Origin: an uncultured Acidobacteriota bacterium
GTDB taxonomy: Bacteria > Acidobacteriota > Thermoanaerobaculia > Gp7-AA8
NCBI GenBank assembly: GCA_963822445.1
Contig: CAWGHO010000001.1
Span: forward strand, 576,001 to 640,000
DNA length: 64,000 nt
Reading direction: 5' to 3'
Positions 1-64,000 of the stretch are shown piece by piece. The notes under the pieces are model-generated. The model worked only from the letters and a program-made list of their open reading frames with translations. It did not search any database and was not told the origin of the DNA. The first letter of the stretch is position 1; each line of letters starts with the position of its first letter. Both the position numbers and the translations under genes were made by a program.

Positions 1-2
1 TC

Positions 3-2489
3 TTCGTTCCCTGGCTGGTCATCGCGCTCTACGCGGGTGAGCTGGTCTGGAAGGATCGTGAAACGGGAGCGGCGCAGATCGCGGACGCGGCGCCCGTGCG
101 CACGAGCGTCGTCCTGCTCGGGCGTTTCCTGGCGCTCGTCGCGCTCGTCGCGCTCTTCCAGCTCGCGTTCATGATCGGCGGCGTCCTGCTGCAGGTGCTG
201 CAGGGCTACTACGACTTCGAGCCCGGCCTCTACCTGCGCATCCTGTTCGGATGGAACCTCGCCGGGTACGTCCTGCTCGCGGCATTCGCGATGACGGCTC
301 ACGTGCTCGTGAACAACAAATACGTCGGACACGTCGTCGTGCTGCTCGCGACCCTCTTCAACTACTCGGCGGTGCACGGAACCCACAACCTGCTGATCTA
401 CAACGGCGGGCCCGCGCTCAAATACTCGGCGATGAACGGCTTCGGACCGTTCGTGACGCCGTTCGTCTGGTTCAAGCTCTACTGGGCGGCGTGGGCGATG
501 TTGCTTGCGGTCGTGACGATGCTCTTCTGGGTCCGCGGACCGGAGCTCGGGATCCGTGAGCGGCTCGCCACCGCGCGTGCGCGATTCACCGCGCAAACCG
601 CGCGTATGGCCGGAGTCGCTGTCGCGCTGATCCTCGTCCTCGGTGGATTCATCTTCTTCAACACGAACGTCTTGAATGAGTATGTCTCGCCGGTGAAGGC
701 GGGACTGCTGCAGGCCGACTACGAGCGCCGTTACGCGCGCTACGCGAACCTGCCGCAGCCGGTCATCGCCGGCGCAGAGCTGCGCTACGAGATCTATCCC
801 GAAGCGCCGGCCGTCGACTCGCGCGGCTCGTACCGGCTCGTGAACCAGACCGGCGTGCCGATCCGCCTGGTGCACGTCGACACGCCGAGCGGCCCTGCGT
901 ACGAAGTGCGATCGATGAAGTTCGACCGCGCCTCGAAGACCGAGATGGTCGATCCGAGGCATGGCTACCGGATCTTCGCGTTGGAGCGCGCGCTCGCGCC
1001 CGGCGAGTCGATGCAGTTCTCATTCGACCTGGCGTTCCGCCCGCGCGGGTTCCAGCACGGCGGCGGGCAGACGATGGTCGTCCGCAACGGCACCTACTTC
1101 GACAGGCGACTCCTCCCGTTCATCGGGTATCAGCGTGGGCTCGAGATGTCGAGCGACTCCGAGCGGAAGGGCTACGGCCTGCCCCCGCGGCCACCCATGC
1201 CCGAACCCGGCGACGCCGCGGCGAGGCGGTATCAGAGCCAGTTCCGCGACGGCGATCGCATGCAGGTCGAGACCATCGTCGGCACCGCTGCCGATCAGAT
1301 CGCGGTCGTCCCGGGCATGCTGCGCCGGAGCTGGACGGAGAAAGGCCGCCGCTACTTTCACTACGGCTCGCGTGTCCCGGAGACGTTCGCCGGGTCCGTG
1401 TTCTCGGCCAGGTACGCGGTGGCGAAAGGCCGGTGGAAGAACCCTTCGGCAAGCTCAGGGCAGGTCGTCGATCTCGAAATCTTCCATCACCCGGCGCATC
1501 GCGCGAACCTCGATCGCATGATGTCCGGCATGCAGTCGGCGCTCGACTACTACACGTCCGCGTTCGGACCGTATCCGTATCGCGAACTGCGCATCGTCGA
1601 GGTCCCGCCGTACAGCATCAACGGCCGCGCGTTCCCCTCGGCGGTCGCGTTCTCGGAACAGATCTTCATCACCCGCACCGGGCCGGGCCTGGTCGACCTG
1701 ACGTTCTTCGGGACGGCGCACGAGATCGGCCATCACTGGTGGGGCGGACAGGTCCGCCCGGCATACGCGAAGGGACGCGGGTTCGTGTCCGAATCGCTCG
1801 CGAACTACAGCGCCCTGCTCGTGACGGAGAAGGTCCTTGGACCCGCCGAAGCGCGTCGCGTCTACGAGTACCAGATGAACCGCTATCTCCAGGGCCGCGG
1901 CGACTTCGGCAGCGACGTTCCGCTCCTCGAAGTGGGCGAACATCCACACGTCGAGTACGCGAAAGGCGCCGTTGCGCTGTACACGTTGCGCGAGCAGGTC
2001 GGTGCGGAGGCCGTCAACGGCGCGCTGCGCCGCTTTCTCGAAAAGTACCGAGGATCGGGACCGCCGTATGCGACGTCACTCGATCTGTACGCGGAGCTCC
2101 GCGCGGTCACACCGCCGTCGCTATACCCCCTGCTCACCGACCTCTTCGAAACGATCACGCTGTGGGACGTGAAGACCCAGAGCGCCGCCGCCCGCCGTCT
2201 GGCTGATGGAAAGTACGAGGTGACGCTCGAAGTGATGGCGCAGAAGCTGCGGGCCGACGGCATCGGCGTCGAAACCGCGACCCCGATGAACGACTTCGTC
2301 GAGGTCGGTGTCTTCGCGTCTGAAAAAAATGACGCGATTTACCTGGTGCGCCATCGCATCCGCAGCGGCAAGCAGATCCTTCGCTTCATCGTGCCGCAGC
2401 AGCCGTCGCGCGCCGGCATTGATCCGTACGGCAAACTGATTGAGCGCGAGCGCGGCGACAACGTGGTGGAGGTGGAGATGGGAGGTTGA
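3..2489 (+). CDS. ABC-transporter permease / M1 (gluzincin) aminopeptidase fusion, 5'-truncated by window edge
   Basis: Frame open from base 3 (FVPWLVIALYAGELVWKDRE...); multi-TM N-part; AHEIGHHWW...SESLANY zinc motif and YAKGA downstream. Confidence 0.88.
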   Translation, partial: FVPWLVIALYAGELVWKDRETGAAQIADAAPVRTSVVLLGRFLALVALVALFQLAFMIGGVLLQVLQGYYDFEPGLYLRILFGWNLAGYVLLAAFAMTAHVLVNNKYVGHVVVLLATLFNYSAVHGTHNLLIYNGGPALKYSAMNGFGPFVTPFVWFKLYWAAWAMLLAVVTMLFWVRGPELGIRERLATARARFTAQTARMAGVAVALILVLGGFIFFNTNVLNEYVSPVKAGLLQADYERRYARYANLPQPVIAGAELRYEIYPEAPAVDSRGSYRLVNQTGVPIRLVHVDTPSGPAYEVRSMKFDRASKTEMVDPRHGYRIFALERALAPGESMQFSFDLAFRPRGFQHGGGQTMVVRNGTYFDRRLLPFIGYQRGLEMSSDSERKGYGLPPRPPMPEPGDAAARRYQSQFRDGDRMQVETIVGTAADQIAVVPGMLRRSWTEKGRRYFHYGSRVPETFAGSVFSARYAVAKGRWKNPSASSGQVVDLEIFHHPAHRANLDRMMSGMQSALDYYTSAFGPYPYRELRIVEVPPYSINGRAFPSAVAFSEQIFITRTGPGLVDLTFFGTAHEIGHHWWGGQVRPAYAKGRGFVSESLANYSALLVTEKVLGPAEARRVYEYQMNRYLQGRGDFGSDVPLLEVGEHPHVEYAKGAVALYTLREQVGAEAVNGALRRFLEKYRGSGPPYATSLDLYAELRAVTPPSLYPLLTDLFETITLWDVKTQSAAARRLADGKYEVTLEVMAQKLRADGIGVETATPMNDFVEVGVFASEKNDAIYLVRHRIRSGKQILRFIVPQQPSRAGIDPYGKLIERERGDNVVEVEMGG
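1442..1464 (+). repeat. Short REP-like element CCCTTCGGCAAGCTCAGGGCAGG in frame in the M1 gene (PSASSGQ)
   Basis: Resembles the widespread ccttcgacaagctcaggg repeat (from recall); single copy here. Confidence 0.5.
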
Positions 2490-2661
2490 ACGAGGAGACT
2501 GTCAGCGTGTGAGGTTTTCTTCGGGAGGCATCGATGCCGCCGGTTGGAGCGCTGGCGTCCCGCCGGCAAAGCAGGGCCAGGGGCGCATCTGACGTGCGAA
2601 GCGTCAATGGTCGATGCGAATTCGTCGATGCCTGTGCGGTCAGGCCCGGTTCCTCGTTTAG

Positions 2662-3846
2662 CTACGGATTGGTGATGTGATCGAACAGCACTGGCTCGAG
2701 GTCGACCCGCGAGAGTTGCGACAGCCATCGCGGAACCGTGATCAATCGGCCTGAGGAGACCCACCAGTTGTACGCGCTGGCGATGATCATCGAGCGCGCG
2801 GTGATCTCCTCCGGGTTCGGATGGAGAAGAACGATTCGCTTTCGCGGATTGTCCATCCACGTCTCCAGCCGGAGATTGATCGCGGCATCTCCCCACCCGT
2901 AGCCGCACATCAGCATCACGTCACAGTTGCGAAGGGCCTCCTGAAATCGGAACAAGAGATCGAGATAGACACCATGCTGGTAGCGGATGGCCTTGTTACC
3001 GCCGGTCAGGAACGATGCCTCCTGAATCCAAGGCTGCAGCATGTTTCTTTTGCCATCCATCACATGGCTGCCGTCGTTGCGCCGAATGACGGCGGTCCGC
3101 GGCAGTCCGTCGACCACGAATCGATACCAACTGATCGAACCGTGAAGTTTGAAGAGCCGTATCGGCATTCGATCGACGACGTCGTAGATCTGGTCGTCGT
3201 ACCAACGGACGTCGCCGTCCGGGGGTCCGAATCCGTCCGCCAACTCTACGCCTCGCTCCTCCATCAGTTGCTCGACGAGCGTGTCGTGGTTCAGTGTCAC
3301 GATGTTCAACTGTTCTATCCGCTCGGAACGGGCCAAGTCCACGATTAGATCCATCCCGGCCGGCTCTCTTCCCCGCAAAATCGTGGTCGTGGCCGACTGG
3401 ATGAACAGCCGGGCTTCGCGCGCCAGCAGGCCCAGATCATCCAGCCGAGCGGCGAGACTCGCGCCGCTGAGAAGCCGTCGCGCGCGACGCTCCAACGCCT
3501 TCATGAATGGCGTGAGTGTCGAGTTGTCGGCCAGGCCGATTCGCCAGTTTGCCATCTCCTCGCACATGTAAAACAAGTCCTCGTACGACGTCGGCCCCCG
3601 GAAAAGCGTCCTGGTCCGCTTCGTGTCGCGAGTATCGAAGTCGGCCATGATCTGCAGCAGGTTCTCGACCCGCTGCCGCAGCTCACCGGCCCCGAGTCGC
3701 GGAGGGAGCGAGTCCGCATCCAGAGAGAGCGCCGACGAGCCCAGAATGGCTTTCGTTAGTTCTCCCGCCAATGGCAGTCCCGAAGCCCTGGAGATGCCAG
3801 ACCCGAGAAACAGTATTAATTTCACTCGCCGAGCCGGGTGTTTCAT
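2662..3846 (-). CDS. SIR2-family (SIR2_2-like) protein, putative NADase defence effector
   Basis: FLGSGIS, TLNHDTLVE, FKLHGSI, CGYGWGD motifs; start placed at MKHPARR. Confidence 0.85.
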   Translation of the reverse strand: MKHPARRVKLILFLGSGISRASGLPLAGELTKAILGSSALSLDADSLPPRLGAGELRQRVENLLQIMADFDTRDTKRTRTLFRGPTSYEDLFYMCEEMANWRIGLADNSTLTPFMKALERRARRLLSGASLAARLDDLGLLAREARLFIQSATTTILRGREPAGMDLIVDLARSERIEQLNIVTLNHDTLVEQLMEERGVELADGFGPPDGDVRWYDDQIYDVVDRMPIRLFKLHGSISWYRFVVDGLPRTAVIRRNDGSHVMDGKRNMLQPWIQEASFLTGGNKAIRYQHGVYLDLLFRFQEALRNCDVMLMCGYGWGDAAINLRLETWMDNPRKRIVLLHPNPEEITARSMIIASAYNWWVSSGRLITVPRWLSQLSRVDLEPVLFDHITNP

Positions 3847-4100
3847 GCAGCCATTCTGAACCGCCAAAGAGAGCGGATTCGAGGCTCTCCGAAATACGGA
3901 CAACATCGATGATCCTGAGGTGGGCCGACCCCAGCAAGTGATCGGTCATAAAAATCTGCCGCGAAAGCGCGCGATGTTTCACATTCCAGCGCGAACGTGC
4001 CACAAAAAAACATGAAAGCGGCGGCGGAACCGCACCCCCACCGCCTGAAATTGTCAGAACCCTTGCCCGGCGGAGTCGTAAGAGAGTCAAGAATCCCTGC

Positions 4101-6197
4101 ATGCCCCGACCGAGGCTCTTCCTCTCCGCGATTGCTGTGGTCTGTTTGTCGGCGACTCTCCACGCCGGCGAGCCGTCTCACGTCAAAGCCGCGCTGATTC
4201 CGGAAGCCCGGACCATCGCCCCCGGCACGCCGTTCTCGGTGGCCGTGCGCCTGAAAATGGACCCGCGGTGGCACACGTACTGGATCAACCCCGGCGACTC
4301 CGGCGCCCCCACGGAAATCAAGTGGGACCTTCCGCCCGGTTTTGAGGCCGGGCCGATTCAGTGGCCCTACCCTGAGCGCATTGAGGTCCCGCCGCTGGTC
4401 AGCTTCGGGTATGAGGGTGAGGCCGCGCTCCTCGTCCGGATCACGCCCCCGCGCGACCTGAAGATGGGGCAGCGCGTCCGTCTCGCCGCGCACGTGAGCT
4501 GGCTGGAATGCGAGGAGCTGTGCCTCCCCGGAGAAGCCACGGTCAGCGCCGTCGTCCACACGGGACCGAACGTCGAAAACGACCCCACGCTCGCCAGATT
4601 CTTCTCCGAGGCGCGCGCACGGCTTCCGCTCGATTCGGGCGACTGGAGTTTTGCGGCCGCGCCGGGCCGCGGATTCGTACGACTGAGCGCGACGCCGCCA
4701 CTCTGGCTCAAGGAACCCGTGGCCGACGCGAAGTTTTTTCCGGAAACGGTCGGCCAGTTTTCGAATGGACGCAGTCGCTGGGATCGCGGGGCGGGCGCCT
4801 ACGTCATGGATCTTCCCCTGTCGGACGAGTCGACGTCGCCGATTCGCCGGCTGACCGGCGTCCTCGTGTCGAAATCGGGGTGGCGAGGTCCCGGATCCGA
4901 GCGCGCCATCCGTGTGGACGCCGACATCGCCGGCAACGCGGGCCTCATCGCTGGCCCGGCGACGAGCGCCTCCGGCTCAGGCCTCGTGGGCGCCATCGGT
5001 CTCGCCTTCATCGGCGGACTGATCCTCAATCTGATGCCCTGCGTGTTTCCGGTCCTTTCCATCAAGGTGCTCTCCCTCGTTGGCCAGGCCGACGCGCCGA
5101 CGCGAGCCCGGATGAGAAACGCGGGCGCCTACAGCCTCGGCGTCCTGGTCGCTTTCTGGGCCCTGGCCGGCCTTCTCATTGCCCTCCGGGCAGGGGGCGA
5201 ACAGCTCGGATGGGGTTTCCAGCTCCAATCGCCGCCGGTGATCGCCGGCCTGGCGTCGCTGTTCTTCCTGATCGCTCTGAATCTTTTCGGCGTATTCGAA
5301 GTGGGTGTGTCGCTCGCGCGGCTCGGTGGGAAGAGCGGCGAAGGCGCCGGCGGCTCCTTTTCAACCGGTCTGCTGGCCACGCTCGTCGCCACCCCGTGCA
5401 CCGCCCCGTTCATGGGTTCTGCCCTCGGCTTCGCGCTGACGCAGCAGGCCCCCGCGGCGCTGGCGATCTTCACGTCTCTGGGAGCCGGGATGGCCGCGCC
5501 GTTTGTCGTGCTGGCCGCCTCCCCGCGGCTGCTCCGGTTTCTCCCCCGCCCCGGCGCCTGGATGGAAACGATGAAGCAGGCGCTCGGGTTTCTCCTCGCG
5601 GCCACCGTGGTGTGGCTGGCGTGGGTGCTCGGCCAACAGACTGGGTCCGACGGCATCACGATGCTCCTCGCGGCGCTGGTCGTACAGGCCGTCGGCGCCT
5701 GGGTCCTGGGCAAATGGGCGGTTTTGACGCGGAGCGCCGTTGTTCGAACGGCAGCGGCAATCGTGGCGGCCGTTCTCATTGTCGGCAGCGCCGCCGCGGC
5801 GGTGAAGCTGGCCGGCACCGCCGAGCGTCCAGCCCTCCAGTCGACCGCCACGGAGATATGGGAACCCTACAGCGAGGCCCGCGTGAACGAGCTGCGCGCG
5901 GCGGGCCGGCCGGTGTTCGTGGACTTCGGCGCGGCCTGGTGCCTGACCTGCCAGGTGAATGAGCGTGTCGCATTGTCGGCCGCGCCGGTCCTGGCGAAAT
6001 TCGGGGAGAAGAATGTGGCGACGCTCAAGGCGGATTGGACGTCCCGCGACCCCGCCATCACCGAGGCGCTCAGGAAATTGGGGCGCAGCGGCGTGCCCAC
6101 ATACGTCTTGTACGCGAAGGATCCGTCGGCCCCTCCCCGGCTTCTCCCGGAGGTCCTCACGCCGACGCTCGTCATCAACGCTTTGGACAAACTCTGA
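4101..6197 (+). CDS. dsbD: DsbD-like thiol:disulfide interchange protein
   Basis: Signal peptide, WHTYWINPGDSG, CEELC, LNLMPCVFPV, TPCTAPF, C-terminal thioredoxin WCLTC. Confidence 0.9.
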   Translation: MPRPRLFLSAIAVVCLSATLHAGEPSHVKAALIPEARTIAPGTPFSVAVRLKMDPRWHTYWINPGDSGAPTEIKWDLPPGFEAGPIQWPYPERIEVPPLVSFGYEGEAALLVRITPPRDLKMGQRVRLAAHVSWLECEELCLPGEATVSAVVHTGPNVENDPTLARFFSEARARLPLDSGDWSFAAAPGRGFVRLSATPPLWLKEPVADAKFFPETVGQFSNGRSRWDRGAGAYVMDLPLSDESTSPIRRLTGVLVSKSGWRGPGSERAIRVDADIAGNAGLIAGPATSASGSGLVGAIGLAFIGGLILNLMPCVFPVLSIKVLSLVGQADAPTRARMRNAGAYSLGVLVAFWALAGLLIALRAGGEQLGWGFQLQSPPVIAGLASLFFLIALNLFGVFEVGVSLARLGGKSGEGAGGSFSTGLLATLVATPCTAPFMGSALGFALTQQAPAALAIFTSLGAGMAAPFVVLAASPRLLRFLPRPGAWMETMKQALGFLLAATVVWLAWVLGQQTGSDGITMLLAALVVQAVGAWVLGKWAVLTRSAVVRTAAAIVAAVLIVGSAAAAVKLAGTAERPALQSTATEIWEPYSEARVNELRAAGRPVFVDFGAAWCLTCQVNERVALSAAPVLAKFGEKNVATLKADWTSRDPAITEALRKLGRSGVPTYVLYAKDPSAPPRLLPEVLTPTLVINALDKL

Positions 6198-6221
6198 TCA
6201 CACAGCAAGAAAGGACCTCAC

Positions 6222-6881
6222 ATGAAGAAAGCCGTGATTCTCGTTCTCGCCGTCATTGTTTTGGGCGCCCTGGCCTGGGCTATCACCGCCAAGGTGTCCA
6301 ATGCGGTCAAGACCGAGGAATTCGCCAATGCGTTGAAGGAACCAGCCGTCGGAAGCCCGGCCCCCGCGTTCACGCTGACCGACACCAGCGGAAAGCAGCA
6401 CAACCTCGCCGACTTCAAGGGCAAGCACGTGGTGCTGGAGTGGGTCAACTTCGGATGTCCGTTCGTGAAGAAGCACTACGAGAGCGGGAACATGCAGTCG
6501 ACGCAGAAGAAGGCCGTCGACAAGGGCGTCGTCTGGCTGTCGGTGTGCAGCTCGACTGACGGGAAGCAGGGCCACATGGATCCAGCCGACTGGAACGAGG
6601 AGATCGTCGACCGGAAGTTGTCCTCCACCGCGGTGCTGCTCGACGAGAGCGGCGCGGTCGGGAAGACCTACGGCGCGAAGACGACGCCCCACATGTACAT
6701 CGTCAATCCCGACGGCATCCTGATCTACAAGGGCGCGATCGACGACAAGCCGAACACCAACAAGGACAGCATCGCCGGCGCCAGGAACCACGTTCTTGCC
6801 GCGCTCGACGAGTCGATGGCCGGCAAACCGGTGTCCACGGCCAGCACGACGCCTTACGGGTGCTCGGTGAAATACAAGTAA
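6222..6881 (+). CDS. Exported thioredoxin/AhpC-TSA (redoxin) family protein
   Basis: APAFTL, EWVNFGCPFV, YKGAIDD, YGCSVKY; directly follows dsbD. Confidence 0.88.
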   Translation: MKKAVILVLAVIVLGALAWAITAKVSNAVKTEEFANALKEPAVGSPAPAFTLTDTSGKQHNLADFKGKHVVLEWVNFGCPFVKKHYESGNMQSTQKKAVDKGVVWLSVCSSTDGKQGHMDPADWNEEIVDRKLSSTAVLLDESGAVGKTYGAKTTPHMYIVNPDGILIYKGAIDDKPNTNKDSIAGARNHVLAALDESMAGKPVSTASTTPYGCSVKYK

Positions 6882-6903
6882 GCGGAGCTAGTTAAGGCGA
6901 GCG

Positions 6904-7003
6904 CCCCCTCATCCACCTTCTCCCCTCAACGAGGGGAGAAGGGTCTCGCGAGTGCCCCTCGCCCCGCTTGCGGGGAGAGGGTGGCCAAAGGCCGGGTGAG
7001 GGG
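6904..7003. repeat. REP-like hairpin cluster overlapping the 3' end of the wHTH-STAND gene
   Basis: CCTTCTCCCCTC-AAC-GAGGGGAGAAGG and CCCTCGCCCCGC-TT-GCGGGGAGAGGG hairpins. Confidence 0.75.
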
Positions 7004-9751
7004 TCGCGCGCCGACGCGCGCCAGTTCGGCCTCTGCCTGTTCCACGCCCTGCTGGTTCCTGAGCGAGGCCGCGATCTCGCGCGCCGCGAGCGCGCATTCG
7101 CGCGCTCCGTCGGAGTCGCCGCACGCGATTTTCAATCGCGCCATGTCGGTGAGAACGCGAAACTCGTCGTCGCGGTCGCCGATGCGGCGGATCATCGTCA
7201 GCGCGCGATCCAGCAGTACCGCCGACTCGCCGAGCGCGCCCGTTTCACAGCGCGCCCGGCCGAGCAGCCAGAGGCATTCAGCCTCGCAATGCGCGTCGCC
7301 GATCGACTTGAGCTGGGAGATCGCGCGCGTGAGGAACGAGACCGCTTCGTCGTGTTGCCGCAACCCGAGGTGGGCCTGGCCGATGCCCATGTTCGCCTTG
7401 GCCTCGCCGTTCACGTCGCCGACGGTCGCCGAGTCGGCGCGCGCGCGGGTCGCGAGCTCGATCGCCTTCTGGTACTCGCCGCGCGAGAGATGGGTCCAGT
7501 GCAGGCGGCGCAGCAGCATCGCGCGCTCGCGGATCGCGCCGGCGCGGTCGTGATATTCGAGCGCACGCCCAAGCAGCTCGGCCCCCTCCTCGTACTCGCC
7601 GCGCAGCGCGAGCGACCAGCCGACGATACCGTCGGCGAGCGCCGAGAGCTCCGCGGTGGGCTGTTTGGCGTGCAGCTCCTCGACCAGCGACGCGGCGCGC
7701 TCATAGCGCCCGGTCGCGGCTTCGACGGCCGCGAGGTGCACGAGCGTGCGCGCAATGGCGGGACGGTTGTCGCGCTCGAGAAAGAAAGCGAGCGCCTGTG
7801 TCAGCGAAGCCCGCGCGGCCGGGTAATCGCTCAGCGCGTGCTCGGTCAGGCCGCGAAGAAACAGCGCCCGTCCGTCCTCAGCCGCAATCGCAACCGCGCG
7901 ATCGAGGACCGTCAACGACTCGCGCAGACGTCCTGCCGCACGCCACGTCTCGCCGAGGGCGAGCAATAGCTCGATCGACTCGCCGCTGCCGAGCGTGAGC
8001 CCGTGTGACGTTTTTTCGGCGCGCTCGACGAGCACGACCGCCTTCCGCCATTCCGAACGGCTGCTCGCCGCGCGCCACGCGCGCATGCCCGCTTCGAACG
8101 CGCGCCGCTGATCCCCTGCCGCCAGGTAATGCGCCGCAAGCGCCTCGGCCACACGTTCGCTTTCCGCGCCGTACACCGATTGCAGCGCGGCCGCGGCACG
8201 CGCGTGCAGCTCACGCCGGCGGCGCACCGGAACCGCGTCGTACACCACATGCCGCAGGATCGAGTGCTGGAACCGGCAGTCCTCTCCCGGACTGAGGGCT
8301 TGGATCGAAAGCACTCCGCCGCGCACGCCTTCGCTGAGCACCGCTTCGACGTCCGCAACCGTGGCGCCGGTGATGGCGCAGAGCGTCTCGACATGAAACT
8401 CGTCGCCGATCACCGACGCGTACTCGAGCATCCCGCGCACGTGTTCCGGCAGACGATCGATCTTCGCGCGCGCGGCGGTGAGGATCGTTTCCGGCAGCGG
8501 GCGGTCGCGCACGCCGTTCCACCGCCAGCTACGCGACGCGTCCGGCGCGATTGCTCCCACGGCGACGAGATGCCGCAGCGTTTCGACCAGAAAATATGGA
8601 TTGCCTCCGGTCAGTCCATACAGCGTCTCGACGTCGCCCGGCGGCACTTCCCCACGGCGGCGGATGCCGAAGATCCTGCCGATCACGTCGCGGCAATCCT
8701 GCTCGGCGAGACGCTGCAGACGCAACGTCGTATACGTCCGGCGCAACGCCTGGTCGGCGAGCCAAGTCCGTACTCGATGATCGCCGCTCTCGACCTCGTC
8801 GGAACGAATGACGAGGACGACCATCAACGGCTCGCTGCTGATCATCCGCATGAGGCAGCCGAGAATGTCGAGACTGGCCGGATCGGCCCACTGCAGATCG
8901 TCGAGCGCGAGGACGATCGGCTGTCGCCGGCTCAGCGCGAGCCACGCGCGGCAGATCGGAACGATGAAGCGGAAGTGATCGCCTGTCTGGCCGCCGGCGA
9001 TCTCGCCGCGATTCGATTCTTCGAACAGCTCCGCCGGCAAACGGATCCCGCACGCGGCTTCGATCGAGTCGCGGAGCGGCGTGCCGTCGGGCGGCTTGCC
9101 GTTGATCACGGCGGTGCGCAGGAGATCGATGAACAGCTCGTACGGCGCGAGGCGCGCGCCGCGGTAGTCGAAGAAGCGGCCGTACAGCGAGATCGCCCCC
9201 TGCTGAACCGTCCATCTCCGGAAGTGCCGCACGAGCTGGGTCTTCCCGATTCCGGCCTCGCCCGTGATCGCAACGGGCCGCGGCGAGCCTTCGAGCGCGC
9301 TGAGAAACTCGGCGCGCAGTGTGAGGAGCTCGGTGTCGCGCGCGGCGAGCTGGTCGTAGCTCGGTACGAGCTCGACCATCGACTGGCCAGGCGTCGCACT
9401 GACAATTTTTGGCGCCGCGTTGTCAACGCGTGTCACCGGTGCGATGAAGCGATAGCCGCGGCCGTGATAGGTGGCGATGAAGCGCGACTGCTCGGCGTCG
9501 TCGCCGATGGTGCGGCGGATCTGGGAGACGGCTTTCTTCAGCACGCCGGCCGTGGTGAAGACGTCGGACCACACTTCCTCCAGAAGCTCTTCCTTCGAGA
9601 GCACGCGGTCGTTGTGCTCGACGAGATAGCGCAGCACCCGCACGGCGCGAGGCTCGAGCGCCACGACGTCGCCGCCGCGATAGAGGAGCTCGATGCCTTG
9701 CGGGAGATGAAAGGCACCGAACTGCAGGACCGATCCGTCCGCGTGATTCAT
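6926..9751 (-). CDS. OmpR/CadC-type winged-helix + AAA (STAND) ATPase + TPR transcriptional regulator
   Basis: SKEELLEEVW...IATYHGRGYRF wHTH; GEAGIGKT Walker A; LDDLQWAD; TGGNPYFL; TPR-like C-terminus. Confidence 0.9.
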   Translation of the reverse strand: MNHADGSVLQFGAFHLPQGIELLYRGGDVVALEPRAVRVLRYLVEHNDRVLSKEELLEEVWSDVFTTAGVLKKAVSQIRRTIGDDAEQSRFIATYHGRGYRFIAPVTRVDNAAPKIVSATPGQSMVELVPSYDQLAARDTELLTLRAEFLSALEGSPRPVAITGEAGIGKTQLVRHFRRWTVQQGAISLYGRFFDYRGARLAPYELFIDLLRTAVINGKPPDGTPLRDSIEAACGIRLPAELFEESNRGEIAGGQTGDHFRFIVPICRAWLALSRRQPIVLALDDLQWADPASLDILGCLMRMISSEPLMVVLVIRSDEVESGDHRVRTWLADQALRRTYTTLRLQRLAEQDCRDVIGRIFGIRRRGEVPPGDVETLYGLTGGNPYFLVETLRHLVAVGAIAPDASRSWRWNGVRDRPLPETILTAARAKIDRLPEHVRGMLEYASVIGDEFHVETLCAITGATVADVEAVLSEGVRGGVLSIQALSPGEDCRFQHSILRHVVYDAVPVRRRRELHARAAAALQSVYGAESERVAEALAAHYLAAGDQRRAFEAGMRAWRAASSRSEWRKAVVLVERAEKTSHGLTLGSGESIELLLALGETWRAAGRLRESLTVLDRAVAIAAEDGRALFLRGLTEHALSDYPAARASLTQALAFFLERDNRPAIARTLVHLAAVEAATGRYERAASLVEELHAKQPTAELSALADGIVGWSLALRGEYEEGAELLGRALEYHDRAGAIRERAMLLRRLHWTHLSRGEYQKAIELATRARADSATVGDVNGEAKANMGIGQAHLGLRQHDEAVSFLTRAISQLKSIGDAHCEAECLWLLGRARCETGALGESAVLLDRALTMIRRIGDRDDEFRVLTDMARLKIACGDSDGARECALAAREIAASLRNQQGVEQAEAELARVGARPLTRPLATLSPQAGRGALARPFSPR

Positions 9752-9871
9752 GACGAGGTTTCAGGACCGCCGGAAATAAATGGAGATGGCTTGGCGGGGG
9801 TCCATACGCAAGCGACGTGCCGCGCGGGTGCGACGCATCCGGCTTGCTGCCCACGAATACAATGTTCCGGA

Positions 9872-11104
9872 TTGGCTGACATATTCATCAGTTACGCGCG
9901 CGAGGACCGCGAGCGGGCCCACGAGATCGCGGACGCGCTCGGGGAGCGCGGGTGGTCGGTCTGGTGGGATCCCCAGATGCTCGGGGGAAGCCAGTATCCA
10001 GACGTCATCGAGCGCGAGCTGGGCGCGGCACGCTGCGTCGTGCTCGTGTGGTCGGCTAGCGCAGCGCGCTCGCGCTGGGTCAAGAACGAGGCGCGTCACG
10101 CGGCGGAGCGGGGAGTGCTCATCCCCGTCTTCATCGACGAAACACAGCTACCGATCGCCTTCAACGATCTTCACGCGATCAATCTCTCCGACTGGAGCGC
10201 CGGAACGGCTGCGCCGGAAATGGAGAGCCTGCTGCGGTCGGTCGCGGCGTTGGTCACGCCCTCCGGCGGCTCGCGAATCGCCGCCGCTCCGTCCGTCGCG
10301 GTCGCCGGCTCCAGGCGCTTCCCACGCTCCGGCTACATCGGCATCGCTGCATTCGTCATCGCGTTGATCGTCATCGCCGCCATCACCCTGAAGCCGAAGC
10401 GGTCGCCGGACGTCGTCTCTGTGCCGACCGACACCGTGAAAACGAGCGATCCCGCGCACACGACGCAGCCGCCGCCGGCGACCGATACGACGGTGACACG
10501 CAATCCTCCCGTGACCGATACGGATCGTCCGTCCGACCGCCTGCCCTACGGCGCACGCGCGGTTGGAATCCTGATGTCGGAGGGACGCGCGCGGTGCACC
10601 GCATTCCTGATCAGCGCTGACGTCGCCGTCACGGCCGCCCACTGCGTGAAAGACAAGCCGCGGCCACTGGTCATCCGCCTCGGATACATCGACGAAGACG
10701 CGTCCCCTCGTGATTACGCGGTGGAACGGGTCCTCGTTCAGAACGAGAGCGAGGCGGTACTCAGGCTCAGCGGCACTCCGGGACGAACATTCACTCCCCT
10801 CAGCTATCGGAGCCGGGTCGCCCGCGTCGGAGACGATGCAACACTCCTTCACCACGATGATGGAAAGGCGCTCCGGGTCAGCAAATGCAAAATGGTGGCG
10901 GTTCGCACGGACGAACTTCAATATCGCTGTACGACCCGCGCGGGCGCTTCCGGCGGTCCGCTCCTCGCCGCCAATGGCGCTCTGCTCGGATTTCACTACG
11001 GGTCCGTGAGCCGGGCCGATCCCGATCTGAAGCACGGCGTTCCGACGTCCGTGTTCATCGGCTCGATTCGGCCGTACTGGGCGTTTACGGTCAAGGCCGA
11101 GTGA
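9872..11104 (+). CDS. TIR domain - transmembrane - trypsin-like serine protease
   Basis: DIFISYAREDR...WV..EA TIR; TM GYIGIAAFVIALIVIAAI; TAAHC and GASGGP; TTG start 8 nt after TACAAT. Confidence 0.85.
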   Translation: MADIFISYAREDRERAHEIADALGERGWSVWWDPQMLGGSQYPDVIERELGAARCVVLVWSASAARSRWVKNEARHAAERGVLIPVFIDETQLPIAFNDLHAINLSDWSAGTAAPEMESLLRSVAALVTPSGGSRIAAAPSVAVAGSRRFPRSGYIGIAAFVIALIVIAAITLKPKRSPDVVSVPTDTVKTSDPAHTTQPPPATDTTVTRNPPVTDTDRPSDRLPYGARAVGILMSEGRARCTAFLISADVAVTAAHCVKDKPRPLVIRLGYIDEDASPRDYAVERVLVQNESEAVLRLSGTPGRTFTPLSYRSRVARVGDDATLLHHDDGKALRVSKCKMVAVRTDELQYRCTTRAGASGGPLLAANGALLGFHYGSVSRADPDLKHGVPTSVFIGSIRPYWAFTVKAE

Positions 11105-11136
11105 CTGACATTTTCGTGAGCTGCGCGCGGCCGTAA
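11101..11136 (+). pseudogene. Remnant 5' end of a second TIR-domain gene (VTDIFVSCARP*)
   Basis: GTGA overlap with upstream stop; peptide mirrors LADIFISYAR of the upstream TIR. Confidence 0.55.
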
Positions 11137-11236
11137 CCAACCGCGCCCCTACGGATCACCAAACCGGGACCATCGCGTCACTACCTGCCCGCCGCGAATT
11201 CTTAGATTCCTCCCATTCGGTTCAAAGGAGGAATTC

Positions 11237-12454
11237 ATGAAGAGAACGAAGTGGTTGGCCGGCGCGGCTCTCGCGCTACTCATTACCGCCCCGCTGCACG
11301 CGGATCAGGCGCTCATCCCCCTCGGGCAGTTGATGGGGCGCGCCGAGGCGATCCTGATCGGGCGCGTCACCGAGACGCGGCCCGCCGGGGGCGGCACGTA
11401 TCTGATGACCGTGGCGGTCGAGCAGACCCTCAAAGGCGCACCTCTGGAGAGTGTTCAGATCGTCGCCAGCTCGGAAGATCCCGCGTACATCCCGCCGCTC
11501 TCGGCGGGTGTGCGCATCCTCACCTTCCTGGAGCCGCGCACGCTTCAGCCGGTGGCCGGCCAGCAAGGCGTCCAGGTGCTCGCCAGCGACAACTCGGCGC
11601 GCGTCGCGAGCGGGATCGTGAGCACGGCGCTCGCCAAAGGCATCGCGCTGCAGTTGCGCGACGTCGCGGCGTACCTCGGCTCGCGCGAAAGGCTGCCGAA
11701 GCTCGTCGGACCGCTGCTCGAAGAGCTGTCGACCCACGTGACGGCATCCGCCGACAGCCCGCAACTGGCACAGTTCGCGTGCGACGGCAGCGTGATGCCG
11801 TCCGTCCAACTCTGGGCCATCGGACAGTCGGGACGGCTGCAGATCGCTGCCGCGCGTCCATGCCTGGAATCGCTGGTCGGCGATCCGACGAACCGCGGCA
11901 CGCGCATCGCCGCTGCCAGCGCCCTCGGCGATCTGAAGATGCGCGAGAGCGTGCCGGTCCTGCTGACGCTGATCGCGCCGCTCCCCGGTCATCAGACCGG
12001 CAGCACCACCGGCGACGAAGAGGCGCCGCCCGTGCATCCGGCGAGCGATCCGGAAGACGTGTCGTCGCCGGTTGCCGATCCGGACGAGCGCGGCAGCGGC
12101 GTGGCCATCGACGACGAGCGTCCGGGAACGCCGTCCACGCTTCCCGACGGAGAGGTCGAGCCCGATGGCGTGCCGAGCGACGACGTCCTGAGCCGCCGCG
12201 CCGACGGAGGCCTCTCCGATGCCGCAGTGCTGGCCCTCGGCAAAATCGGAGATCCCGCCGCGGTGGGCGATCTGTTCCGGGTCGCCGGCGAGGGGGATGA
12301 CCTCTCGCTCCACTCCACCGTTGTCGTGGCCCTCGGTCTGATCGGCGGCACGCCGGTCATCGAACCGTTGACCTCCATCAGCAAATCGCATCCGAACGAT
12401 CTCGTTCGCGAGCTGGCCGGCCAGACGCTGGGCCGGCTCCAGACGAAACAGTGA
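11237..12454 (+). CDS. Exported HEAT-repeat protein with acidic low-complexity insert
   Basis: AAAGGAGG RBS; signal peptide; AAASALGDL, AVLALGKIGD, VVALGLIG repeats. Confidence 0.75.
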   Translation: MKRTKWLAGAALALLITAPLHADQALIPLGQLMGRAEAILIGRVTETRPAGGGTYLMTVAVEQTLKGAPLESVQIVASSEDPAYIPPLSAGVRILTFLEPRTLQPVAGQQGVQVLASDNSARVASGIVSTALAKGIALQLRDVAAYLGSRERLPKLVGPLLEELSTHVTASADSPQLAQFACDGSVMPSVQLWAIGQSGRLQIAAARPCLESLVGDPTNRGTRIAAASALGDLKMRESVPVLLTLIAPLPGHQTGSTTGDEEAPPVHPASDPEDVSSPVADPDERGSGVAIDDERPGTPSTLPDGEVEPDGVPSDDVLSRRADGGLSDAAVLALGKIGDPAAVGDLFRVAGEGDDLSLHSTVVVALGLIGGTPVIEPLTSISKSHPNDLVRELAGQTLGRLQTKQ

Positions 12455-12471
12455 GTAAGAAAGAAAGAGCC

Positions 12472-14187
12472 ATGAAGAACATACGATTTCTCGCCACCTC
12501 TTTTCTGATCATCCTGCTGTTCGCGGCCCCCGCGTGGGCGGGACACGTCGCCTGGGTCGACTTCTCCGACTTCGACCTCGACGCCTGGAATTCGGTGAAC
12601 GGCAACAATCCGCCGACGAACGCGGACCTCAGCGCCATCCGGCGACAGATCATCGCCGAGATGAGCGAGGACTACGCGACGTTCGACCTCCGGATCACCA
12701 CCTCGAAGCCCGCCAACGGGCGGTTCACATGGATCAGGATTCTCGATGAAGCCGCCGGCCAGACGCTCGGATGCGCGGGCCTAAGCTGCTGCCAGCAAGG
12801 CTTTTGCACCGGCATCGGCAGTTGGAACCTTGCGACCCAGAGCGCGCTGGAGGTGTACACCGGCACCTTCGCCAACCAGCCGGAGTTCATGAATGCGAAC
12901 GCCACCACCGCCCGCATCTCGAACGGCATCTCGAGCACGGCCAGCCACGAGCTGGGACACATCCTCGGGCTGTTCCACTGCCAGGCCGCCAACGACTCGT
13001 TCGAGGTCGGCTGCGACGAGAACGTCACCCCCATCGTCACCGATGACCTGAATCCGCGGTGGCACATCATGGCCAGCGGCGACTCGTGGGAGCTGACCGT
13101 GGAAGAACGGGCTTCGCGCGACCGCTTCTTCAGTCCTCACTCGGAACGGCGCGTGCTCGCCAGCGCGCTGCAGTTGCGCAATCACTTCGCGCCGCTCGCC
13201 AATCTCGACGAAACCTCGGACAAGCCCAAGGCCGATCTCACCTACGGCCGCCTCGCGGCGCCGACCACCGTGCAGTGGTTCGGGCGGATGTCGAGCGGCA
13301 ACGCATTCGGCAATTTCTCCGAGTGGAGCAGTGACGGCGGTGACGCGGCCGACATCTTCCTCACCGGCGACGTCGACGAAGACGGCCGCGCGGACCTCGT
13401 GTACGGCCGGGTCAAATCCCCGACGCAGGTGATCTGGTACGTCCGGCTCTCGAACGGCAGCGGCTTCGGCAAGTACTCCGTCTGGAGCGCCGACGCCGGC
13501 GACGCGGGGGACGTCTTCCGCCTGGCCGACGTGGACGCCGACGGAAAGGCCGATCTCGTCTATGGGCGAGCCATCAACCCGGGCACGGTGCGCTGGTACG
13601 TGCGCAAGTCGGACGGCAACAGTTTCGGGAGCTATTCGATCTTTGCTTCCGATGCGGGCGACGTCGGCGATCTGTTCTTCGTCGCCAATGTCGACAAAGA
13701 CAAAAAAGCCGATCTCGTTTACGCGCGGGCGATCGGTTCGACGCAGATGCAGTGGTTCGTACGCCGCTCCGACGCCGCCATGTTCGGACCGCTCGAGACC
13801 TGGAGCGAGGATGCGGGCGACCCGGGCGATCTGATGTACGTCGGCGATGCGAACATGGACGGGAAAGCCGACCTCGTGTACGGCCATGTGAGCTCCAGCC
13901 TCAATGTGACCTGGTATTTCCGCGCGTCGGACGGCTCCGCCTTCGGATTCCCGCTGACGTTCGCGAACGATGCCGGCGACGCCGGCGATCTGTTCCGGCT
14001 CGGCGACACCACCGGCGACGGAATGGTCGACCTTATGTATGGCCGCCCGTCCGGCCTGGTCAGTCTCACCGCCACGCCGAACCACGCCGCGGTCCGCTGG
14101 TACGGACGGTCCTCGCTGGCAGGGGCCTTCAGCACGGTTTCGACCTGGGCCAGCGACGCCGGCGACGAGGGGGACTGCTTCCCCTGA
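12472..14187 (+). CDS. Secreted metzincin metalloprotease with FG-GAP/VCBS repeats
   Basis: Signal peptide AWA; HELGHILGLFH and HIMA Met-turn; ~6 repeats DxDxDGKADLVYGR. Confidence 0.82.
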   Translation: MKNIRFLATSFLIILLFAAPAWAGHVAWVDFSDFDLDAWNSVNGNNPPTNADLSAIRRQIIAEMSEDYATFDLRITTSKPANGRFTWIRILDEAAGQTLGCAGLSCCQQGFCTGIGSWNLATQSALEVYTGTFANQPEFMNANATTARISNGISSTASHELGHILGLFHCQAANDSFEVGCDENVTPIVTDDLNPRWHIMASGDSWELTVEERASRDRFFSPHSERRVLASALQLRNHFAPLANLDETSDKPKADLTYGRLAAPTTVQWFGRMSSGNAFGNFSEWSSDGGDAADIFLTGDVDEDGRADLVYGRVKSPTQVIWYVRLSNGSGFGKYSVWSADAGDAGDVFRLADVDADGKADLVYGRAINPGTVRWYVRKSDGNSFGSYSIFASDAGDVGDLFFVANVDKDKKADLVYARAIGSTQMQWFVRRSDAAMFGPLETWSEDAGDPGDLMYVGDANMDGKADLVYGHVSSSLNVTWYFRASDGSAFGFPLTFANDAGDAGDLFRLGDTTGDGMVDLMYGRPSGLVSLTATPNHAAVRWYGRSSLAGAFSTVSTWASDAGDEGDCFP

Positions 14188-14198
14188 TGTGCGCGCTC

Positions 14199-14229
14199 GT
14201 GGCGCAGACGCGAGCGGCGTCTGCGCCAC
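14199..14229. repeat. REP-like hairpin / possible bidirectional terminator
   Basis: GTGGCGCAGACGC-GAGCG-GCGTCTGCGCCAC between convergent genes. Confidence 0.65.
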
Positions 14230-14233
14230 AGCT

Positions 14234-14782
14234 TCATCGTTTCGGTACGTACCGCATCGCCACCGCGCCCGAGCCGAGCTCCAGCCGGCTCACGAGCTTC
14301 AGGTCGATGGGCTTCGATAACCCCGCGAACAACGTCGGCCCATGGCCTGCAACCCTGGGGTGCACGATGAACTCGTACTCATCGATCAACCCCAGCTCCG
14401 CCAACACCAGCGGGAGCGTCACGCCACCGACGAACAGCCCCTTCCCCGGTTCGCGCTTGAGTTGCTGAACGGCCTTCTCCAGATCCCCGCGCACGAGCTC
14501 CGCGTTCCAATCGACATGGTCCAGGGTGCTCGACACGACGTACTTCTTTGCCGCGTCGATCGTGCGGGCGAAGGGCTCCATCCAGTCAGGCCTCGTCCCC
14601 GCCGGCGCCGGCCGCCGAAACGCCGTCTCCATCATTTCGTAGGTCACCCGGCCAAAGAGAAGGGCATCGGCCTGCACGAGGTTTTCGACGGCGTGACGGT
14701 GCAGCTCTTCGTCGGCGAAACTTTCACGATGATCGCAGCAGCCGTCCAGCGTGACGTTGATGGAATAGCGAAGGGGTCGCAT
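14234..14782 (-). CDS. Dihydrofolate reductase-like (RibD C-terminal) family protein
   Basis: SINVTLDG, LLFGRVTYE, KYVVSSTL, GLIDEY, GHGPTLF. Confidence 0.9.
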   Translation of the reverse strand: MRPLRYSINVTLDGCCDHRESFADEELHRHAVENLVQADALLFGRVTYEMMETAFRRPAPAGTRPDWMEPFARTIDAAKKYVVSSTLDHVDWNAELVRGDLEKAVQQLKREPGKGLFVGGVTLPLVLAELGLIDEYEFIVHPRVAGHGPTLFAGLSKPIDLKLVSRLELGSGAVAMRYVPKR

Positions 14783-15139
14783 TGCGCAACGGTAGCGCCG
14801 TAGTGGTGGACGAGCAACGATTGTCCTCCGGGGGGTGATCTCTAAACATGTTGTTCTCGAACGGGGACATGCAGCCGTCGCCACGCGCGAACCAGTTCAG
14901 GTCTAGCCCGATGTTGAAGAATGCCTGTACCGCCTCCGCTCTCAGTATCGACAATGGATCCGCGAAGTGGCGATGCATCCCGCCGGCGAAGCCTCGCCAC
15001 TGTAACGCCTCGCCGCGCAGGAAGCAGGGCGCGTAGAGCCAGAATACACACCGCCGCGGCGAGACCACTTCAAGCGCCGGAGGGGAGCCGCCGAAGGGCG
15101 CTATCGAAGTCCTCGGCTAACGTGCTGCCGTACAACGGA

Positions 15140-18100
15140 TCACTCCTTTTTCACTCGACCAGCTTGCTTTTCTGCTTGGATTCTTGTGATCGCCGCCCGC
15201 ACATCGGCTTCCCATGGGAATGGCTTCTCGTCGACTGGATTGTGAAGCGGGAGGGTCGGAATCGGGACGTTCATCTGCTGAAGCAGTTCAGCAGACTTAC
15301 TGAGTTCATATCGCCAGACGTACGGCTCGCCGTCGGCCCAAGCGCTTCTGTATGCGTCGAGTGCGTGCTTCTCGGCTCGCGCGTGATCGCCGATCGTGCG
15401 CCAAAGCAGCGCGATGTACCGATGCGCTGGATTGCGTTGACCGGACAAACGTTCCACCTCGTGCCGAGCTTCATCGGCGTGACGGAGCTGACCTAGGTGG
15501 AGCTTCGCAAGTGCTAGCCCTGCCTCAGACTGCTCATCCGTAAGCCGCCGTTCCCGCGCCATCCGCACAGCCTCATGGAAGCTGGCGGCCGCGATAGCCC
15601 ACTCGCTTCGCTCCAGTCGCCAAGCTCCGCGCAACGCATGTAGTTCTCGAGTTTCAGTTCGGTTCCTGCCTTCGACGGCCAATCGTTCTGCGGCGGCCAG
15701 ATGGTTTTCCTCTAGGGTTCCCTTCCAGAACTGCAATCGTGAAAACCAAAGCTCGGCCCTTCCCGGACGATAGATAGCACGGAATTTCGGGCGGGACATT
15801 CGCTCCAAGAGGTGCCACGTTGCCTCGCCGTCCGCCCATCGCCCAATCCGGACTTGGTCGGCGAAAAGATCCAGTCGTCCCAAGAAGATATAGTCGTGGT
15901 CCTCCATCGAGGTGGCGACGCCAAGGGCTAGGGAGTCGGTCCGGAAGGCCTTGGCTAGAAGATTCTGATTCGTGAGGGTGAGAGCGAAGTTCCTGAGTCC
16001 AACGGACAACATTCCCCACCGCCCCGCCTCCAGATCCGCCACAATCGCAGCACCGTAAGCGGCGAGGCTGGCGACTAGTTCGCCACAGTAGTGCAACGCG
16101 ACTGCGGCGTCATTCGCCAGCATGGAACCGATGCGCGAATCCAGACCTTTCGGAAGCTCTCCCCACCCGGCGGCGAAAAAGGGCCGAAGCAACGAAAGAC
16201 TCTCCGCATAACCTTCTACGTTCCAGAACAACGCACTCGCAAAAGCACTCCAGCTATTCGACGCCTCTTGCAGCCGCCCCAGCTTGAGGAGCGTACGGAC
16301 AACGTGCAGGCCGTGACCCATGTCTTCCAGTGTTTTGGCGTCTTTATAAGGGCTATAAGACATGGAGGACAAATAATCCACCACACGTTGCCCATAGCGA
16401 TCCTTTTCTTCCGTTTTCATGCCACCCGACGCAACACCCCGGACTACGGGGTGAAGGTCGTGCCGCCGTGTATGGCCGTCGTACTGAAGAAGACCGCGCT
16501 GCTCGAGATCCTTTACCGTGTCCGCTAGCTTGTCAGGCGCAAGATGAACAGCCGCCGACTCACGCCATGCTTGTACGGCCATCTCGTAGGAATGTCGTCG
16601 AGCGAGAGCAGCATCATAATCATCGACAATTCCCTTTTTGCGCTCGTCCGACAAAGATTCCCAGTACGAGTGCTCGTGTGGCAACTGTGGCTCATTTACG
16701 TACTCTGGTTCCGGCGGCATGTGGGGATTGAAGGCCGCAAGCGTCTGATAGTCAGCCGCCTCCGAGAGAAGCGCAAGAGTAGAAAGAAGCTCACGACTTT
16801 TCTCCGGGAGGGCATCCAACGCGGCGCGCAGGATATGGTTACGTCTATGGATGAGGTCGAGGGTGGCGAGGTTCAGCTTCGCGCCACCGTGGGAACCAGG
16901 ATCGGCCAACCAGGCGTCGAAATTTCCTTTGCCTGGCAGGTAATGTGTGATGAGGCCGGCAAGTACGCCGATTAGGAGCGGGTGGTTGTCACAGTTTTGC
17001 GCGACGTAGTCCTGCATGGCGGTAGAGTCGCCCGTGACGCCGCATGAGCGCAGGAGTTGTTCTGCATCCGTCGGCCGCAAACCAGGCAATGCGACACGCT
17101 TTGCACCGGGGATCGCCTGGCCGGAGGGATTCAGCAACGCGCGCGGCGCGAGCCGTGACGTCACAAGTATTTTCGAGGGCCTTGCTCCCGCGAGCGCGCG
17201 AAGCAAGCCGGCATCCTCGTCGCGAATTGTGTCGCACGGGTTGCGGTTGAGCACCTTATCCGTGGGGGCGTTCGCCTGCTCATCCGGCATTTCGGCGGCA
17301 TCCACATGGTGGTAGGCCACCAGCACACGCTCAAGACCATCGAGCACGAGCAGCCAAGGGTGTTCGTGAAGCTTTGCCATGAGATGTCGAGCCAACGCCG
17401 ACATGTTGACCTTCGCAAACTCCTCCAGCCGTGCATCGGTCATGTAGGCCAGCGCGTGGCGGCAGAAGTCCGCCATGTCGGCACCGCGTTCATAGAAGGA
17501 GTACCAGAACCGGCCAGCCCAGTCCGCGCGGACGGTGGTGGCGTGTCGCGTGGTCCATTCCCACGTGAGCATGCTCTTCCCATTGCCACCAATGGCTTCG
17601 TAGAGGAGGAGGTTCGTGGGGTCCGCCGCTCGTGCCCAATCACTGAGATCTTGCAACTGCGTGTCACGGCCGATGAACCTGTGCGAACCAATGTAATCTG
17701 GCTCGGCATAAAGATCAGGGGGCTCGGGGATCGGCCCTCGTTCAACGCCCGCCCGAATGACGGTGGTCGAATCTGACTGTGAAGGGGGACCAGGCAATAA
17801 CGAGCGGAGATACCGCGGAAGGCAGTCATGCGAGTCGCCGACGGAGACGGCGCAAATGTTGACATCGAGCTTGTCAAAGTGCGCTTGAAACTCCGCCACC
17901 TGACTCTGTCGCACCAGGCAGAAGTCCCAGAGTTCGGCCTGCCGGGCGCGCCGTCCGTAACGCTCCAGAAGCAACCCAAAATCAGGGTCGTTCAGTCCGT
18001 TGACACCGCAACCGATGTATACCCACGTCGTCATCTGCCAGACGGCCGCGAGTTCGTCTCGATAACGTTGGTCGCGCGTGATGCTCTCATACGACTGCCA

Positions 18101-18673
18101 ATCCAGGATCACCGACTCGGGTTGTCGCCAGTAGCCGTGGAGGAACATGATCTTGTCTGTTTCACGGTTGCGGGCCGCACGTAGAAATGCGTCGGTGTCC
18201 CTCCACGTCACGGGTTTGAGCGAGGTCGCATCGCCGAGGAGGAGACCGTCATAATTGGTGGTAGCGAGCAAATTTCCGTGCTTTCGAAGCAAGTCACATG
18301 CGTCGAGGACGCTACGGTCGTGAGCCGCGACGGTGCCAATTGTCCGCGCCAGCCAGTCAGCAAAATGTTTCGATTGCGTGCCGCCCAGGTGCCGCGTCAC
18401 GTCTTGCGCAGCGGAGATGAAATGATGAGTGTCCGAGTCACCTTGGAGCAAAATGAGATGCGCGTGCGCTCTGTCCTCAGAGATGAGTTCGCGCGCGCGA
18501 AGCCACTCCAGCCCGCTCTCTAGGAGTCCCGACCACGACGCCTGACGGTGCGATCGCCCTGTTGCCGGATCACGGGAGGCAGCAAGCGAGACGCCGCTAC
18601 CGGCCACTATTACAGCGCGGCCATCACGGATCGCGTCTTGCAATTCGACTTGCGGATTCGCCGGGTGTTTCAT
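15140..18673 (-). CDS. SIR2 - STAND NTPase - TPR protein (Avs/NLR-like putative anti-phage)
   Basis: VAGSGVS, TTNYDGLL, FLHGYW, IGCG..DPDF (SIR2); AIGGNGKS Walker A, LLVLDGLE Walker B, ILVTSR, NHPL; helical C-terminus. Confidence 0.85.
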   Translation of the reverse strand: MKHPANPQVELQDAIRDGRAVIVAGSGVSLAASRDPATGRSHRQASWSGLLESGLEWLRARELISEDRAHAHLILLQGDSDTHHFISAAQDVTRHLGGTQSKHFADWLARTIGTVAAHDRSVLDACDLLRKHGNLLATTNYDGLLLGDATSLKPVTWRDTDAFLRAARNRETDKIMFLHGYWRQPESVILDWQSYESITRDQRYRDELAAVWQMTTWVYIGCGVNGLNDPDFGLLLERYGRRARQAELWDFCLVRQSQVAEFQAHFDKLDVNICAVSVGDSHDCLPRYLRSLLPGPPSQSDSTTVIRAGVERGPIPEPPDLYAEPDYIGSHRFIGRDTQLQDLSDWARAADPTNLLLYEAIGGNGKSMLTWEWTTRHATTVRADWAGRFWYSFYERGADMADFCRHALAYMTDARLEEFAKVNMSALARHLMAKLHEHPWLLVLDGLERVLVAYHHVDAAEMPDEQANAPTDKVLNRNPCDTIRDEDAGLLRALAGARPSKILVTSRLAPRALLNPSGQAIPGAKRVALPGLRPTDAEQLLRSCGVTGDSTAMQDYVAQNCDNHPLLIGVLAGLITHYLPGKGNFDAWLADPGSHGGAKLNLATLDLIHRRNHILRAALDALPEKSRELLSTLALLSEAADYQTLAAFNPHMPPEPEYVNEPQLPHEHSYWESLSDERKKGIVDDYDAALARRHSYEMAVQAWRESAAVHLAPDKLADTVKDLEQRGLLQYDGHTRRHDLHPVVRGVASGGMKTEEKDRYGQRVVDYLSSMSYSPYKDAKTLEDMGHGLHVVRTLLKLGRLQEASNSWSAFASALFWNVEGYAESLSLLRPFFAAGWGELPKGLDSRIGSMLANDAAVALHYCGELVASLAAYGAAIVADLEAGRWGMLSVGLRNFALTLTNQNLLAKAFRTDSLALGVATSMEDHDYIFLGRLDLFADQVRIGRWADGEATWHLLERMSRPKFRAIYRPGRAELWFSRLQFWKGTLEENHLAAAERLAVEGRNRTETRELHALRGAWRLERSEWAIAAASFHEAVRMARERRLTDEQSEAGLALAKLHLGQLRHADEARHEVERLSGQRNPAHRYIALLWRTIGDHARAEKHALDAYRSAWADGEPYVWRYELSKSAELLQQMNVPIPTLPLHNPVDEKPFPWEADVRAAITRIQAEKQAGRVKKE

Positions 18674-18967
18674 CGCTGAATTTTGGAGGTTAAGACAGCA
18701 GAAAACGATCCTGTATTATAGCCGCCGCTAATTCGGTAGGGTACCAGGCGATTTCCCGACCGATTGCCACTCCTACATCTCTCGCAAGCATGCGGCGCGA
18801 TGTAAGTGAGCGCTCCGATAAACGGAGTGTTCTACGCGTCTAACCGAACCGACCTTGTGCGGAGCGTAAAGCTCACAAGCTCTCCCCACCAGATCGGCCA
18901 GCGCTCCAACTAAATGCCCAGTTATGACCTGTCTCGTCCACGCGGCGTCCGAGACGCGATCGCACGG

Positions 18968-19025
18968 GGTTAGACCTCTGCCTGTCACACCGAGCGTCCT
19001 GGGTTCGAGGCCCGTTCGCCCCGCC
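18968..19025 (+). pseudogene. Degenerate tRNA-Asp(GTC) 3' portion, possible att-site remnant
   Basis: GGTTAGA D-loop end, CTGTCAC anticodon loop, GGGTTCGAGGCCC T-arm, CGCCCCGCC acceptor 3' strand; no matching 5' strand; stems mismatched. Confidence 0.7.
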
Positions 19026-19083
19026 GTTAGTGATTCCGCGACCGCGAGTTGGCGGCTTCCTCGATCTGCTCCCCCGCTGCCCG

Positions 19084-20178
19084 CTAATCCGCTTTCCTGA
19101 GAAGTGTACCCGCCCTCTCGAGATCCAGCCTCCGCTCGCGTCGCGCCACGAACGCCTCTTCGAACGCGACCTGCACGATCGCGGCGACGGGGATGGCGAT
19201 GATCGCGCCGATGATGCCGAGGAGCGACGCGCCGATCATGAAGGCGATGAACACGGCCAGCGGCGAGACCTGCACTTTGCGCGACATCACCCGCGGGACG
19301 ATGAACCAGTTCTCCGCCTTCTGCAGCAGCACGGCGAAGATCAGCACGGCCCAGAACTGCCAGCGCGAATGCAGCAGGGCGATGGCCAGCGCGGGAACGG
19401 CGCCGACGGTCGGGCCGATCACCGGAATCAACTCGCCGACCGCGGCGATGATCGCCAGCGGCAGCGCGTACGGCACGCGCAACGCCAGCAGTCCGACGAA
19501 CGTCGTGACGCCGATGATCGCGCAGAGCAAAAGTTGTCCGGACAGCCAGGAGCTCATCTTCCGCGCGATCCGGCGCATGGTTCCGCGCCGCTCGCCACGC
19601 ACTTCGGGCGGGTAGATGAGCAGGAAGAGGTTCCGCAGCCGTTCCCCGTCGATGAGCATGTACGCGACCATGAACAACACCGCGAACACCGATGCGATGG
19701 CCGCGGCGGCGTTGCGCATGTAAGCGAAGACGCGCGACCGCGGAAGCTCGACGCCGTCGCGCAGCTCTTCGCGAACGACGCCCACGGGAACCCCGAATCC
19801 TGCCAGCGGTTCCAGGATATTGGTCTCGATGAGCGCCGGCAGCCGGTCGCCCAGCTCCTGAGTGTCGTGAATGAATCGCGGCACGATCACCACGCCGATC
19901 AGCAGGACCAGGAGCAGGAACGGCAGGTAGACGATCATCACCGCCGTTCCACGTGAGAGCTGTTTGCGGAAGTTGTAGCGCCACAGAATGCGCACGCGGC
20001 GCACCGCGGGAGAGATGCCCGCCGCGATGACCGCGGCGATGAAGATGAGCAGCAAGACATCGCGCGCGTTCCACAACAGAAGCGCCGCGGCGCCGGAGGC
20101 GAGGACGATCAGCACTTTGCGAGTGAAGAGCTCCAGCTCGCTGCGACCGGTTCCGGGAAGTCGGGTGAGTTGGGCCAC
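19084..20178 (-). CDS. AI-2E family transporter
   Basis: Multi-TM; WLSGQLL, ELIPVIGP, ENWFIVPRVM, GIIGAIIAIP. Confidence 0.92.
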   Translation of the reverse strand: MAQLTRLPGTGRSELELFTRKVLIVLASGAAALLLWNARDVLLLIFIAAVIAAGISPAVRRVRILWRYNFRKQLSRGTAVMIVYLPFLLLVLLIGVVIVPRFIHDTQELGDRLPALIETNILEPLAGFGVPVGVVREELRDGVELPRSRVFAYMRNAAAAIASVFAVLFMVAYMLIDGERLRNLFLLIYPPEVRGERRGTMRRIARKMSSWLSGQLLLCAIIGVTTFVGLLALRVPYALPLAIIAAVGELIPVIGPTVGAVPALAIALLHSRWQFWAVLIFAVLLQKAENWFIVPRVMSRKVQVSPLAVFIAFMIGASLLGIIGAIIAIPVAAIVQVAFEEAFVARRERRLDLERAGTLLRKAD

Positions 20179-20182
20179 TGGG

Positions 20183-20626
20183 TTATCCGAGGAACCGTTC
20201 GATGGCGGCCTCGACGTGACCTTTCGGGACGGCGCCGGTGACCCGGCCTTTTTCCGCGCCGTCGCGGAAGAAGACCAGCAGAGGAATGCCCTGCACGCCG
20301 AACGCGGACGCGGTGCGCGGGTTCTGATCGACGTTCAGTTTTCCGAAGCGCACGTCGTTCCGCTCGCGGGCCAGCTCTTCGATGACCGGGCCGATCATCC
20401 GGCACGGGCCGCACCACGCCGCCCAGAAATCGACGACGCAGGCGCCCGCGGCAATGGCCGAGCGGAAGTTCGCATCGGTGAGCTCGACGGGATGGCCGGT
20501 CTCGTTCGTCAGCGGCGCCTTGCAGCGGCCGCAGACCGCCCGCTTCCCGGCCGAAAGACGAGGTATGCGGTTGGCCTGGCCGCAGGAGGCGCAGCGGACC
20601 AATTCGCCGAGAGCGTCATTGCTCAT
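20183..20626 (-). CDS. trxC: Zinc-finger thioredoxin (Trx2)
   Basis: CASC..ANR...CGRC plus WAAWCGPC. Confidence 0.9.
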   Translation of the reverse strand: MSNDALGELVRCASCGQANRIPRLSAGKRAVCGRCKAPLTNETGHPVELTDANFRSAIAAGACVVDFWAAWCGPCRMIGPVIEELARERNDVRFGKLNVDQNPRTASAFGVQGIPLLVFFRDGAEKGRVTGAVPKGHVEAAIERFLG

Positions 20627-20666
20627 GCCGAGCACTACTGCGAAATCGAGGCCGTCCGCTGCCAGA

Positions 20667-21488
20667 ATGCGGCCTGTGATCAACACCGCCTCACGCGACG
20701 ATCTCCCCGCGCTGACCGAGCTCTTCCGAAGGGCGAATGACGCGCCGTACGACCTCTCCGTGGTGACCGAGGAGAAGTGCTTCGGACGGGGCATCGCCGG
20801 GGAGCCGATTCCGCGGATTTATGAGCGGGGCGGGCGGATCGTCGGCGCGGCGGTGACTTGTGGGAAGTGGCTGAGGATCCTCGCCGTCGATCGCGAGTTT
20901 CGGCGGCAGGGCATTGGAAGCGAGTTGTTGGCGGATGCGGAGTTGCTGGGGGCGAAGGTCATCGCGGCGGAACCGGGGAACTACTTCACGCCCGGAGTGC
21001 TGGACGGGGAGTTTTTCATCAAGCGCGGATATGTGGAGAAGGCAAAGACGTGGAATGTCGAGGTCGATCTGAGCGGCTTCGCCGCGACGGAAAGCGGTGG
21101 CAGAGCCACCGCACTCCAACGCGAGCGCGTGCTCGACTTCATCGAGCGCGAATTCGGGCGCATCTGGCGGTTCGAGGCGGCGGCGGCGTTCGATCAGGAT
21201 CTGCCCACGATCTTCATCGAGGAAGTGGACGGCGAGATCACCGGATTCGCCGCCCACGACGTCAATAATCGAGGCCTCGGATTTTTCGGTCCGACCGGAG
21301 TGAAGAAATCGATGCGCGGCCGTGGAATCGGCTGCAGGCTGCTGCGTGCGTCCCTCGCCGATCTGCGCCGTCTCGGCTACGAGCGCGCGGTCATTCCCTG
21401 GACCGATGCGCTCGACTTTTACGCGAAGTGCTGTGGCGCAAAACCCGCACACCAGTTCGTTGGGTTTGGCATAGACTCCGCGCCGTGA
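20667..21488 (+). CDS. Tandem GNAT acetyltransferase
   Basis: Two motif-A copies: VDREFRRQGIG and FGPTGV..MRGRGIG. Confidence 0.85.
   Translation: MRPVINTASRDDLPALTELFRRANDAPYDLSVVTEEKCFGRGIAGEPIPRIYERGGRIVGAAVTCGKWLRILAVDREFRRQGIGSELLADAELLGAKVIAAEPGNYFTPGVLDGEFFIKRGYVEKAKTWNVEVDLSGFAATESGGRATALQRERVLDFIEREFGRIWRFEAAAAFDQDLPTIFIEEVDGEITGFAAHDVNNRGLGFFGPTGVKKSMRGRGIGCRLLRASLADLRRLGYERAVIPWTDALDFYAKCCGAKPAHQFVGFGIDSAP
21091..21119 (-). repeat. TTGGAGTGCGG-family palindrome, in frame in the GNAT linker
   Basis: Reverse strand reads TTGGAGT-GCGGTGGC-TCT-GCCACCGC-TTT; copies at 41478 and 48152. Confidence 0.8.
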
Positions 21489-22189
21489 AAAAGACTGAAA
21501 AAAAGGAACGCAGAGCGCTGCGCAAAGGCAAGCGGCGACAGCACTTCCTCCCGCTGGCCATCGGCCGCAGCGGCGGTGTCGTCCTCGGCGCCCTGGCCTT
21601 CTGGTTCTTCAAGACGCAGGCGGACCATGTCGTCGAAGGACGCGCCGATCGCGTCGACGAAGCGGTGATGGAAGCGGTCCACAAGATCGACAACCCGCAC
21701 ATGGGCAGGCTCATGCACCTGGCCACGCAACTCGGATCGCACGCCGCCATCGGCACCGCCGCGGGATTGACGGCCCTGATGATGATGCGCCGCGGCCGCA
21801 AACATGACGCGTGGACGGTCGTCGTATCGACCGGCGGCGCGATGGCCATCAACACCATCCTCAAGAACATCTTCCGCCGCCAGCGGCCGAAGGAGCTGGC
21901 CCGCCGCATCAAGCTGCCGCGCTCGCACAGCTTTCCCAGCGGACACTCGCTGCTATCCGCGGCGACGTACCCGATCGTCGCTCACCATCTCGTGGAGAAC
22001 CACTCGCTGCCGGTGCAGGCCGTGGCCCATTCGCTGGCCGGCATGATCGTGCTGAGCGTCGGGTTCTCACGCGTGTACTTCGGCGTACACTTCCCGTCCG
22101 ACGTTCTCGGCGGATTTGCCGCCGGATTCGGCTGGCTCGGCCTGACCTCACTGTCACACACCGCGGCCGAAGCGGCGGACAACGACTGA
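21485..22189 (+). CDS. PAP2 family phosphatase
   Basis: K...RQRP, SFPSGHS, SRVYFGVHFPSDV; GTGA overlap with GNAT stop. Confidence 0.92.
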   Translation: MKKTEKKERRALRKGKRRQHFLPLAIGRSGGVVLGALAFWFFKTQADHVVEGRADRVDEAVMEAVHKIDNPHMGRLMHLATQLGSHAAIGTAAGLTALMMMRRGRKHDAWTVVVSTGGAMAINTILKNIFRRQRPKELARRIKLPRSHSFPSGHSLLSAATYPIVAHHLVENHSLPVQAVAHSLAGMIVLSVGFSRVYFGVHFPSDVLGGFAAGFGWLGLTSLSHTAAEAADND

Positions 22190-22205
22190 CGGAAACTCAA
22201 CTCAA

Positions 22206-25200
22206 ATGTCATCAGTAGCTTTTGGCGCCAACATCGCCTTCATCGAAGAGCTGTATGAGAAGTATCGCAACGACCCGGGCTCGGTCAGCGCGAGCTGGCG
22301 GGAGTTTTTTGCGGATTACGATCCGGAAAGCGAGGAAGAGGAAGAACAAACTCCTCAATCCTCAATCCTCAATCCTCAATCCGTTTCCCCTCCCCCGCCC
22401 GAGGTAGGCCGGGAGGCCCACACTACACCGGCGGCGCCGCGGCCGACACCGGTGCCGGTGCCCGCTGCCCCCAAACCCGGCCAAACGCCTGTCGCGTTGC
22501 GCGGGGCGGCTTCGAAGATCGTCGCGAACATGGAGACGTCGCTCACCGTCCCCACGGCGACGTCGGTCCGCAACATCCCCGTCAAGGCCCTCGAGGAAAA
22601 CCGCCGCGTCATCAACAACCACCTCGCCCTGCAGGGGCAGTCGAAGGCGTCCTTCACGCACATCATCGCGTGGGCGCTGGTGAAGGCACTCAAAGACCAT
22701 CCGCGGATGAACTCCTCGTTCACGGTCGTCGACGGCGTCCCCAACCGCATCGACCGTGACGACGTGAACCTCGGCCTGGCCATCGACATCGAGCGCAAGG
22801 ACGGATCGCGCTCCCTGCTCGTCCCGAACGTGAAACGCGCGAACACGCTCGACTTCGCGCATTTCCTCAAGGCCTACAACGATCTCGTGCGCAAGGCGCG
22901 CGCGAACACGCTCGAAGTCGCCGATTTTGAAGGAACCTCGATCTCGCTCACGAATCCCGGCACGATCGGCACGGTCGCTTCCGTTCCGCGGCTGATGCAG
23001 ACCCAGGGAACGATCATCGCCACCGGCCAGATCGACTATCCCGCCGAATACTCGGCCGCCGATCCCAGCGTCCTCGCCGATCTCGGCATCTCCAAGATCA
23101 TGACGATGACGTCGACCTACGACCATCGCATCATCCAGGGAGCGGAATCGGGCGCGTTCCTGGCCCGCGTCCACGAGCTGCTCCTCGGCGCCGACGCGTT
23201 CTACGACGACATCTATCGCGACCTGCGCATCCCCTACGAGCCGGTGCGCTGGTCGAAAGACCGCCATCGCCTGCAGATCGGCAGCACGGCCACCGACGAC
23301 ATCGTCGCGCGCGAAGCCGCGGCCCTGCAGATCATCAACGCCTATCGCGTTCGCGGACACCTGCTCGCCGATCTCGATCCGCTCGAATACAAAGTCCATC
23401 GCCACCCGGAGCTCGATCCGCAGTTCTACGGCTTCACGCTCTGGGATCTCGATCGCGAGTTCGTCTGCGGCGGCCTTTGCGGAAAGCAGCAGGGCAAACT
23501 GCGGGCCATTCTCGACACCCTGCGCGAGACGTATTGCGGCAAGCTCGCGCCGGAGTACATGTTCATCCAGGAGACCGTGCAGAAGCGCTGGCTCCAGGAC
23601 CGGATGGAGCCGACGCGCAACAAGCAGCCGCTCGACGGCGCGACCAAGCGCCGCATCCTGATGAAGCTCAATGACGCCGAGGCGTTCGAGAAGTTTCTGC
23701 ACACGAAGTACGTCGGACACAAGCGGTTCTCGCTCGAAGGCGCGGAGTCGCTGATTCCGATGCTCGACGTGGTCTTCAACGAAGCGGCCTCGGACGGCGT
23801 GGTCGAAGGCGTGATCGGCATGGCTCACCGCGGCCGCCTGAACGTGCTCGCCAACACGCTCGGCAAGTCGTACGAGCAGATCTTCCGCGAGTTCGAAGGG
23901 GACATCGACCCGAACTCCCGCGAGGGCTCCGGCGACGTGAAGTACCACCTCGGCGCCGACGGCATGCATCAGACGCCCGGCGGCGAATTCATGAAGCTCT
24001 CGCTCGCATCGAACCCGTCGCACCTCGAGGCGGTCGATCCGATCGTCGAGGGAATGGTTCGCGCGAAGCAGCACCTGATCAACGATCGCAATCGCTCGCT
24101 CGTTCTGCCGGTGCTGCTGCATGGCGACGCGGCGTTCGCGGGACAGGGCGTCGTCGCGGAAACGCTGAACCTCTCCCAGCTTCAGGGCTATCGCACCGGC
24201 GGCACGATTCACATCGTCATCAACAACCAGATCGGGTTCACGACTGGTCCCGAGGCGGCGCGTTCATCCGTGTACGCGACCGACGTCGCGAAGATGGTGC
24301 AGGCGCCGATCTTCCACGTGAACGGCGATGATCCCGAGGCCTGCGTGCGTGCGGTCAAGCTCGCGTACGACTTCCGCCAGCAGTTTCACAAGGATGTCGT
24401 CATCGACCTGATCTGCTATCGCCGGCACGGCCACAACGAAGGCGACGAGCCGTCGCTGACGCAGCCGAAGATGTACAAGATGATCAAGGAGCATCGCTCG
24501 GTGCGGAAGATCTACACCGAACAGCTCCTGCGCAAAGGGGACATCAGCCCCGAGGAAGCCGAGCAGTGGCTCGATCAGTTCCAGGCGAAGCTGCAGGAAG
24601 CGTTCGACAAGACGAAGGAGCAGGAAGCGCCGGATCACGGCCGCGACCCGCTCTGGACCGACGAGGACGTGACCGGCTATCAGAAAGAGCCGTCGCCGGA
24701 CACCAGCATCAGCACCGAAGTGCTGGAGAAAGTTCGCGCCGCGCTCACGACCGCGCCGGAAGGCTTCACGCTGCATCCGAAGCTCAAGCCGGTGCTGGCG
24801 AAGCGCAAAGCGATGTCGGAAGGTGCGGAAGGGATGGACTGGGGGACGGCGGAACAGATCGCGTTCGGATCGCTGCTCGTCGACGGCTTTCGCGTGCGTC
24901 TCAGCGGACAGGACGTCGGCCGCGGCACCTTCTCGCACCGCCACTCCATCCTGTACGACAACGTGACCGGCGAAGGGTACGTGCCGCTCAACGCATTGCG
25001 GCGCGACGCGCAGCCGGCCGCCGCTGCCGATCCGGTGGTGATGGACAACGCACTGACGACGGAGACCAACGACGCCGTCGCGGAAGTCAGCTTCGCTGTC
25101 TACGACTCCCTGCTCTCCGAATACGGCGTCCTCGGATTCGAGTACGGCTACTCGGTCGCCGATCCGGGCGCGCTGGTGATCTGGGAAGCGCAGTTCGGCG

Positions 25201-25925
25201 ATTTCATGAACGGCGCGCAGATCATCATCGACCAGTTCCTCTCGTCCGCCGAAGAGAAGTGGGGACAGCACAGCGGTCTGGTGCTGAATCTGCCGCACGG
25301 TTACGAAGGCCAGGGTCCGGAGCATTCCTCGGCGCGGCTGGAACGGTTCCTCACGCTCTGCGCCGAGGGCAACATGCAGGTCATTTATCCAACGACGCCC
25401 GCGCAGTACTTCCATGCCCTGCGCCGGCAGATGAAGAACAATCCGCGCAAGCCGCTGATCGTGATGACGCCGAAGTCGCTGCTGCGCCATCCGATGGCAA
25501 CGTCGACTGTCGACGAGCTGACGTCGGGACGCTTCGAGCCGGTGCTGCACGACGTGGCCACGAGCGACGAAGTCCAGCGCGTCGTCCTCACCTCCGGCAA
25601 GGTTTACTACGACCTTCGCCAGGCGCGCGACAAGGCCAACGCCAAAGTGGCCATCCTGCGGCTCGAGCAGTACTACCCGTTCCCGCAGACGATGCTGTCC
25701 GAAGCGTTGCGCGGATATCCGAATGCGACCGAGATCCTGTGGGTGCAGGAAGAGCCGCGCAACATGGGCGCCTGGCCGTTCGTGCATGAGCGTTTGCAGG
25801 CCGTCATCGGCGGCAACCAGAAACTGCGCTACGTCGGCCGTCCGCTCGCGGCGGCACCGGCCACGGGATCGCATCACCGTCACGACGAGCAGCAGAAGGC
25901 GCTCGTCGATCGCGCCTTGTCGTGA
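22206..25925 (+). CDS. sucA: Multifunctional 2-oxoglutarate decarboxylase/dehydrogenase (E2 catalytic-E1 fusion, Kgd/OdhA type)
   Basis: TYDHRIIQGA E2 motif; GMAHRGRLN, HGDAAF ThDP motif, HGYEGQGPEHSS. Confidence 0.95.
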   Translation: MSSVAFGANIAFIEELYEKYRNDPGSVSASWREFFADYDPESEEEEEQTPQSSILNPQSVSPPPPEVGREAHTTPAAPRPTPVPVPAAPKPGQTPVALRGAASKIVANMETSLTVPTATSVRNIPVKALEENRRVINNHLALQGQSKASFTHIIAWALVKALKDHPRMNSSFTVVDGVPNRIDRDDVNLGLAIDIERKDGSRSLLVPNVKRANTLDFAHFLKAYNDLVRKARANTLEVADFEGTSISLTNPGTIGTVASVPRLMQTQGTIIATGQIDYPAEYSAADPSVLADLGISKIMTMTSTYDHRIIQGAESGAFLARVHELLLGADAFYDDIYRDLRIPYEPVRWSKDRHRLQIGSTATDDIVAREAAALQIINAYRVRGHLLADLDPLEYKVHRHPELDPQFYGFTLWDLDREFVCGGLCGKQQGKLRAILDTLRETYCGKLAPEYMFIQETVQKRWLQDRMEPTRNKQPLDGATKRRILMKLNDAEAFEKFLHTKYVGHKRFSLEGAESLIPMLDVVFNEAASDGVVEGVIGMAHRGRLNVLANTLGKSYEQIFREFEGDIDPNSREGSGDVKYHLGADGMHQTPGGEFMKLSLASNPSHLEAVDPIVEGMVRAKQHLINDRNRSLVLPVLLHGDAAFAGQGVVAETLNLSQLQGYRTGGTIHIVINNQIGFTTGPEAARSSVYATDVAKMVQAPIFHVNGDDPEACVRAVKLAYDFRQQFHKDVVIDLICYRRHGHNEGDEPSLTQPKMYKMIKEHRSVRKIYTEQLLRKGDISPEEAEQWLDQFQAKLQEAFDKTKEQEAPDHGRDPLWTDEDVTGYQKEPSPDTSISTEVLEKVRAALTTAPEGFTLHPKLKPVLAKRKAMSEGAEGMDWGTAEQIAFGSLLVDGFRVRLSGQDVGRGTFSHRHSILYDNVTGEGYVPLNALRRDAQPAAAADPVVMDNALTTETNDAVAEVSFAVYDSLLSEYGVLGFEYGYSVADPGALVIWEAQFGDFMNGAQIIIDQFLSSAEEKWGQHSGLVLNLPHGYEGQGPEHSSARLERFLTLCAEGNMQVIYPTTPAQYFHALRRQMKNNPRKPLIVMTPKSLLRHPMATSTVDELTSGRFEPVLHDVATSDEVQRVVLTSGKVYYDLRQARDKANAKVAILRLEQYYPFPQTMLSEALRGYPNATEILWVQEEPRNMGAWPFVHERLQAVIGGNQKLRYVGRPLAAAPATGSHHRHDEQQKALVDRALS
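22352..22382 (+). repeat. (TCCTCAA)x4 heptamer tandem repeat inside the kgd N-terminal linker
   Basis: Direct reading; same unit at 36844-36925. Confidence 0.85.
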
Positions 25926-27400
25926 TCGGCGACGTGACCGGCGATTCCGCTCGACGACGATACGGAGCCCTCGTGGCTCCGTTTCTCTTTCTGGCAGCGG
26001 CTGTGGTGGGAGTGTTGCGATGGCAGGCCGCGCATCCGTTGCCGATGCGCTGGGACGAAGCGAACTACGTCAATTTCGCGATCGCCGATCACCGCTTCTT
26101 CGCCACCGGCGGATTGATGCGGGTCGTGAAAGCGCTGGTGTTCGAGGATCCGGTCCGTCCGCCCGCGTATCGCGCGCTGGCGTTGCCGGTGACGATGTTC
26201 GTCGAGCCGACGATGCCTCTGTTGCGGGCCATCTCGCTGATCGGAACGGCAATCGCGGCCTGGCTGCTCTATCTCGCCTGGCGGCGCGTGACCACGCCGT
26301 TTCCCGCCGCAACGATGGTCGCACTCACCTTCCTCACACCCGCCGTGCTCGTTTCGGCAGGCTGGTTCGGCACCGAGTATCCGCTGTTCATCGCGGTGGC
26401 CTTGCTGATGCTCGCGCTCATCCCGCGACCTTCCTTCCTTCCGCTGATGCTCTCCGTCGCCCTCGGCCTGCTTTCGAAATCGACGTTTTTCATGATCGCC
26501 GGCGCGCCGCTGGCGATGGCGGCCATGTTTGCGTGGCACGATCGCAACCGCCGCGACTTTCTGACGCTCGCCGGAGGCTCGCTGGCCGGCGCGGTGATCG
26601 CCTCGGGCTGGTGGATCTGGCACGTGCAGCCGGCTCTCGCATTCGCGCAGTACGGCCGGATCTTTCCGCGCGAAGCGACGGATTCGATCGTCGAGAAGCT
26701 GCGGGAGCTCGTCGTTCCCGGCTTCGGCGCGGCGATGTTCGTGGCCATGTTGTTGCTCGTCGTGGCCTCGATTCGCACGAGCGGCACACGGGCTCGCTGG
26801 CTCGCGGCCGCGGCCTCGCTTCCCCTGATCGCGTTCGCCTTTTTCTCGCCGGCGTTCACGGCCCGGCATCTCTCCCCCGCCTTGTTGACCCTACCGATGC
26901 TCGCGTTGCCCGTGCTGGAGAAACGGTCGCGTCTCGCGATGATCGCTCTCGGCATCGCAGCGCTTCAGGCGATTGCACTCGTCGTCGCGCCGTTGCGTGT
27001 GCTGCCGCATGTCGAACAAACCGATTTCGCCGTCCTGCGTACGCTCATCCCCGGGCCTCGCCCGAAGATCGCGTATCTCGGCGGATGGAGCTCGCTTTCG
27101 CCGCCCGAGGTCCGTCACGCGTGGGTCCGCAATGGTCAGGATGCGGAGGTGGGATGGCTGTGGAACTGCGAGGATCCGCCGATCGACTGGCAGAAGGTCA
27201 TGGCCACCGCGCTCGATGCCGATAGCGTGTTTGTCGTTGCGCCGGAGGCGTCGTCGCGCGAAGCGTTCACCCAGTGCGACAACGCACACAATCGCGAATT
27301 CATCGAGCGCATCAACGCAAGCGGCAGGTTCGCGACACCGGTCCGCGTGCCGATCGGGAATCGCGAACGCGCCGAAGTCCTCGTCTTCGCGAAGCGCTGA
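25922..27400 (+). CDS. Membrane protein, GT-C glycosyltransferase-like (ArnT/PMT-like)
   Basis: WDEANY and RPP in first loop, TEYP, GLLSK, many TMs. Confidence 0.65.
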   Translation: MIGDVTGDSARRRYGALVAPFLFLAAAVVGVLRWQAAHPLPMRWDEANYVNFAIADHRFFATGGLMRVVKALVFEDPVRPPAYRALALPVTMFVEPTMPLLRAISLIGTAIAAWLLYLAWRRVTTPFPAATMVALTFLTPAVLVSAGWFGTEYPLFIAVALLMLALIPRPSFLPLMLSVALGLLSKSTFFMIAGAPLAMAAMFAWHDRNRRDFLTLAGGSLAGAVIASGWWIWHVQPALAFAQYGRIFPREATDSIVEKLRELVVPGFGAAMFVAMLLLVVASIRTSGTRARWLAAAASLPLIAFAFFSPAFTARHLSPALLTLPMLALPVLEKRSRLAMIALGIAALQAIALVVAPLRVLPHVEQTDFAVLRTLIPGPRPKIAYLGGWSSLSPPEVRHAWVRNGQDAEVGWLWNCEDPPIDWQKVMATALDADSVFVVAPEASSREAFTQCDNAHNREFIERINASGRFATPVRVPIGNRERAEVLVFAKR

Positions 27401-27844
27401 TCAGATCTCGAGCAGAGGCAGCGTCCGATCGGGCGCGCCCGGCATCGGACCGGCCACATCGCCCACGCGCCGCGCTCCGAGCTTGATGTAGAAGCCGAGC
27501 GCATTCGGATCGGCGACGACCATCATCACGCCAGGCGCGGAGTTGCGCGCGTGCTCGACGAGCGCCCGCCCCACACCGCGTCCATGCACTTCCGGATCGA
27601 CCCACACGTGCTCGAGCATCACCCGCTCATCGGCTTCCTGCAGTTGGCAGACGCCGACGACTTTGTCGCCGAGGGAGGCGACGAAAGTGGGATGGCGATC
27701 GATCATCTCCGCGGTGATCGACAGATCGGCGTGCCATGAGTCCAGCCATTCCGCGGGATAGTTCCAGTGAGCCTTCGCCGCGCGTGCGAGCTCGGTGGCG
27801 CGCTCGGAATCGGAGGGCGTCGCACGGCGGATCTGGATCGGCAT
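27401..27844 (-). CDS. GNAT acetyltransferase
   Basis: VWVDPEVHGRGVGRAL, ADPNALGFY. Confidence 0.9.
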   Translation of the reverse strand: MPIQIRRATPSDSERATELARAAKAHWNYPAEWLDSWHADLSITAEMIDRHPTFVASLGDKVVGVCQLQEADERVMLEHVWVDPEVHGRGVGRALVEHARNSAPGVMMVVADPNALGFYIKLGARRVGDVAGPMPGAPDRTLPLLEI

Positions 27845-27862
27845 GGGCGCGATTATGCGCTC

Positions 27863-28333
27863 TTAGCCAAGCAGTTGGCGATGCCAGGATTCAGCCGCCG
27901 GACGTTCCCAGGCACCGGTGCGGACCGAGCCGAGCTGCTCCGCGGTGACGTCGAAAACCGGCGTAGCGAGGTCAGCGGCGTTGCGGAACTCCTGGCGAGG
28001 CACGGCGCGAATCTGGCCGTTATCGCGCAGGAAAATCCGGTTCGCGTCGAGGATCTGCACGCCGAGCTCGCGCTCGAGCTCGCGGAGCACGCCGAACATC
28101 CGGTCGATCGAGCACCCCGAGCGCTCGCTGGTCTCATCGGCGGCGATGATCAGAAAACTCCCCTCGCGCAGGTCGCGCCCGCCACGGATGGGATTGCCGT
28201 GGGCGGCCCATTGGTCGAGAAAGGCATCGACCTTCGAAAGCAGCCTCGCCTGCTGCCCCTCATCGAGGGCGGGCGAGACTCCGAAGATCCAGACGTGAGC
28301 GTTGTTGGAGAGCTGATTGATGTCGACGCGCAT
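27863..28333 (-). CDS. Conserved hypothetical protein (SGCSID motif)
   Basis: VWIF, WAAHG, SGCSID motifs; host-like codon usage. Confidence 0.7.
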   Translation of the reverse strand: MRVDINQLSNNAHVWIFGVSPALDEGQQARLLSKVDAFLDQWAAHGNPIRGGRDLREGSFLIIAADETSERSGCSIDRMFGVLRELERELGVQILDANRIFLRDNGQIRAVPRQEFRNAADLATPVFDVTAEQLGSVRTGAWERPAAESWHRQLLG

Positions 28334-28376
28334 GGTTGGGAAATGAACGATTGCCGTTGCCGTTAAACTCCCCGCC

Positions 28377-28835
28377 GTGAGCATCGCCCGCATCCTCGAC
28401 ATGCTGACCGCCCGCCCCGCTGAGCCGCAACCGCGGCAGAAGCACGACCCCCTGCCGCTGGCCACGGCCGCGGTGCTGCTCGACATCGCCTACGCCGACG
28501 GCGCGTTCAGTCCGGCCGAGGATGGCAATGTCGTGGGATTCCTCACCGAGCGGTTCAAGCTCGACGCCGCCGATGCCAAGGAACTGCTCGAAGCCGCGGA
28601 CGAGATCCGCCGCAACATGGTCGACCACTTCGCCCTCACCCACTACATCCGCAAGAACACCCCGCTGCACGAGCGGATCGACATCGTGAAGACGATGTGG
28701 CGCCTCGTCTACAGCGACGGCAAGCTGACCGATTACGAGGGCTACCTGGTGCGCAAGATCGCCGACCTGCTCGGCCTCGAGCATCGAGTGATGATCGATG
28801 CAAAGTCGGCGGTGCTGGATGAGCTTGGGCGCTGA
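28377..28835 (+). CDS. TerB family protein
   Basis: IAYADGAFSPAE and VYSDGKLTDYE motifs. Confidence 0.88.
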   Translation: MSIARILDMLTARPAEPQPRQKHDPLPLATAAVLLDIAYADGAFSPAEDGNVVGFLTERFKLDAADAKELLEAADEIRRNMVDHFALTHYIRKNTPLHERIDIVKTMWRLVYSDGKLTDYEGYLVRKIADLLGLEHRVMIDAKSAVLDELGR

Positions 28836-28923
28836 GTTACGGGGTTGCGGGGTTACGAGGGAGAGCCGACACCTGACGACATCGGGGCTCCCTCGAAACC
28901 CCGTAACCTCGAAACCCCGAAAC
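28836..28923. repeat. Inverted octamer tandem repeats (GGTTRCGR / CCYCGWAA) forming a long hairpin
   Basis: Located between convergent terB-like and agmatinase genes. Confidence 0.75.
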
Positions 28924-28927
28924 GCAA

Positions 28928-29971
28928 CTACGCCTGTGTCAGCAACGCGAACCCGATCATCTTGTAGAGCAGCCGCGCGCCGACGTTCGCGTCCCACTCC
29001 GTCTCGCCCGGCGACACTTCGCAGAGATCGAGGCCGACGATCCGCTTGCGCGAGCGCTTCACCGCGCGCAGCAGCGCGATGGCCTCGTTCCACGACAGAC
29101 CGCCCGGCACCGGCGTGCCCGTGCCGGGGCACAGCGTCGGATCGAGACCGTCGATGTCCCACGACAGATAGATGTCGTATGGCAGCGCGGAGACGATGTC
29201 GTCGGCGATCTTCGCGAAGGCGATCCCGTCGTCTTTGCGCCGGGAGATGTCGGCGTCGAAGAAGGTCACGATCTGTCCTTCGAACGACTCGATCATCCGC
29301 CGCTCGCTCTCGCCGAGATCGCGAACGCCGACCTGCACCAGCCGCCCGACATTGGGGATCTTCGTCATCACGTTGTTGAAGATCGAGGCGTGCGACCAGG
29401 TGAAGCCCTCGTACGCATCGCGCAGATCGGCGTGCGCGTCGAGATGAAGGATGCCCAGGTCGGGATAGGTCTCGGCGTACGCGCGGATCGCGCCGAAGGG
29501 CACGGCGTGGTCGCCGCCGAGGATCACCGGCATCTTGCCGGCGTCGAGAAGCTCGCGGGTCTGTTCGTACACCCACTCGTTGAGCTGATCGCCGTACGCG
29601 TTCACACGATCGGCAGCCTCGCGGGTTTTCTTGTCAACCGGCCCGCCCTTCTCGATGACCGTCGCCGCGAGCGCCTTCGCTTCGCGGTTCCAGCGCGCGA
29701 CATTCCGCGGGATGGGCAGCATGGCGATTCCGCTCGCGTACGGCTTGCCCGTTTCGTGATCGAACAGATCGACCTGACGCGAGGCTTCGAGCACCGCCGC
29801 GGGACCTTTCGACGTTCCGCCGCCGTAAGAGGTCGTGGCCTCGAACGGCACCGGCACGATCACGACCTTCGAATCCTCGGGCGCGAACGGCAGGCCGTAG
29901 ATGCCGGAGCCTTCGATCGCCGGCGCGTCGGGATCGAAGTTCTTGGGCAGGATCTTTTTCGCTTTCGCCAC
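28928..29971 (-). CDS. speB: Agmatinase (ureohydrolase family)
   Basis: GGDHA, DAHADL, DIDGLDP, PGTGTP. Confidence 0.85.
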   Translation of the reverse strand: MAKAKKILPKNFDPDAPAIEGSGIYGLPFAPEDSKVVIVPVPFEATTSYGGGTSKGPAAVLEASRQVDLFDHETGKPYASGIAMLPIPRNVARWNREAKALAATVIEKGGPVDKKTREAADRVNAYGDQLNEWVYEQTRELLDAGKMPVILGGDHAVPFGAIRAYAETYPDLGILHLDAHADLRDAYEGFTWSHASIFNNVMTKIPNVGRLVQVGVRDLGESERRMIESFEGQIVTFFDADISRRKDDGIAFAKIADDIVSALPYDIYLSWDIDGLDPTLCPGTGTPVPGGLSWNEAIALLRAVKRSRKRIVGLDLCEVSPGETEWDANVGARLLYKMIGFALLTQA

Positions 29972-30264
29972 TAATCGAGATCGAACGGATTCACGTGCTT
30001 CTCCGTCGACTTCTCCGCGCGCTGCATCGCTTCCTTGAATTTCTCTTCCAGAATTCTGGAGCGATCCTTCTGGCTCTCGAGCTGCCGCTCGAAGCGCTTC
30101 TCCGCCTCGGTGCGCTGCGTCTCGAGGCCGGCAACCATCGATTCGAGCGAGCCGCCCGGGCCGCGATGCTCCTTCGCCTTGTGCAGCAGGATCTCGCCGG
30201 TCAACCGGTCGACGACGATCGTCGCCTCGCAGCAGGGACAGAGGATCTCGAAGTTCTTGGCCAT
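29971..30264 (-). CDS. Small hypothetical protein (CPCC N-terminus, coiled coil)
   Basis: Stop overlaps agmatinase start; host-like codon usage. Confidence 0.75.
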   Translation of the reverse strand: MAKNFEILCPCCEATIVVDRLTGEILLHKAKEHRGPGGSLESMVAGLETQRTEAEKRFERQLESQKDRSRILEEKFKEAMQRAEKSTEKHVNPFDLD

Positions 30265-30276
30265 GGCTGGGCGATT

Positions 30277-31398
30277 CTAACGCGCGAGGGCGTTCTGCAG
30301 ATCGTCGATCAGGTCCTGCGGATGCTCGAGCCCGACCGAAACGCGAAGCAGATTCTGGGCGGTGCGGCTTCCCGGTCCTTCGCTGGAGTTGCGATGCTCG
30401 ATCAGACTCTCCACCCCGCCCAGGGACGTGGCCCGTACGAAAAGCCGCATCTTCGCGGTCACCGCCAGCGCCTCTTCCCGTCCACCGCGCACGAGAAACG
30501 ACAGCATTCCGCCGAATGCGGACATCTGTCGTTTCGCCACGTCATGCCGCTGATGCGTTTCCAGTCCCGGGTAGAACACCATTTCGACGCGAGGGTGCGT
30601 CGTCAGAAAACGCGCAACGAGCATCGCGTTCTCGCTCTGCACGCGCATGCGTGCGGACAGCGTGCGAAGCCCGCGCAGGACCAGCCAGGCATTGAACGGT
30701 GAAGCAACGCCGCCGACGAGCTTGCGCACATGCTCGATCCTGTCGAACAGCTCATCACGCGTGCGAAAAGTGAGCGATCCGCCCTGCACGTCGCTGTGGC
30801 CGCCCATGTATTTCGTCGTCGAGTGCAGCACCAGATCTGCGCCGAGCTCGATCGGCCGCTGCAACGCCGGCGTGGCGAAGGTGCCGTCGGCAAGAAACAG
30901 CGCGCCGCGCGAATGGGCGAGCTCCGCGAGCGCCGCGAGATCGACGACTTTCATCAGAGGATTCGATGGCGACTCCGCCCACACGATCCGCGTCCCGCTT
31001 CGCATCGCCTTCCGCACCGCATCGATGTCTTCCATCGCCACGGCATCCCAGGTCAATCCCCACTGGCTGAAGAAATCCTCGGCCAGAACGCGATAGCCGT
31101 AGTAGGCATCGTCCGGCAGAAGGACGTGTGATCCGCGCGGCAGCGACTGCAGCACCGCCGCACCGGCGGCCATGCCCGAGGCGAAGAAGAGGGCGGCGGC
31201 GCCGGAATCGATGTCCGCCAAGGCCTCCTCCAGGCGATTCTGGGTGGGATTGCCATCGCGCACGTAACTGAAGCCATGCGACGGCTCCCCTTCCGCCGTT
31301 CGCTCGAAAGTCGTGGAAAGATGGATGGGCGGCGCGATCGCACCAGTCTCCGCATCCGGTCTGTTCCCGCTGTGGACCAGTTTCGTGTTGATATGCAT
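30277..31398 (-). CDS. Cystathionine gamma-synthase/lyase family PLP enzyme
   Basis: YVRDGNPT, FASGMAA, ESPSNP, HSTTKYMGGHSD, SLGGVESL. Confidence 0.93.
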   Translation of the reverse strand: MHINTKLVHSGNRPDAETGAIAPPIHLSTTFERTAEGEPSHGFSYVRDGNPTQNRLEEALADIDSGAAALFFASGMAAGAAVLQSLPRGSHVLLPDDAYYGYRVLAEDFFSQWGLTWDAVAMEDIDAVRKAMRSGTRIVWAESPSNPLMKVVDLAALAELAHSRGALFLADGTFATPALQRPIELGADLVLHSTTKYMGGHSDVQGGSLTFRTRDELFDRIEHVRKLVGGVASPFNAWLVLRGLRTLSARMRVQSENAMLVARFLTTHPRVEMVFYPGLETHQRHDVAKRQMSAFGGMLSFLVRGGREEALAVTAKMRLFVRATSLGGVESLIEHRNSSEGPGSRTAQNLLRVSVGLEHPQDLIDDLQNALAR

Positions 31399-31424
31399 CA
31401 CCGCAATCTACCAGCGGTGGAGTC

Positions 31425-31440
31425 TGGCAAGAGTCTCGCT
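31425..31440 (+). promoter_or_regulatory. Possible sigma-54 promoter
   Basis: TGGCAAGAGTCTCGCT with GG-N10-GC spacing, 25 nt before the ATG. Confidence 0.4.
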
Positions 31441-31465
31441 GTTGAGCTGCATCGGGGGCGATGTA

Positions 31466-33127
31466 ATGGCCCATGGAAGACAGGCGTTCATTCTCACGCT
31501 CGACGACGACGAAGCCGTCGGAGCGTTCGTAAAGGCCGCGCTCCCCGGCACGCGCTTCCGGACGACATGGAGCGGCGACGTCGCCGGCGCCATCAGCGTG
31601 GTCGAGAATGAGCCACCGGATCTCGCGATCATCGACATCGACCTGAACGCGGGCGGCACCGGCTGGGAGCTCCTGCGATTCCTGCGCACGAATCCCGACA
31701 CCGCGAACGTTCCCGTGGTCATGCTGACCGGCGCGTCGGACACGCTCAATCGCGAGCGCTCCCTGCGCCTGGGCGCCGACCGCTATCTGATCAAGCCCGT
31801 TCGGCCCGAAACGCTCCGCCGCGTCCTCGACGAGATGCTGTCGATCCGCGACGACATGTGGTGGACGATGACCCTGAACACCGATCAGGTGTCGCGGATG
31901 CGCGATCTCTTCGTCGACCCGACCACGGACGTCGCCACGCTCGCCGTGGTGGTCGACGATCTCCGCAAGCTGATCGAGAGCGGTGAAACGCTGCAGGTGT
32001 TCTGCATCGAGATCGAGCCGCTGTTCCGCATCGGCGAGCGCAATCTGTGGGAGTCGTTCGACATCCTCCGCCGCGAGTTCGTCCGCGGCCTGCACGTGAT
32101 GATCGGCCCGATCCTCGGCAACGACGTGATCATCGCCACCAGCCATTCCGGCGCGAATGATTTCTACTGCTTCGTCCGCGAGCAGCGCTTCGCGAATCTC
32201 ACCCAGATCTCCCGGGACCTCGAGCGCGTGGCCCGAAGCTCACTGAAAGCATTGCCAGTGGATTCGTCGCTCGCCGAGGAAGTGGTGGTGTTTGCAGGGG
32301 CTTCGGTTACGCAGCGACAGCCGATCTTCGCGCCGCGCATCCTCTACAACGCCGTTCGCGAGGCGAAGGACACCGCCGAACGCCGCGAGACGCGCTACTA
32401 CGCCGCGATGCGCGAGCGTCTGGTTCGTGTGATTCAGGAGAAAGCGATCACCACGCTCTTTCAGCCCGTAGTGAATCTCGAGACCCGCGCGATCGTCGGA
32501 TATGAGGCTCTCTCCCGCGGACCCGCCGGAACGGAGCTGGAGAATCCGGAAGTGCTGTTCGAGCTGGCCCGCGACTTCGATCTGGTGTGGGAGCTGGAAG
32601 CGCTGTGCATCCAGAACGTGCTGCCCTGGCTGGACGACGTCTGCTCGCGCGGCTTCCTCTTCTTCAATCTCGAGTCCCAGTTCATTCAACAGCTCCAGCA
32701 GCGCGGCACGGACGTCTTCGATCCGTTCTTCCGCTGCAACCGGCAGATCGTGATCGAGGTGACGGAGCGCAGCGCGATCCGCGACTACCGGACATTCCGC
32801 CACACGCTGCACAACCTCAAGACGATGGGATTCAGGATCGCCATCGACGACTGCGGCTCGGGATACGCAACGCTGGAAGCAGTGGCCGAGCTGCGGCCCG
32901 ATTACCTGAAGGTGGGCCACTCGCTGTTTCACGGCGTCGAAAACGATCCGATCCGCCGGCGGCTAGTGGAGCTGGTCGCACGCTGCGCGGATACGATCGG
33001 CGCGCGCACGATCGCCGAGGCGATCGAGAGCGAGGAGCAACTCCGCGTCTGCCGCGAGCTGGGGATCACCGAGGGGCAGGGGTTCCTGCTCGCGCGGCCC
33101 GCGCCGTGGGGCGAGCTGGTGGCGTAG
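31466..33127 (+). CDS. REC - degenerate GGDEF - EAL c-di-GMP phosphodiesterase
   Basis: Receiver DDD/IIDIDL/KP; SGANDF at the GGDEF position; YEALSR, IEVTE, DDCGSGY, QGFLLARP. Confidence 0.88.
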   Translation: MAHGRQAFILTLDDDEAVGAFVKAALPGTRFRTTWSGDVAGAISVVENEPPDLAIIDIDLNAGGTGWELLRFLRTNPDTANVPVVMLTGASDTLNRERSLRLGADRYLIKPVRPETLRRVLDEMLSIRDDMWWTMTLNTDQVSRMRDLFVDPTTDVATLAVVVDDLRKLIESGETLQVFCIEIEPLFRIGERNLWESFDILRREFVRGLHVMIGPILGNDVIIATSHSGANDFYCFVREQRFANLTQISRDLERVARSSLKALPVDSSLAEEVVVFAGASVTQRQPIFAPRILYNAVREAKDTAERRETRYYAAMRERLVRVIQEKAITTLFQPVVNLETRAIVGYEALSRGPAGTELENPEVLFELARDFDLVWELEALCIQNVLPWLDDVCSRGFLFFNLESQFIQQLQQRGTDVFDPFFRCNRQIVIEVTERSAIRDYRTFRHTLHNLKTMGFRIAIDDCGSGYATLEAVAELRPDYLKVGHSLFHGVENDPIRRRLVELVARCADTIGARTIAEAIESEEQLRVCRELGITEGQGFLLARPAPWGELVA

Positions 33128-33274
33128 GCACGAGCAACCGGGAGGCCTCCGGCGGGGCGGCCACGGGCCGCAGCGCTGGTTGTGCCTTCTGCCGTACTCG
33201 CGGTAGCTGGCGCGGATCGCGTTCACGCCAACATTAGCGCTGCCGGCCCGTGGCCGGCCCGCCTATAGCTTGTC

Positions 33275-33520
33275 CGGCCGTCTCTCCGCTTCTCCCTCAG
33301 CCCTCAGAGAAGTACCCGTTGGGTGGCAATCGGGAGAATCGGGTTCAGGCGGCGCGATACTGAGAAGAAGGGTTCGTCCCGCTACGAATTCCGCCCGTGT
33401 TCGGATCGACGAATCCCTCCGGACTTTCGAGCGGGACGAAGTGCTTTGGCCCGAAACGCATTCTCAGATGCTGTCGGAGCACGACTCGACTATAGGCCTT
33501 GCGCGCGGCCAAAGCCAACC
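33275..33520 (+). ncRNA. Predicted IS110 bridge RNA (5' stem, target-binding loop, donor-binding loop); ends approximate
   Basis: Stems TTCGTCCCGCT/AGCGGGACGAA (33373-33440) and GCTTTGGCC/GGCCAAAGC (33443-33515) enclose guides matching the target and the donor junction. Confidence 0.8.
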
Positions 33521-33535
33521 CGAAGGGAGGGTGTG

Positions 33536-34780
33536 ATGAGCGAGTTCGAGTTTGGGGCGTTGGTGGGACTGGATTGGGGTGACACATCGCACGAGGTGGC
33601 TCTTTGGGACGAGCAGCAGCAGACGTGCACGAACGAGCGCATCGAGCACACGCCTGCGGCTCTGCGCGCATGGATCGAAGCGCTGCAGGCGCGCTTCGGC
33701 GGGGCACCGATCGCCGTGGCCATCGAGCAGTCCCGCGGCGCGGTCTTCGACGCGCTCAGCGGCTATCCGTTCGTCACGTTGTATCCGATCAACCCACGCA
33801 GTGCAGCCCGGTATCGTGAGGCGTTTCATCCGAGCCTTTCGAAAGACGATCCGACCGACGCGGCGTCCTTGCTCGACCTGCTCCGTAAGCACCGCAACGA
33901 GCTGCGCCCGTTCATCGCCGACGACGCTTCTACGCGGCTGCTGCGGCTTCTGACCGAGGATCGGCGGGAGCTCGTCGATCAGAGGACGCAACACGTCCAA
34001 CGCATGACCGATCGGCTCAAGACGTACTACCCGCAGGCGCTCCGGTGGGCCGGCGCGTTGATTACGGCCCAGGCCTGTGACTTCCTCGAACGCTGGCCGA
34101 CGCTCGAGGCCATCCAAAGGGCTCGGCCGTCCGCGATACGGAGGTTCTATGCGGGTCATCATCACGCGGCCGCGTGGATCGACCAGAGGCTCGCCGAGAT
34201 CCGTTCAGAGGTCGCGTTCCACGACGACCAGGTCACCACTGACGCTGCCGTGCTGCTGATCGGAAGCGAGGTTGCGCAGATCCGGGCCCTCAACACGAGC
34301 ATCGCCACGTACGACCAGAAGATCTCGGCGGCGTTCGCCGCCCACCAGGACGCGTCGATCTTCGCGAGCTTCCCTGGCGCCGGCCAACAGCTCGCGCCGC
34401 GGCTCGCCGCCGCCTTCGGGACCGATCGCAAGCGCTTCGGCAGCGCCGTCAACGTCGCCACCCGAAGCGGCATCGCCCCGGTTCTCCGCCGGAGCGGCAA
34501 AACGGCGGTCGTGCACATGCGCTGGGCCTGTCCGAAGTTCCTGCGTCAGACGTTCCATGAGTACGCCCGCGTGTCGATCGGTCAGTCCGAATGGGCTCGA
34601 GCCTTCTACAAGCAGCAACGCGCGCGCGGACACAGCCACCACGAGGCTATCCGCACGCTCGCTTACCGCTGGATCCGCGTCCTTTACGCCTGCTGGAACA
34701 ATCGCACCGTCTACGACGAAGCTCTCTATCTGCGGCAGCTCGCCACCCGAGGCTCAACCCTCGCCACAGCTGCTCCCTGA
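33536..34780 (+). CDS. IS110 family DEDD recombinase/transposase
   Basis: GGAGG RBS; GLDWG, AIEQ, KDDPTDA (DEDD); FPGAG, GIAP..RSG catalytic Ser. Confidence 0.95.
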   Translation: MSEFEFGALVGLDWGDTSHEVALWDEQQQTCTNERIEHTPAALRAWIEALQARFGGAPIAVAIEQSRGAVFDALSGYPFVTLYPINPRSAARYREAFHPSLSKDDPTDAASLLDLLRKHRNELRPFIADDASTRLLRLLTEDRRELVDQRTQHVQRMTDRLKTYYPQALRWAGALITAQACDFLERWPTLEAIQRARPSAIRRFYAGHHHAAAWIDQRLAEIRSEVAFHDDQVTTDAAVLLIGSEVAQIRALNTSIATYDQKISAAFAAHQDASIFASFPGAGQQLAPRLAAAFGTDRKRFGSAVNVATRSGIAPVLRRSGKTAVVHMRWACPKFLRQTFHEYARVSIGQSEWARAFYKQQRARGHSHHEAIRTLAYRWIRVLYACWNNRTVYDEALYLRQLATRGSTLATAAP

Positions 34781-34781
34781 C

Positions 34782-34787
34782 TTGACA
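34782..34787 (+). promoter_or_regulatory. -35 box (TTGACA) of the circular-junction promoter
   Basis: Lies 17 nt from TATAGC (33264) once the ends are joined through one CC. Confidence 0.75.
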
Positions 34788-34851
34788 GGAAGGCTCAGAT
34801 GTCCGGAGGCCTCCCGGTCGGTCGTGTCATCGCTACAATACGACCACACCG

Positions 34852-36837
34852 ATGACATCGACCGTCCGGAAGGCCCTCGTCCGCGCGGGCCAGATTGTGT
34901 TGACCTTCGCCGTCTTCGCGTTCTTCAACGCCATCGCCTTCCACTTCGAGATCGAAAACGGCGTCTCGATTCTTTTCCCCGCCACGGCCATCTCCATCAT
35001 CGCCTGCATGTGGCTCGGCGTCTGGGGAGCCATCGGCGTCATCCTCGGCACCATCGTCACGCCGTGGGGTGCGGTCACCGCGTCGCAGCTCGTGATCAGC
35101 GGCGTGTTGGCGGCGCTCGAAGGGCTCATCCCCTACTACGTCTTTCGATTCCGGCGCGATCTCACGGAAGACCTGCGGGACATGAAGTCGCTGGTCGCGT
35201 TCCTGCTGTTCGGAACGATCATCAACAGCGCCATCAGCGCCATCCTCGGCAATCTGCTCGTCATTCCTCATCCGCCCGGCGAGACGATCGTGTGGCGGCA
35301 GGTGTTCGTCTGGTGGATCGCCGACTTCACCGCGGCGCTGCTCATCGCCACGCCGATTCTCGCGTTCGGCGGGACGCTCTTCCGCCGCGTCCGAGACCAC
35401 GACGAGCGCCCGCGCACGATCGGCAACGCGCTGCAGATCGTCACGGTCATCATCCTTCTCGGATTCGCGGCGTCCTTCGCCATCCGTACCTATCTCCTGA
35501 ACCGTCTCGAACAGGAGCGTCTCGATCAGCAGCAGATGTGGATCGGCGCGCAGGAAACGCTGAACCGGATGCACAGCAACTTCTTGCGCGCGGCCTTCAT
35601 CGATCCCGACGATCCCGGCGCGGAGGCGAAGCTCGACGCCGCGCGGCGCACGAACGAGGAGTTCATCCGCTCGATTCAGGACGCGACCGCCGGCGCATCC
35701 GATGAGCTGAAGCGCGAGCTCCCGCTGGTCGGCGCGGCCACGGCGCGGTGGTTCGCGACGGCGAAGTTGCGAGCCGACGGCGGGGAGGCCCATCAGACCG
35801 GCCGGCGCATCCTCGGCATCCGCGGAATGATGGATCGCGCCAACGCCCGGGCCTGGGAGAAGTTCACGGTCACGCGGCAAAAGATCATGTTCGTCGCGGC
35901 CGTCGTCGACGCGATCGTCTTCTCGATCCTGCTCCTGGCCACGACCACGCTCCTGTACACGATCTCCCGGCCGTTCGCGCAGTTGCGGGCGGGAATCCGG
36001 TCGATTCGCGAGGGAGATCCCTTCGATGCCACGCGAGTCGACTCGCGCTACCTCGAATTCCGATCCATCGCCGCGACGCTGGAGGAAACGGCGGCCGAGT
36101 TACGCCGCCGCGAGGAAGAGTTGCGCTTGCAGACGGAGAAAGCCATCCGCGCCTCGCGTCACAAGAGCGAGTTCCTGGCGAAGATGTCCCACGAGCTCCG
36201 CACGCCCCTCAATTCGATCATCGGCTTTTCCGACCTCCTCGCCGAACAGGAGACGACCATCTCCACGGAGAAGCGCCTGGCCTTTCTCGACAACGTGGCC
36301 AACAGCGCCCGGCATCTGCTGAAGCTGATCAACGACCTGCTCGACATCGCCAAGGTCGAATCGGGAAAGATGAAGCTGCATCTCGAGAACGTCGACCTGC
36401 GCATGAGCATCGCCAGCACCGTGGCCTCGACGCAGCCGCTGTTCGAGCGCAAACGGCAGGAAGTGGAGATCCGCACGCCGGATACGCCGATGATCGCCCA
36501 CGCCGACGCGGGGCGGATCGAGCAGGTCCTGCTCAACCTCCTGTCGAACGCAAACAAGTTCACGCCCGAAGGGGAGAAGATCGTCGTCAGCGGCGGCGCG
36601 GAAGCGGCCATGTGGCGGATCGAAGTCGCCGACCGCGGCATCGGCATCAGTCGCGACGATCAGGACCGCATCTTCGACGAGTTCGAGCAGGTCCAGTCCT
36701 CCGCCACCCACTCCACCGGCACCGGCCTCGGCCTGGCCCTGGCCCGTCGATTCGTCGAAGCGCACGGGGGGACGATTCAGGTGGAGAGCGCCCTCGGCGC
36801 GGGGGCGAGGTTCAGCGTGCTTTTGCCTCGCGCCTGA
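34852..36837 (+). CDS. MASE1-type membrane sensor histidine kinase
   Basis: TM N-terminus with WWIAD; MSHELRTPL, NLLSNANKF, DRGIGI, GTGLGL. Confidence 0.92.
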   Translation: MTSTVRKALVRAGQIVLTFAVFAFFNAIAFHFEIENGVSILFPATAISIIACMWLGVWGAIGVILGTIVTPWGAVTASQLVISGVLAALEGLIPYYVFRFRRDLTEDLRDMKSLVAFLLFGTIINSAISAILGNLLVIPHPPGETIVWRQVFVWWIADFTAALLIATPILAFGGTLFRRVRDHDERPRTIGNALQIVTVIILLGFAASFAIRTYLLNRLEQERLDQQQMWIGAQETLNRMHSNFLRAAFIDPDDPGAEAKLDAARRTNEEFIRSIQDATAGASDELKRELPLVGAATARWFATAKLRADGGEAHQTGRRILGIRGMMDRANARAWEKFTVTRQKIMFVAAVVDAIVFSILLLATTTLLYTISRPFAQLRAGIRSIREGDPFDATRVDSRYLEFRSIAATLEETAAELRRREEELRLQTEKAIRASRHKSEFLAKMSHELRTPLNSIIGFSDLLAEQETTISTEKRLAFLDNVANSARHLLKLINDLLDIAKVESGKMKLHLENVDLRMSIASTVASTQPLFERKRQEVEIRTPDTPMIAHADAGRIEQVLLNLLSNANKFTPEGEKIVVSGGAEAAMWRIEVADRGIGISRDDQDRIFDEFEQVQSSATHSTGTGLGLALARRFVEAHGGTIQVESALGAGARFSVLLPRA

Positions 36838-36843
36838 CGGCAC

Positions 36844-36925
36844 GGATTGAGGATTGAGAATTGAGGATTGAGGATTGGTGTCCTGCCAGATTTCTCCTCA
36901 ATCCTCAATCCTCAATCCTCAATCC
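36844..36925. repeat. Inverted (GATTGAG)n / (CTCAATC)n heptamer arrays
   Basis: Direct reading; can form a long hairpin downstream of the kinase. Confidence 0.85.
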
Positions 36926-36949
36926 GCGACGTGGTAACGTCGCGCTCCG

Positions 36950-37621
36950 ATGCTCCACCTAGGCTCGATCCGCGGCACATCCATCGACGTCGACTTCAGC
37001 TTTTTCATCCTGATCCTTCTTTTCGTCGCGTTGAACTACGACGCGCAGAAGGGGATTCAGTACGCGTTGCTCTGGATTCCGGTCATTTTCATCAGCGTGC
37101 TCATTCATGAGCTCGCGCATGCGGCGACGATTGGCATCTTCGGCTTCGGCTCGAGCCAGATCATCCTCGGCGGGATGGGCGGCGTGACTATCAACTCCCG
37201 CCAGGCCAGGCCGTGGCAGGACATGCTCATCAGCGTGGCAGGGCCATTTTCAAGCTTCGCCCTCGGCTTCCTCGTCCTGGGAATCATCATCAAGGTCCCG
37301 CAGCACGCGAACGATCCGATGCTCAAGGCGCTTTTACCAGTGCTGTTCGAGGTAAACATCCTCTGGGGCCTGTTCAACCTCATCCCCACACCCCCCCTCG
37401 ACGGCGGCCACGCCACGCGCGACTTCTTCCGGATGTTCCTCAGCGAACGGACGGCTTTCATCGTCGCCACCTGGATCGCCATCATCGTCGGCGGGGCCAT
37501 CGCCATCTGGTTCTTCGTGAGCAGAAAGCAGTTCTTCATCGCCTTCTACATCGCCTGGTTCGTCTTCATGGCCTTCCAGCGCTGGCAGGATTTCCAGAAA
37601 TACGGCACACCGCAGGACTGA
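36950..37621 (+). CDS. Site-2 protease (M50) family
   Basis: HELAH, AGP, FNLIPTPPLDGG. Confidence 0.92.
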   Translation: MLHLGSIRGTSIDVDFSFFILILLFVALNYDAQKGIQYALLWIPVIFISVLIHELAHAATIGIFGFGSSQIILGGMGGVTINSRQARPWQDMLISVAGPFSSFALGFLVLGIIIKVPQHANDPMLKALLPVLFEVNILWGLFNLIPTPPLDGGHATRDFFRMFLSERTAFIVATWIAIIVGGAIAIWFFVSRKQFFIAFYIAWFVFMAFQRWQDFQKYGTPQD

Positions 37622-37663
37622 CGGACTTCCCTACCGGCTACAATTCGCCGAGCCGCTCTCGTC

Positions 37664-40600
37664 ATGACCATTCCCACGGAGACCCCCGTCCGCGTCGCTA
37701 CGCGCCCGTCGAGATTTCAACGGGCGAAGCGCGCCTTGGCCCGTCTTCTGCGCCACGGCCGGCGCAACACGCCAGACTCCCTCCAGACCACGATCGCCAT
37801 CCTCAAAGCGCAGCAGGAAGCGACGCTGGAAGGCATCCTGGTCGTCGACGACAAGGGCAAGGTCCTTTCGTACAACCGCCGCTTCCTCGAGATCTGGCGC
37901 ATCCCCGACCAGATCGCCGTTCGCGCCGACGACAACGAGCTCCTCGGGTACGCGGCTGATTCCGTCGCGAACTGGGACGCGTTCATCGAGCTGGTCAACT
38001 ATCTCTACGAACATCCCGACGAGGTCCGTAGCGGGGACATGGTTCATCTCAAGGATGGCCGTGTCCTTTCCCGCTCGAGCCTCCCGATCATCGTCGACGG
38101 CGAGGTCCACGGACGCTCCTGGTACTTCCGCGACATCACCGAATCGGTGAAGTCGGAGAAGCTGCAGGACGCGCTGTTCCGCATCGCGCAGCTCACGCGC
38201 GAAGTGGAGAGCCTCGACGAGTTGTACGCCGAGGTGCATGGCGTCGTGCGGACGCTGATGGCGGCGGAGAACTTCTTCATCGCCGAGTACGACGCCGATC
38301 GCGATCTGCTCCACTTCCCCTACTTCGTCGACCAGTTCGACGGGCACAAATCGTCGACGATGAATCCCGGTCACGGCCTCACCGCATACGTGCTGCGAAC
38401 CGGCGAGCCGCTGCTGGCCACACCCGAGGTCTTCGAGCGCCTGGCCAACGCCGGCGAGGTGGAGTCGATCGGCACGCCATCGCTCGATTGGCTCGGCGTA
38501 CCGCTGAAGACGGGCGATGTCACCTGGGGCGTGATCGGAGCGCAGACGTATGTCGAGAGCATGCGCTACACGGAGCGCGATCGCGACCTGCTGGTTTTCG
38601 TGGCCCGGCACGTGGCCGCCGCGATCGAGCACAAGCGCCGCGAATACGCATTGCGCGACAGCGAGCTCCGGCACCGGCAGATGTTCGAGAACAACCGCGC
38701 GGTGAAGCTGCTCATCGATCCCGAGACCGGCGCCATCGTCGACGCCAATCCATCGGCCATCGACTTCTACGGCTACTCGCGCGAAGAGCTCCTGAGCCTT
38801 CGGGTCTGGGACATCAACGTCAGCGGCGAGGAGGAAGTGCGCCGCGAGATGATCCGCGCGAAGGAGCAGCACCGCACGTACTTCCAGTTCAAGCACAGGC
38901 GCGCCGACGGAGAGATCCGCAGCGTGGAAGTACACAGCGGACCGATCGAAGTGGACGGCGGGAAACTGCTCTACTCGATCATCCACGACATCACCGAGCG
39001 CAAACGCGCCGAGGAAGCGCTGCAGCAATCGGAAGAAAAGTACCGGGTCATCTTCGATTACGCGCCGGTCGGCATTTATCAGTCCACGCGCGACGGCCGC
39101 TTCGTGACCGCGAATCCAGCCCTGGCCCGCATCCTCGGCTACGACTCCGTCGAGGAACTGCTCACCCGCAATCTCGAAAAGGACATCTACTGGGACTCGT
39201 CGCAGCGCGAGGAGATGATCCGCCGCTTCGAGCCATCGGGCTCCGGGAACAACATCGAGGTCTGCTGGAAGCGCAAGGACGGCTCACCGATCCACGTGCA
39301 GATCAACGCCCACGGCGTTCGCGCGCCGCACGGGATCACGTTCTTCGAAGGATTCGTCTTCGACGTCACCGAGCGCAAACGCGCCGAGGATTCGGTCGCC
39401 GCGGCGGATGCCCAGCGCAAGGCCGTCCTCGATGCCGCCACGCGCGTCTCGATCATTGCCACGAACGCGACCGGCACGATCACCATCTTCAACGCCGGCG
39501 CGGAACGGATGCTCGGCTATGAAGCGGCGGAGATGGTCGGGCGACGATCGCTGCTCGATCTGCATCGTGCCGAGGAGGTCGATCGCCACGCCATTCAGCT
39601 CTCGTCCGAGCTCGGACGCGTGGTCGAAGGCTTCGACGTGCTGGTCCTGCGTGCGGCGACGGAAGACGCGGAAGAGCACGAGTGGACGTACGCGAAGAAG
39701 AACGGCGAGGCGCTGACCGTCGCCGTTTCGGTCACCGCGCTCCGTGACGAGCACGGGATGGTCAACGGTTTCCTGCACGTCGCCGCGGACATCACGCCGC
39801 GCAAACGGGCCGAGGAGATTCTGCGCAAGCAGTCAGCGGCCATGACCGCGTCGATGGACGGCATCGGCATCCTCGACGACCGCCTCGAATTCACGTATCT
39901 CAACGATTCGCTGGCCAAGCTCTTCGGCTATCCGAATCCACAGGAGATCCTCGGCCGCAACCTCTGCGATCTGTACGAGCCGCACGAGCAGGTCCGCTTC
40001 ATCACCAGCATCGTCCCGCTCGTTCATCAGCGCGGCCGCTGGCGCGGCGAAGCGACCGGACTACGTCGCGATGGAACGAATTTCCCCCAGGAAATTTCGC
40101 TGACGGCGATCGCCGGCGACGGCATGGTCTGCGTGGTCCGCGACATCACCGAGCGCACGTATGCCGAGGAGCAGATCAAGCACCTCGCCTACCACGACGC
40201 GCTGACGAACCTTCCCAATCGCCTGTTGTTCAAGGACCGGCTCACGGTCGCGTTGTCGCACGCGCAACGGGAATCGTCACGCCTGGCCGTCCTCTTCCTC
40301 GACCTCGATCGGTTCAAAGTCATCAACGACTCCCTCGGACACAACATCGGCGATCAGCTGCTGCAGGCGGTCGCCGTGCGCGTGCAGGCCTGCGTCCGCG
40401 AGAGCGACACCGTGGCCCGCCTCGGCGGCGACGAGTTCACCGTTCTCCTGCCGCGATTGAACCGCTCCGATGACGCGGCGCCCGTCGCTTCGAAAATCAT
40501 CGAGGCCATCCGCCACCCCTTCCACATCGAGGGGCGCGAGTTCTTCACGACCACGAGCATCGGCATCAGCCTGTTTCCTGAGGATGGAACGGATGCCGAG

Positions 40601-41452
40601 GCGCTGATCAAGAACGCGGATACGGCCATGTATCAGGCCAAGGAACTGGGCCGCGACAACTATCAGCTCTTCAACGCGCATGTGAATGCGAAGGCGCTGC
40701 AGCGCATCACCATCGAGCACGGCCTGCGCAAAGCGCTGGCGAACGACGAGTTCAAGGTGCATTACCAGCCGATCTTCGATCTCCGCAGCGGACGGATCAC
40801 CGGCACCGAAGCGCTGCTTCGCTGGACGCATCCGGAGATGGGCGCCATTCCGCCGGCGACTTTCATTCCGCTGGCCGAGGCCACCGGCGCGATGATCCCG
40901 ATCGGCGGATGGGCATTGCGCGAGGCCGTGCGTCAGGCGAAGGAGTGGCACGACGCGGGGCATACCGATCTGACCATCGCCGTGAATCTCTCAGTGACGC
41001 AGTTGCAGCAGACCGATCTGGTGCATCGCGTGCGGGAGATCCTCGCGGAGACGCAGTTGCCGCCGCAATTGCTCGAGCTGGAGATCACCGAGAGCAGCGC
41101 GATGATCAATCCCGAGGCCAGCGTGCGGACGCTGGATGAGCTGAAACGGATCGGCATCCGCATCTCGCTCGACGATTTCGGCACGGGCCACTCGTCGCTG
41201 AGCTACCTGAAGCGCTTCCCGATCGATACGCTGAAGATCGATCAGTCGTTCGTCCGGGACATCACGTCCGAGGCCGATACGGCGGCGATCGTGCAGGCCA
41301 TCATCGCCATGGCCCACAGCCTGCGGTTGAAGGTGATCGCGGAAGGCGTGGAGTACCCCGAGCAGGCTGATTTCCTCCGCCTGCACGGCTGCGATCAGAT
41401 GCAGGGCTACCTGATCAAGCCGCCCGTCGCGGCCTGCGATCTGGAGTTGTGA
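37664..41452 (+). CDS. PAS/GAF - GGDEF - EAL protein
   Basis: Multiple PAS-PAC (DITERKRAE), GAF, intact GGDEF, EALLRW, DDFGTG. Confidence 0.94.
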   Translation: MTIPTETPVRVATRPSRFQRAKRALARLLRHGRRNTPDSLQTTIAILKAQQEATLEGILVVDDKGKVLSYNRRFLEIWRIPDQIAVRADDNELLGYAADSVANWDAFIELVNYLYEHPDEVRSGDMVHLKDGRVLSRSSLPIIVDGEVHGRSWYFRDITESVKSEKLQDALFRIAQLTREVESLDELYAEVHGVVRTLMAAENFFIAEYDADRDLLHFPYFVDQFDGHKSSTMNPGHGLTAYVLRTGEPLLATPEVFERLANAGEVESIGTPSLDWLGVPLKTGDVTWGVIGAQTYVESMRYTERDRDLLVFVARHVAAAIEHKRREYALRDSELRHRQMFENNRAVKLLIDPETGAIVDANPSAIDFYGYSREELLSLRVWDINVSGEEEVRREMIRAKEQHRTYFQFKHRRADGEIRSVEVHSGPIEVDGGKLLYSIIHDITERKRAEEALQQSEEKYRVIFDYAPVGIYQSTRDGRFVTANPALARILGYDSVEELLTRNLEKDIYWDSSQREEMIRRFEPSGSGNNIEVCWKRKDGSPIHVQINAHGVRAPHGITFFEGFVFDVTERKRAEDSVAAADAQRKAVLDAATRVSIIATNATGTITIFNAGAERMLGYEAAEMVGRRSLLDLHRAEEVDRHAIQLSSELGRVVEGFDVLVLRAATEDAEEHEWTYAKKNGEALTVAVSVTALRDEHGMVNGFLHVAADITPRKRAEEILRKQSAAMTASMDGIGILDDRLEFTYLNDSLAKLFGYPNPQEILGRNLCDLYEPHEQVRFITSIVPLVHQRGRWRGEATGLRRDGTNFPQEISLTAIAGDGMVCVVRDITERTYAEEQIKHLAYHDALTNLPNRLLFKDRLTVALSHAQRESSRLAVLFLDLDRFKVINDSLGHNIGDQLLQAVAVRVQACVRESDTVARLGGDEFTVLLPRLNRSDDAAPVASKIIEAIRHPFHIEGREFFTTTSIGISLFPEDGTDAEALIKNADTAMYQAKELGRDNYQLFNAHVNAKALQRITIEHGLRKALANDEFKVHYQPIFDLRSGRITGTEALLRWTHPEMGAIPPATFIPLAEATGAMIPIGGWALREAVRQAKEWHDAGHTDLTIAVNLSVTQLQQTDLVHRVREILAETQLPPQLLELEITESSAMINPEASVRTLDELKRIGIRISLDDFGTGHSSLSYLKRFPIDTLKIDQSFVRDITSEADTAAIVQAIIAMAHSLRLKVIAEGVEYPEQADFLRLHGCDQMQGYLIKPPVAACDLEL

Positions 41453-43149
41453 TGCGGGTCATCCTCGCGCTCCTCGTTTGGAGTGCGGCGGCTCTGCCGC
41501 CGCTTTGGCAGAGCGCGGAGCGCGAAAGCCGTCGCAGTTCCCCGATCGCCACTGACGGCGCGCGCGTCGTCGTCGTCAACGAAGACTCGCATTCCGTCAC
41601 GGTTCTGGAAGGTGCGGAAATTCCGGTTTGCGAGCGTCCACGAACGGTCTCGCTCGATGGCGACTTAGCATTCGTTCCCTGCGCTGACGGTCGAATCGCA
41701 CGCGTCAATCTCGAGACTCTTGCGGTCGACCTGGCCGAGGTGGGTGTGGAGCCGTATGGCGCAATCGCCGATGGCGATCGCGTTTACGTGACCGATCACG
41801 GCGCCGCGGCGATTCGCGTTCTCGACGCCGCAACGCTGGAGACGATCGCGACGATCGCCACGGAACCGTATCCGCGGGGCATGGCTCTCGATGATGAGAC
41901 GCTCTACGTCACGCACTTCCGCACCGGCCGCATCACGGTGATCGACACGGCCACGCTCGAGATCGAAAGGGTGCTCTCCACGGGCGTGGATTCGAACCTG
42001 TCCCAATCGATCACCCTGGCCGGCAATCGCGCGTATCTGCCGCAGACCCGATCGGACGTCAGCAATCGCGCGCTGCTCTTCGACAACACGGTCTTTCCGG
42101 TGATCACCGCCGTCGACCTGACCACCGGCGCTGTCGTGACGCGGGAGCGCGTGCAGCTCGACATCGTCGATCAGCCGGTGAACATGCCCATCGACGCCGT
42201 GGTCACATCCGGCAACAAGCTGTACGTCGTGCATGCGGGCAGCGACGATCTGTCCGCGATCACACTGCCCTTCCAGGAAACCGTAGCCCACCTCGACCTC
42301 GGCTCGAATCCGAACGGCATCACCCTCTCCCCCGACGAGCGGCTCGTGTACGTGAACAACGCCTTGTCAGGCACGGTGTCCGTCGTCGACACGGCCACGG
42401 ACACGATCATCGACACGATCGTGACGACGGCGATCCCGATGAATCCGAATGTGCTGCGCGGAAAGATTCTCTTCAACAGCTCGTCGTCGACGACTCTGTC
42501 GAAGGATGAGTGGATCTCCTGCGCGACCTGCCATGTCGAAGGTGGCGCGGACGGCCGGACCTGGTTCTTCCGCGACGGCATTCGCAACACGCCGGCGCTC
42601 TTCGGTGTGGCCTCGACGCTGCCGATGCACTGGTCGGGCGATCTCGATGAGCTGCAGGACGTCGAGAACACGATCCGCACCGTGCAGGCCGGAACGGGCC
42701 TGGCCAGCGGCGACGTGCATTGCACGCCGGCATGCGATGCCGGACCACCGAACGCGCGGCGCTCGCGGGATCTCGACGATCTGGCGCTGTTCATGACCAC
42801 GCTCCGGGCGCCGCGGCGCGTTGTTTCGACCAGCAACGCGGCCCGTCGCGGGGAACCGCTCTTCGCGGTTCATTGCGCCGAATGCCATCCCGCGCCGCTC
42901 TACACCGATCGCAGGAAGCACGACGTCGGCACCGGCATCGGTCCCATGGAGCGGAAAGGACCGTTCTTCGACACGCCCTCGCTCCGCGGCGCCTTCGACA
43001 CGGGGCCGTATCTGCACGACGGCAGCGCCGCGACGATCCGCGAGGCGATCACGCGTCACACCAACGTCAACGGCGCGGACGCGGACGATCTCGCGGCATT
43101 CGTGCAGGCGATTGCTTACCCACAATTACGACGCCGCGCGATCCGCTGA
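41452..43149 (+). CDS. YVTN beta-propeller + di-heme cytochrome c peroxidase-family protein
   Basis: VYVTD/LYVTH/VYVNN repeats; CATCH and CAECH; RNTP, TPSLRG...PYLHDGS; TGATG coupling to upstream gene. Confidence 0.85.
   Translation: MRVILALLVWSAAALPPLWQSAERESRRSSPIATDGARVVVVNEDSHSVTVLEGAEIPVCERPRTVSLDGDLAFVPCADGRIARVNLETLAVDLAEVGVEPYGAIADGDRVYVTDHGAAAIRVLDAATLETIATIATEPYPRGMALDDETLYVTHFRTGRITVIDTATLEIERVLSTGVDSNLSQSITLAGNRAYLPQTRSDVSNRALLFDNTVFPVITAVDLTTGAVVTRERVQLDIVDQPVNMPIDAVVTSGNKLYVVHAGSDDLSAITLPFQETVAHLDLGSNPNGITLSPDERLVYVNNALSGTVSVVDTATDTIIDTIVTTAIPMNPNVLRGKILFNSSSSTTLSKDEWISCATCHVEGGADGRTWFFRDGIRNTPALFGVASTLPMHWSGDLDELQDVENTIRTVQAGTGLASGDVHCTPACDAGPPNARRSRDLDDLALFMTTLRAPRRVVSTSNAARRGEPLFAVHCAECHPAPLYTDRRKHDVGTGIGPMERKGPFFDTPSLRGAFDTGPYLHDGSAATIREAITRHTNVNGADADDLAAFVQAIAYPQLRRRAIR
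41478..41506 (+). repeat. TTGGAGTGCGG-family palindrome in frame in the signal-peptide region
   Basis: TTGGAGT-GCGGCGGC-TCT-GCCGCCGC-TTT. Confidence 0.8.
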
Positions 43150-43157
43150 GTCCGCAC

Positions 43158-43173
43158 TGGCAACCAAGTTGCT
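43158..43173 (+). promoter_or_regulatory. Putative sigma-54 promoter
   Basis: TGGCAACCAAGTTGCT fits TGGCA-N6-TTGCW. Confidence 0.55.
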
Positions 43174-43190
43174 GCACAGACCGCTCACCA

Positions 43191-43379
43191 ATGGCTGAGC
43201 TGGACGACATCTCGGAATCGCTTCGCCAGCATCGCAAGGCTCTGGACGACCAATGCGACCAGACCGCGACGCGCACCAGCGAGACCGCGCGCATCCTGGA
43301 CAAGATCGAGGATCTGCGCCGCCGCTCGGAAGCCACGAACCGCGCGTTCGTCGTGGGAAAACCCGACGACAAAGCTTAG
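43191..43379 (+). CDS. Small coiled-coil hypothetical protein (62 aa)
   Basis: MAELDDISES...; host-like codons; follows the sigma-54-like motif. Confidence 0.55.
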   Translation: MAELDDISESLRQHRKALDDQCDQTATRTSETARILDKIEDLRRRSEATNRAFVVGKPDDKA

Positions 43380-43531
43380 TGGAGCGAGCGCCGCGAGCGC
43401 GTCTCGTCCCACAGCACCAGCAGGTTTCCGATCACCAGCGGCAACGCGAACAGCTTCGTGTTGTCGCTGGCGAAAAGCGCGACGATCGAGGCGACCATCA
43501 GCAGTGCGGCAACGATTCGGATCGGACTCAT
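43376..43531 (-). CDS. Small two-TM hypothetical protein
   Basis: MSPIRIVAALLMVASIVALF...LFALPLVIGNLLVLW. Confidence 0.45.
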   Translation of the reverse strand: MSPIRIVAALLMVASIVALFASDNTKLFALPLVIGNLLVLWDETRSRRSLH

Positions 43532-43550
43532 TTGCGCATCCGAATTGTGC

Positions 43551-44600
43551 CTAGGCGCGTATCTGCGCGGGCGGCGCGGCGTCATCGAGCAGCGCCGCGG
43601 CGGCCGCGATCTCCACCTTCGCCGCCGGCGCCGGCTGCGCGGGACTGATCCGGTAAAGGTCGGTCCGCGCGGTTTCCGGGTTCCTGCGCAGGTACTTGTT
43701 CTTGTACAGATCGCGATCGGCGGCGTCGATGAGCGGCTCGATGGCGACCACGTCGAGCAGGGCCGACGAGGAGAGGCCGGCGGTCACGCTCATCCCGAAC
43801 GTCTCCTGGCCGACCTCCCAATGCAGCGCGGCGATTTCGCGGGTCAGACGGTCGGCGACGGCCTGAACGCCTTCGATGGCCAGGCCGGTCACGACCATCA
43901 CGAACTCGTCACCTCCATAACGCGCGACCAGATCCTCGGGCCGCGTGGTCCGCAGAAAGAGGCCGCCGATGTCGCGGAGCATCCGGTCGCCGGTCAAATG
44001 GCCGTACGTGTCGTTGATTTTCTTGAAGTCGTCGAGATCGAACAGGATCAGGCTTACCGGGCCGGAACCGGCCAGCATGCGTTTCGTTTCGGCCACGAAG
44101 AACCGCCGGTTGACGAGTCCCGTCAGTTCATCGCGCGTGGCCAGGCCGTACAACTCGCGGATGGCCACGTCGAGCGTCCGCTGCCGCGCGGCGATGCGCC
44201 GGGCCGCGAGAAGCTTCGCCTGAAGCTCCGCCTGGGTCGCGGCCTTCGGCAGGAAATCGTCGAAGCCCGCCTCCAGCGCGGTCAGCTTCATATTCAGGTC
44301 GCTGTGATTGGTGAGCATGACCGCGTACATCGCCTTGATCCGCTCATCCGCCCGGATGCGGCCGATCAGGTCGAGGCCGGAGAGGCGCGGCATCTCCATG
44401 TCGATGATGACCATGTCGTAGGAATGGACTGCCATTTCGGCAAGCGCGGCCTCGCCGTCAGCCGCTTTGGCCACCTCGAATCCGAGCCGGCGCATCATGG
44501 CTGAAACGTACCCGGCGTAGCCCGTGTCGTCGTCGACGACGAGAAGGCGCAGCGGTTCCGCATCGATCTTCTGCTGTCGACGATCATCGTGATTGGTCAT
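43551..44600 (-). CDS. REC - GGDEF diguanylate cyclase
   Basis: VVDDD, DMEMP; RDELTGL, DLDDFK, RPED I-site, GGDEF. Confidence 0.92.
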
Positions 44601-44701
44601 TAGTGGTAGTCCGACCACCGCGACGTTCATACTCTGCGCCAACCAGCCCCTGCCGTGTGATCGCCGTCACAGGACGAGCTTCGTGCGCGAGCCGATGAGC
44701 G

Positions 44702-46465
44702 CTACACCAGGTGCGGCTCGGCGACCTTCGCCGGCTTCTTCTCCCGCGCCAGGAACGCCTCCGCCGCGGCGGTGTGATGGAACAGGTCGAGCGTATCCGT
44801 CTCGTCGTCCGTCACCGGGGTCAGCGCGGTGTCCATGTACTCGTAGCGGGCCGGGTCGCGCTTGATGCGCATGTAGATCAGCCGGAAACCGGCGTACGTC
44901 GCGAACCAGCGGCAGAACTTGGCGATGCTCTCGAAAACGTAGCCGGGATAGAACTTCCAGACCGGCTCGATGGCGAAACCCGGCCGGCGGTCGCGGCGGA
45001 ACTTCTTCCGGAAGAAGCCCGATTCCAGCGGATGAACCTTCTCGATGTGAATCGAGCCGCCGAACCAGGTCATGAGCAGAATGGCATTGCTGGCGCTGGC
45101 CCGCCTCGCGACGAGACGGCGCAGGACGGCCTCCACGTGCTCCTTCGTGTAGTACGTCTCCCAGGCCACGCGGTAGATCTGCTCCCACTCCTCTTTCGAC
45201 ATCCGCGGATGCGCGGTGCAGACGTGATTGAGGTCGTACTTGTTCATGTCCGCGTCGACCTCGACGCCTTTCTTCACCAGCACCTGGTGGTCTTCCGATC
45301 CCGGCAGCGGCGTGAGGAAGAAGAACTCCAGGAGATCGACAGGCAGCTCTTTCTTGATGATCTCGATGTCGTGCCTGATGGACTCCGGTGTGTCGTTGGG
45401 AAATCCGAGGATATAGCCGGCGTAGGTGATGACCCGGGCGGATTTCCAGGCCAGGAGCATCTTCCGGTACTCGGTGATCTTGTTCTGCCGCTTCTTCGCG
45501 CCGACCAGGCTGTCGGGATTGATGTTCTCCAGCCCGATGAACACGCGCCGCACGCCGGCCCGTTTGCACTTCTCGATGAAGTTCGGGATCTTGTGGCAGA
45601 GCGTGTCGACCTGAATGATGAAGTGGATCTTGATCCCTTCTTCTTCTTTGAGCTTGATCAGGCGGTCGAGAATCGCTTCCCAGTCCGAGTTGCGGGCGAA
45701 GTTGTCGTCGGTGATGAAGAAGCTGTGCAGCCCCTGGGCGACATTCTCCCGCACGATCTGTTCGATGTCGTCCGGCGACCGGCGCCGCGACTTGCGCCCC
45801 TGCACGTTGATGATCGTGCAGAACGAGCACTGGAACGGACAGCCGCGGCCCGCGTCGAAACTGGTCACGTTCCCCGCGGTGCGCCAGGCCTTGAGCGCGG
45901 TGATGATCGGGATCGGCGAGCCTTCGATGCCCGGCAGGTCGGCCATGTAGTTGTACATGGGCTTCAGCGCGCCGGCATGAGCGTCGCGAAGAACCTCGTC
46001 CAGCCGTCCCTCGGCCTCGCCCGCGAAAAGAGAAATGCCCATGGCCCGCGCGCGATCGAGATCGGGATCCTTTCCGCCGAGCATGCTGATCACGCCGGAA
46101 ACATGGAAGCCGCCGATGGCGACCTGAATGCCGCGGTCGCGCAGCGGTCTGGCGAGATCGAGCGCGCGGGGGAACTGGTTCGACTGCACGCCGACCATCA
46201 TCACCATGCCGCTGCCGGCCTTCTCGATCATCCGGGCGAGCGCTTCCGGCCGGACCCGGGTGTTGGTCTCGTCGATCGGCTCGATGTCCATCTCCACGCC
46301 GTCGCCCAGAACCTTGCGCGCCGCGCAGTCGCGGGCGAGACCGTAGAGCGCGGCCAGGGAGTTCGACGGAATGGCCGAACGGAGCCACTGGATGACGTAC
46401 CCGTCGTCGTCGTAATGCGACGGTTTCACTAGGATCAGGCAGAAACGCGATGCAGACGTGGGCAT
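44702..46465 (-). CDS. B12-binding radical SAM protein (BchE-like)
   Basis: KPSHYDDDGY, IGGFHVS, RGCPFQCSFC, TDDNF. Confidence 0.9.
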   Translation of the reverse strand: MPTSASRFCLILVKPSHYDDDGYVIQWLRSAIPSNSLAALYGLARDCAARKVLGDGVEMDIEPIDETNTRVRPEALARMIEKAGSGMVMMVGVQSNQFPRALDLARPLRDRGIQVAIGGFHVSGVISMLGGKDPDLDRARAMGISLFAGEAEGRLDEVLRDAHAGALKPMYNYMADLPGIEGSPIPIITALKAWRTAGNVTSFDAGRGCPFQCSFCTIINVQGRKSRRRSPDDIEQIVRENVAQGLHSFFITDDNFARNSDWEAILDRLIKLKEEEGIKIHFIIQVDTLCHKIPNFIEKCKRAGVRRVFIGLENINPDSLVGAKKRQNKITEYRKMLLAWKSARVITYAGYILGFPNDTPESIRHDIEIIKKELPVDLLEFFFLTPLPGSEDHQVLVKKGVEVDADMNKYDLNHVCTAHPRMSKEEWEQIYRVAWETYYTKEHVEAVLRRLVARRASASNAILLMTWFGGSIHIEKVHPLESGFFRKKFRRDRRPGFAIEPVWKFYPGYVFESIAKFCRWFATYAGFRLIYMRIKRDPARYEYMDTALTPVTDDETDTLDLFHHTAAAEAFLAREKKPAKVAEPHLV

Positions 46466-46488
46466 GGGGATCGCGCGATTTTAGCCGA

Positions 46489-47127
46489 CTACCGGACTTC
46501 GAACGTCAGCGAGGCCCAAATGCTCTCCCAGTCGGCCACGGCCGCGTCCGGTGCGGCCACCATGTGCACGGTCTTCACGAGCCACTGCCCTTTCCTGAGT
46601 TTCGGAAACCCGACCATGCCTTTTGCGTCGCTGCGGGCGGCGTGCTGATCGCCGCCGCGGCGTATGGCCACGACCAGCGCGTTTCGCAACGGCTTGCCTT
46701 CGAAGAGGACCTGAAACCGGTCGCCGCTGCGAACGAGCTCGAGCCGCAGACCCACCGCCTCGTCCTTCACGCCCAGGAGCGTCTTCACCGATCGCGAGAA
46801 AACCTCGGTGCCGATCTTCCCTGATTCGCCGCGCGCCCTGCGGGCCTCGATGACGTGCTCGAGGCCTTCCTCGCGCAGGTAACTCTCGAATTTCGCTGCC
46901 TCGAGCTCGATGCGGTCGGGCCGGCTGCTGTACGTGACGATTCTCGACCGTTCACCTTCGATGGTTACGGAGTCCGTGGTCACGAGCTCGCCTTCGAAGT
47001 GCTCACCCACCTTCATCTGCAAATCGACCGTGTCCCCGCGCGCGGGCGCGAAGGTCGACGGCTCGATCCAGAAATCGTGAGCGTAGGCGGAGGACGCGAA
47101 GAGGAGAACCGCGGCAAGCGAGCGCAT
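46489..47127 (-). CDS. DUF4198-like exported protein
   Basis: Signal peptide followed by AHDFWIEP; WESIWASLTF C-terminus. Confidence 0.82.
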   Translation of the reverse strand: MRSLAAVLLFASSAYAHDFWIEPSTFAPARGDTVDLQMKVGEHFEGELVTTDSVTIEGERSRIVTYSSRPDRIELEAAKFESYLREEGLEHVIEARRARGESGKIGTEVFSRSVKTLLGVKDEAVGLRLELVRSGDRFQVLFEGKPLRNALVVAIRRGGDQHAARSDAKGMVGFPKLRKGQWLVKTVHMVAAPDAAVADWESIWASLTFEVR

Positions 47128-47139
47128 GCCCGATCTACG

Positions 47140-50100
47140 TCAGAAGACGTACCGCGGATTTGCGTGCACGCCGAGGAGCTTTTCGTTGAGGTTCGGGCCG
47201 GGCTGGACTTTGAAGTGATGATTGACCTTCATCCGCAGCCGCGATGACCCCGCGCTTTGCGCGACGTCGGCCGGCAACTCCACGATCGTGACGGTCACGG
47301 GAATCTCGCCCGAGTGCTCCTCCACGATCTCCCGAATCTTGCGCACGGTGTCCTCGGTCATGCGCGGGTAGGGCACTTCGAGGGCGATCTCTTTCACCTT
47401 CTTGTCGCGAATGCCGTCGAGCGGCACGATCTCCAGCGCCGAAAGCTCGGGCGTGATCGGTGATTCGTGGAACTCCGCGGCGTGCGCGGCGAAGGTCGTC
47501 TTTTCCGGTTCTTCGGCGAGCTGCTCGACCGCCGCGTTGAACGCGTCCTCTTCGGAAACGAGAGGCGCCGGAGCGGGCGCGCCACCGAACAGGGAGAGGT
47601 TGGCCTTGTCGACGTCGGCGCCATATTTCTCGCGCTCGATTTCCTTCGGATCGCGATCGTCCTCGGCATCCTCGAGCCGCAACTCGTACGCACTGATGCG
47701 CGTTCGCGCTTCGGGATGTCCGCCGTACTCATCGTCGATGTGCTGCGCGGCCTGTTCCGCCGACTGCAGCGACGCGGAACGATTGGCCTGCTGCCCGCCG
47801 GTGTCCTTCACGGTCGCCGTCACAAGGACGGCCACGCCGTTGTCCAGCCACTTCATGTACTTCCCGTAAAGGTCGGAGAAGACCACCACCTCGACGGTTC
47901 CGGCCTGATCGTCGAGGAAGAACTTGGCCATCATCTTCCCTTCGTTCGGCCCTTTCTTGATCTTCGACTTCTTCATATGCGAGACGATCCCGCCGATGTT
48001 CACCACCTCGTCGATGTACTTGTACAGCGTGTCCGTGCTGGCGTTGGCGAAGAGCTTGAGCTCCTGCGAGTACCGATTCAGCGGATGCCCGGTGATGTAG
48101 AAGCCGAGCGTTTCCTTCTCGTACCGCAGTCGCTCGTCTTCGGGCCACTCCTTGGAGTGCGGCAGCTCTGCTGCCGCTTTCGAAGCCGGCGGCTCTGCCG
48201 CCGCGAACATGCCAAAGAGCGAATTTTGCCCGCGCTCCTTTTCGTCTTTCCTTCGCTGGGCCGAGTCCGCCGTATTTTCCAGTTGCTCGAACAACGCGCG
48301 CCGCGACGTGCCGAGGAAATCGAATGACCCCGATTTGATCAGCGCTTCGAGCACCTTCTTGTTGCAGGCGCGGAGATCCACGTCCTCGCAGAACTGCAGC
48401 AGCGACGTGAATCGCCCGCTCTTCTGCCGCGCCATGAGCACCGACTCGACAGCACTCTCGCCGACGCCTTTCACCGCGCCGAGCCCGAAGCGGATGTTCG
48501 GGCCGACCACGGTGAAGAACATGTTCGATTCGTTCACGTCGGGCGGCAGCACTTCGATGCCCATCGACTTCGCTTCGCCGATGAACTTCACCACCGCCTC
48601 GGTCCGATCCATTTCCGACGACATCAGCGCGGCCATGAAGTGCCGCGGGTAATGCACCTTCAGCCAGGCCGTCTGATACGCGACCAGCGCGTACGCCACG
48701 GAATGCGATTTGTTGAAGCCGTAGCGGGCGAACGGTTCGATGTAGTCGAAGATCTCGTTCGCCTTCTTCTTGTCGTAGCTGTTCGCGACCGCGCCCTCGA
48801 CGAACTTCCCGCGCTCCGCGGCCATGACCGCGACGTCCTTCTTGCCCATCGCCTTGCGCAGGAGGTCGGCCTGTCCCAGCGAGTAGTTCGCGACGCGCTG
48901 GGCGATCTGCATGACCTGCTCCTGGTAGACGATGACGCCGTACGTCTCCTCGAGCACTTCCTTCATCACCGGCACGAGGTACTTCACGGTCTTGCCGTTC
49001 TTGCGCTTCACGTACTCGTCGACCATTCCCGCGTCGAGCGCGCCCGGCCGGTACAGAGCGTTCAACGCGGCGAGATCTTCGAACTGCGTCGGCCGGGCTT
49101 TGCGAAGCAGATCGACCATGCCGCCGGACTCGAACTGGAACACGCCCTTCGTGCGCCCTTCCTGGAACAGGCGGAAGACCTCCGGGTCGTCGAGCGGGAT
49201 GCCGTCGATGTCGATGTCCACGCCTTCGACCGCTTTCGCCGACTTGATCGCGTCGTCGATGACGGTCAGCGTGCGCAGGCCGAGGAAGTCCATCTTGAGC
49301 AGACCGAGCTTCTCGACGACGCGCATGTCGAACTGCGTCACGATTTCATCGCGGTTCGTGCGGTAGAGCGGCACGTAATTCGTGACCGGCTCGGGGGTGA
49401 TCACGACGCCGGCCGCGTGCATGCCGGCGTGACGGGACAAGCCTTCCAGCCGCTCGCCGATCTCCACGATCTTCCGCACTTCCTCGTCGTTCTTGATCGC
49501 GTCGGCGAGCTGCGGCGAATCCTTCTTCGCGTCGGCGAGCGTCACGCCCGGACCACCCGGGATCATCTTGGAGATCTTGTCGACGAATCCGTACTGATGT
49601 CCGAGGACGCGGCCGACGTCACGCACGACCGACTTCGCGGCCATCGTCCCGAAGGTGATGATCTGGGCGACGTTCTCCTCGCCGTATTTTTCGCGGACGT
49701 AGTCGATGACCTTCCCGCGGCGGTTCATGCAGAAGTCGATGTCGATGTCGGGCATCGAGATGCGCTCGGGATTGAGGAAGCGCTCGAAGAGCAGCTGATA
49801 CTCGAGCGGATCGACGTCGGTGATGCGCATCGAATACGCGACCAGTGATCCTGCCGCGGAGCCTCGGCCCGGTCCGACGGGGATGCCGCTGTCCTTCGCG
49901 TACTTGATGAAATCCCAGACCACGAGGAAGTAGCCCGGAAAACCCATCGACTTGATGATGTCGATCTCGCGCTCGAGGCGGTCCCAGTACTCCTGCGGCT
50001 CGCGCGTGCGTTTGCGCTCGGCCAGGCGTTTCTTCAGCCCTTCGCGTGCGACGTGCGCGAAGTATTCGGCCGCGTCGTACTTCGGAGGCACGGGGAAGTT

Positions 50101-50964
50101 CGGGAGGTGATAGCCCTTGACGTCGAACGAGGTCTTGATCCGCTCCGCGATCCGCACCGTGTTGTCCGACGCCTCGGGATACTCGCGGAACACGCGGCGC
50201 ATCTCGTCCGGACCCTTCACGTAGAAGTCGTCGGAGTAGAACTTCATCCGCTTCTCGTCGCCGAGGGTCTTGCCGGTGCCGATGCAGAGCAGGACTTCGT
50301 GGGCGAAGGCGTCGGACTTGTCGAGGTAATGGGAGTCGTTCGTGCCGACGAGCTGCAGTCCGACTTCGCGCGCGAGCTGCGCCATCAGCGGAACGATCTT
50401 CTGCTGATCGGGGATGCCGTGATCCTGGATCTCGAGGAAGAAGTTCTCCGCGCCGAGGATCTCTTTGTAGGCGAGCGCGGCGTCTTTCGCTTTCTGGTAG
50501 TTGCCGCCGGCCAGCGCCTGCGAAACCTCGCCTTTGAGGCATGACGAGAGGACGATCAGCCCTTCGCTGTGCTCGCGGAGCAGTTCCTTGTCGATGCGCG
50601 GCTTGTAATAAAAGCCCTGCGTGAATCCGGCGCTGACGAGTTTGACGAGGTTCTTGTAGCCGGTCTCGTTCGCGGCGAGCACGATCAGGTGATTGTTCGC
50701 GCCGGCGTCGGCCTGTCCGTCTTCCACCCCGGCCTTGTCGAAGCGGGAGTTGTACGCGACGTACATCTCGCAGCCGATGATCGGCTTCACGCCGACCGAC
50801 TTCATGGCGTTGTAGAACTCGACCGCGCCGAACATGTTGCCGTGGTCGGTGATGGCGCAGGCGGGCATGCCCAGTTTGGCCACGCGCTCGGCCAGGGCCT
50901 CCGGCCGGCTGGCGCCATCGAGAAGTGAGTATTCGGTGTGTAGGTGGAGGTGAACGAAGGACAT
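47140..50964 (-). CDS. dnaE: DNA polymerase III alpha subunit
   Basis: FVHLHLHTEYSLLDG PHP, GRGSAAGS, MPDIDIDF, YGFNKSHS. Confidence 0.97.
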   Translation of the reverse strand: MSFVHLHLHTEYSLLDGASRPEALAERVAKLGMPACAITDHGNMFGAVEFYNAMKSVGVKPIIGCEMYVAYNSRFDKAGVEDGQADAGANNHLIVLAANETGYKNLVKLVSAGFTQGFYYKPRIDKELLREHSEGLIVLSSCLKGEVSQALAGGNYQKAKDAALAYKEILGAENFFLEIQDHGIPDQQKIVPLMAQLAREVGLQLVGTNDSHYLDKSDAFAHEVLLCIGTGKTLGDEKRMKFYSDDFYVKGPDEMRRVFREYPEASDNTVRIAERIKTSFDVKGYHLPNFPVPPKYDAAEYFAHVAREGLKKRLAERKRTREPQEYWDRLEREIDIIKSMGFPGYFLVVWDFIKYAKDSGIPVGPGRGSAAGSLVAYSMRITDVDPLEYQLLFERFLNPERISMPDIDIDFCMNRRGKVIDYVREKYGEENVAQIITFGTMAAKSVVRDVGRVLGHQYGFVDKISKMIPGGPGVTLADAKKDSPQLADAIKNDEEVRKIVEIGERLEGLSRHAGMHAAGVVITPEPVTNYVPLYRTNRDEIVTQFDMRVVEKLGLLKMDFLGLRTLTVIDDAIKSAKAVEGVDIDIDGIPLDDPEVFRLFQEGRTKGVFQFESGGMVDLLRKARPTQFEDLAALNALYRPGALDAGMVDEYVKRKNGKTVKYLVPVMKEVLEETYGVIVYQEQVMQIAQRVANYSLGQADLLRKAMGKKDVAVMAAERGKFVEGAVANSYDKKKANEIFDYIEPFARYGFNKSHSVAYALVAYQTAWLKVHYPRHFMAALMSSEMDRTEAVVKFIGEAKSMGIEVLPPDVNESNMFFTVVGPNIRFGLGAVKGVGESAVESVLMARQKSGRFTSLLQFCEDVDLRACNKKVLEALIKSGSFDFLGTSRRALFEQLENTADSAQRRKDEKERGQNSLFGMFAAAEPPASKAAAELPHSKEWPEDERLRYEKETLGFYITGHPLNRYSQELKLFANASTDTLYKYIDEVVNIGGIVSHMKKSKIKKGPNEGKMMAKFFLDDQAGTVEVVVFSDLYGKYMKWLDNGVAVLVTATVKDTGGQQANRSASLQSAEQAAQHIDDEYGGHPEARTRISAYELRLEDAEDDRDPKEIEREKYGADVDKANLSLFGGAPAPAPLVSEEDAFNAAVEQLAEEPEKTTFAAHAAEFHESPITPELSALEIVPLDGIRDKKVKEIALEVPYPRMTEDTVRKIREIVEEHSGEIPVTVTIVELPADVAQSAGSSRLRMKVNHHFKVQPGPNLNEKLLGVHANPRYVF
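48152..48204 (+). repeat. TTGGAGTGCGG-family palindrome (double hairpin) in frame in the dnaE linker
   Basis: TTGGAGT-GCGGCAGC-TCT-GCTGCCGC-TTT followed by CGGCGGC-TCT-GCCGCCG. Confidence 0.8.
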
Positions 50965-51064
50965 GTACGGGCCGCGTCAAGTTTGCGGCACGGGCGTGGA
51001 GTTGAGGCACAGAAGGTTGTGCAGTCTCAGGGAGAAGGGACCCTCGAATCTACGGTGTGTGGAG

Positions 51065-51169
51065 CGTACGGCGGGCGTCTCGCCCGCTTCGCGCCGGGCG
51101 TCTCGCCCGGTGCTCCGTCACCGCGGCGCGGGACGCGCCGCGGAAGGCGGGCGGGACGCCCGCCGTACG
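51065..51169. repeat. REP-like hairpin cluster
   Basis: CGTACGGCGGGCGTCTCGCCCGC ... GCGGGCGGGACGCCCGCCGTACG inverted arms with internal GGGCGTCTCGCCC units. Confidence 0.78.
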
Positions 51170-51170
51170 T

Positions 51171-51908
51171 TCAGATCGTCGGCGCGAGCAATCCCTTGCT
51201 CGAGAGCGACACCAGACGGTCGATGCTCGCCAGGAACTTGCTCCTGACCGGAGGAAGCGGCCGAAGCTCCCAGAGGATCTCCGCGTTCTGCCAGGCCGTC
51301 TCGCGGGCTTTGCGCACTTTCCAGAGCGCGATGACGTCGTCGATGCGGCCGAGCTTGTGATCGACCTCGCCGATCAGACCGGTGAGCAGCACCGTTTTCA
51401 CTTCGCCTTCCACCCGCTCGAGGAGCGCGTTCACCCGATCGAAGTCGCGGTATTGAGCGGTGTTGCGGCTCGGCGGGACTTGCGCCTGAACCTGCGTCTG
51501 AACGTGCGTCTGAACAAGGGCAATGGCCAGGTCGTGATTGATGTGCGCATTCATGCCGGCCAGAGCGAACTGCAGGCGGGCGATGTCAGGGCGTCCGCGG
51601 ACGTCGAACAGCGCGCGCCAGGAACGAGCGGTCTGCTTGCGGTCGCGAGCCCACGCCACGAGCGCGTCGAAGTAGAGGTTGGCGAAGATCACATCCAGCC
51701 GCTCGAGCCATTGCGCATCTTCCCAGCCGCTCGCCGGCGGGTTGTTCTTCACGCTTTCGGTCACGCGCAGATAGAGGAAGTTGAACCATTTCACCCCGTC
51801 GGCGTCGGGAAGGAGCTGGTCGATGCGGCGCATGACGTCGATGACGTCGTCGATCGTGCGCACCGGTTTGGCCGTGATGGCGGCGGAAACGGCCTGATCG
51901 CCGTTCAC
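51171..51908 (-). CDS. DUF5995-like protein
   Basis: DGVKWFNFLYLRVT, FANLY, AGMNAHINHDL. Confidence 0.8.
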   Translation of the reverse strand: MNGDQAVSAAITAKPVRTIDDVIDVMRRIDQLLPDADGVKWFNFLYLRVTESVKNNPPASGWEDAQWLERLDVIFANLYFDALVAWARDRKQTARSWRALFDVRGRPDIARLQFALAGMNAHINHDLAIALVQTHVQTQVQAQVPPSRNTAQYRDFDRVNALLERVEGEVKTVLLTGLIGEVDHKLGRIDDVIALWKVRKARETAWQNAEILWELRPLPPVRSKFLASIDRLVSLSSKGLLAPTI

Positions 51909-52096
51909 GTGCAGACGATCTTGCAGACGACGACGCGCTGCATCTGGCCTTCGACCATCTCCAGCCGGTCGACGCAGATTCGCCGGCAGTTCTGCCCGGT
52001 CAGCCCCATCTCGTCGGCTGCTTGGGCCATGATCCGGCTCAATTGATCGAGCTTCAACGTGCGCTCCTGGATGTCCACTTCACTCGCCTCGGCCAT
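51905..52096 (-). CDS. Small Cys-containing hypothetical protein
   Basis: Stop overlaps the start of the DUF5995-like gene; C-terminal CRRIC...VCKIVCT. Confidence 0.55.
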   Translation of the reverse strand: MAEASEVDIQERTLKLDQLSRIMAQAADEMGLTGQNCRRICVDRLEMVEGQMQRVVVCKIVCT

Positions 52097-52157
52097 TGCT
52101 CGTTCCCACATCGGCGTCTCCTTTTCAACAGGGTCTTAATGCTCGTTCGAGGGACGG

Positions 52158-52853
52158 TCAGCGAAGTTTCCCCCGTACGACGTCGTTCCGCACGAGCCAG
52201 CGGCCGTCGAAAGTCATTGGAACCGGCCGGCCATTGCGTTCGGCATGAACGTGCACCTGTTTCTCCGTAACGCGCAACGCGTCGACACCGCGCATCTCCA
52301 CGACCACGTCACCGCAGCGAACGCGAAGCGGCTTGTTCGCGATCACTGTTCCACGGCAGGGCATGCTTACCGGCTCCCCCACCTTCGCGATCACATCGAC
52401 GCCGTAGCTCTCCGCCCCCCGCCCGACGTACGTGTTCGCGGCCGGCGTGCTTCCGCCGTGAATCACCGCGTACGAGCCGCGCGTGAGCGGAAACGCTAGA
52501 TCGATCGCGCCCGGCGGAACGGCGCGAGCGCGCAGAGCGCCGATGGCGACGTTCCCGAAGAAGAGGGCGATGAGCACTTTCACCAGCATCCGGATCGGCG
52601 TGTCGTCGACCCGTTCCTCGTCGATCGGACGCCGCAGGGAGATCAGCAGCGCGACGACGAACAGCGTGGCGATGAAGTACCGCACCGGAAAGCCGACGTA
52701 GCCCCAGGGGATCGTGAAGAAGCTGAAGGAGGTGAGGCCGAGGGCGAGGATCAGGGTGGCGATCCAACCTGGGCGGGGGCGCGAGGGGCGCCGCCAGAGC
52801 AGAACGCTGGTGATGACGGGGAGCAGAACTCCGGCGAGGAAGAGGTTGAGCAT
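52158..52853 (-). CDS. Membrane protein with reduced M23-peptidase-like C-terminus
   Basis: 4 TMs, LAFPL..GSYAVIHGG, YGVDV, VHVHA. Confidence 0.6.
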   Translation of the reverse strand: MLNLFLAGVLLPVITSVLLWRRPSRPRPGWIATLILALGLTSFSFFTIPWGYVGFPVRYFIATLFVVALLISLRRPIDEERVDDTPIRMLVKVLIALFFGNVAIGALRARAVPPGAIDLAFPLTRGSYAVIHGGSTPAANTYVGRGAESYGVDVIAKVGEPVSMPCRGTVIANKPLRVRCGDVVVEMRGVDALRVTEKQVHVHAERNGRPVPMTFDGRWLVRNDVVRGKLR

Positions 52854-52941
52854 TCGGAAGGGCCGCAGCCGGCGTGTATCATGGCCTCTTCCTTCCGTCC
52901 AAATTCACCAGACGTGTCTTCACGCTTTTCGCGGGTGGCCT

Positions 52942-55900
52942 ATGAACCGAGCTCTGTGCGCGCTGTTGTTGACGATGTTGCTCCTCCCGGTTCTCGACGG
53001 CGCCGCCGCGAAAGAACGCCCGCGAAAGCCGGCCAAAGAGACGAAGGTCGAACGCCAGAGCCCTGAGGCCAAGCGTGTCACCGCGGTGGTCAAGGCCGAA
53101 CGAAAACAGACCGGCGGCCCGCCGGCCGACACTCCCGCGCAGGGCAAACAGCCCGTGAAGATCGGACCGCCGGTCGAGCGGGAGATGAAAAAAGCGAAGG
53201 GCAAAGTCTTCGATCTGCGCGCCCTCCCCTCGACTCCTCCCAGACAGCGCGAGCGGCCCGAGCGCCATGGACCGCCGCCCAATCCGGTCATGATCGAGCC
53301 GCCGGCCGGGACGTCTTCGCCGTCCATCGGCGAGGAAGGCTTCCGGCTGCCGGCGATCGAAGCCGCGGCGCCGGCGCCGATCAGCACCTTCGACGGTCTC
53401 GATCGTGAGAACTGGGGCGCGGGCAGCCCGCCCGATACGACAGGCGACGTAGGTCCCACCCACTACATCCAGGGCGTCAACACGTCGGTCGGCGTCTACA
53501 GAAAGTCCGACGGGTTCCGTCTCGCGGCCTTCACCTTCGACACCCTGATGAGCCAGGGCAACTTCGGGAATCTCTGCGACACCGACAACTTCGGCGATCC
53601 GGTCGTCCTCTACGACACCTTCGAAGATCGCTGGATCCTCACCGACTTCGCCTTCCAGCTCGACGGGCAGGGAAACATCAACCCGCCCGTCGCCTACCAG
53701 TGCTTCGCCGTCTCCATGAGCGGCGATCCGGTGAGCGGCGGCTGGAACTTCTATTCGATCGAGGTCACGGACGGGCTGCACGATTACGAAAAGCTCGGCG
53801 TCTGGAGCGACGGCATCTACATGTCGGCGAACATGTTCGGCTTCTCCGCGAGCGGTACGTTCCAGGGTGTGCGCGCCTGGGCCCTCAACAAAGCCCAGAT
53901 GTATGCCGGAAGCCCGACCGTTCAGATCGTGCAGTTCGACATCGGGAGCGGTGACTTCACCGTCGTCCCCAGCAACGCGCGCCTGCAGACCGGGACGCCG
54001 CCACCAGGCCGGCCGAACCTCTTCACTTCCACCTGGAACTACCTCAACGCGGTCAGCGTCTACAAGTTCGCCGTCAACTGGACCAGCATCGGCCTGTCGA
54101 CGCTCACTGGGCCGGACGTGCCGCTGGCCGGCACCAGCTGGCCGGATGCGGGTCCCGCAAACGTGCCGCAATCAGGCACCGCGCAGCTCCTCGACGCACT
54201 CCCGCTTCGCGCGATGGTGCAGAACCAGTACACGAACCTCGGCGGCACGGAGTCGTTGTGGATTCCGCACACCGTTCGCCGCGCGAACAACACCGGATTC
54301 GCGGCGCCGCGCTGGTATGAGGTGAACGTCACCGGCGGAACGGTCGCCGCGAGCATTCCTCAGGCAGCGACGTGGGATCCGGATGCGGCGAACGTGACGC
54401 ATCGGTTCATGCCCAGCCTGGCCGTCGATCGCGCGCGCAACATGGCCCTGGCCTACAGCACCTCCAGCGGCACGACCTTCCCTTCCATCAAATACGCGGG
54501 CCGTCTGGCCACCGATCCTGTCAATACTTTCAGCCAGACCGAACAGACGTTGTTCGCCGGAACGGCTTCGCAAACAAGCAGCGAGCGATGGGGCGATTAC
54601 AGCTCGGTGATGCTCGATCCCGACGGCTGCACGTTCTGGATCACCAACCAGTACGCCAATCCCGCCGCGCAGACCTTCGACAAGCGGTGGAAGACGCGCA
54701 TCGGCTCGTTCCGCTATTCGCAGTGCACGATGGTCGGCGCGGGCGGAGCTCTGTCCGGCACCGTCACGGCCACCGCGGGCGGTGCGCCCATCAACGGCGC
54801 CACCGTCGCTTTGGGGGCGCGCTCCACGACGACCAATGCCGCCGGCGCGTATGCCTTCACGGCCATTCCGGCCGGAACGTATCCGTCCATGACCGTGAGC
54901 CTGCCCGGCTACACCAGCGCCACGGCGACCAACATCCCCATCACGGACGGCGGCACCACCACGCGCGACTTCTCTCTGGGCACGGCGTCGTCGAACGCTT
55001 GCCTGACCGATACCAGCCAGGCGGACTTTCAGGCCGGCGTGGGAACGGACGTCAGCTTCACGGTCACGCCGGGAAGCGTGACGCTCGGCAGCGTCGACGC
55101 GACCGACCAGATCACCACGAACTACACCACCAGCGGCATCGGCTTCTCCGGGACGAGTTTCGCCGGCCAGACCTTCACCCCCGGCGTAACCGGTGCGCTC
55201 AAGCGGATCGACGTCGAGATCTTCTGCGCCTCCTGCTCCGGCACGAATCCCAACCTCACCGTCGAAGCGCGGACGACCAGCGGCGGCAACATCGTCATGA
55301 CCGCGGGAGGCCTCCTTGCTTCGGCGACGATCGCCGGCACGTCCAGCGGCTCCGGCGGGTTCTTGACGTTCAACTTCGTCACTCCGCCGACGCTGACGGC
55401 CGGGACGCAGTACGGCTTCGTCGTGCGATCGGTGACCACGCGGACCACCGGAACGCAGGCGGTCCTGGTCAGCGATGGAGACGGCCTCACCGGCGGCAGA
55501 CGGCAGACCTGCAGCTCGGCCAGCTGCTCGAACTCGACCGGCCAGTCGAACGACATCGTGTTCATTTCCTACATGAACGTCGGTTTTGCCTCGTCGGGCA
55601 CCTTCGTCTCGTCCACCAAAGACGGCAACCCCGCCTTCGGGATGACTCCGGCCTGGTCGACGATCACCTGGAACGGCGTCATTCCCGCGAACACGACGCT
55701 GCAGATCCAGATGGCCGGCAGCAACTCCGCGGCCGGCCCGTTCAACTTCGTCGGACCGGATGGAACGGGTGCGACGTATTTCGCGTCGGGCGCTTCCATC
55801 GCGCAGTTCAACAGCTTCCGCTATCTCCAGTACAAGGCCTACTTCACCACGAGCAATGCGGCCGTTACCGCGACGCTGAACGACGTCGCGCTCTGCTACC

Positions 55901-58900
55901 AAAGCGTCGCGTGCCCCGGCTCGGCACCGACCATCACGCCGACGCCCGCGCAGGTCTGCGCGAGCTCGACCGGCAATACCGCGAGCGGGCCGGCCGGGAT
56001 GACGGCGTACGCCTGGTCGATCACGAACGGAACGATTACGGCCGGCGCAACGGCGCAAACGGTGATGTACACGGCGGGGACTACGGCGACCGTCACGCTC
56101 ATGCTGGTGGTGACGGAGCCCGGCGGATGCCAGAAGGCGACCGTCCTCAACGTCCCGGTCTTCGGCGTCACGCCGACGATCAATGCCGGGGGTCCGACGA
56201 CGTTCTGCGCCGGCGGCAGCGTCCTGCTGACATCGAGCAGCGCGAGTGGCAATCAGTGGTACCTGAACGGTAACCCGCTCAACGGAGAGACGAACCAGAC
56301 CTACACCGCCACCGCTTCCGGCAATTACACGGTGGTGGTGACGGACAACGGCTGCACCAGCGCGCCATCGTCGGCCACGACGGTGACTGTGAATGCGATT
56401 CCGGCCACGCCGACGATCACCCCGGGCGGACCGACGACGTTCTGCGCGGGCGGCAGCGTGTTGCTCACGTCGAGCAGCGCCAGCGGCAATCAGTGGTTCC
56501 TGAATGGGAACCCGATCGGTGCCGCGACGAATCAGACGTACAGCGCTACTGCCTCCGGCAATTACACGGTCGTCGTCACCACGAATGGCTGCGCGAGTGC
56601 GGCTTCGTCCGCGACGAACGTGACGGTCAACCCCATTCCGGCCACGCCGACCATCACTCCGGGCGGACCGACCACGTTCTGCGCGGGCGGCAGCGTGCTC
56701 CTGACGTCGAGCAGCGCGAGCGGCAATCAGTGGTTCCTCAATGGGAATCCGATCGGGGCTGCGACGAACCAGACGTACAGCGTGAGCGCGTCCGGCAATT
56801 ACACGGTCGTCGTGACTACGAACGGCTGCGCGAGCGCCGCTTCCTCAGCGACTTCCGTGACCGTCAATCCGATTCCGGCGACACCGACGATCACTCCCGG
56901 CGGACCGACGACGTTCTGCACTGGCGGCAGCGTGTTGTTGTCTTCGAGCAGCGCCAGCGGCAACCAGTGGTATCTCGACGGCAATCCGATCGGTGCTGCG
57001 ACCAATCAGACGTACAGCGCCAGCGCGGCCGGTAACTACACCGTCATCGTCACGACAAATGGCTGCGCGAGTGCCGCTTCGTCCGCGACGGCCGTGACGG
57101 TCAACCCGATTCCAGCCACGCCGACGATCAACGCCGGCGGCCCAACCACGTTCTGCGCCGGCGGCAGCGTTCTCCTGACTTCGAGCAGCGCGAGCGGCAA
57201 TCAGTGGTTCCTGAATGGGAATCCGATCGGTGCTGCGACGAACCAGACGTACAGCGCGAGCGCATCCGGCAACTACACCGTCGTCGTGACCACGAACGGC
57301 TGCGCAAGCGCCGCTTCTTCGGCGACTTCTGTGACCGTGAATCCGACTCCGGCCACGCCGACGATCACTCCCGACGGACCGACGACGTTCTGCACGGGCG
57401 GCAGCGTGTTGCTGACGTCCAGTAGCGCGAGCGGCAACCAGTGGTACCTCAACGGGAATCCGATCGGGGCTGCGACGAACCAGACGTACAGCGCGAGTGC
57501 ATCCGGCAACTACACGGTCATCGTGACCACAAACGGTTGTGCAAGCAGCGCTTCGGCCCCGACCACGGTGACCGTCAATCCGATCCCAGCTACACCGACG
57601 ATCAACGCCGGCGGCCCAACCACGTTCTGCGCCGGCGGCAGCGTGCTGCTGACTTCGAGCAGCGCGAGCGGCAATCAGTGGTACCTCGACGGCAATCCAA
57701 TCGGCGGCGCAACGAACCAGAGCTTCAGCGCCGGTGCCTCGGGCAATTACACGGTGGTCGTAACCACCAACGGCTGCTCGAGCGCCGCCTCGTCCGCGAC
57801 GAGCGTGACCGTGAATCCGACTCCGGCCATCCCGACGATCACCCCCGACGGACCGACGACCTTCTGCGCGGGCGGCAGTGTCTTGCTCACGTCCAGCAGC
57901 GCGAGCGGCAACCAGTGGTATCTCGACGGCAATCCGATCGGGGCCGCGACGAACCAGACCTACACCGCCACCGCGGCCGGTAACTACACGGTCGTCGTGA
58001 CCACCAACGGTTGTGCAAGCACCGCTTCGGCCGCAACAACCGTCACTGTGAATCCGATCCCAGCTACACCGACGATTAACGCCGGCGGCCCGACCACGTT
58101 CTGCGTCGGCGGCAGCGTGTCGCTCACTTCGAGCAGTGCCAGCGGCAATCAGTGGTACCTCAACGGCAATCCGATCGGTGCTGCGACGAATCAGACGTAC
58201 AGCGCGAGCGCATCCGGCAACTACACCGTCGTCGTGACCACGAACGGCTGCGCAAGCGCCGCTTCTTCGGCGACTTCTGTGACCGTGAATCCGACTCCGG
58301 CCACGCCGACGATCACTCCCGACGGACCGACGACCTTCTGCGCGGGCGGCAGTGTCTTGCTCACGTCCAGCAGCGCGAGCGGCAACCAGTGGTATCTCGA
58401 CGGCAATCCGATCGGTGCCGCGACGAACCAGACGTACACCGCCACCGCGGCCGGTAACTACACGGTCGTCGTGACCACCAACGGCTGCGCGAGCGCGCCT
58501 TCGGCCGCGACCGCCGTCACCGTTAACCCGATCCCTGCCACGCCGACGGTCAACGCCGGCGGCCCGACCACGTTCTGCGCTGGAGGCAGCGTGCTCCTGA
58601 CTTCGAGCAGCGCGAGTGGCAATCAGTGGTACCTCAGCGGCAACCCGATCAACGGTGCCACGAACCAGACCTTCGACGCCGGCGCATCAGGCAATTACAC
58701 CGTCGTCGTCACCACGAACAACTGTGCCAGCGCCGCTTCGTCGGCAACTGCGGTGACCGTGAATCCGACTCCGGCCACGCCGACGATCACTCCAGACGGA
58801 CCGACGACCTTCTGCACCGGCGGCAGCGTCCTGCTCACGTCGAGCAGCGCCAGCGGCAATCAGTGGTACCTCAACGGCAATCCGATCGGCGGAGAGACCA

Positions 58901-61900
58901 ACCAGACCTACAGCGCGAGCGCATCTGGCAACTACACCGTCGTCGTCACCACGGACGGCTGTGCCAGCGCCGCTTCCTCCGCGACCACGGTCACCGTGAA
59001 TCCGAGTCCGGCCACCCCGACGATCACTCCAGACGGACCGACGACCTTCTGCACCGGCGGCAGCGTGCTCCTTACCTCCAGCAGCGCGAGCGGCAACCAG
59101 TGGTATCTCGGCGGCAATCCGATCGGCGGAGAGACCAACCAGACCTACAGCGCGAGCGCATCCGGCAACTACACGGTCATCGTGACGACGAACGGCTGCG
59201 CGAGTGCGACTTCCTCCGCGACCACGGTCACCGTGAACCCGATCCCGGCCACGCCAAGCATCAACGCCGGTGGCCCGACCACGTTCTGCGCTGGCGGCAG
59301 CGTGTTGCTCACGTCGAGCAGCGCCAGCGGCAATCAGTGGTACCTCAACGGCAATCCGATCGGCGGTGCCACGAACCAGACCTTCGACGCCGGCGCGTCG
59401 GGTAACTACACAGTCATCGTCACGACGAATGGCTGCGCGAGTGCGGCTTCCTCCACGACCACGGTCACCGTGAATCCGACTCCGGCCACGCCGACGATCA
59501 CTCCAGACGGACCGACGACCTTCTGCACCGGCGGCAGCGTCCTGCTCACGTCGAGCAGCGCCAGTGGGAACCAGTGGTACCTCAACGGCAATCCAATCGG
59601 CGGAGAGACCAACCAGACCTACAGCGCGAGTGCATCCGGCAACTACACGGTCATCGTCACGACGAATGGCTGCGCGAGCGCGGCTTCGTCCGCGACGACC
59701 GTGACGGTCAACCCGATCCCGGCCACGCCAACCATCACACCAGATGGCCCGACCACGTTCTGCGCGGGCGGTAGCGTGTTGCTCACTTCGAGCAGCGCAA
59801 GCGGCAATCAGTGGTACCTGAACGGCAATCCAATCGGCGTAGAGACCAACCAGACCTACAGCGCGACCGCATCAGGCAACTACACCGTGGTCGTCACCAC
59901 CAACGGCTGCGCCAGCGCCGCCTCGACCGCGATCACGGTGACGGTGAATCCCACGCCCGCCACGCCGACCATCGAAGCCGACGGTCCCACGACCTTCTGC
60001 ACCGGCGGCAGCGTGTTGCTCACCTCCAGCAGCGCCAGCGGCAACCAGTGGTACCTCAACGGCAATCCAATCGGCGGAGAGACCAACCAGACCTACAACG
60101 CAACCGCGTCGGGCAACTACACGGTCGTCGTCACGACGAACGGCTGCGCGAGTGCGGCTTCGTCCGCGACGACCGTGACGGTCAACCCGATCCCGGCCAC
60201 GCCAACCATCACACCAGATGGCCCGACCACGTTCTGCGCGGGCGGTAGCGTGTTGCTCACTTCGAGCAGCGCAAGCGGCAATCAGTGGTACCTGAATGGC
60301 AACCCGATTGGTGCCGCGACGAACCAGACGTACAGCGCGAACGTATCCGGCAATTACACGGTCGTCGTGACCACCAACGGCTGCGCGAGCGCCGCGTCCT
60401 CGGCAACGGCGGTGACGGTGAATCCCACGCCCGCCGCACCGACCATCGAGGCCGACGGTCCCACGACCTTCTGCACCGGCGGCAGCGTCCTTCTCACCTC
60501 GAGCAGCGCCAGCGGCAATCAGTGGTATCTCGACGGCACTCCGCTCAATGGCGAGACCAGCCAGACCTACAACGCCACCGCCGCCGGCAACTACACCGCG
60601 ATCGTGACCACGAATGGCTGCACCAGCCCGGCCTCCGCGGCAACCACGGTCACCGTGAATCCAATCCCGGCCACGCCCACCATCAATGCCGGCGGTCCAA
60701 CGACGTTCTGCACCGGTGGCAGCGTGTTGCTCACTTCGACCAGCGCAAGCGGCAACCAGTGGTACCTGAACGGGACTCCGCTCAACGGCGAAACCAATCA
60801 GACCTACAACGCCACGGCGTCCGGCAATTACACCGTCGTCGTCACCGCCAATAGCTGCGCGAGCGCGGCGTCCGCGGCCACCACGGTCACCGTGAATCCA
60901 ATCCCCGCCACGCCGACCATCAACGCCGGCGGCCCAACGACCTTCTGCGCGGGCGGCAGCGTCCTCCTCACTTCGAGTAGCGCCAGCGGCAACCAGTGGT
61001 ACCTGAACGGCAACCCGATCGGCGGCGAGACCAACCAGACCTACAACGCCACCGCCGCCGGCAACTACACCGTAGTCGTCACCACGGACGGTTGCACCAG
61101 CGCGGCCTCCGCGACGACGGCCGTCACGGTAAACCCCGTCCCGGCCACGCCCACCATCACCGGCGCGTCGAGCTTCTGCGCCGGCAGCAGCACTCTCCTC
61201 ACCTCGAGCAGCGCCACCGGCAATCATTGGTTCCTGAACGGCAATCCCATCGGCAGCGCGACGGACCAGACCTACAACGCCACCGCCGCCGGCAACTACA
61301 CGGTCGTGGTCACGACCAGCGGCTGCGCCAGCGCACCGTCGGCCGCGAAGACGGTCACCGTCACCCCGCTCCCGGCAACGCCGACCATCAGCGCCGGCGG
61401 TGCGACCACCTTCTGCGCGGGCGGCAGCGTGCTCCTCACCTCCAGCAGCACCACCGGCAATCAGTGGTTCCTCAACGGCAACCCCATCGGCGGCGCGACC
61501 AGCAGAACGTTCAGCGCCGGTGCCAGTGGAAGCTACACGGTCGTGGTCACGACCAACGGCTGCAGCAGCGCGCACTCCGCAGCGACCACCGTGACTGTCA
61601 AGCCGATGCCGTCCGCTCCGGCCATCAACGCCGGCGGCCCGACCACCTTCTGCGAAGGCGGAAGCGTGACCCTCAACTCGAGCACCGCCACCGGCAATCA
61701 GTGGTACCGCGATTACATTCTTCTGGCCGGCCAGACCGGACAGTCGATCCTCGTCACCACCGCCGGCTCCTACTCGGTGACGACCACCCTGGATGGTTGC
61801 ACCAGCGCGGCGTCGACCCCGACGTACGTGACCGTCAATCCCAGGCCCGACGCGACGATCACCGTCGCCTCGCCGATGTTCTCCGGTGCGAGCGCCAACG

Positions 61901-62673
61901 CCACCGTCGCCGAATCCTGCCTCGGCGCGACCTTCGCCTGGACCATCACCGGCGGCACGATCACCTCCGGAAACGGCACGCGCAGCATCACCTTCACGGC
62001 CGGCTCAGCCGGCACGCTGGTTCTCGGCGTCACCGTGACGAACGCCTTCGGCTGCGTCGATTCGAAGACCGCGAACGTGTCCGTGCAACTGGCTTCCTTC
62101 GGTGCCCCACCGGTCCTCAAGGCGACCGCCACCGGCACGACCACCACGAATCTCATCTGGGCGGCCGTCGCTTCCGCCGCCAATTACGAGGTGTACCGCG
62201 CCACCGACGGCGTCAACTTCACGCCGCGCGGAACGACTGCCGCAACCACGTTCGGCGATTCGGGGCTCACGCCCTCGACGACGTACTTCTATCAAGTGCG
62301 GGCGATCAAGGCCGACAACACCCCGTCGGCATTTTCGGCAATCGATCCGGCAACGACCGTGGTATTCACCGACGATCCGTACACGGCGACGTGCCCGCCG
62401 ACGATCCGGGCCGTTCACGTCAGCGAGCTGCGCAGCGCGATCAACATCCTCCGCGCGAGCGTCGGCTTGTCAGCGTTTGCATTCACCGACCCGACCATCG
62501 TCCCGGCGGTCACGACGATCAAGGCGGTGCACGTTGCGGAAATGCGCACGGCACTCAACGCCGCGCTCGCCGTCATCGGCGTGACACCGGTTTACACGCA
62601 CCCGACCCTCACGCCTCCCTCAACGACGGTGAGAGGCATCGACATGCAGGAGCTGCGGGATCTGACCAGGTAA
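52942..62673 (+). CDS. Giant secreted/surface protein: PPD-motif N-domain, carboxypeptidase-regulatory-like domain, 24 Ig-like repeats, FN3, C-terminal helical domain
   Basis: Signal peptide; PPDTTGDVGP, RWGDYS; 79-aa repeats; STTYFYQVRA FN3; FTDDP...AVHVSELR tail. Confidence 0.9.
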   Translation: MNRALCALLLTMLLLPVLDGAAAKERPRKPAKETKVERQSPEAKRVTAVVKAERKQTGGPPADTPAQGKQPVKIGPPVEREMKKAKGKVFDLRALPSTPPRQRERPERHGPPPNPVMIEPPAGTSSPSIGEEGFRLPAIEAAAPAPISTFDGLDRENWGAGSPPDTTGDVGPTHYIQGVNTSVGVYRKSDGFRLAAFTFDTLMSQGNFGNLCDTDNFGDPVVLYDTFEDRWILTDFAFQLDGQGNINPPVAYQCFAVSMSGDPVSGGWNFYSIEVTDGLHDYEKLGVWSDGIYMSANMFGFSASGTFQGVRAWALNKAQMYAGSPTVQIVQFDIGSGDFTVVPSNARLQTGTPPPGRPNLFTSTWNYLNAVSVYKFAVNWTSIGLSTLTGPDVPLAGTSWPDAGPANVPQSGTAQLLDALPLRAMVQNQYTNLGGTESLWIPHTVRRANNTGFAAPRWYEVNVTGGTVAASIPQAATWDPDAANVTHRFMPSLAVDRARNMALAYSTSSGTTFPSIKYAGRLATDPVNTFSQTEQTLFAGTASQTSSERWGDYSSVMLDPDGCTFWITNQYANPAAQTFDKRWKTRIGSFRYSQCTMVGAGGALSGTVTATAGGAPINGATVALGARSTTTNAAGAYAFTAIPAGTYPSMTVSLPGYTSATATNIPITDGGTTTRDFSLGTASSNACLTDTSQADFQAGVGTDVSFTVTPGSVTLGSVDATDQITTNYTTSGIGFSGTSFAGQTFTPGVTGALKRIDVEIFCASCSGTNPNLTVEARTTSGGNIVMTAGGLLASATIAGTSSGSGGFLTFNFVTPPTLTAGTQYGFVVRSVTTRTTGTQAVLVSDGDGLTGGRRQTCSSASCSNSTGQSNDIVFISYMNVGFASSGTFVSSTKDGNPAFGMTPAWSTITWNGVIPANTTLQIQMAGSNSAAGPFNFVGPDGTGATYFASGASIAQFNSFRYLQYKAYFTTSNAAVTATLNDVALCYQSVACPGSAPTITPTPAQVCASSTGNTASGPAGMTAYAWSITNGTITAGATAQTVMYTAGTTATVTLMLVVTEPGGCQKATVLNVPVFGVTPTINAGGPTTFCAGGSVLLTSSSASGNQWYLNGNPLNGETNQTYTATASGNYTVVVTDNGCTSAPSSATTVTVNAIPATPTITPGGPTTFCAGGSVLLTSSSASGNQWFLNGNPIGAATNQTYSATASGNYTVVVTTNGCASAASSATNVTVNPIPATPTITPGGPTTFCAGGSVLLTSSSASGNQWFLNGNPIGAATNQTYSVSASGNYTVVVTTNGCASAASSATSVTVNPIPATPTITPGGPTTFCTGGSVLLSSSSASGNQWYLDGNPIGAATNQTYSASAAGNYTVIVTTNGCASAASSATAVTVNPIPATPTINAGGPTTFCAGGSVLLTSSSASGNQWFLNGNPIGAATNQTYSASASGNYTVVVTTNGCASAASSATSVTVNPTPATPTITPDGPTTFCTGGSVLLTSSSASGNQWYLNGNPIGAATNQTYSASASGNYTVIVTTNGCASSASAPTTVTVNPIPATPTINAGGPTTFCAGGSVLLTSSSASGNQWYLDGNPIGGATNQSFSAGASGNYTVVVTTNGCSSAASSATSVTVNPTPAIPTITPDGPTTFCAGGSVLLTSSSASGNQWYLDGNPIGAATNQTYTATAAGNYTVVVTTNGCASTASAATTVTVNPIPATPTINAGGPTTFCVGGSVSLTSSSASGNQWYLNGNPIGAATNQTYSASASGNYTVVVTTNGCASAASSATSVTVNPTPATPTITPDGPTTFCAGGSVLLTSSSASGNQWYLDGNPIGAATNQTYTATAAGNYTVVVTTNGCASAPSAATAVTVNPIPATPTVNAGGPTTFCAGGSVLLTSSSASGNQWYLSGNPINGATNQTFDAGASGNYTVVVTTNNCASAASSATAVTVNPTPATPTITPDGPTTFCTGGSVLLTSSSASGNQWYLNGNPIGGETNQTYSASASGNYTVVVTTDGCASAASSATTVTVNPSPATPTITPDGPTTFCTGGSVLLTSSSASGNQWYLGGNPIGGETNQTYSASASGNYTVIVTTNGCASATSSATTVTVNPIPATPSINAGGPTTFCAGGSVLLTSSSASGNQWYLNGNPIGGATNQTFDAGASGNYTVIVTTNGCASAASSTTTVTVNPTPATPTITPDGPTTFCTGGSVLLTSSSASGNQWYLNGNPIGGETNQTYSASASGNYTVIVTTNGCASAASSATTVTVNPIPATPTITPDGPTTFCAGGSVLLTSSSASGNQWYLNGNPIGVETNQTYSATASGNYTVVVTTNGCASAASTAITVTVNPTPATPTIEADGPTTFCTGGSVLLTSSSASGNQWYLNGNPIGGETNQTYNATASGNYTVVVTTNGCASAASSATTVTVNPIPATPTITPDGPTTFCAGGSVLLTSSSASGNQWYLNGNPIGAATNQTYSANVSGNYTVVVTTNGCASAASSATAVTVNPTPAAPTIEADGPTTFCTGGSVLLTSSSASGNQWYLDGTPLNGETSQTYNATAAGNYTAIVTTNGCTSPASAATTVTVNPIPATPTINAGGPTTFCTGGSVLLTSTSASGNQWYLNGTPLNGETNQTYNATASGNYTVVVTANSCASAASAATTVTVNPIPATPTINAGGPTTFCAGGSVLLTSSSASGNQWYLNGNPIGGETNQTYNATAAGNYTVVVTTDGCTSAASATTAVTVNPVPATPTITGASSFCAGSSTLLTSSSATGNHWFLNGNPIGSATDQTYNATAAGNYTVVVTTSGCASAPSAAKTVTVTPLPATPTISAGGATTFCAGGSVLLTSSSTTGNQWFLNGNPIGGATSRTFSAGASGSYTVVVTTNGCSSAHSAATTVTVKPMPSAPAINAGGPTTFCEGGSVTLNSSTATGNQWYRDYILLAGQTGQSILVTTAGSYSVTTTLDGCTSAASTPTYVTVNPRPDATITVASPMFSGASANATVAESCLGATFAWTITGGTITSGNGTRSITFTAGSAGTLVLGVTVTNAFGCVDSKTANVSVQLASFGAPPVLKATATGTTTTNLIWAAVASAANYEVYRATDGVNFTPRGTTAATTFGDSGLTPSTTYFYQVRAIKADNTPSAFSAIDPATTVVFTDDPYTATCPPTIRAVHVSELRSAINILRASVGLSAFAFTDPTIVPAVTTIKAVHVAEMRTALNAALAVIGVTPVYTHPTLTPPSTTVRGIDMQELRDLTR
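56173..61850 (+). repeat. 24 tandem ~237-bp coding repeats
   Basis: PTIxxxGPTTFCxGGSVLLTSSSASGNQWYLNG...GC unit at 237-bp period (one unit 231 bp). Confidence 0.93.
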
Positions 62674-62676
62674 CCG

Positions 62677-63381
62677 TCAGGAGTCGAAGGCCACGCCGCC
62701 GATCGGACGGCCGTGCTTCGCGCCCGGATCGACGCGCGAGTCGAGCAGCTCGCGCAGGTTCGTCATCTCCAGGAAGAGATGGCGATGGCGGATGCAGTGC
62801 ACGGCGATGGAGAAGAACAGCAGCGCCAGCACCGAAAAGTAAACCTGCGAGGCCGGCGTCGATGCCGGCAGCGGAGCACTCGACGGCGCCAGGAACATCT
62901 CCTGGGCCATGACCATCCCGAACAGCGGCAGCGGGAAGAAGACCAGCGCGGAGAGAAAGCGGCTCGCCTGGATGCTGAAGTACGGACGCAGCGACAGCAG
63001 GCTGAGCGACACGAAAAAGCCGAGGGCCATGACTCCCGCGAAATGCACCTCGGCCAGCTGCCCGTCCTCGATGCTGATGATCCGCCACTGCAGCAGAAGC
63101 AATCCCGCGAGCAGCGCCGCCGAGCCCGCGGTGCAGACAACCGCCATCAGCGATGCGAAGAGATTGCGCGCCGCGAGCAGCGCCGCCATCCGCAGAAACA
63201 GCGCCGCGATGCCGAGCCCGGCCACGAGAGCGATGACGATCGCCCAGACCGCGCGCGCCGAGTCCGGAAGCGCGACGAACGCGAGCGTTCCGCTCCGCAT
63301 CTCCCGCGCGACTTCAGCGGCGCTGGTGAGAGCGAGGAAAAGGCAGAAAGCGGTGCCGGCGTAGAAGAGGATCTTGGGCAT
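62677..63381 (-). CDS. Hypothetical multi-pass membrane protein
   Basis: About 6 hydrophobic segments; host-like codons. Confidence 0.7.
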   Translation of the reverse strand: MPKILFYAGTAFCLFLALTSAAEVAREMRSGTLAFVALPDSARAVWAIVIALVAGLGIAALFLRMAALLAARNLFASLMAVVCTAGSAALLAGLLLLQWRIISIEDGQLAEVHFAGVMALGFFVSLSLLSLRPYFSIQASRFLSALVFFPLPLFGMVMAQEMFLAPSSAPLPASTPASQVYFSVLALLFFSIAVHCIRHRHLFLEMTNLRELLDSRVDPGAKHGRPIGGVAFDS

Positions 63382-63403
63382 CAGCGGCGAGGATACAACC
63401 TGT

Positions 63404-63637
63404 TCACTCCTTCATCGAAATGATGTGATCCAGCCGGATCTCCAGCGCGCCCGAGTCCGATGCGAAGCGGATGAATTCGGCCCCGTTCGCGGTGAACACG
63501 TCCTCGACCCGGCCACGCTCTTTCTGCGTCACGCCCTCGAGATCGAACTCCAGCTCCACTTCGGATTTGTGCATCGCCGCGGCTTCGAGCTGGTCGTGGT
63601 AGTCACACGAAACAGGTTCGTAACGTTCCTCAGACAT
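63404..63637 (-). CDS. rof: Rho-binding antiterminator Rof/YaeO-like
   Basis: YEPVSCDYHDQLE...EIRLDHI; GGAGG RBS. Confidence 0.78.
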   Translation of the reverse strand: MSEERYEPVSCDYHDQLEAAAMHKSEVELEFDLEGVTQKERGRVEDVFTANGAEFIRFASDSGALEIRLDHIISMKE

Positions 63638-63703
63638 GCAGAATCCTCCACCTTCGGTCTTTACAACAATGAGGCCAGTTGACGTACGATTCGCGGGCAC
63701 CCC

Positions 63704-63982
63704 ATGTCCCAGCTCAGCACACTCATGCCGGTCGCCTTCGCGGTAATCCTTCTGCTCATCCTGGTGGTCTCCTTCCGCTCGCGGGCGGTGGTCTTCTGCC
63801 AGTACCTCGAGACCATGACCGGGATCAGTCTGAAACCGGCTGATGTGCGCCGCGTATACCGCGAGAAGGGCCGGAATGGCGTCCGCGATCTTTTCCTTGA
63901 TCTCATCATCCGCGAGGACCTGAAAGAGGGCCCGATGGAGATCCCGGACGACGAGCAGGCGTCCGGCTCGGCAGCTCAATAA
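63704..63982 (+). CDS. Small membrane-anchored hypothetical protein
   Basis: N-terminal TM; complete ORF. Confidence 0.6.
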   Translation: MSQLSTLMPVAFAVILLLILVVSFRSRAVVFCQYLETMTGISLKPADVRRVYREKGRNGVRDLFLDLIIREDLKEGPMEIPDDEQASGSAAQ

Positions 63983-64000
63983 AGCAACCTCAATCGAAAG

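Follow-up and report, generated by a model that had tools for sequence, protein, structure and literature searches.

A predicted bridge RNA in an IS110-group insertion sequence of an uncultured Acidobacteriota bacterium, with guide loops that covary with target, core and flanking DNA

Knowledge of the bridge-RNA mechanism of the IS110 group dates from 2024. Of the catalogued elements of this group, 85.7% have a predicted bridge RNA (PMC11208160); a preprint of 2026 describes the clustering of about 181,000 recombinase-adjacent sequences with various cores allowed. The system of reference is IS621. According to PMC11208160, the RNA of IS621 is laid out with the target loop first and the donor loop second; in each loop, the 5' strand has the same sense as the left half of the DNA, and the 3' strand is complementary to the core plus the right half. 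Each right-hand guide is followed on its 3' side by two handshake bases, for which complementarity to the cognate DNA is forbidden; after strand exchange, these bases pair with positions 6-7 of the other DNA (Hiraizumi et al. 2024, PMC11208158). According to the same paper, the second core base of IS621 and its relatives is an almost invariant T, contacted by the protein backbone. Engineering work on bridge recombinases filters its targets for CT or GT cores.

The element described here can be placed by setting it beside three such systems. With IS621 of E. coli it shares an RNA, predicted in the present case, that is encoded in the left end, upstream of a recombinase with DEDD and Tnp domains (PMC11208160, PMC11208158); a target loop followed by a donor loop; a core of two nucleotides; handshake bases that follow the right-hand guides on their 3' side; a promoter, again predicted here, that is restored when the ends are joined in the circle; and a REP-type repeat as target. 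The two recombinases are related only remotely, by the C-terminal domain (E 3e-4), and the same is true of ISCro4 (1.8e-5, C-terminal domain only). The core is CC here, as opposed to CT in the IS621-like subgroup (IS621, IS622/ISCro4), and the distance from terminus to start codon is about 270 nt, compared with the left end of 191 bp given for IS621 in PMC11208160. A second comparison is with ISPpu10 of Pseudomonas putida, for which a preprint (bioRxiv 10.64898/2026.03.19.712850) provides the points of likeness: it too is an IS110-group element that inserts into REP sequences, with convergent REP pairs often less than 200 bp apart, a stem-loop just 5' of the target and a junction promoter that spans the core. 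ISPpu10 differs in its CT core, in the phylum of its host and in that its activity has been shown experimentally, whereas the present element is known from sequence alone. The IS1111 group, finally, agrees in recombinase family and in its use of two guide loops (PMC11208160), but carries its RNA in the right end, downstream of the gene, together with long subterminal inverted repeats; here the RNA lies upstream. No new mechanism is involved, and the CC core, the 7-nt right target guide and similar features are regarded as lineage-specific settings of a known one. What is added is a mostly uncultured lineage, remote from IS621, that follows every one of the published rules, the handshake included.

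The window, the whole stretch of DNA analysed, is 64,000 nucleotides long; coordinates are those of the window, and all features located below lie on its plus strand. At 33264-34804 it holds an active-looking IS110-group element that very probably moves by bridge-RNA-guided recombination. That is, the element would excise to form a circle, on which TTGACA from the right end and TATAGC from the left end, 17 nt apart, would make a promoter; the left-end transcript would fold into two stem-closed internal loops; the DEDD/serine recombinase would hold the RNA together with both DNAs and exchange strands at the CC core; A33423 and C33497, each one base 3' of a right-hand guide, would pair with position 7 of the other DNA and stabilize the exchanged strands; and the element would thereby be placed into a REP-like repeat (...GGCCCG-CC-GGAGG...). 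Transcription, binding of the RNA by the protein and catalysis are here modelled on published work with IS621 and ISPpu10, and are predicted on that analogy.

The boundaries of the 1.54-kb insertion sequence can be read from its copies. BLAST against the window's own 6.0-Mb genome located ten full or near-full copies of 96-100% identity and, besides these, one locus with partial copies arranged head-to-head. Both junctions are identical in all ten, ...CGCC/TATAGC on the left and ...CAGATGT/CCGGAGG on the right, at a distance of 1538-1539 bp. CC is found on both sides of every copy and only once, as ...CCCGCC/GGAGGCC, in each of 19 empty sites of the same repeat; the element therefore consists of 33264-34802 plus one CC, and this CC core is duplicated, or shared, upon insertion. 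There are no terminal inverted repeats: the termini are TATAG... and ...CAGATGT. Occupied and empty sites (10/10 and 19/19) define the left target, CGGCCCG (7 nt), with the left copy of the core (33262-33263), together 33255-33263; they likewise define the right terminus CTCAGATGT, the left-donor half, with the right copy of the core (34803-34804), together 34794-34804, and the core plus right target, CC+GGAGG, at 34803-34809. The left terminus, TATAGC at 33264-33269, is evident by direct reading and would serve twice, as the right-donor half read by the donor loop and as the -10 box on the circle; its TATAG is the invariant left terminus of the parsed homologs. The right end is short, with only about 24 nt following the stop codon.

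All ten copies are inserted in one REP-like repeat, and the 64 bases on the left side of the element form a dispersed repeat in their own right. The copy in the window is flanked by two genes, one for a response regulator/EAL protein and one for a MASE1 histidine kinase. Its target is one unit of an inverted REP-like pair (33151-33170 and 33244-33263, 95% complementary); a 7-bp hairpin, GCCGGCC/GGCCGGC, overlaps the left target with its 3' arm, and the inverted partner is 73 nt away. The 11-nt target motif occurs 46 times in the genome, and ten of these sites are occupied by full copies of the element. The ends, the core, the target repeat, the promoter halves, the RNA and its guides have all been located, which allows precise annotation; insertion sites in this genome thus become predictable.

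Comparison with homologs carries most of the argument that follows. By means of an alignment of 16 homologs, 79 homologous loci were collected from species-representative genomes and 80 from metagenome contigs; 30 more came from relatives of the window's genome, of which 9 of 41 genomes match, the window's own included. The recombinases of the collected loci are 41-100% identical to that of the window. Parsing succeeded for 153 loci, and 11 more failed the motif anchors; among the 153, a usable flank was absent on the left in 53 and on the right in 29. Outside the window's genome the ends were set by terminal motifs (TATAG on the left, CTCAGANG+N on the right) rather than by empty sites, and among candidate left ends the one chosen had before it the core expected from the donor loop; the target loop had no part in the choice. 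As the loci are related, raw locus counts overstate independence and counts by class are safer.

The putative bridge RNA occupies 33373-33516 and has two internal loops, each closed by a stem and divided by a short hairpin. The target-binding loop (33373-33440) is closed by a stem of 33373-33383 with 33430-33440, followed by a bulged A and then by 33385-33388 with 33426-33429; its inner hairpin is 33400-33403/33410-33413. The donor-binding loop (33443-33516) has an outer stem, placed at 33443-33451 with 33508-33516 in one assignment and at 33444-33451 with 33507-33514 in another, a second stem of 33457-33460 with 33500-33503 and an inner hairpin at 33473-33476/33482-33485. Much of this had been anticipated in a sequence-only reading of the locus, which described an inner hairpin splitting each pair of guides, as is found, and the IS621-like order of target loop and donor loop, which agrees both with the published layout and with the covariation of the stems. 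It had also closed the two loops at 33373/33440 and 33443/33515: the stems are there, with 33440 as the end of the 3' arm, but 33515 is one base off.

Support for this structure comes from an alignment of the stretch matching 33370-33518, taken from 102 distinct anchor-placed left ends and reduced to 58 sequences no more than 93% alike, whose recombinases are 45-100% identical. RNAalifold predicted 35 pairs from the 58 left ends, 30 of them with compensatory double changes; two pairs between guide bases within the donor loop were removed as an artefact that arises from covariation of the core. The curated structure has 33 pairs in seven helices, and every helix includes compensatory pairs. Helices 1-3, in the target-binding loop, are 92-97% paired, with compensatory change in all but three pairs; helices 4-7, in the donor-binding loop, are 94-99% paired, with compensatory change in 16 of 16. 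Standard pairing is seen in 96.0% of cells, compared with 82.4% in column shuffles; pairs with double changes number 30 of 33, compared with 16.6, and cells with double changes 230, compared with 48.8. None of 500 shuffles reached any of the five measures, an outcome that supports the sequence-only reading. When the 3' partners were slid by 1-3 columns, pairing came to only 30-43%.

A covariance model built from the 58-sequence alignment scores about 132 bits in all ten copies of the window's genome; the window's own score is not independent evidence, as its sequence is part of the model. Of 151 genomes drawn from across the phylum, 3 (one of them the window's own) gave matches, a patchy distribution to be expected of a mobile element. 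A search of Rfam with 33264-33535 gave no family match at E up to 10, and one with 33000-35000 gave only microRNA and small-RNA matches at chance level, one of which reflects the REP hairpin pair (33155-33259). The minimum-energy fold of the whole left end has a z-score of only -2.0 and pairs the two target guides with each other; it was set aside. Ahead of the loops, the predicted transcript has a 5' leader, 33270-33372, with a probable start near 33276; across the clade its length runs from about 60 to about 220 nt. No stem-loop is claimed for this leader: among nine close homologs, compensatory changes affect only 2 of its 21 predicted pairs.

The guides themselves can be compared with DNA that lies outside the element, and this comparison is the decisive one. 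Covariation with the flanks assigns the left target guide to 33391-33399 (CCGCCCG+UG, 9 nt), which shares the sense of the left target and would therefore pair with the bottom strand, and the right target guide to 33416-33422 (CCUCCGG), the reverse complement of the core CC plus GGAGG. Right target guides have 7 nt here and 4 nt natively in IS621; longer ones have already been noted in some orthologues (Durrant et al. 2024, PMC11208160). The sequence-only reading had named CCGCCCG at 33391-33397, CCTCCGG at 33416-33422, the left donor guide at 33463-33470 and CTATAGG at 33490-33496, and each is present where it was placed. Its count of six matches in seven between the left guide and the left flank was correct; the guide is better read as 9 nt, with core-facing bases that do not match CC. 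The same 6/7 match is found at this copy and at six others; the remaining three of the ten copies match at 7/7 and sit in a variant of the repeat.

Chance was addressed by shuffling the 266-nt left end 20,000 times at the mononucleotide level. A 6/7 match of the left guide arises in 65% of them and is not significant alone; the three exact guide matches (a 7-mer, a 7-mer and an 8-mer) arise singly in 3.8%, 1.1% and 0.3%, and jointly in none. Together with the covariation between guides and flanks, this rules out chance as the source of the matches. Agreement of the right target guide with the right flank of the same element, scored in 124 loci, is 7/7 in 107, 6/7 in 16 and 5/7 in one. Counted by distinct right guides, of which there are 35, the five non-core bases are exact in 27, compared with 0.25% of 1190 non-cognate pairings; left target guides match at 7/9 or better in 40 of 47 classes, compared with 4.7% of 2162 non-cognate pairings. 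Along the left guide, positions 2-8 show an identity of 87-99%, and position 9 one of 23%. Covariation of the loops with the flanks in homologs, on which the sequence-only reading had staked its case, is thus found across 35 right-guide and 47 left-guide classes.

Individual loci make the pattern plain: among close relatives, the donor loop is constant and the strands of the target loop change with the flanks. A relative with 70% identity (L115), flanked by GGGAACG-CC and CC-GGCGT, carries the guides GGGAACGCC and ACGCCGG; another (L036), with the left flank CCGGCCG-CC, carries CGGCCGCC in its loop. One class of low score (L079) owes that score only to a misplaced anchor; another locus (L057) is a real mismatch, 4/9 and 5/7, and probably represents an off-target insertion.

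The bases just 3' of the right-hand guides follow the handshake rule of IS621. In the target loop these are AC at 33423-33424, which, by comparison of homologs, complement T and G at donor positions 7 and 6 but do not complement the cognate target. The first of them, A, is complementary to the donor T in 126 of 126 loci, both bases being invariant, and to position 7 of the cognate target in none of 100. In the donor loop they are CC at 33497-33498, assigned by the same comparison, the first of which is complementary to target position 7 (G). This donor-loop base makes a Watson-Crick pair with target position 7 in 100 of 100 loci (87 G:C and 13 C:G) and in 48 of 48 classes, and is complementary to its cognate donor T in none of 153.

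A different perspective supposes that the left-end structure is only a cis-regulatory 5' leader, acting on translation or stability, that its likeness to guide loops is a by-product of conserved termini and that the protein picks the target. The position of the structure would suit such a role: it ends 20 nt ahead of the start codon of the recombinase, without a terminator between, and the bridge RNA and the recombinase mRNA are probably one transcript for that reason. The near-invariant sequences of the donor loop, taken alone, could also be explained by conservation of another kind. A leader without a guide function, however, does not predict that the strands of the target loop should covary with DNA outside the element, as they do in the 35 right-guide and 47 left-guide classes, nor that the donor-loop handshake base should follow target position 7 in every one of the 100 loci. 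These observations count against the leader account, which we judge very improbable.

Returning to the bridge-RNA reading, the donor loop would recognize the element's own ends. Direct reading places the left donor guide, CUCAGAUG (CTCAGATG), at 33463-33470, identical to the right end at 34794-34801, and the right donor guide, CUAUAGG, at 33490-33496, the reverse complement of CC+TATAG (33262-33268). Positions 1-8 of the left donor guide equal the right end in 122-126 of 126 loci. At its sole variable position, three loci show the same substitution in guide and right end (A/A twice, G/G once) and four show a disagreement; the remaining donor sequence is nearly invariant, which leaves little further signal of covariation.

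The core is the part of the donor code that does vary. The sequence-only reading had credited the element with a CC core: the core is real, as the ten copies and 19 empty sites attest, but it is not unique, since 63 of 124 related loci have CC and the other 61 CT. In all 124, the core-reading base of the right donor guide (G or A in CUAUA-G/A-G) predicts the core that follows the right end, and the right target guide ends in two bases complementary to that core. A FastTree tree built from 118 distinct recombinases shows at least three changes of core state, and one pair of CC elements (L158, L129) is nested among CT elements of the same target family. The left-hand guides behave differently from the right-hand ones: they match the second core base in 23 of 100 loci (target loop) and in none of 126 (donor loop), and at this copy UG in the left target guide and CUG following the left donor guide mismatch CC. 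In IS621, pairing to both core strands is preferred.

It is possible, though on balance doubtful, that this Acidobacteriota-centred clade treats the second core base as programmed by the RNA rather than read by the protein. In favour of the idea, both right-hand guides change at each core switch, G with C and A with T, and the left-hand guides leave the second core base unpaired. If the idea is right, the clade would offer naturally occurring bridge recombinases to which the N-T core restriction reported for IS621-type enzymes does not apply. Natural switching between CC and CT bears on the question whether the core restriction can be relaxed in engineered bridge recombinases, and might be the only notable point here for specialists. 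In the full text of the literature searched, no paper joins the phrase 'CC core' with bridge RNA or IS110, a negative of little weight since cores are mostly given in figures and supplements.

The two ends also hold the halves of a predicted promoter. TTGACA at 34782-34787, directly after the stop codon, is by direct reading the predicted -35 box; TTGACA-17-TATAGC would be assembled only after excision, on the circle. In the integrated copy, the hexamer found 17 nt ahead of TATAGC is TGCCGG. TTGACA is present in 14 of 14 close homologs, and in 119 of 126 loci the joining of the ends in a circle would leave 16-18 nt between TTGACN and the left-end TATAG (17 nt in 104 and 18 nt in 15); the predicted -10 box, TATAGC, is without the usual final T. 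A consensus promoter scan of the integrated copy, which does not contain the circle junction, gave no plus-strand site; its single match was on the minus strand, over the donor-loop complement of TATAG. TATAG would be both right-donor half and -10 box, and this double duty may explain why the donor is nearly invariant. With the covariation of guides, core and handshake bases, this junction promoter upholds, at the level of sequence, the earlier suggestion of an RNA-guided recombinase with its own target and donor code.

Subterminal hairpins of IS200/IS605 elements pair, as single-stranded DNA, with the cleavage sites. By analogy, the guide-like segments might act as DNA rather than RNA, folding at replication and pairing with the sites of cleavage; compensatory change in the stems alone cannot separate the two, and no transcript was seen among the sequencing runs on record. 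Those runs that are recorded as RNA gave no match to the element, which says nothing either way about transcription. The four matching runs examined were all contigs, mostly from relatives; the one guessed to be RNA was a relative's contig covering 33257-33552 and continuing into unlike flanking DNA. Several features nevertheless make the single-strand account very improbable: G-U intermediates are frequent, and on the sense strand only (at two pairs, for example, 10 and 11 of the 58 sequences have UG and GU, respectively), where the complementary strand would carry C-A; a promoter reading this strand would be assembled on the circle in the 119 of 126 loci; and the enzyme is of the DEDD/serine IS110 kind, not a Y1 HUH transposase. 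For this enzyme family, moreover, the RNA has been demonstrated biochemically and structurally (PMC11208160, PMC11208158).

The enzyme in question, the recombinase of the bridge-RNA reading, is encoded at 33536-34780 (414 aa), as assigned by Pfam and by alignment with homologs, and is preceded by a ribosome-binding site, GGGAGGG, at 33526-33532. Pfam recognizes DEDD_Tnp_IS110 (PF01548; 1.6e-28) at residues 10-166, over profile positions 1-155 of 155, and Transposase_20 (PF02371; 1.3e-11) at residues 274-359. Among 8000 scored candidates, 6579 are relatives with E no greater than 0.001, the closest non-self match being 89% identical; where names are given, these are IS110 family transposases, mostly from Thermoanaerobaculia metagenome bins. 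It is very unlikely that the copy in the window, or the family as a whole in this genome, is an inactive relic with a genuine RNA gene: the left flank of this copy does mismatch the guide at one position, one copy has an internal inversion with three in-frame TGA stops, and another locus holds the head-to-head partial copies, but frames of 413-414 aa are intact in nine of ten copies, at least four encode identical proteins and the RNA region scores its 132 bits in all ten, which together point to recent transposition.

Residues E64, D105, D108 and S320 of the recombinase are invariant across 16 homologs, and D13 is nearly so; by motif, these are the candidates for the catalytic D-E-D-D residues and the serine nucleophile; the KxDxxDA and SG motifs align with those of ISCro4, as a match at the level of motifs. 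An ORF of 485 aa that begins at 33323 is only an upstream extension of the 414-aa recombinase frame.

The element, an IS110-group insertion sequence, is housed in a REP-like dispersed repeat (window 33138-33263 and 34805-34825), of which at least 19 copies without the element are found in the same genome. The occupied repeat has an inverted partner unit at 33151-33170, with a spacing of 73 nt; this unit contains, on the minus strand, a near-cognate empty site that matches the left target guide at 5 of 7 positions. The genes on either side lie on the element's strand: one codes for an EAL-domain response regulator (31460-33127), the other for a MASE1-HisKA-HATPase sensor kinase (34852-36837). 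The element may separate a signalling gene pair.

Agreement between guides and site is poor in one copy of a CT-core relative, L057, found among the genome contigs: the site matches that copy's own guides at only 4/9 and 5/7 positions. Nine sister copies show a guide match of 7-8 of 9. L057 seems to be an off-target insertion that occurred in nature.

Between 33100 and 34900 there is a single sigma-70-like match, TTGGCT-18-TATAGT. It runs antisense (33489-33518, minus strand) and shares sequence with the complement of the right donor guide. This guide mirrors the -10-like left terminus of the element; the antisense match is probably a by-product of that mirroring.

Two further loci emerged with the covariance model of the bridge RNA. 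On a contig of another genome (G122:C77:1453-1762, loci L192/L194), a full match of 122 bits is followed after 46 nt, on the same strand, by a second, weaker and shorter match of 41.7 bits, which may represent a remnant, either tandem or nested. Within the window, the model gives a weak match at 30912-31011 on the minus strand (12.2 bits, E 0.12); this stretch is part of a coding region, and the match is most likely due to chance.

Copies with an unusual arrangement also appear in the assembly of the window's genome. In the copy at G000:C3:469277-470860, an internal segment of 161 bp, equivalent to window 33678-33838, is inverted in place; the inversion breakpoints bear no resemblance to target or donor, and the copy carries three in-frame TGA stops. 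At G000:C1:940343-941445, two partial copies, both from the 3' part of the element (query 911-1619 and query 1225-1619), meet head to head at a single point, the product either of rearrangement or of an assembly artefact.
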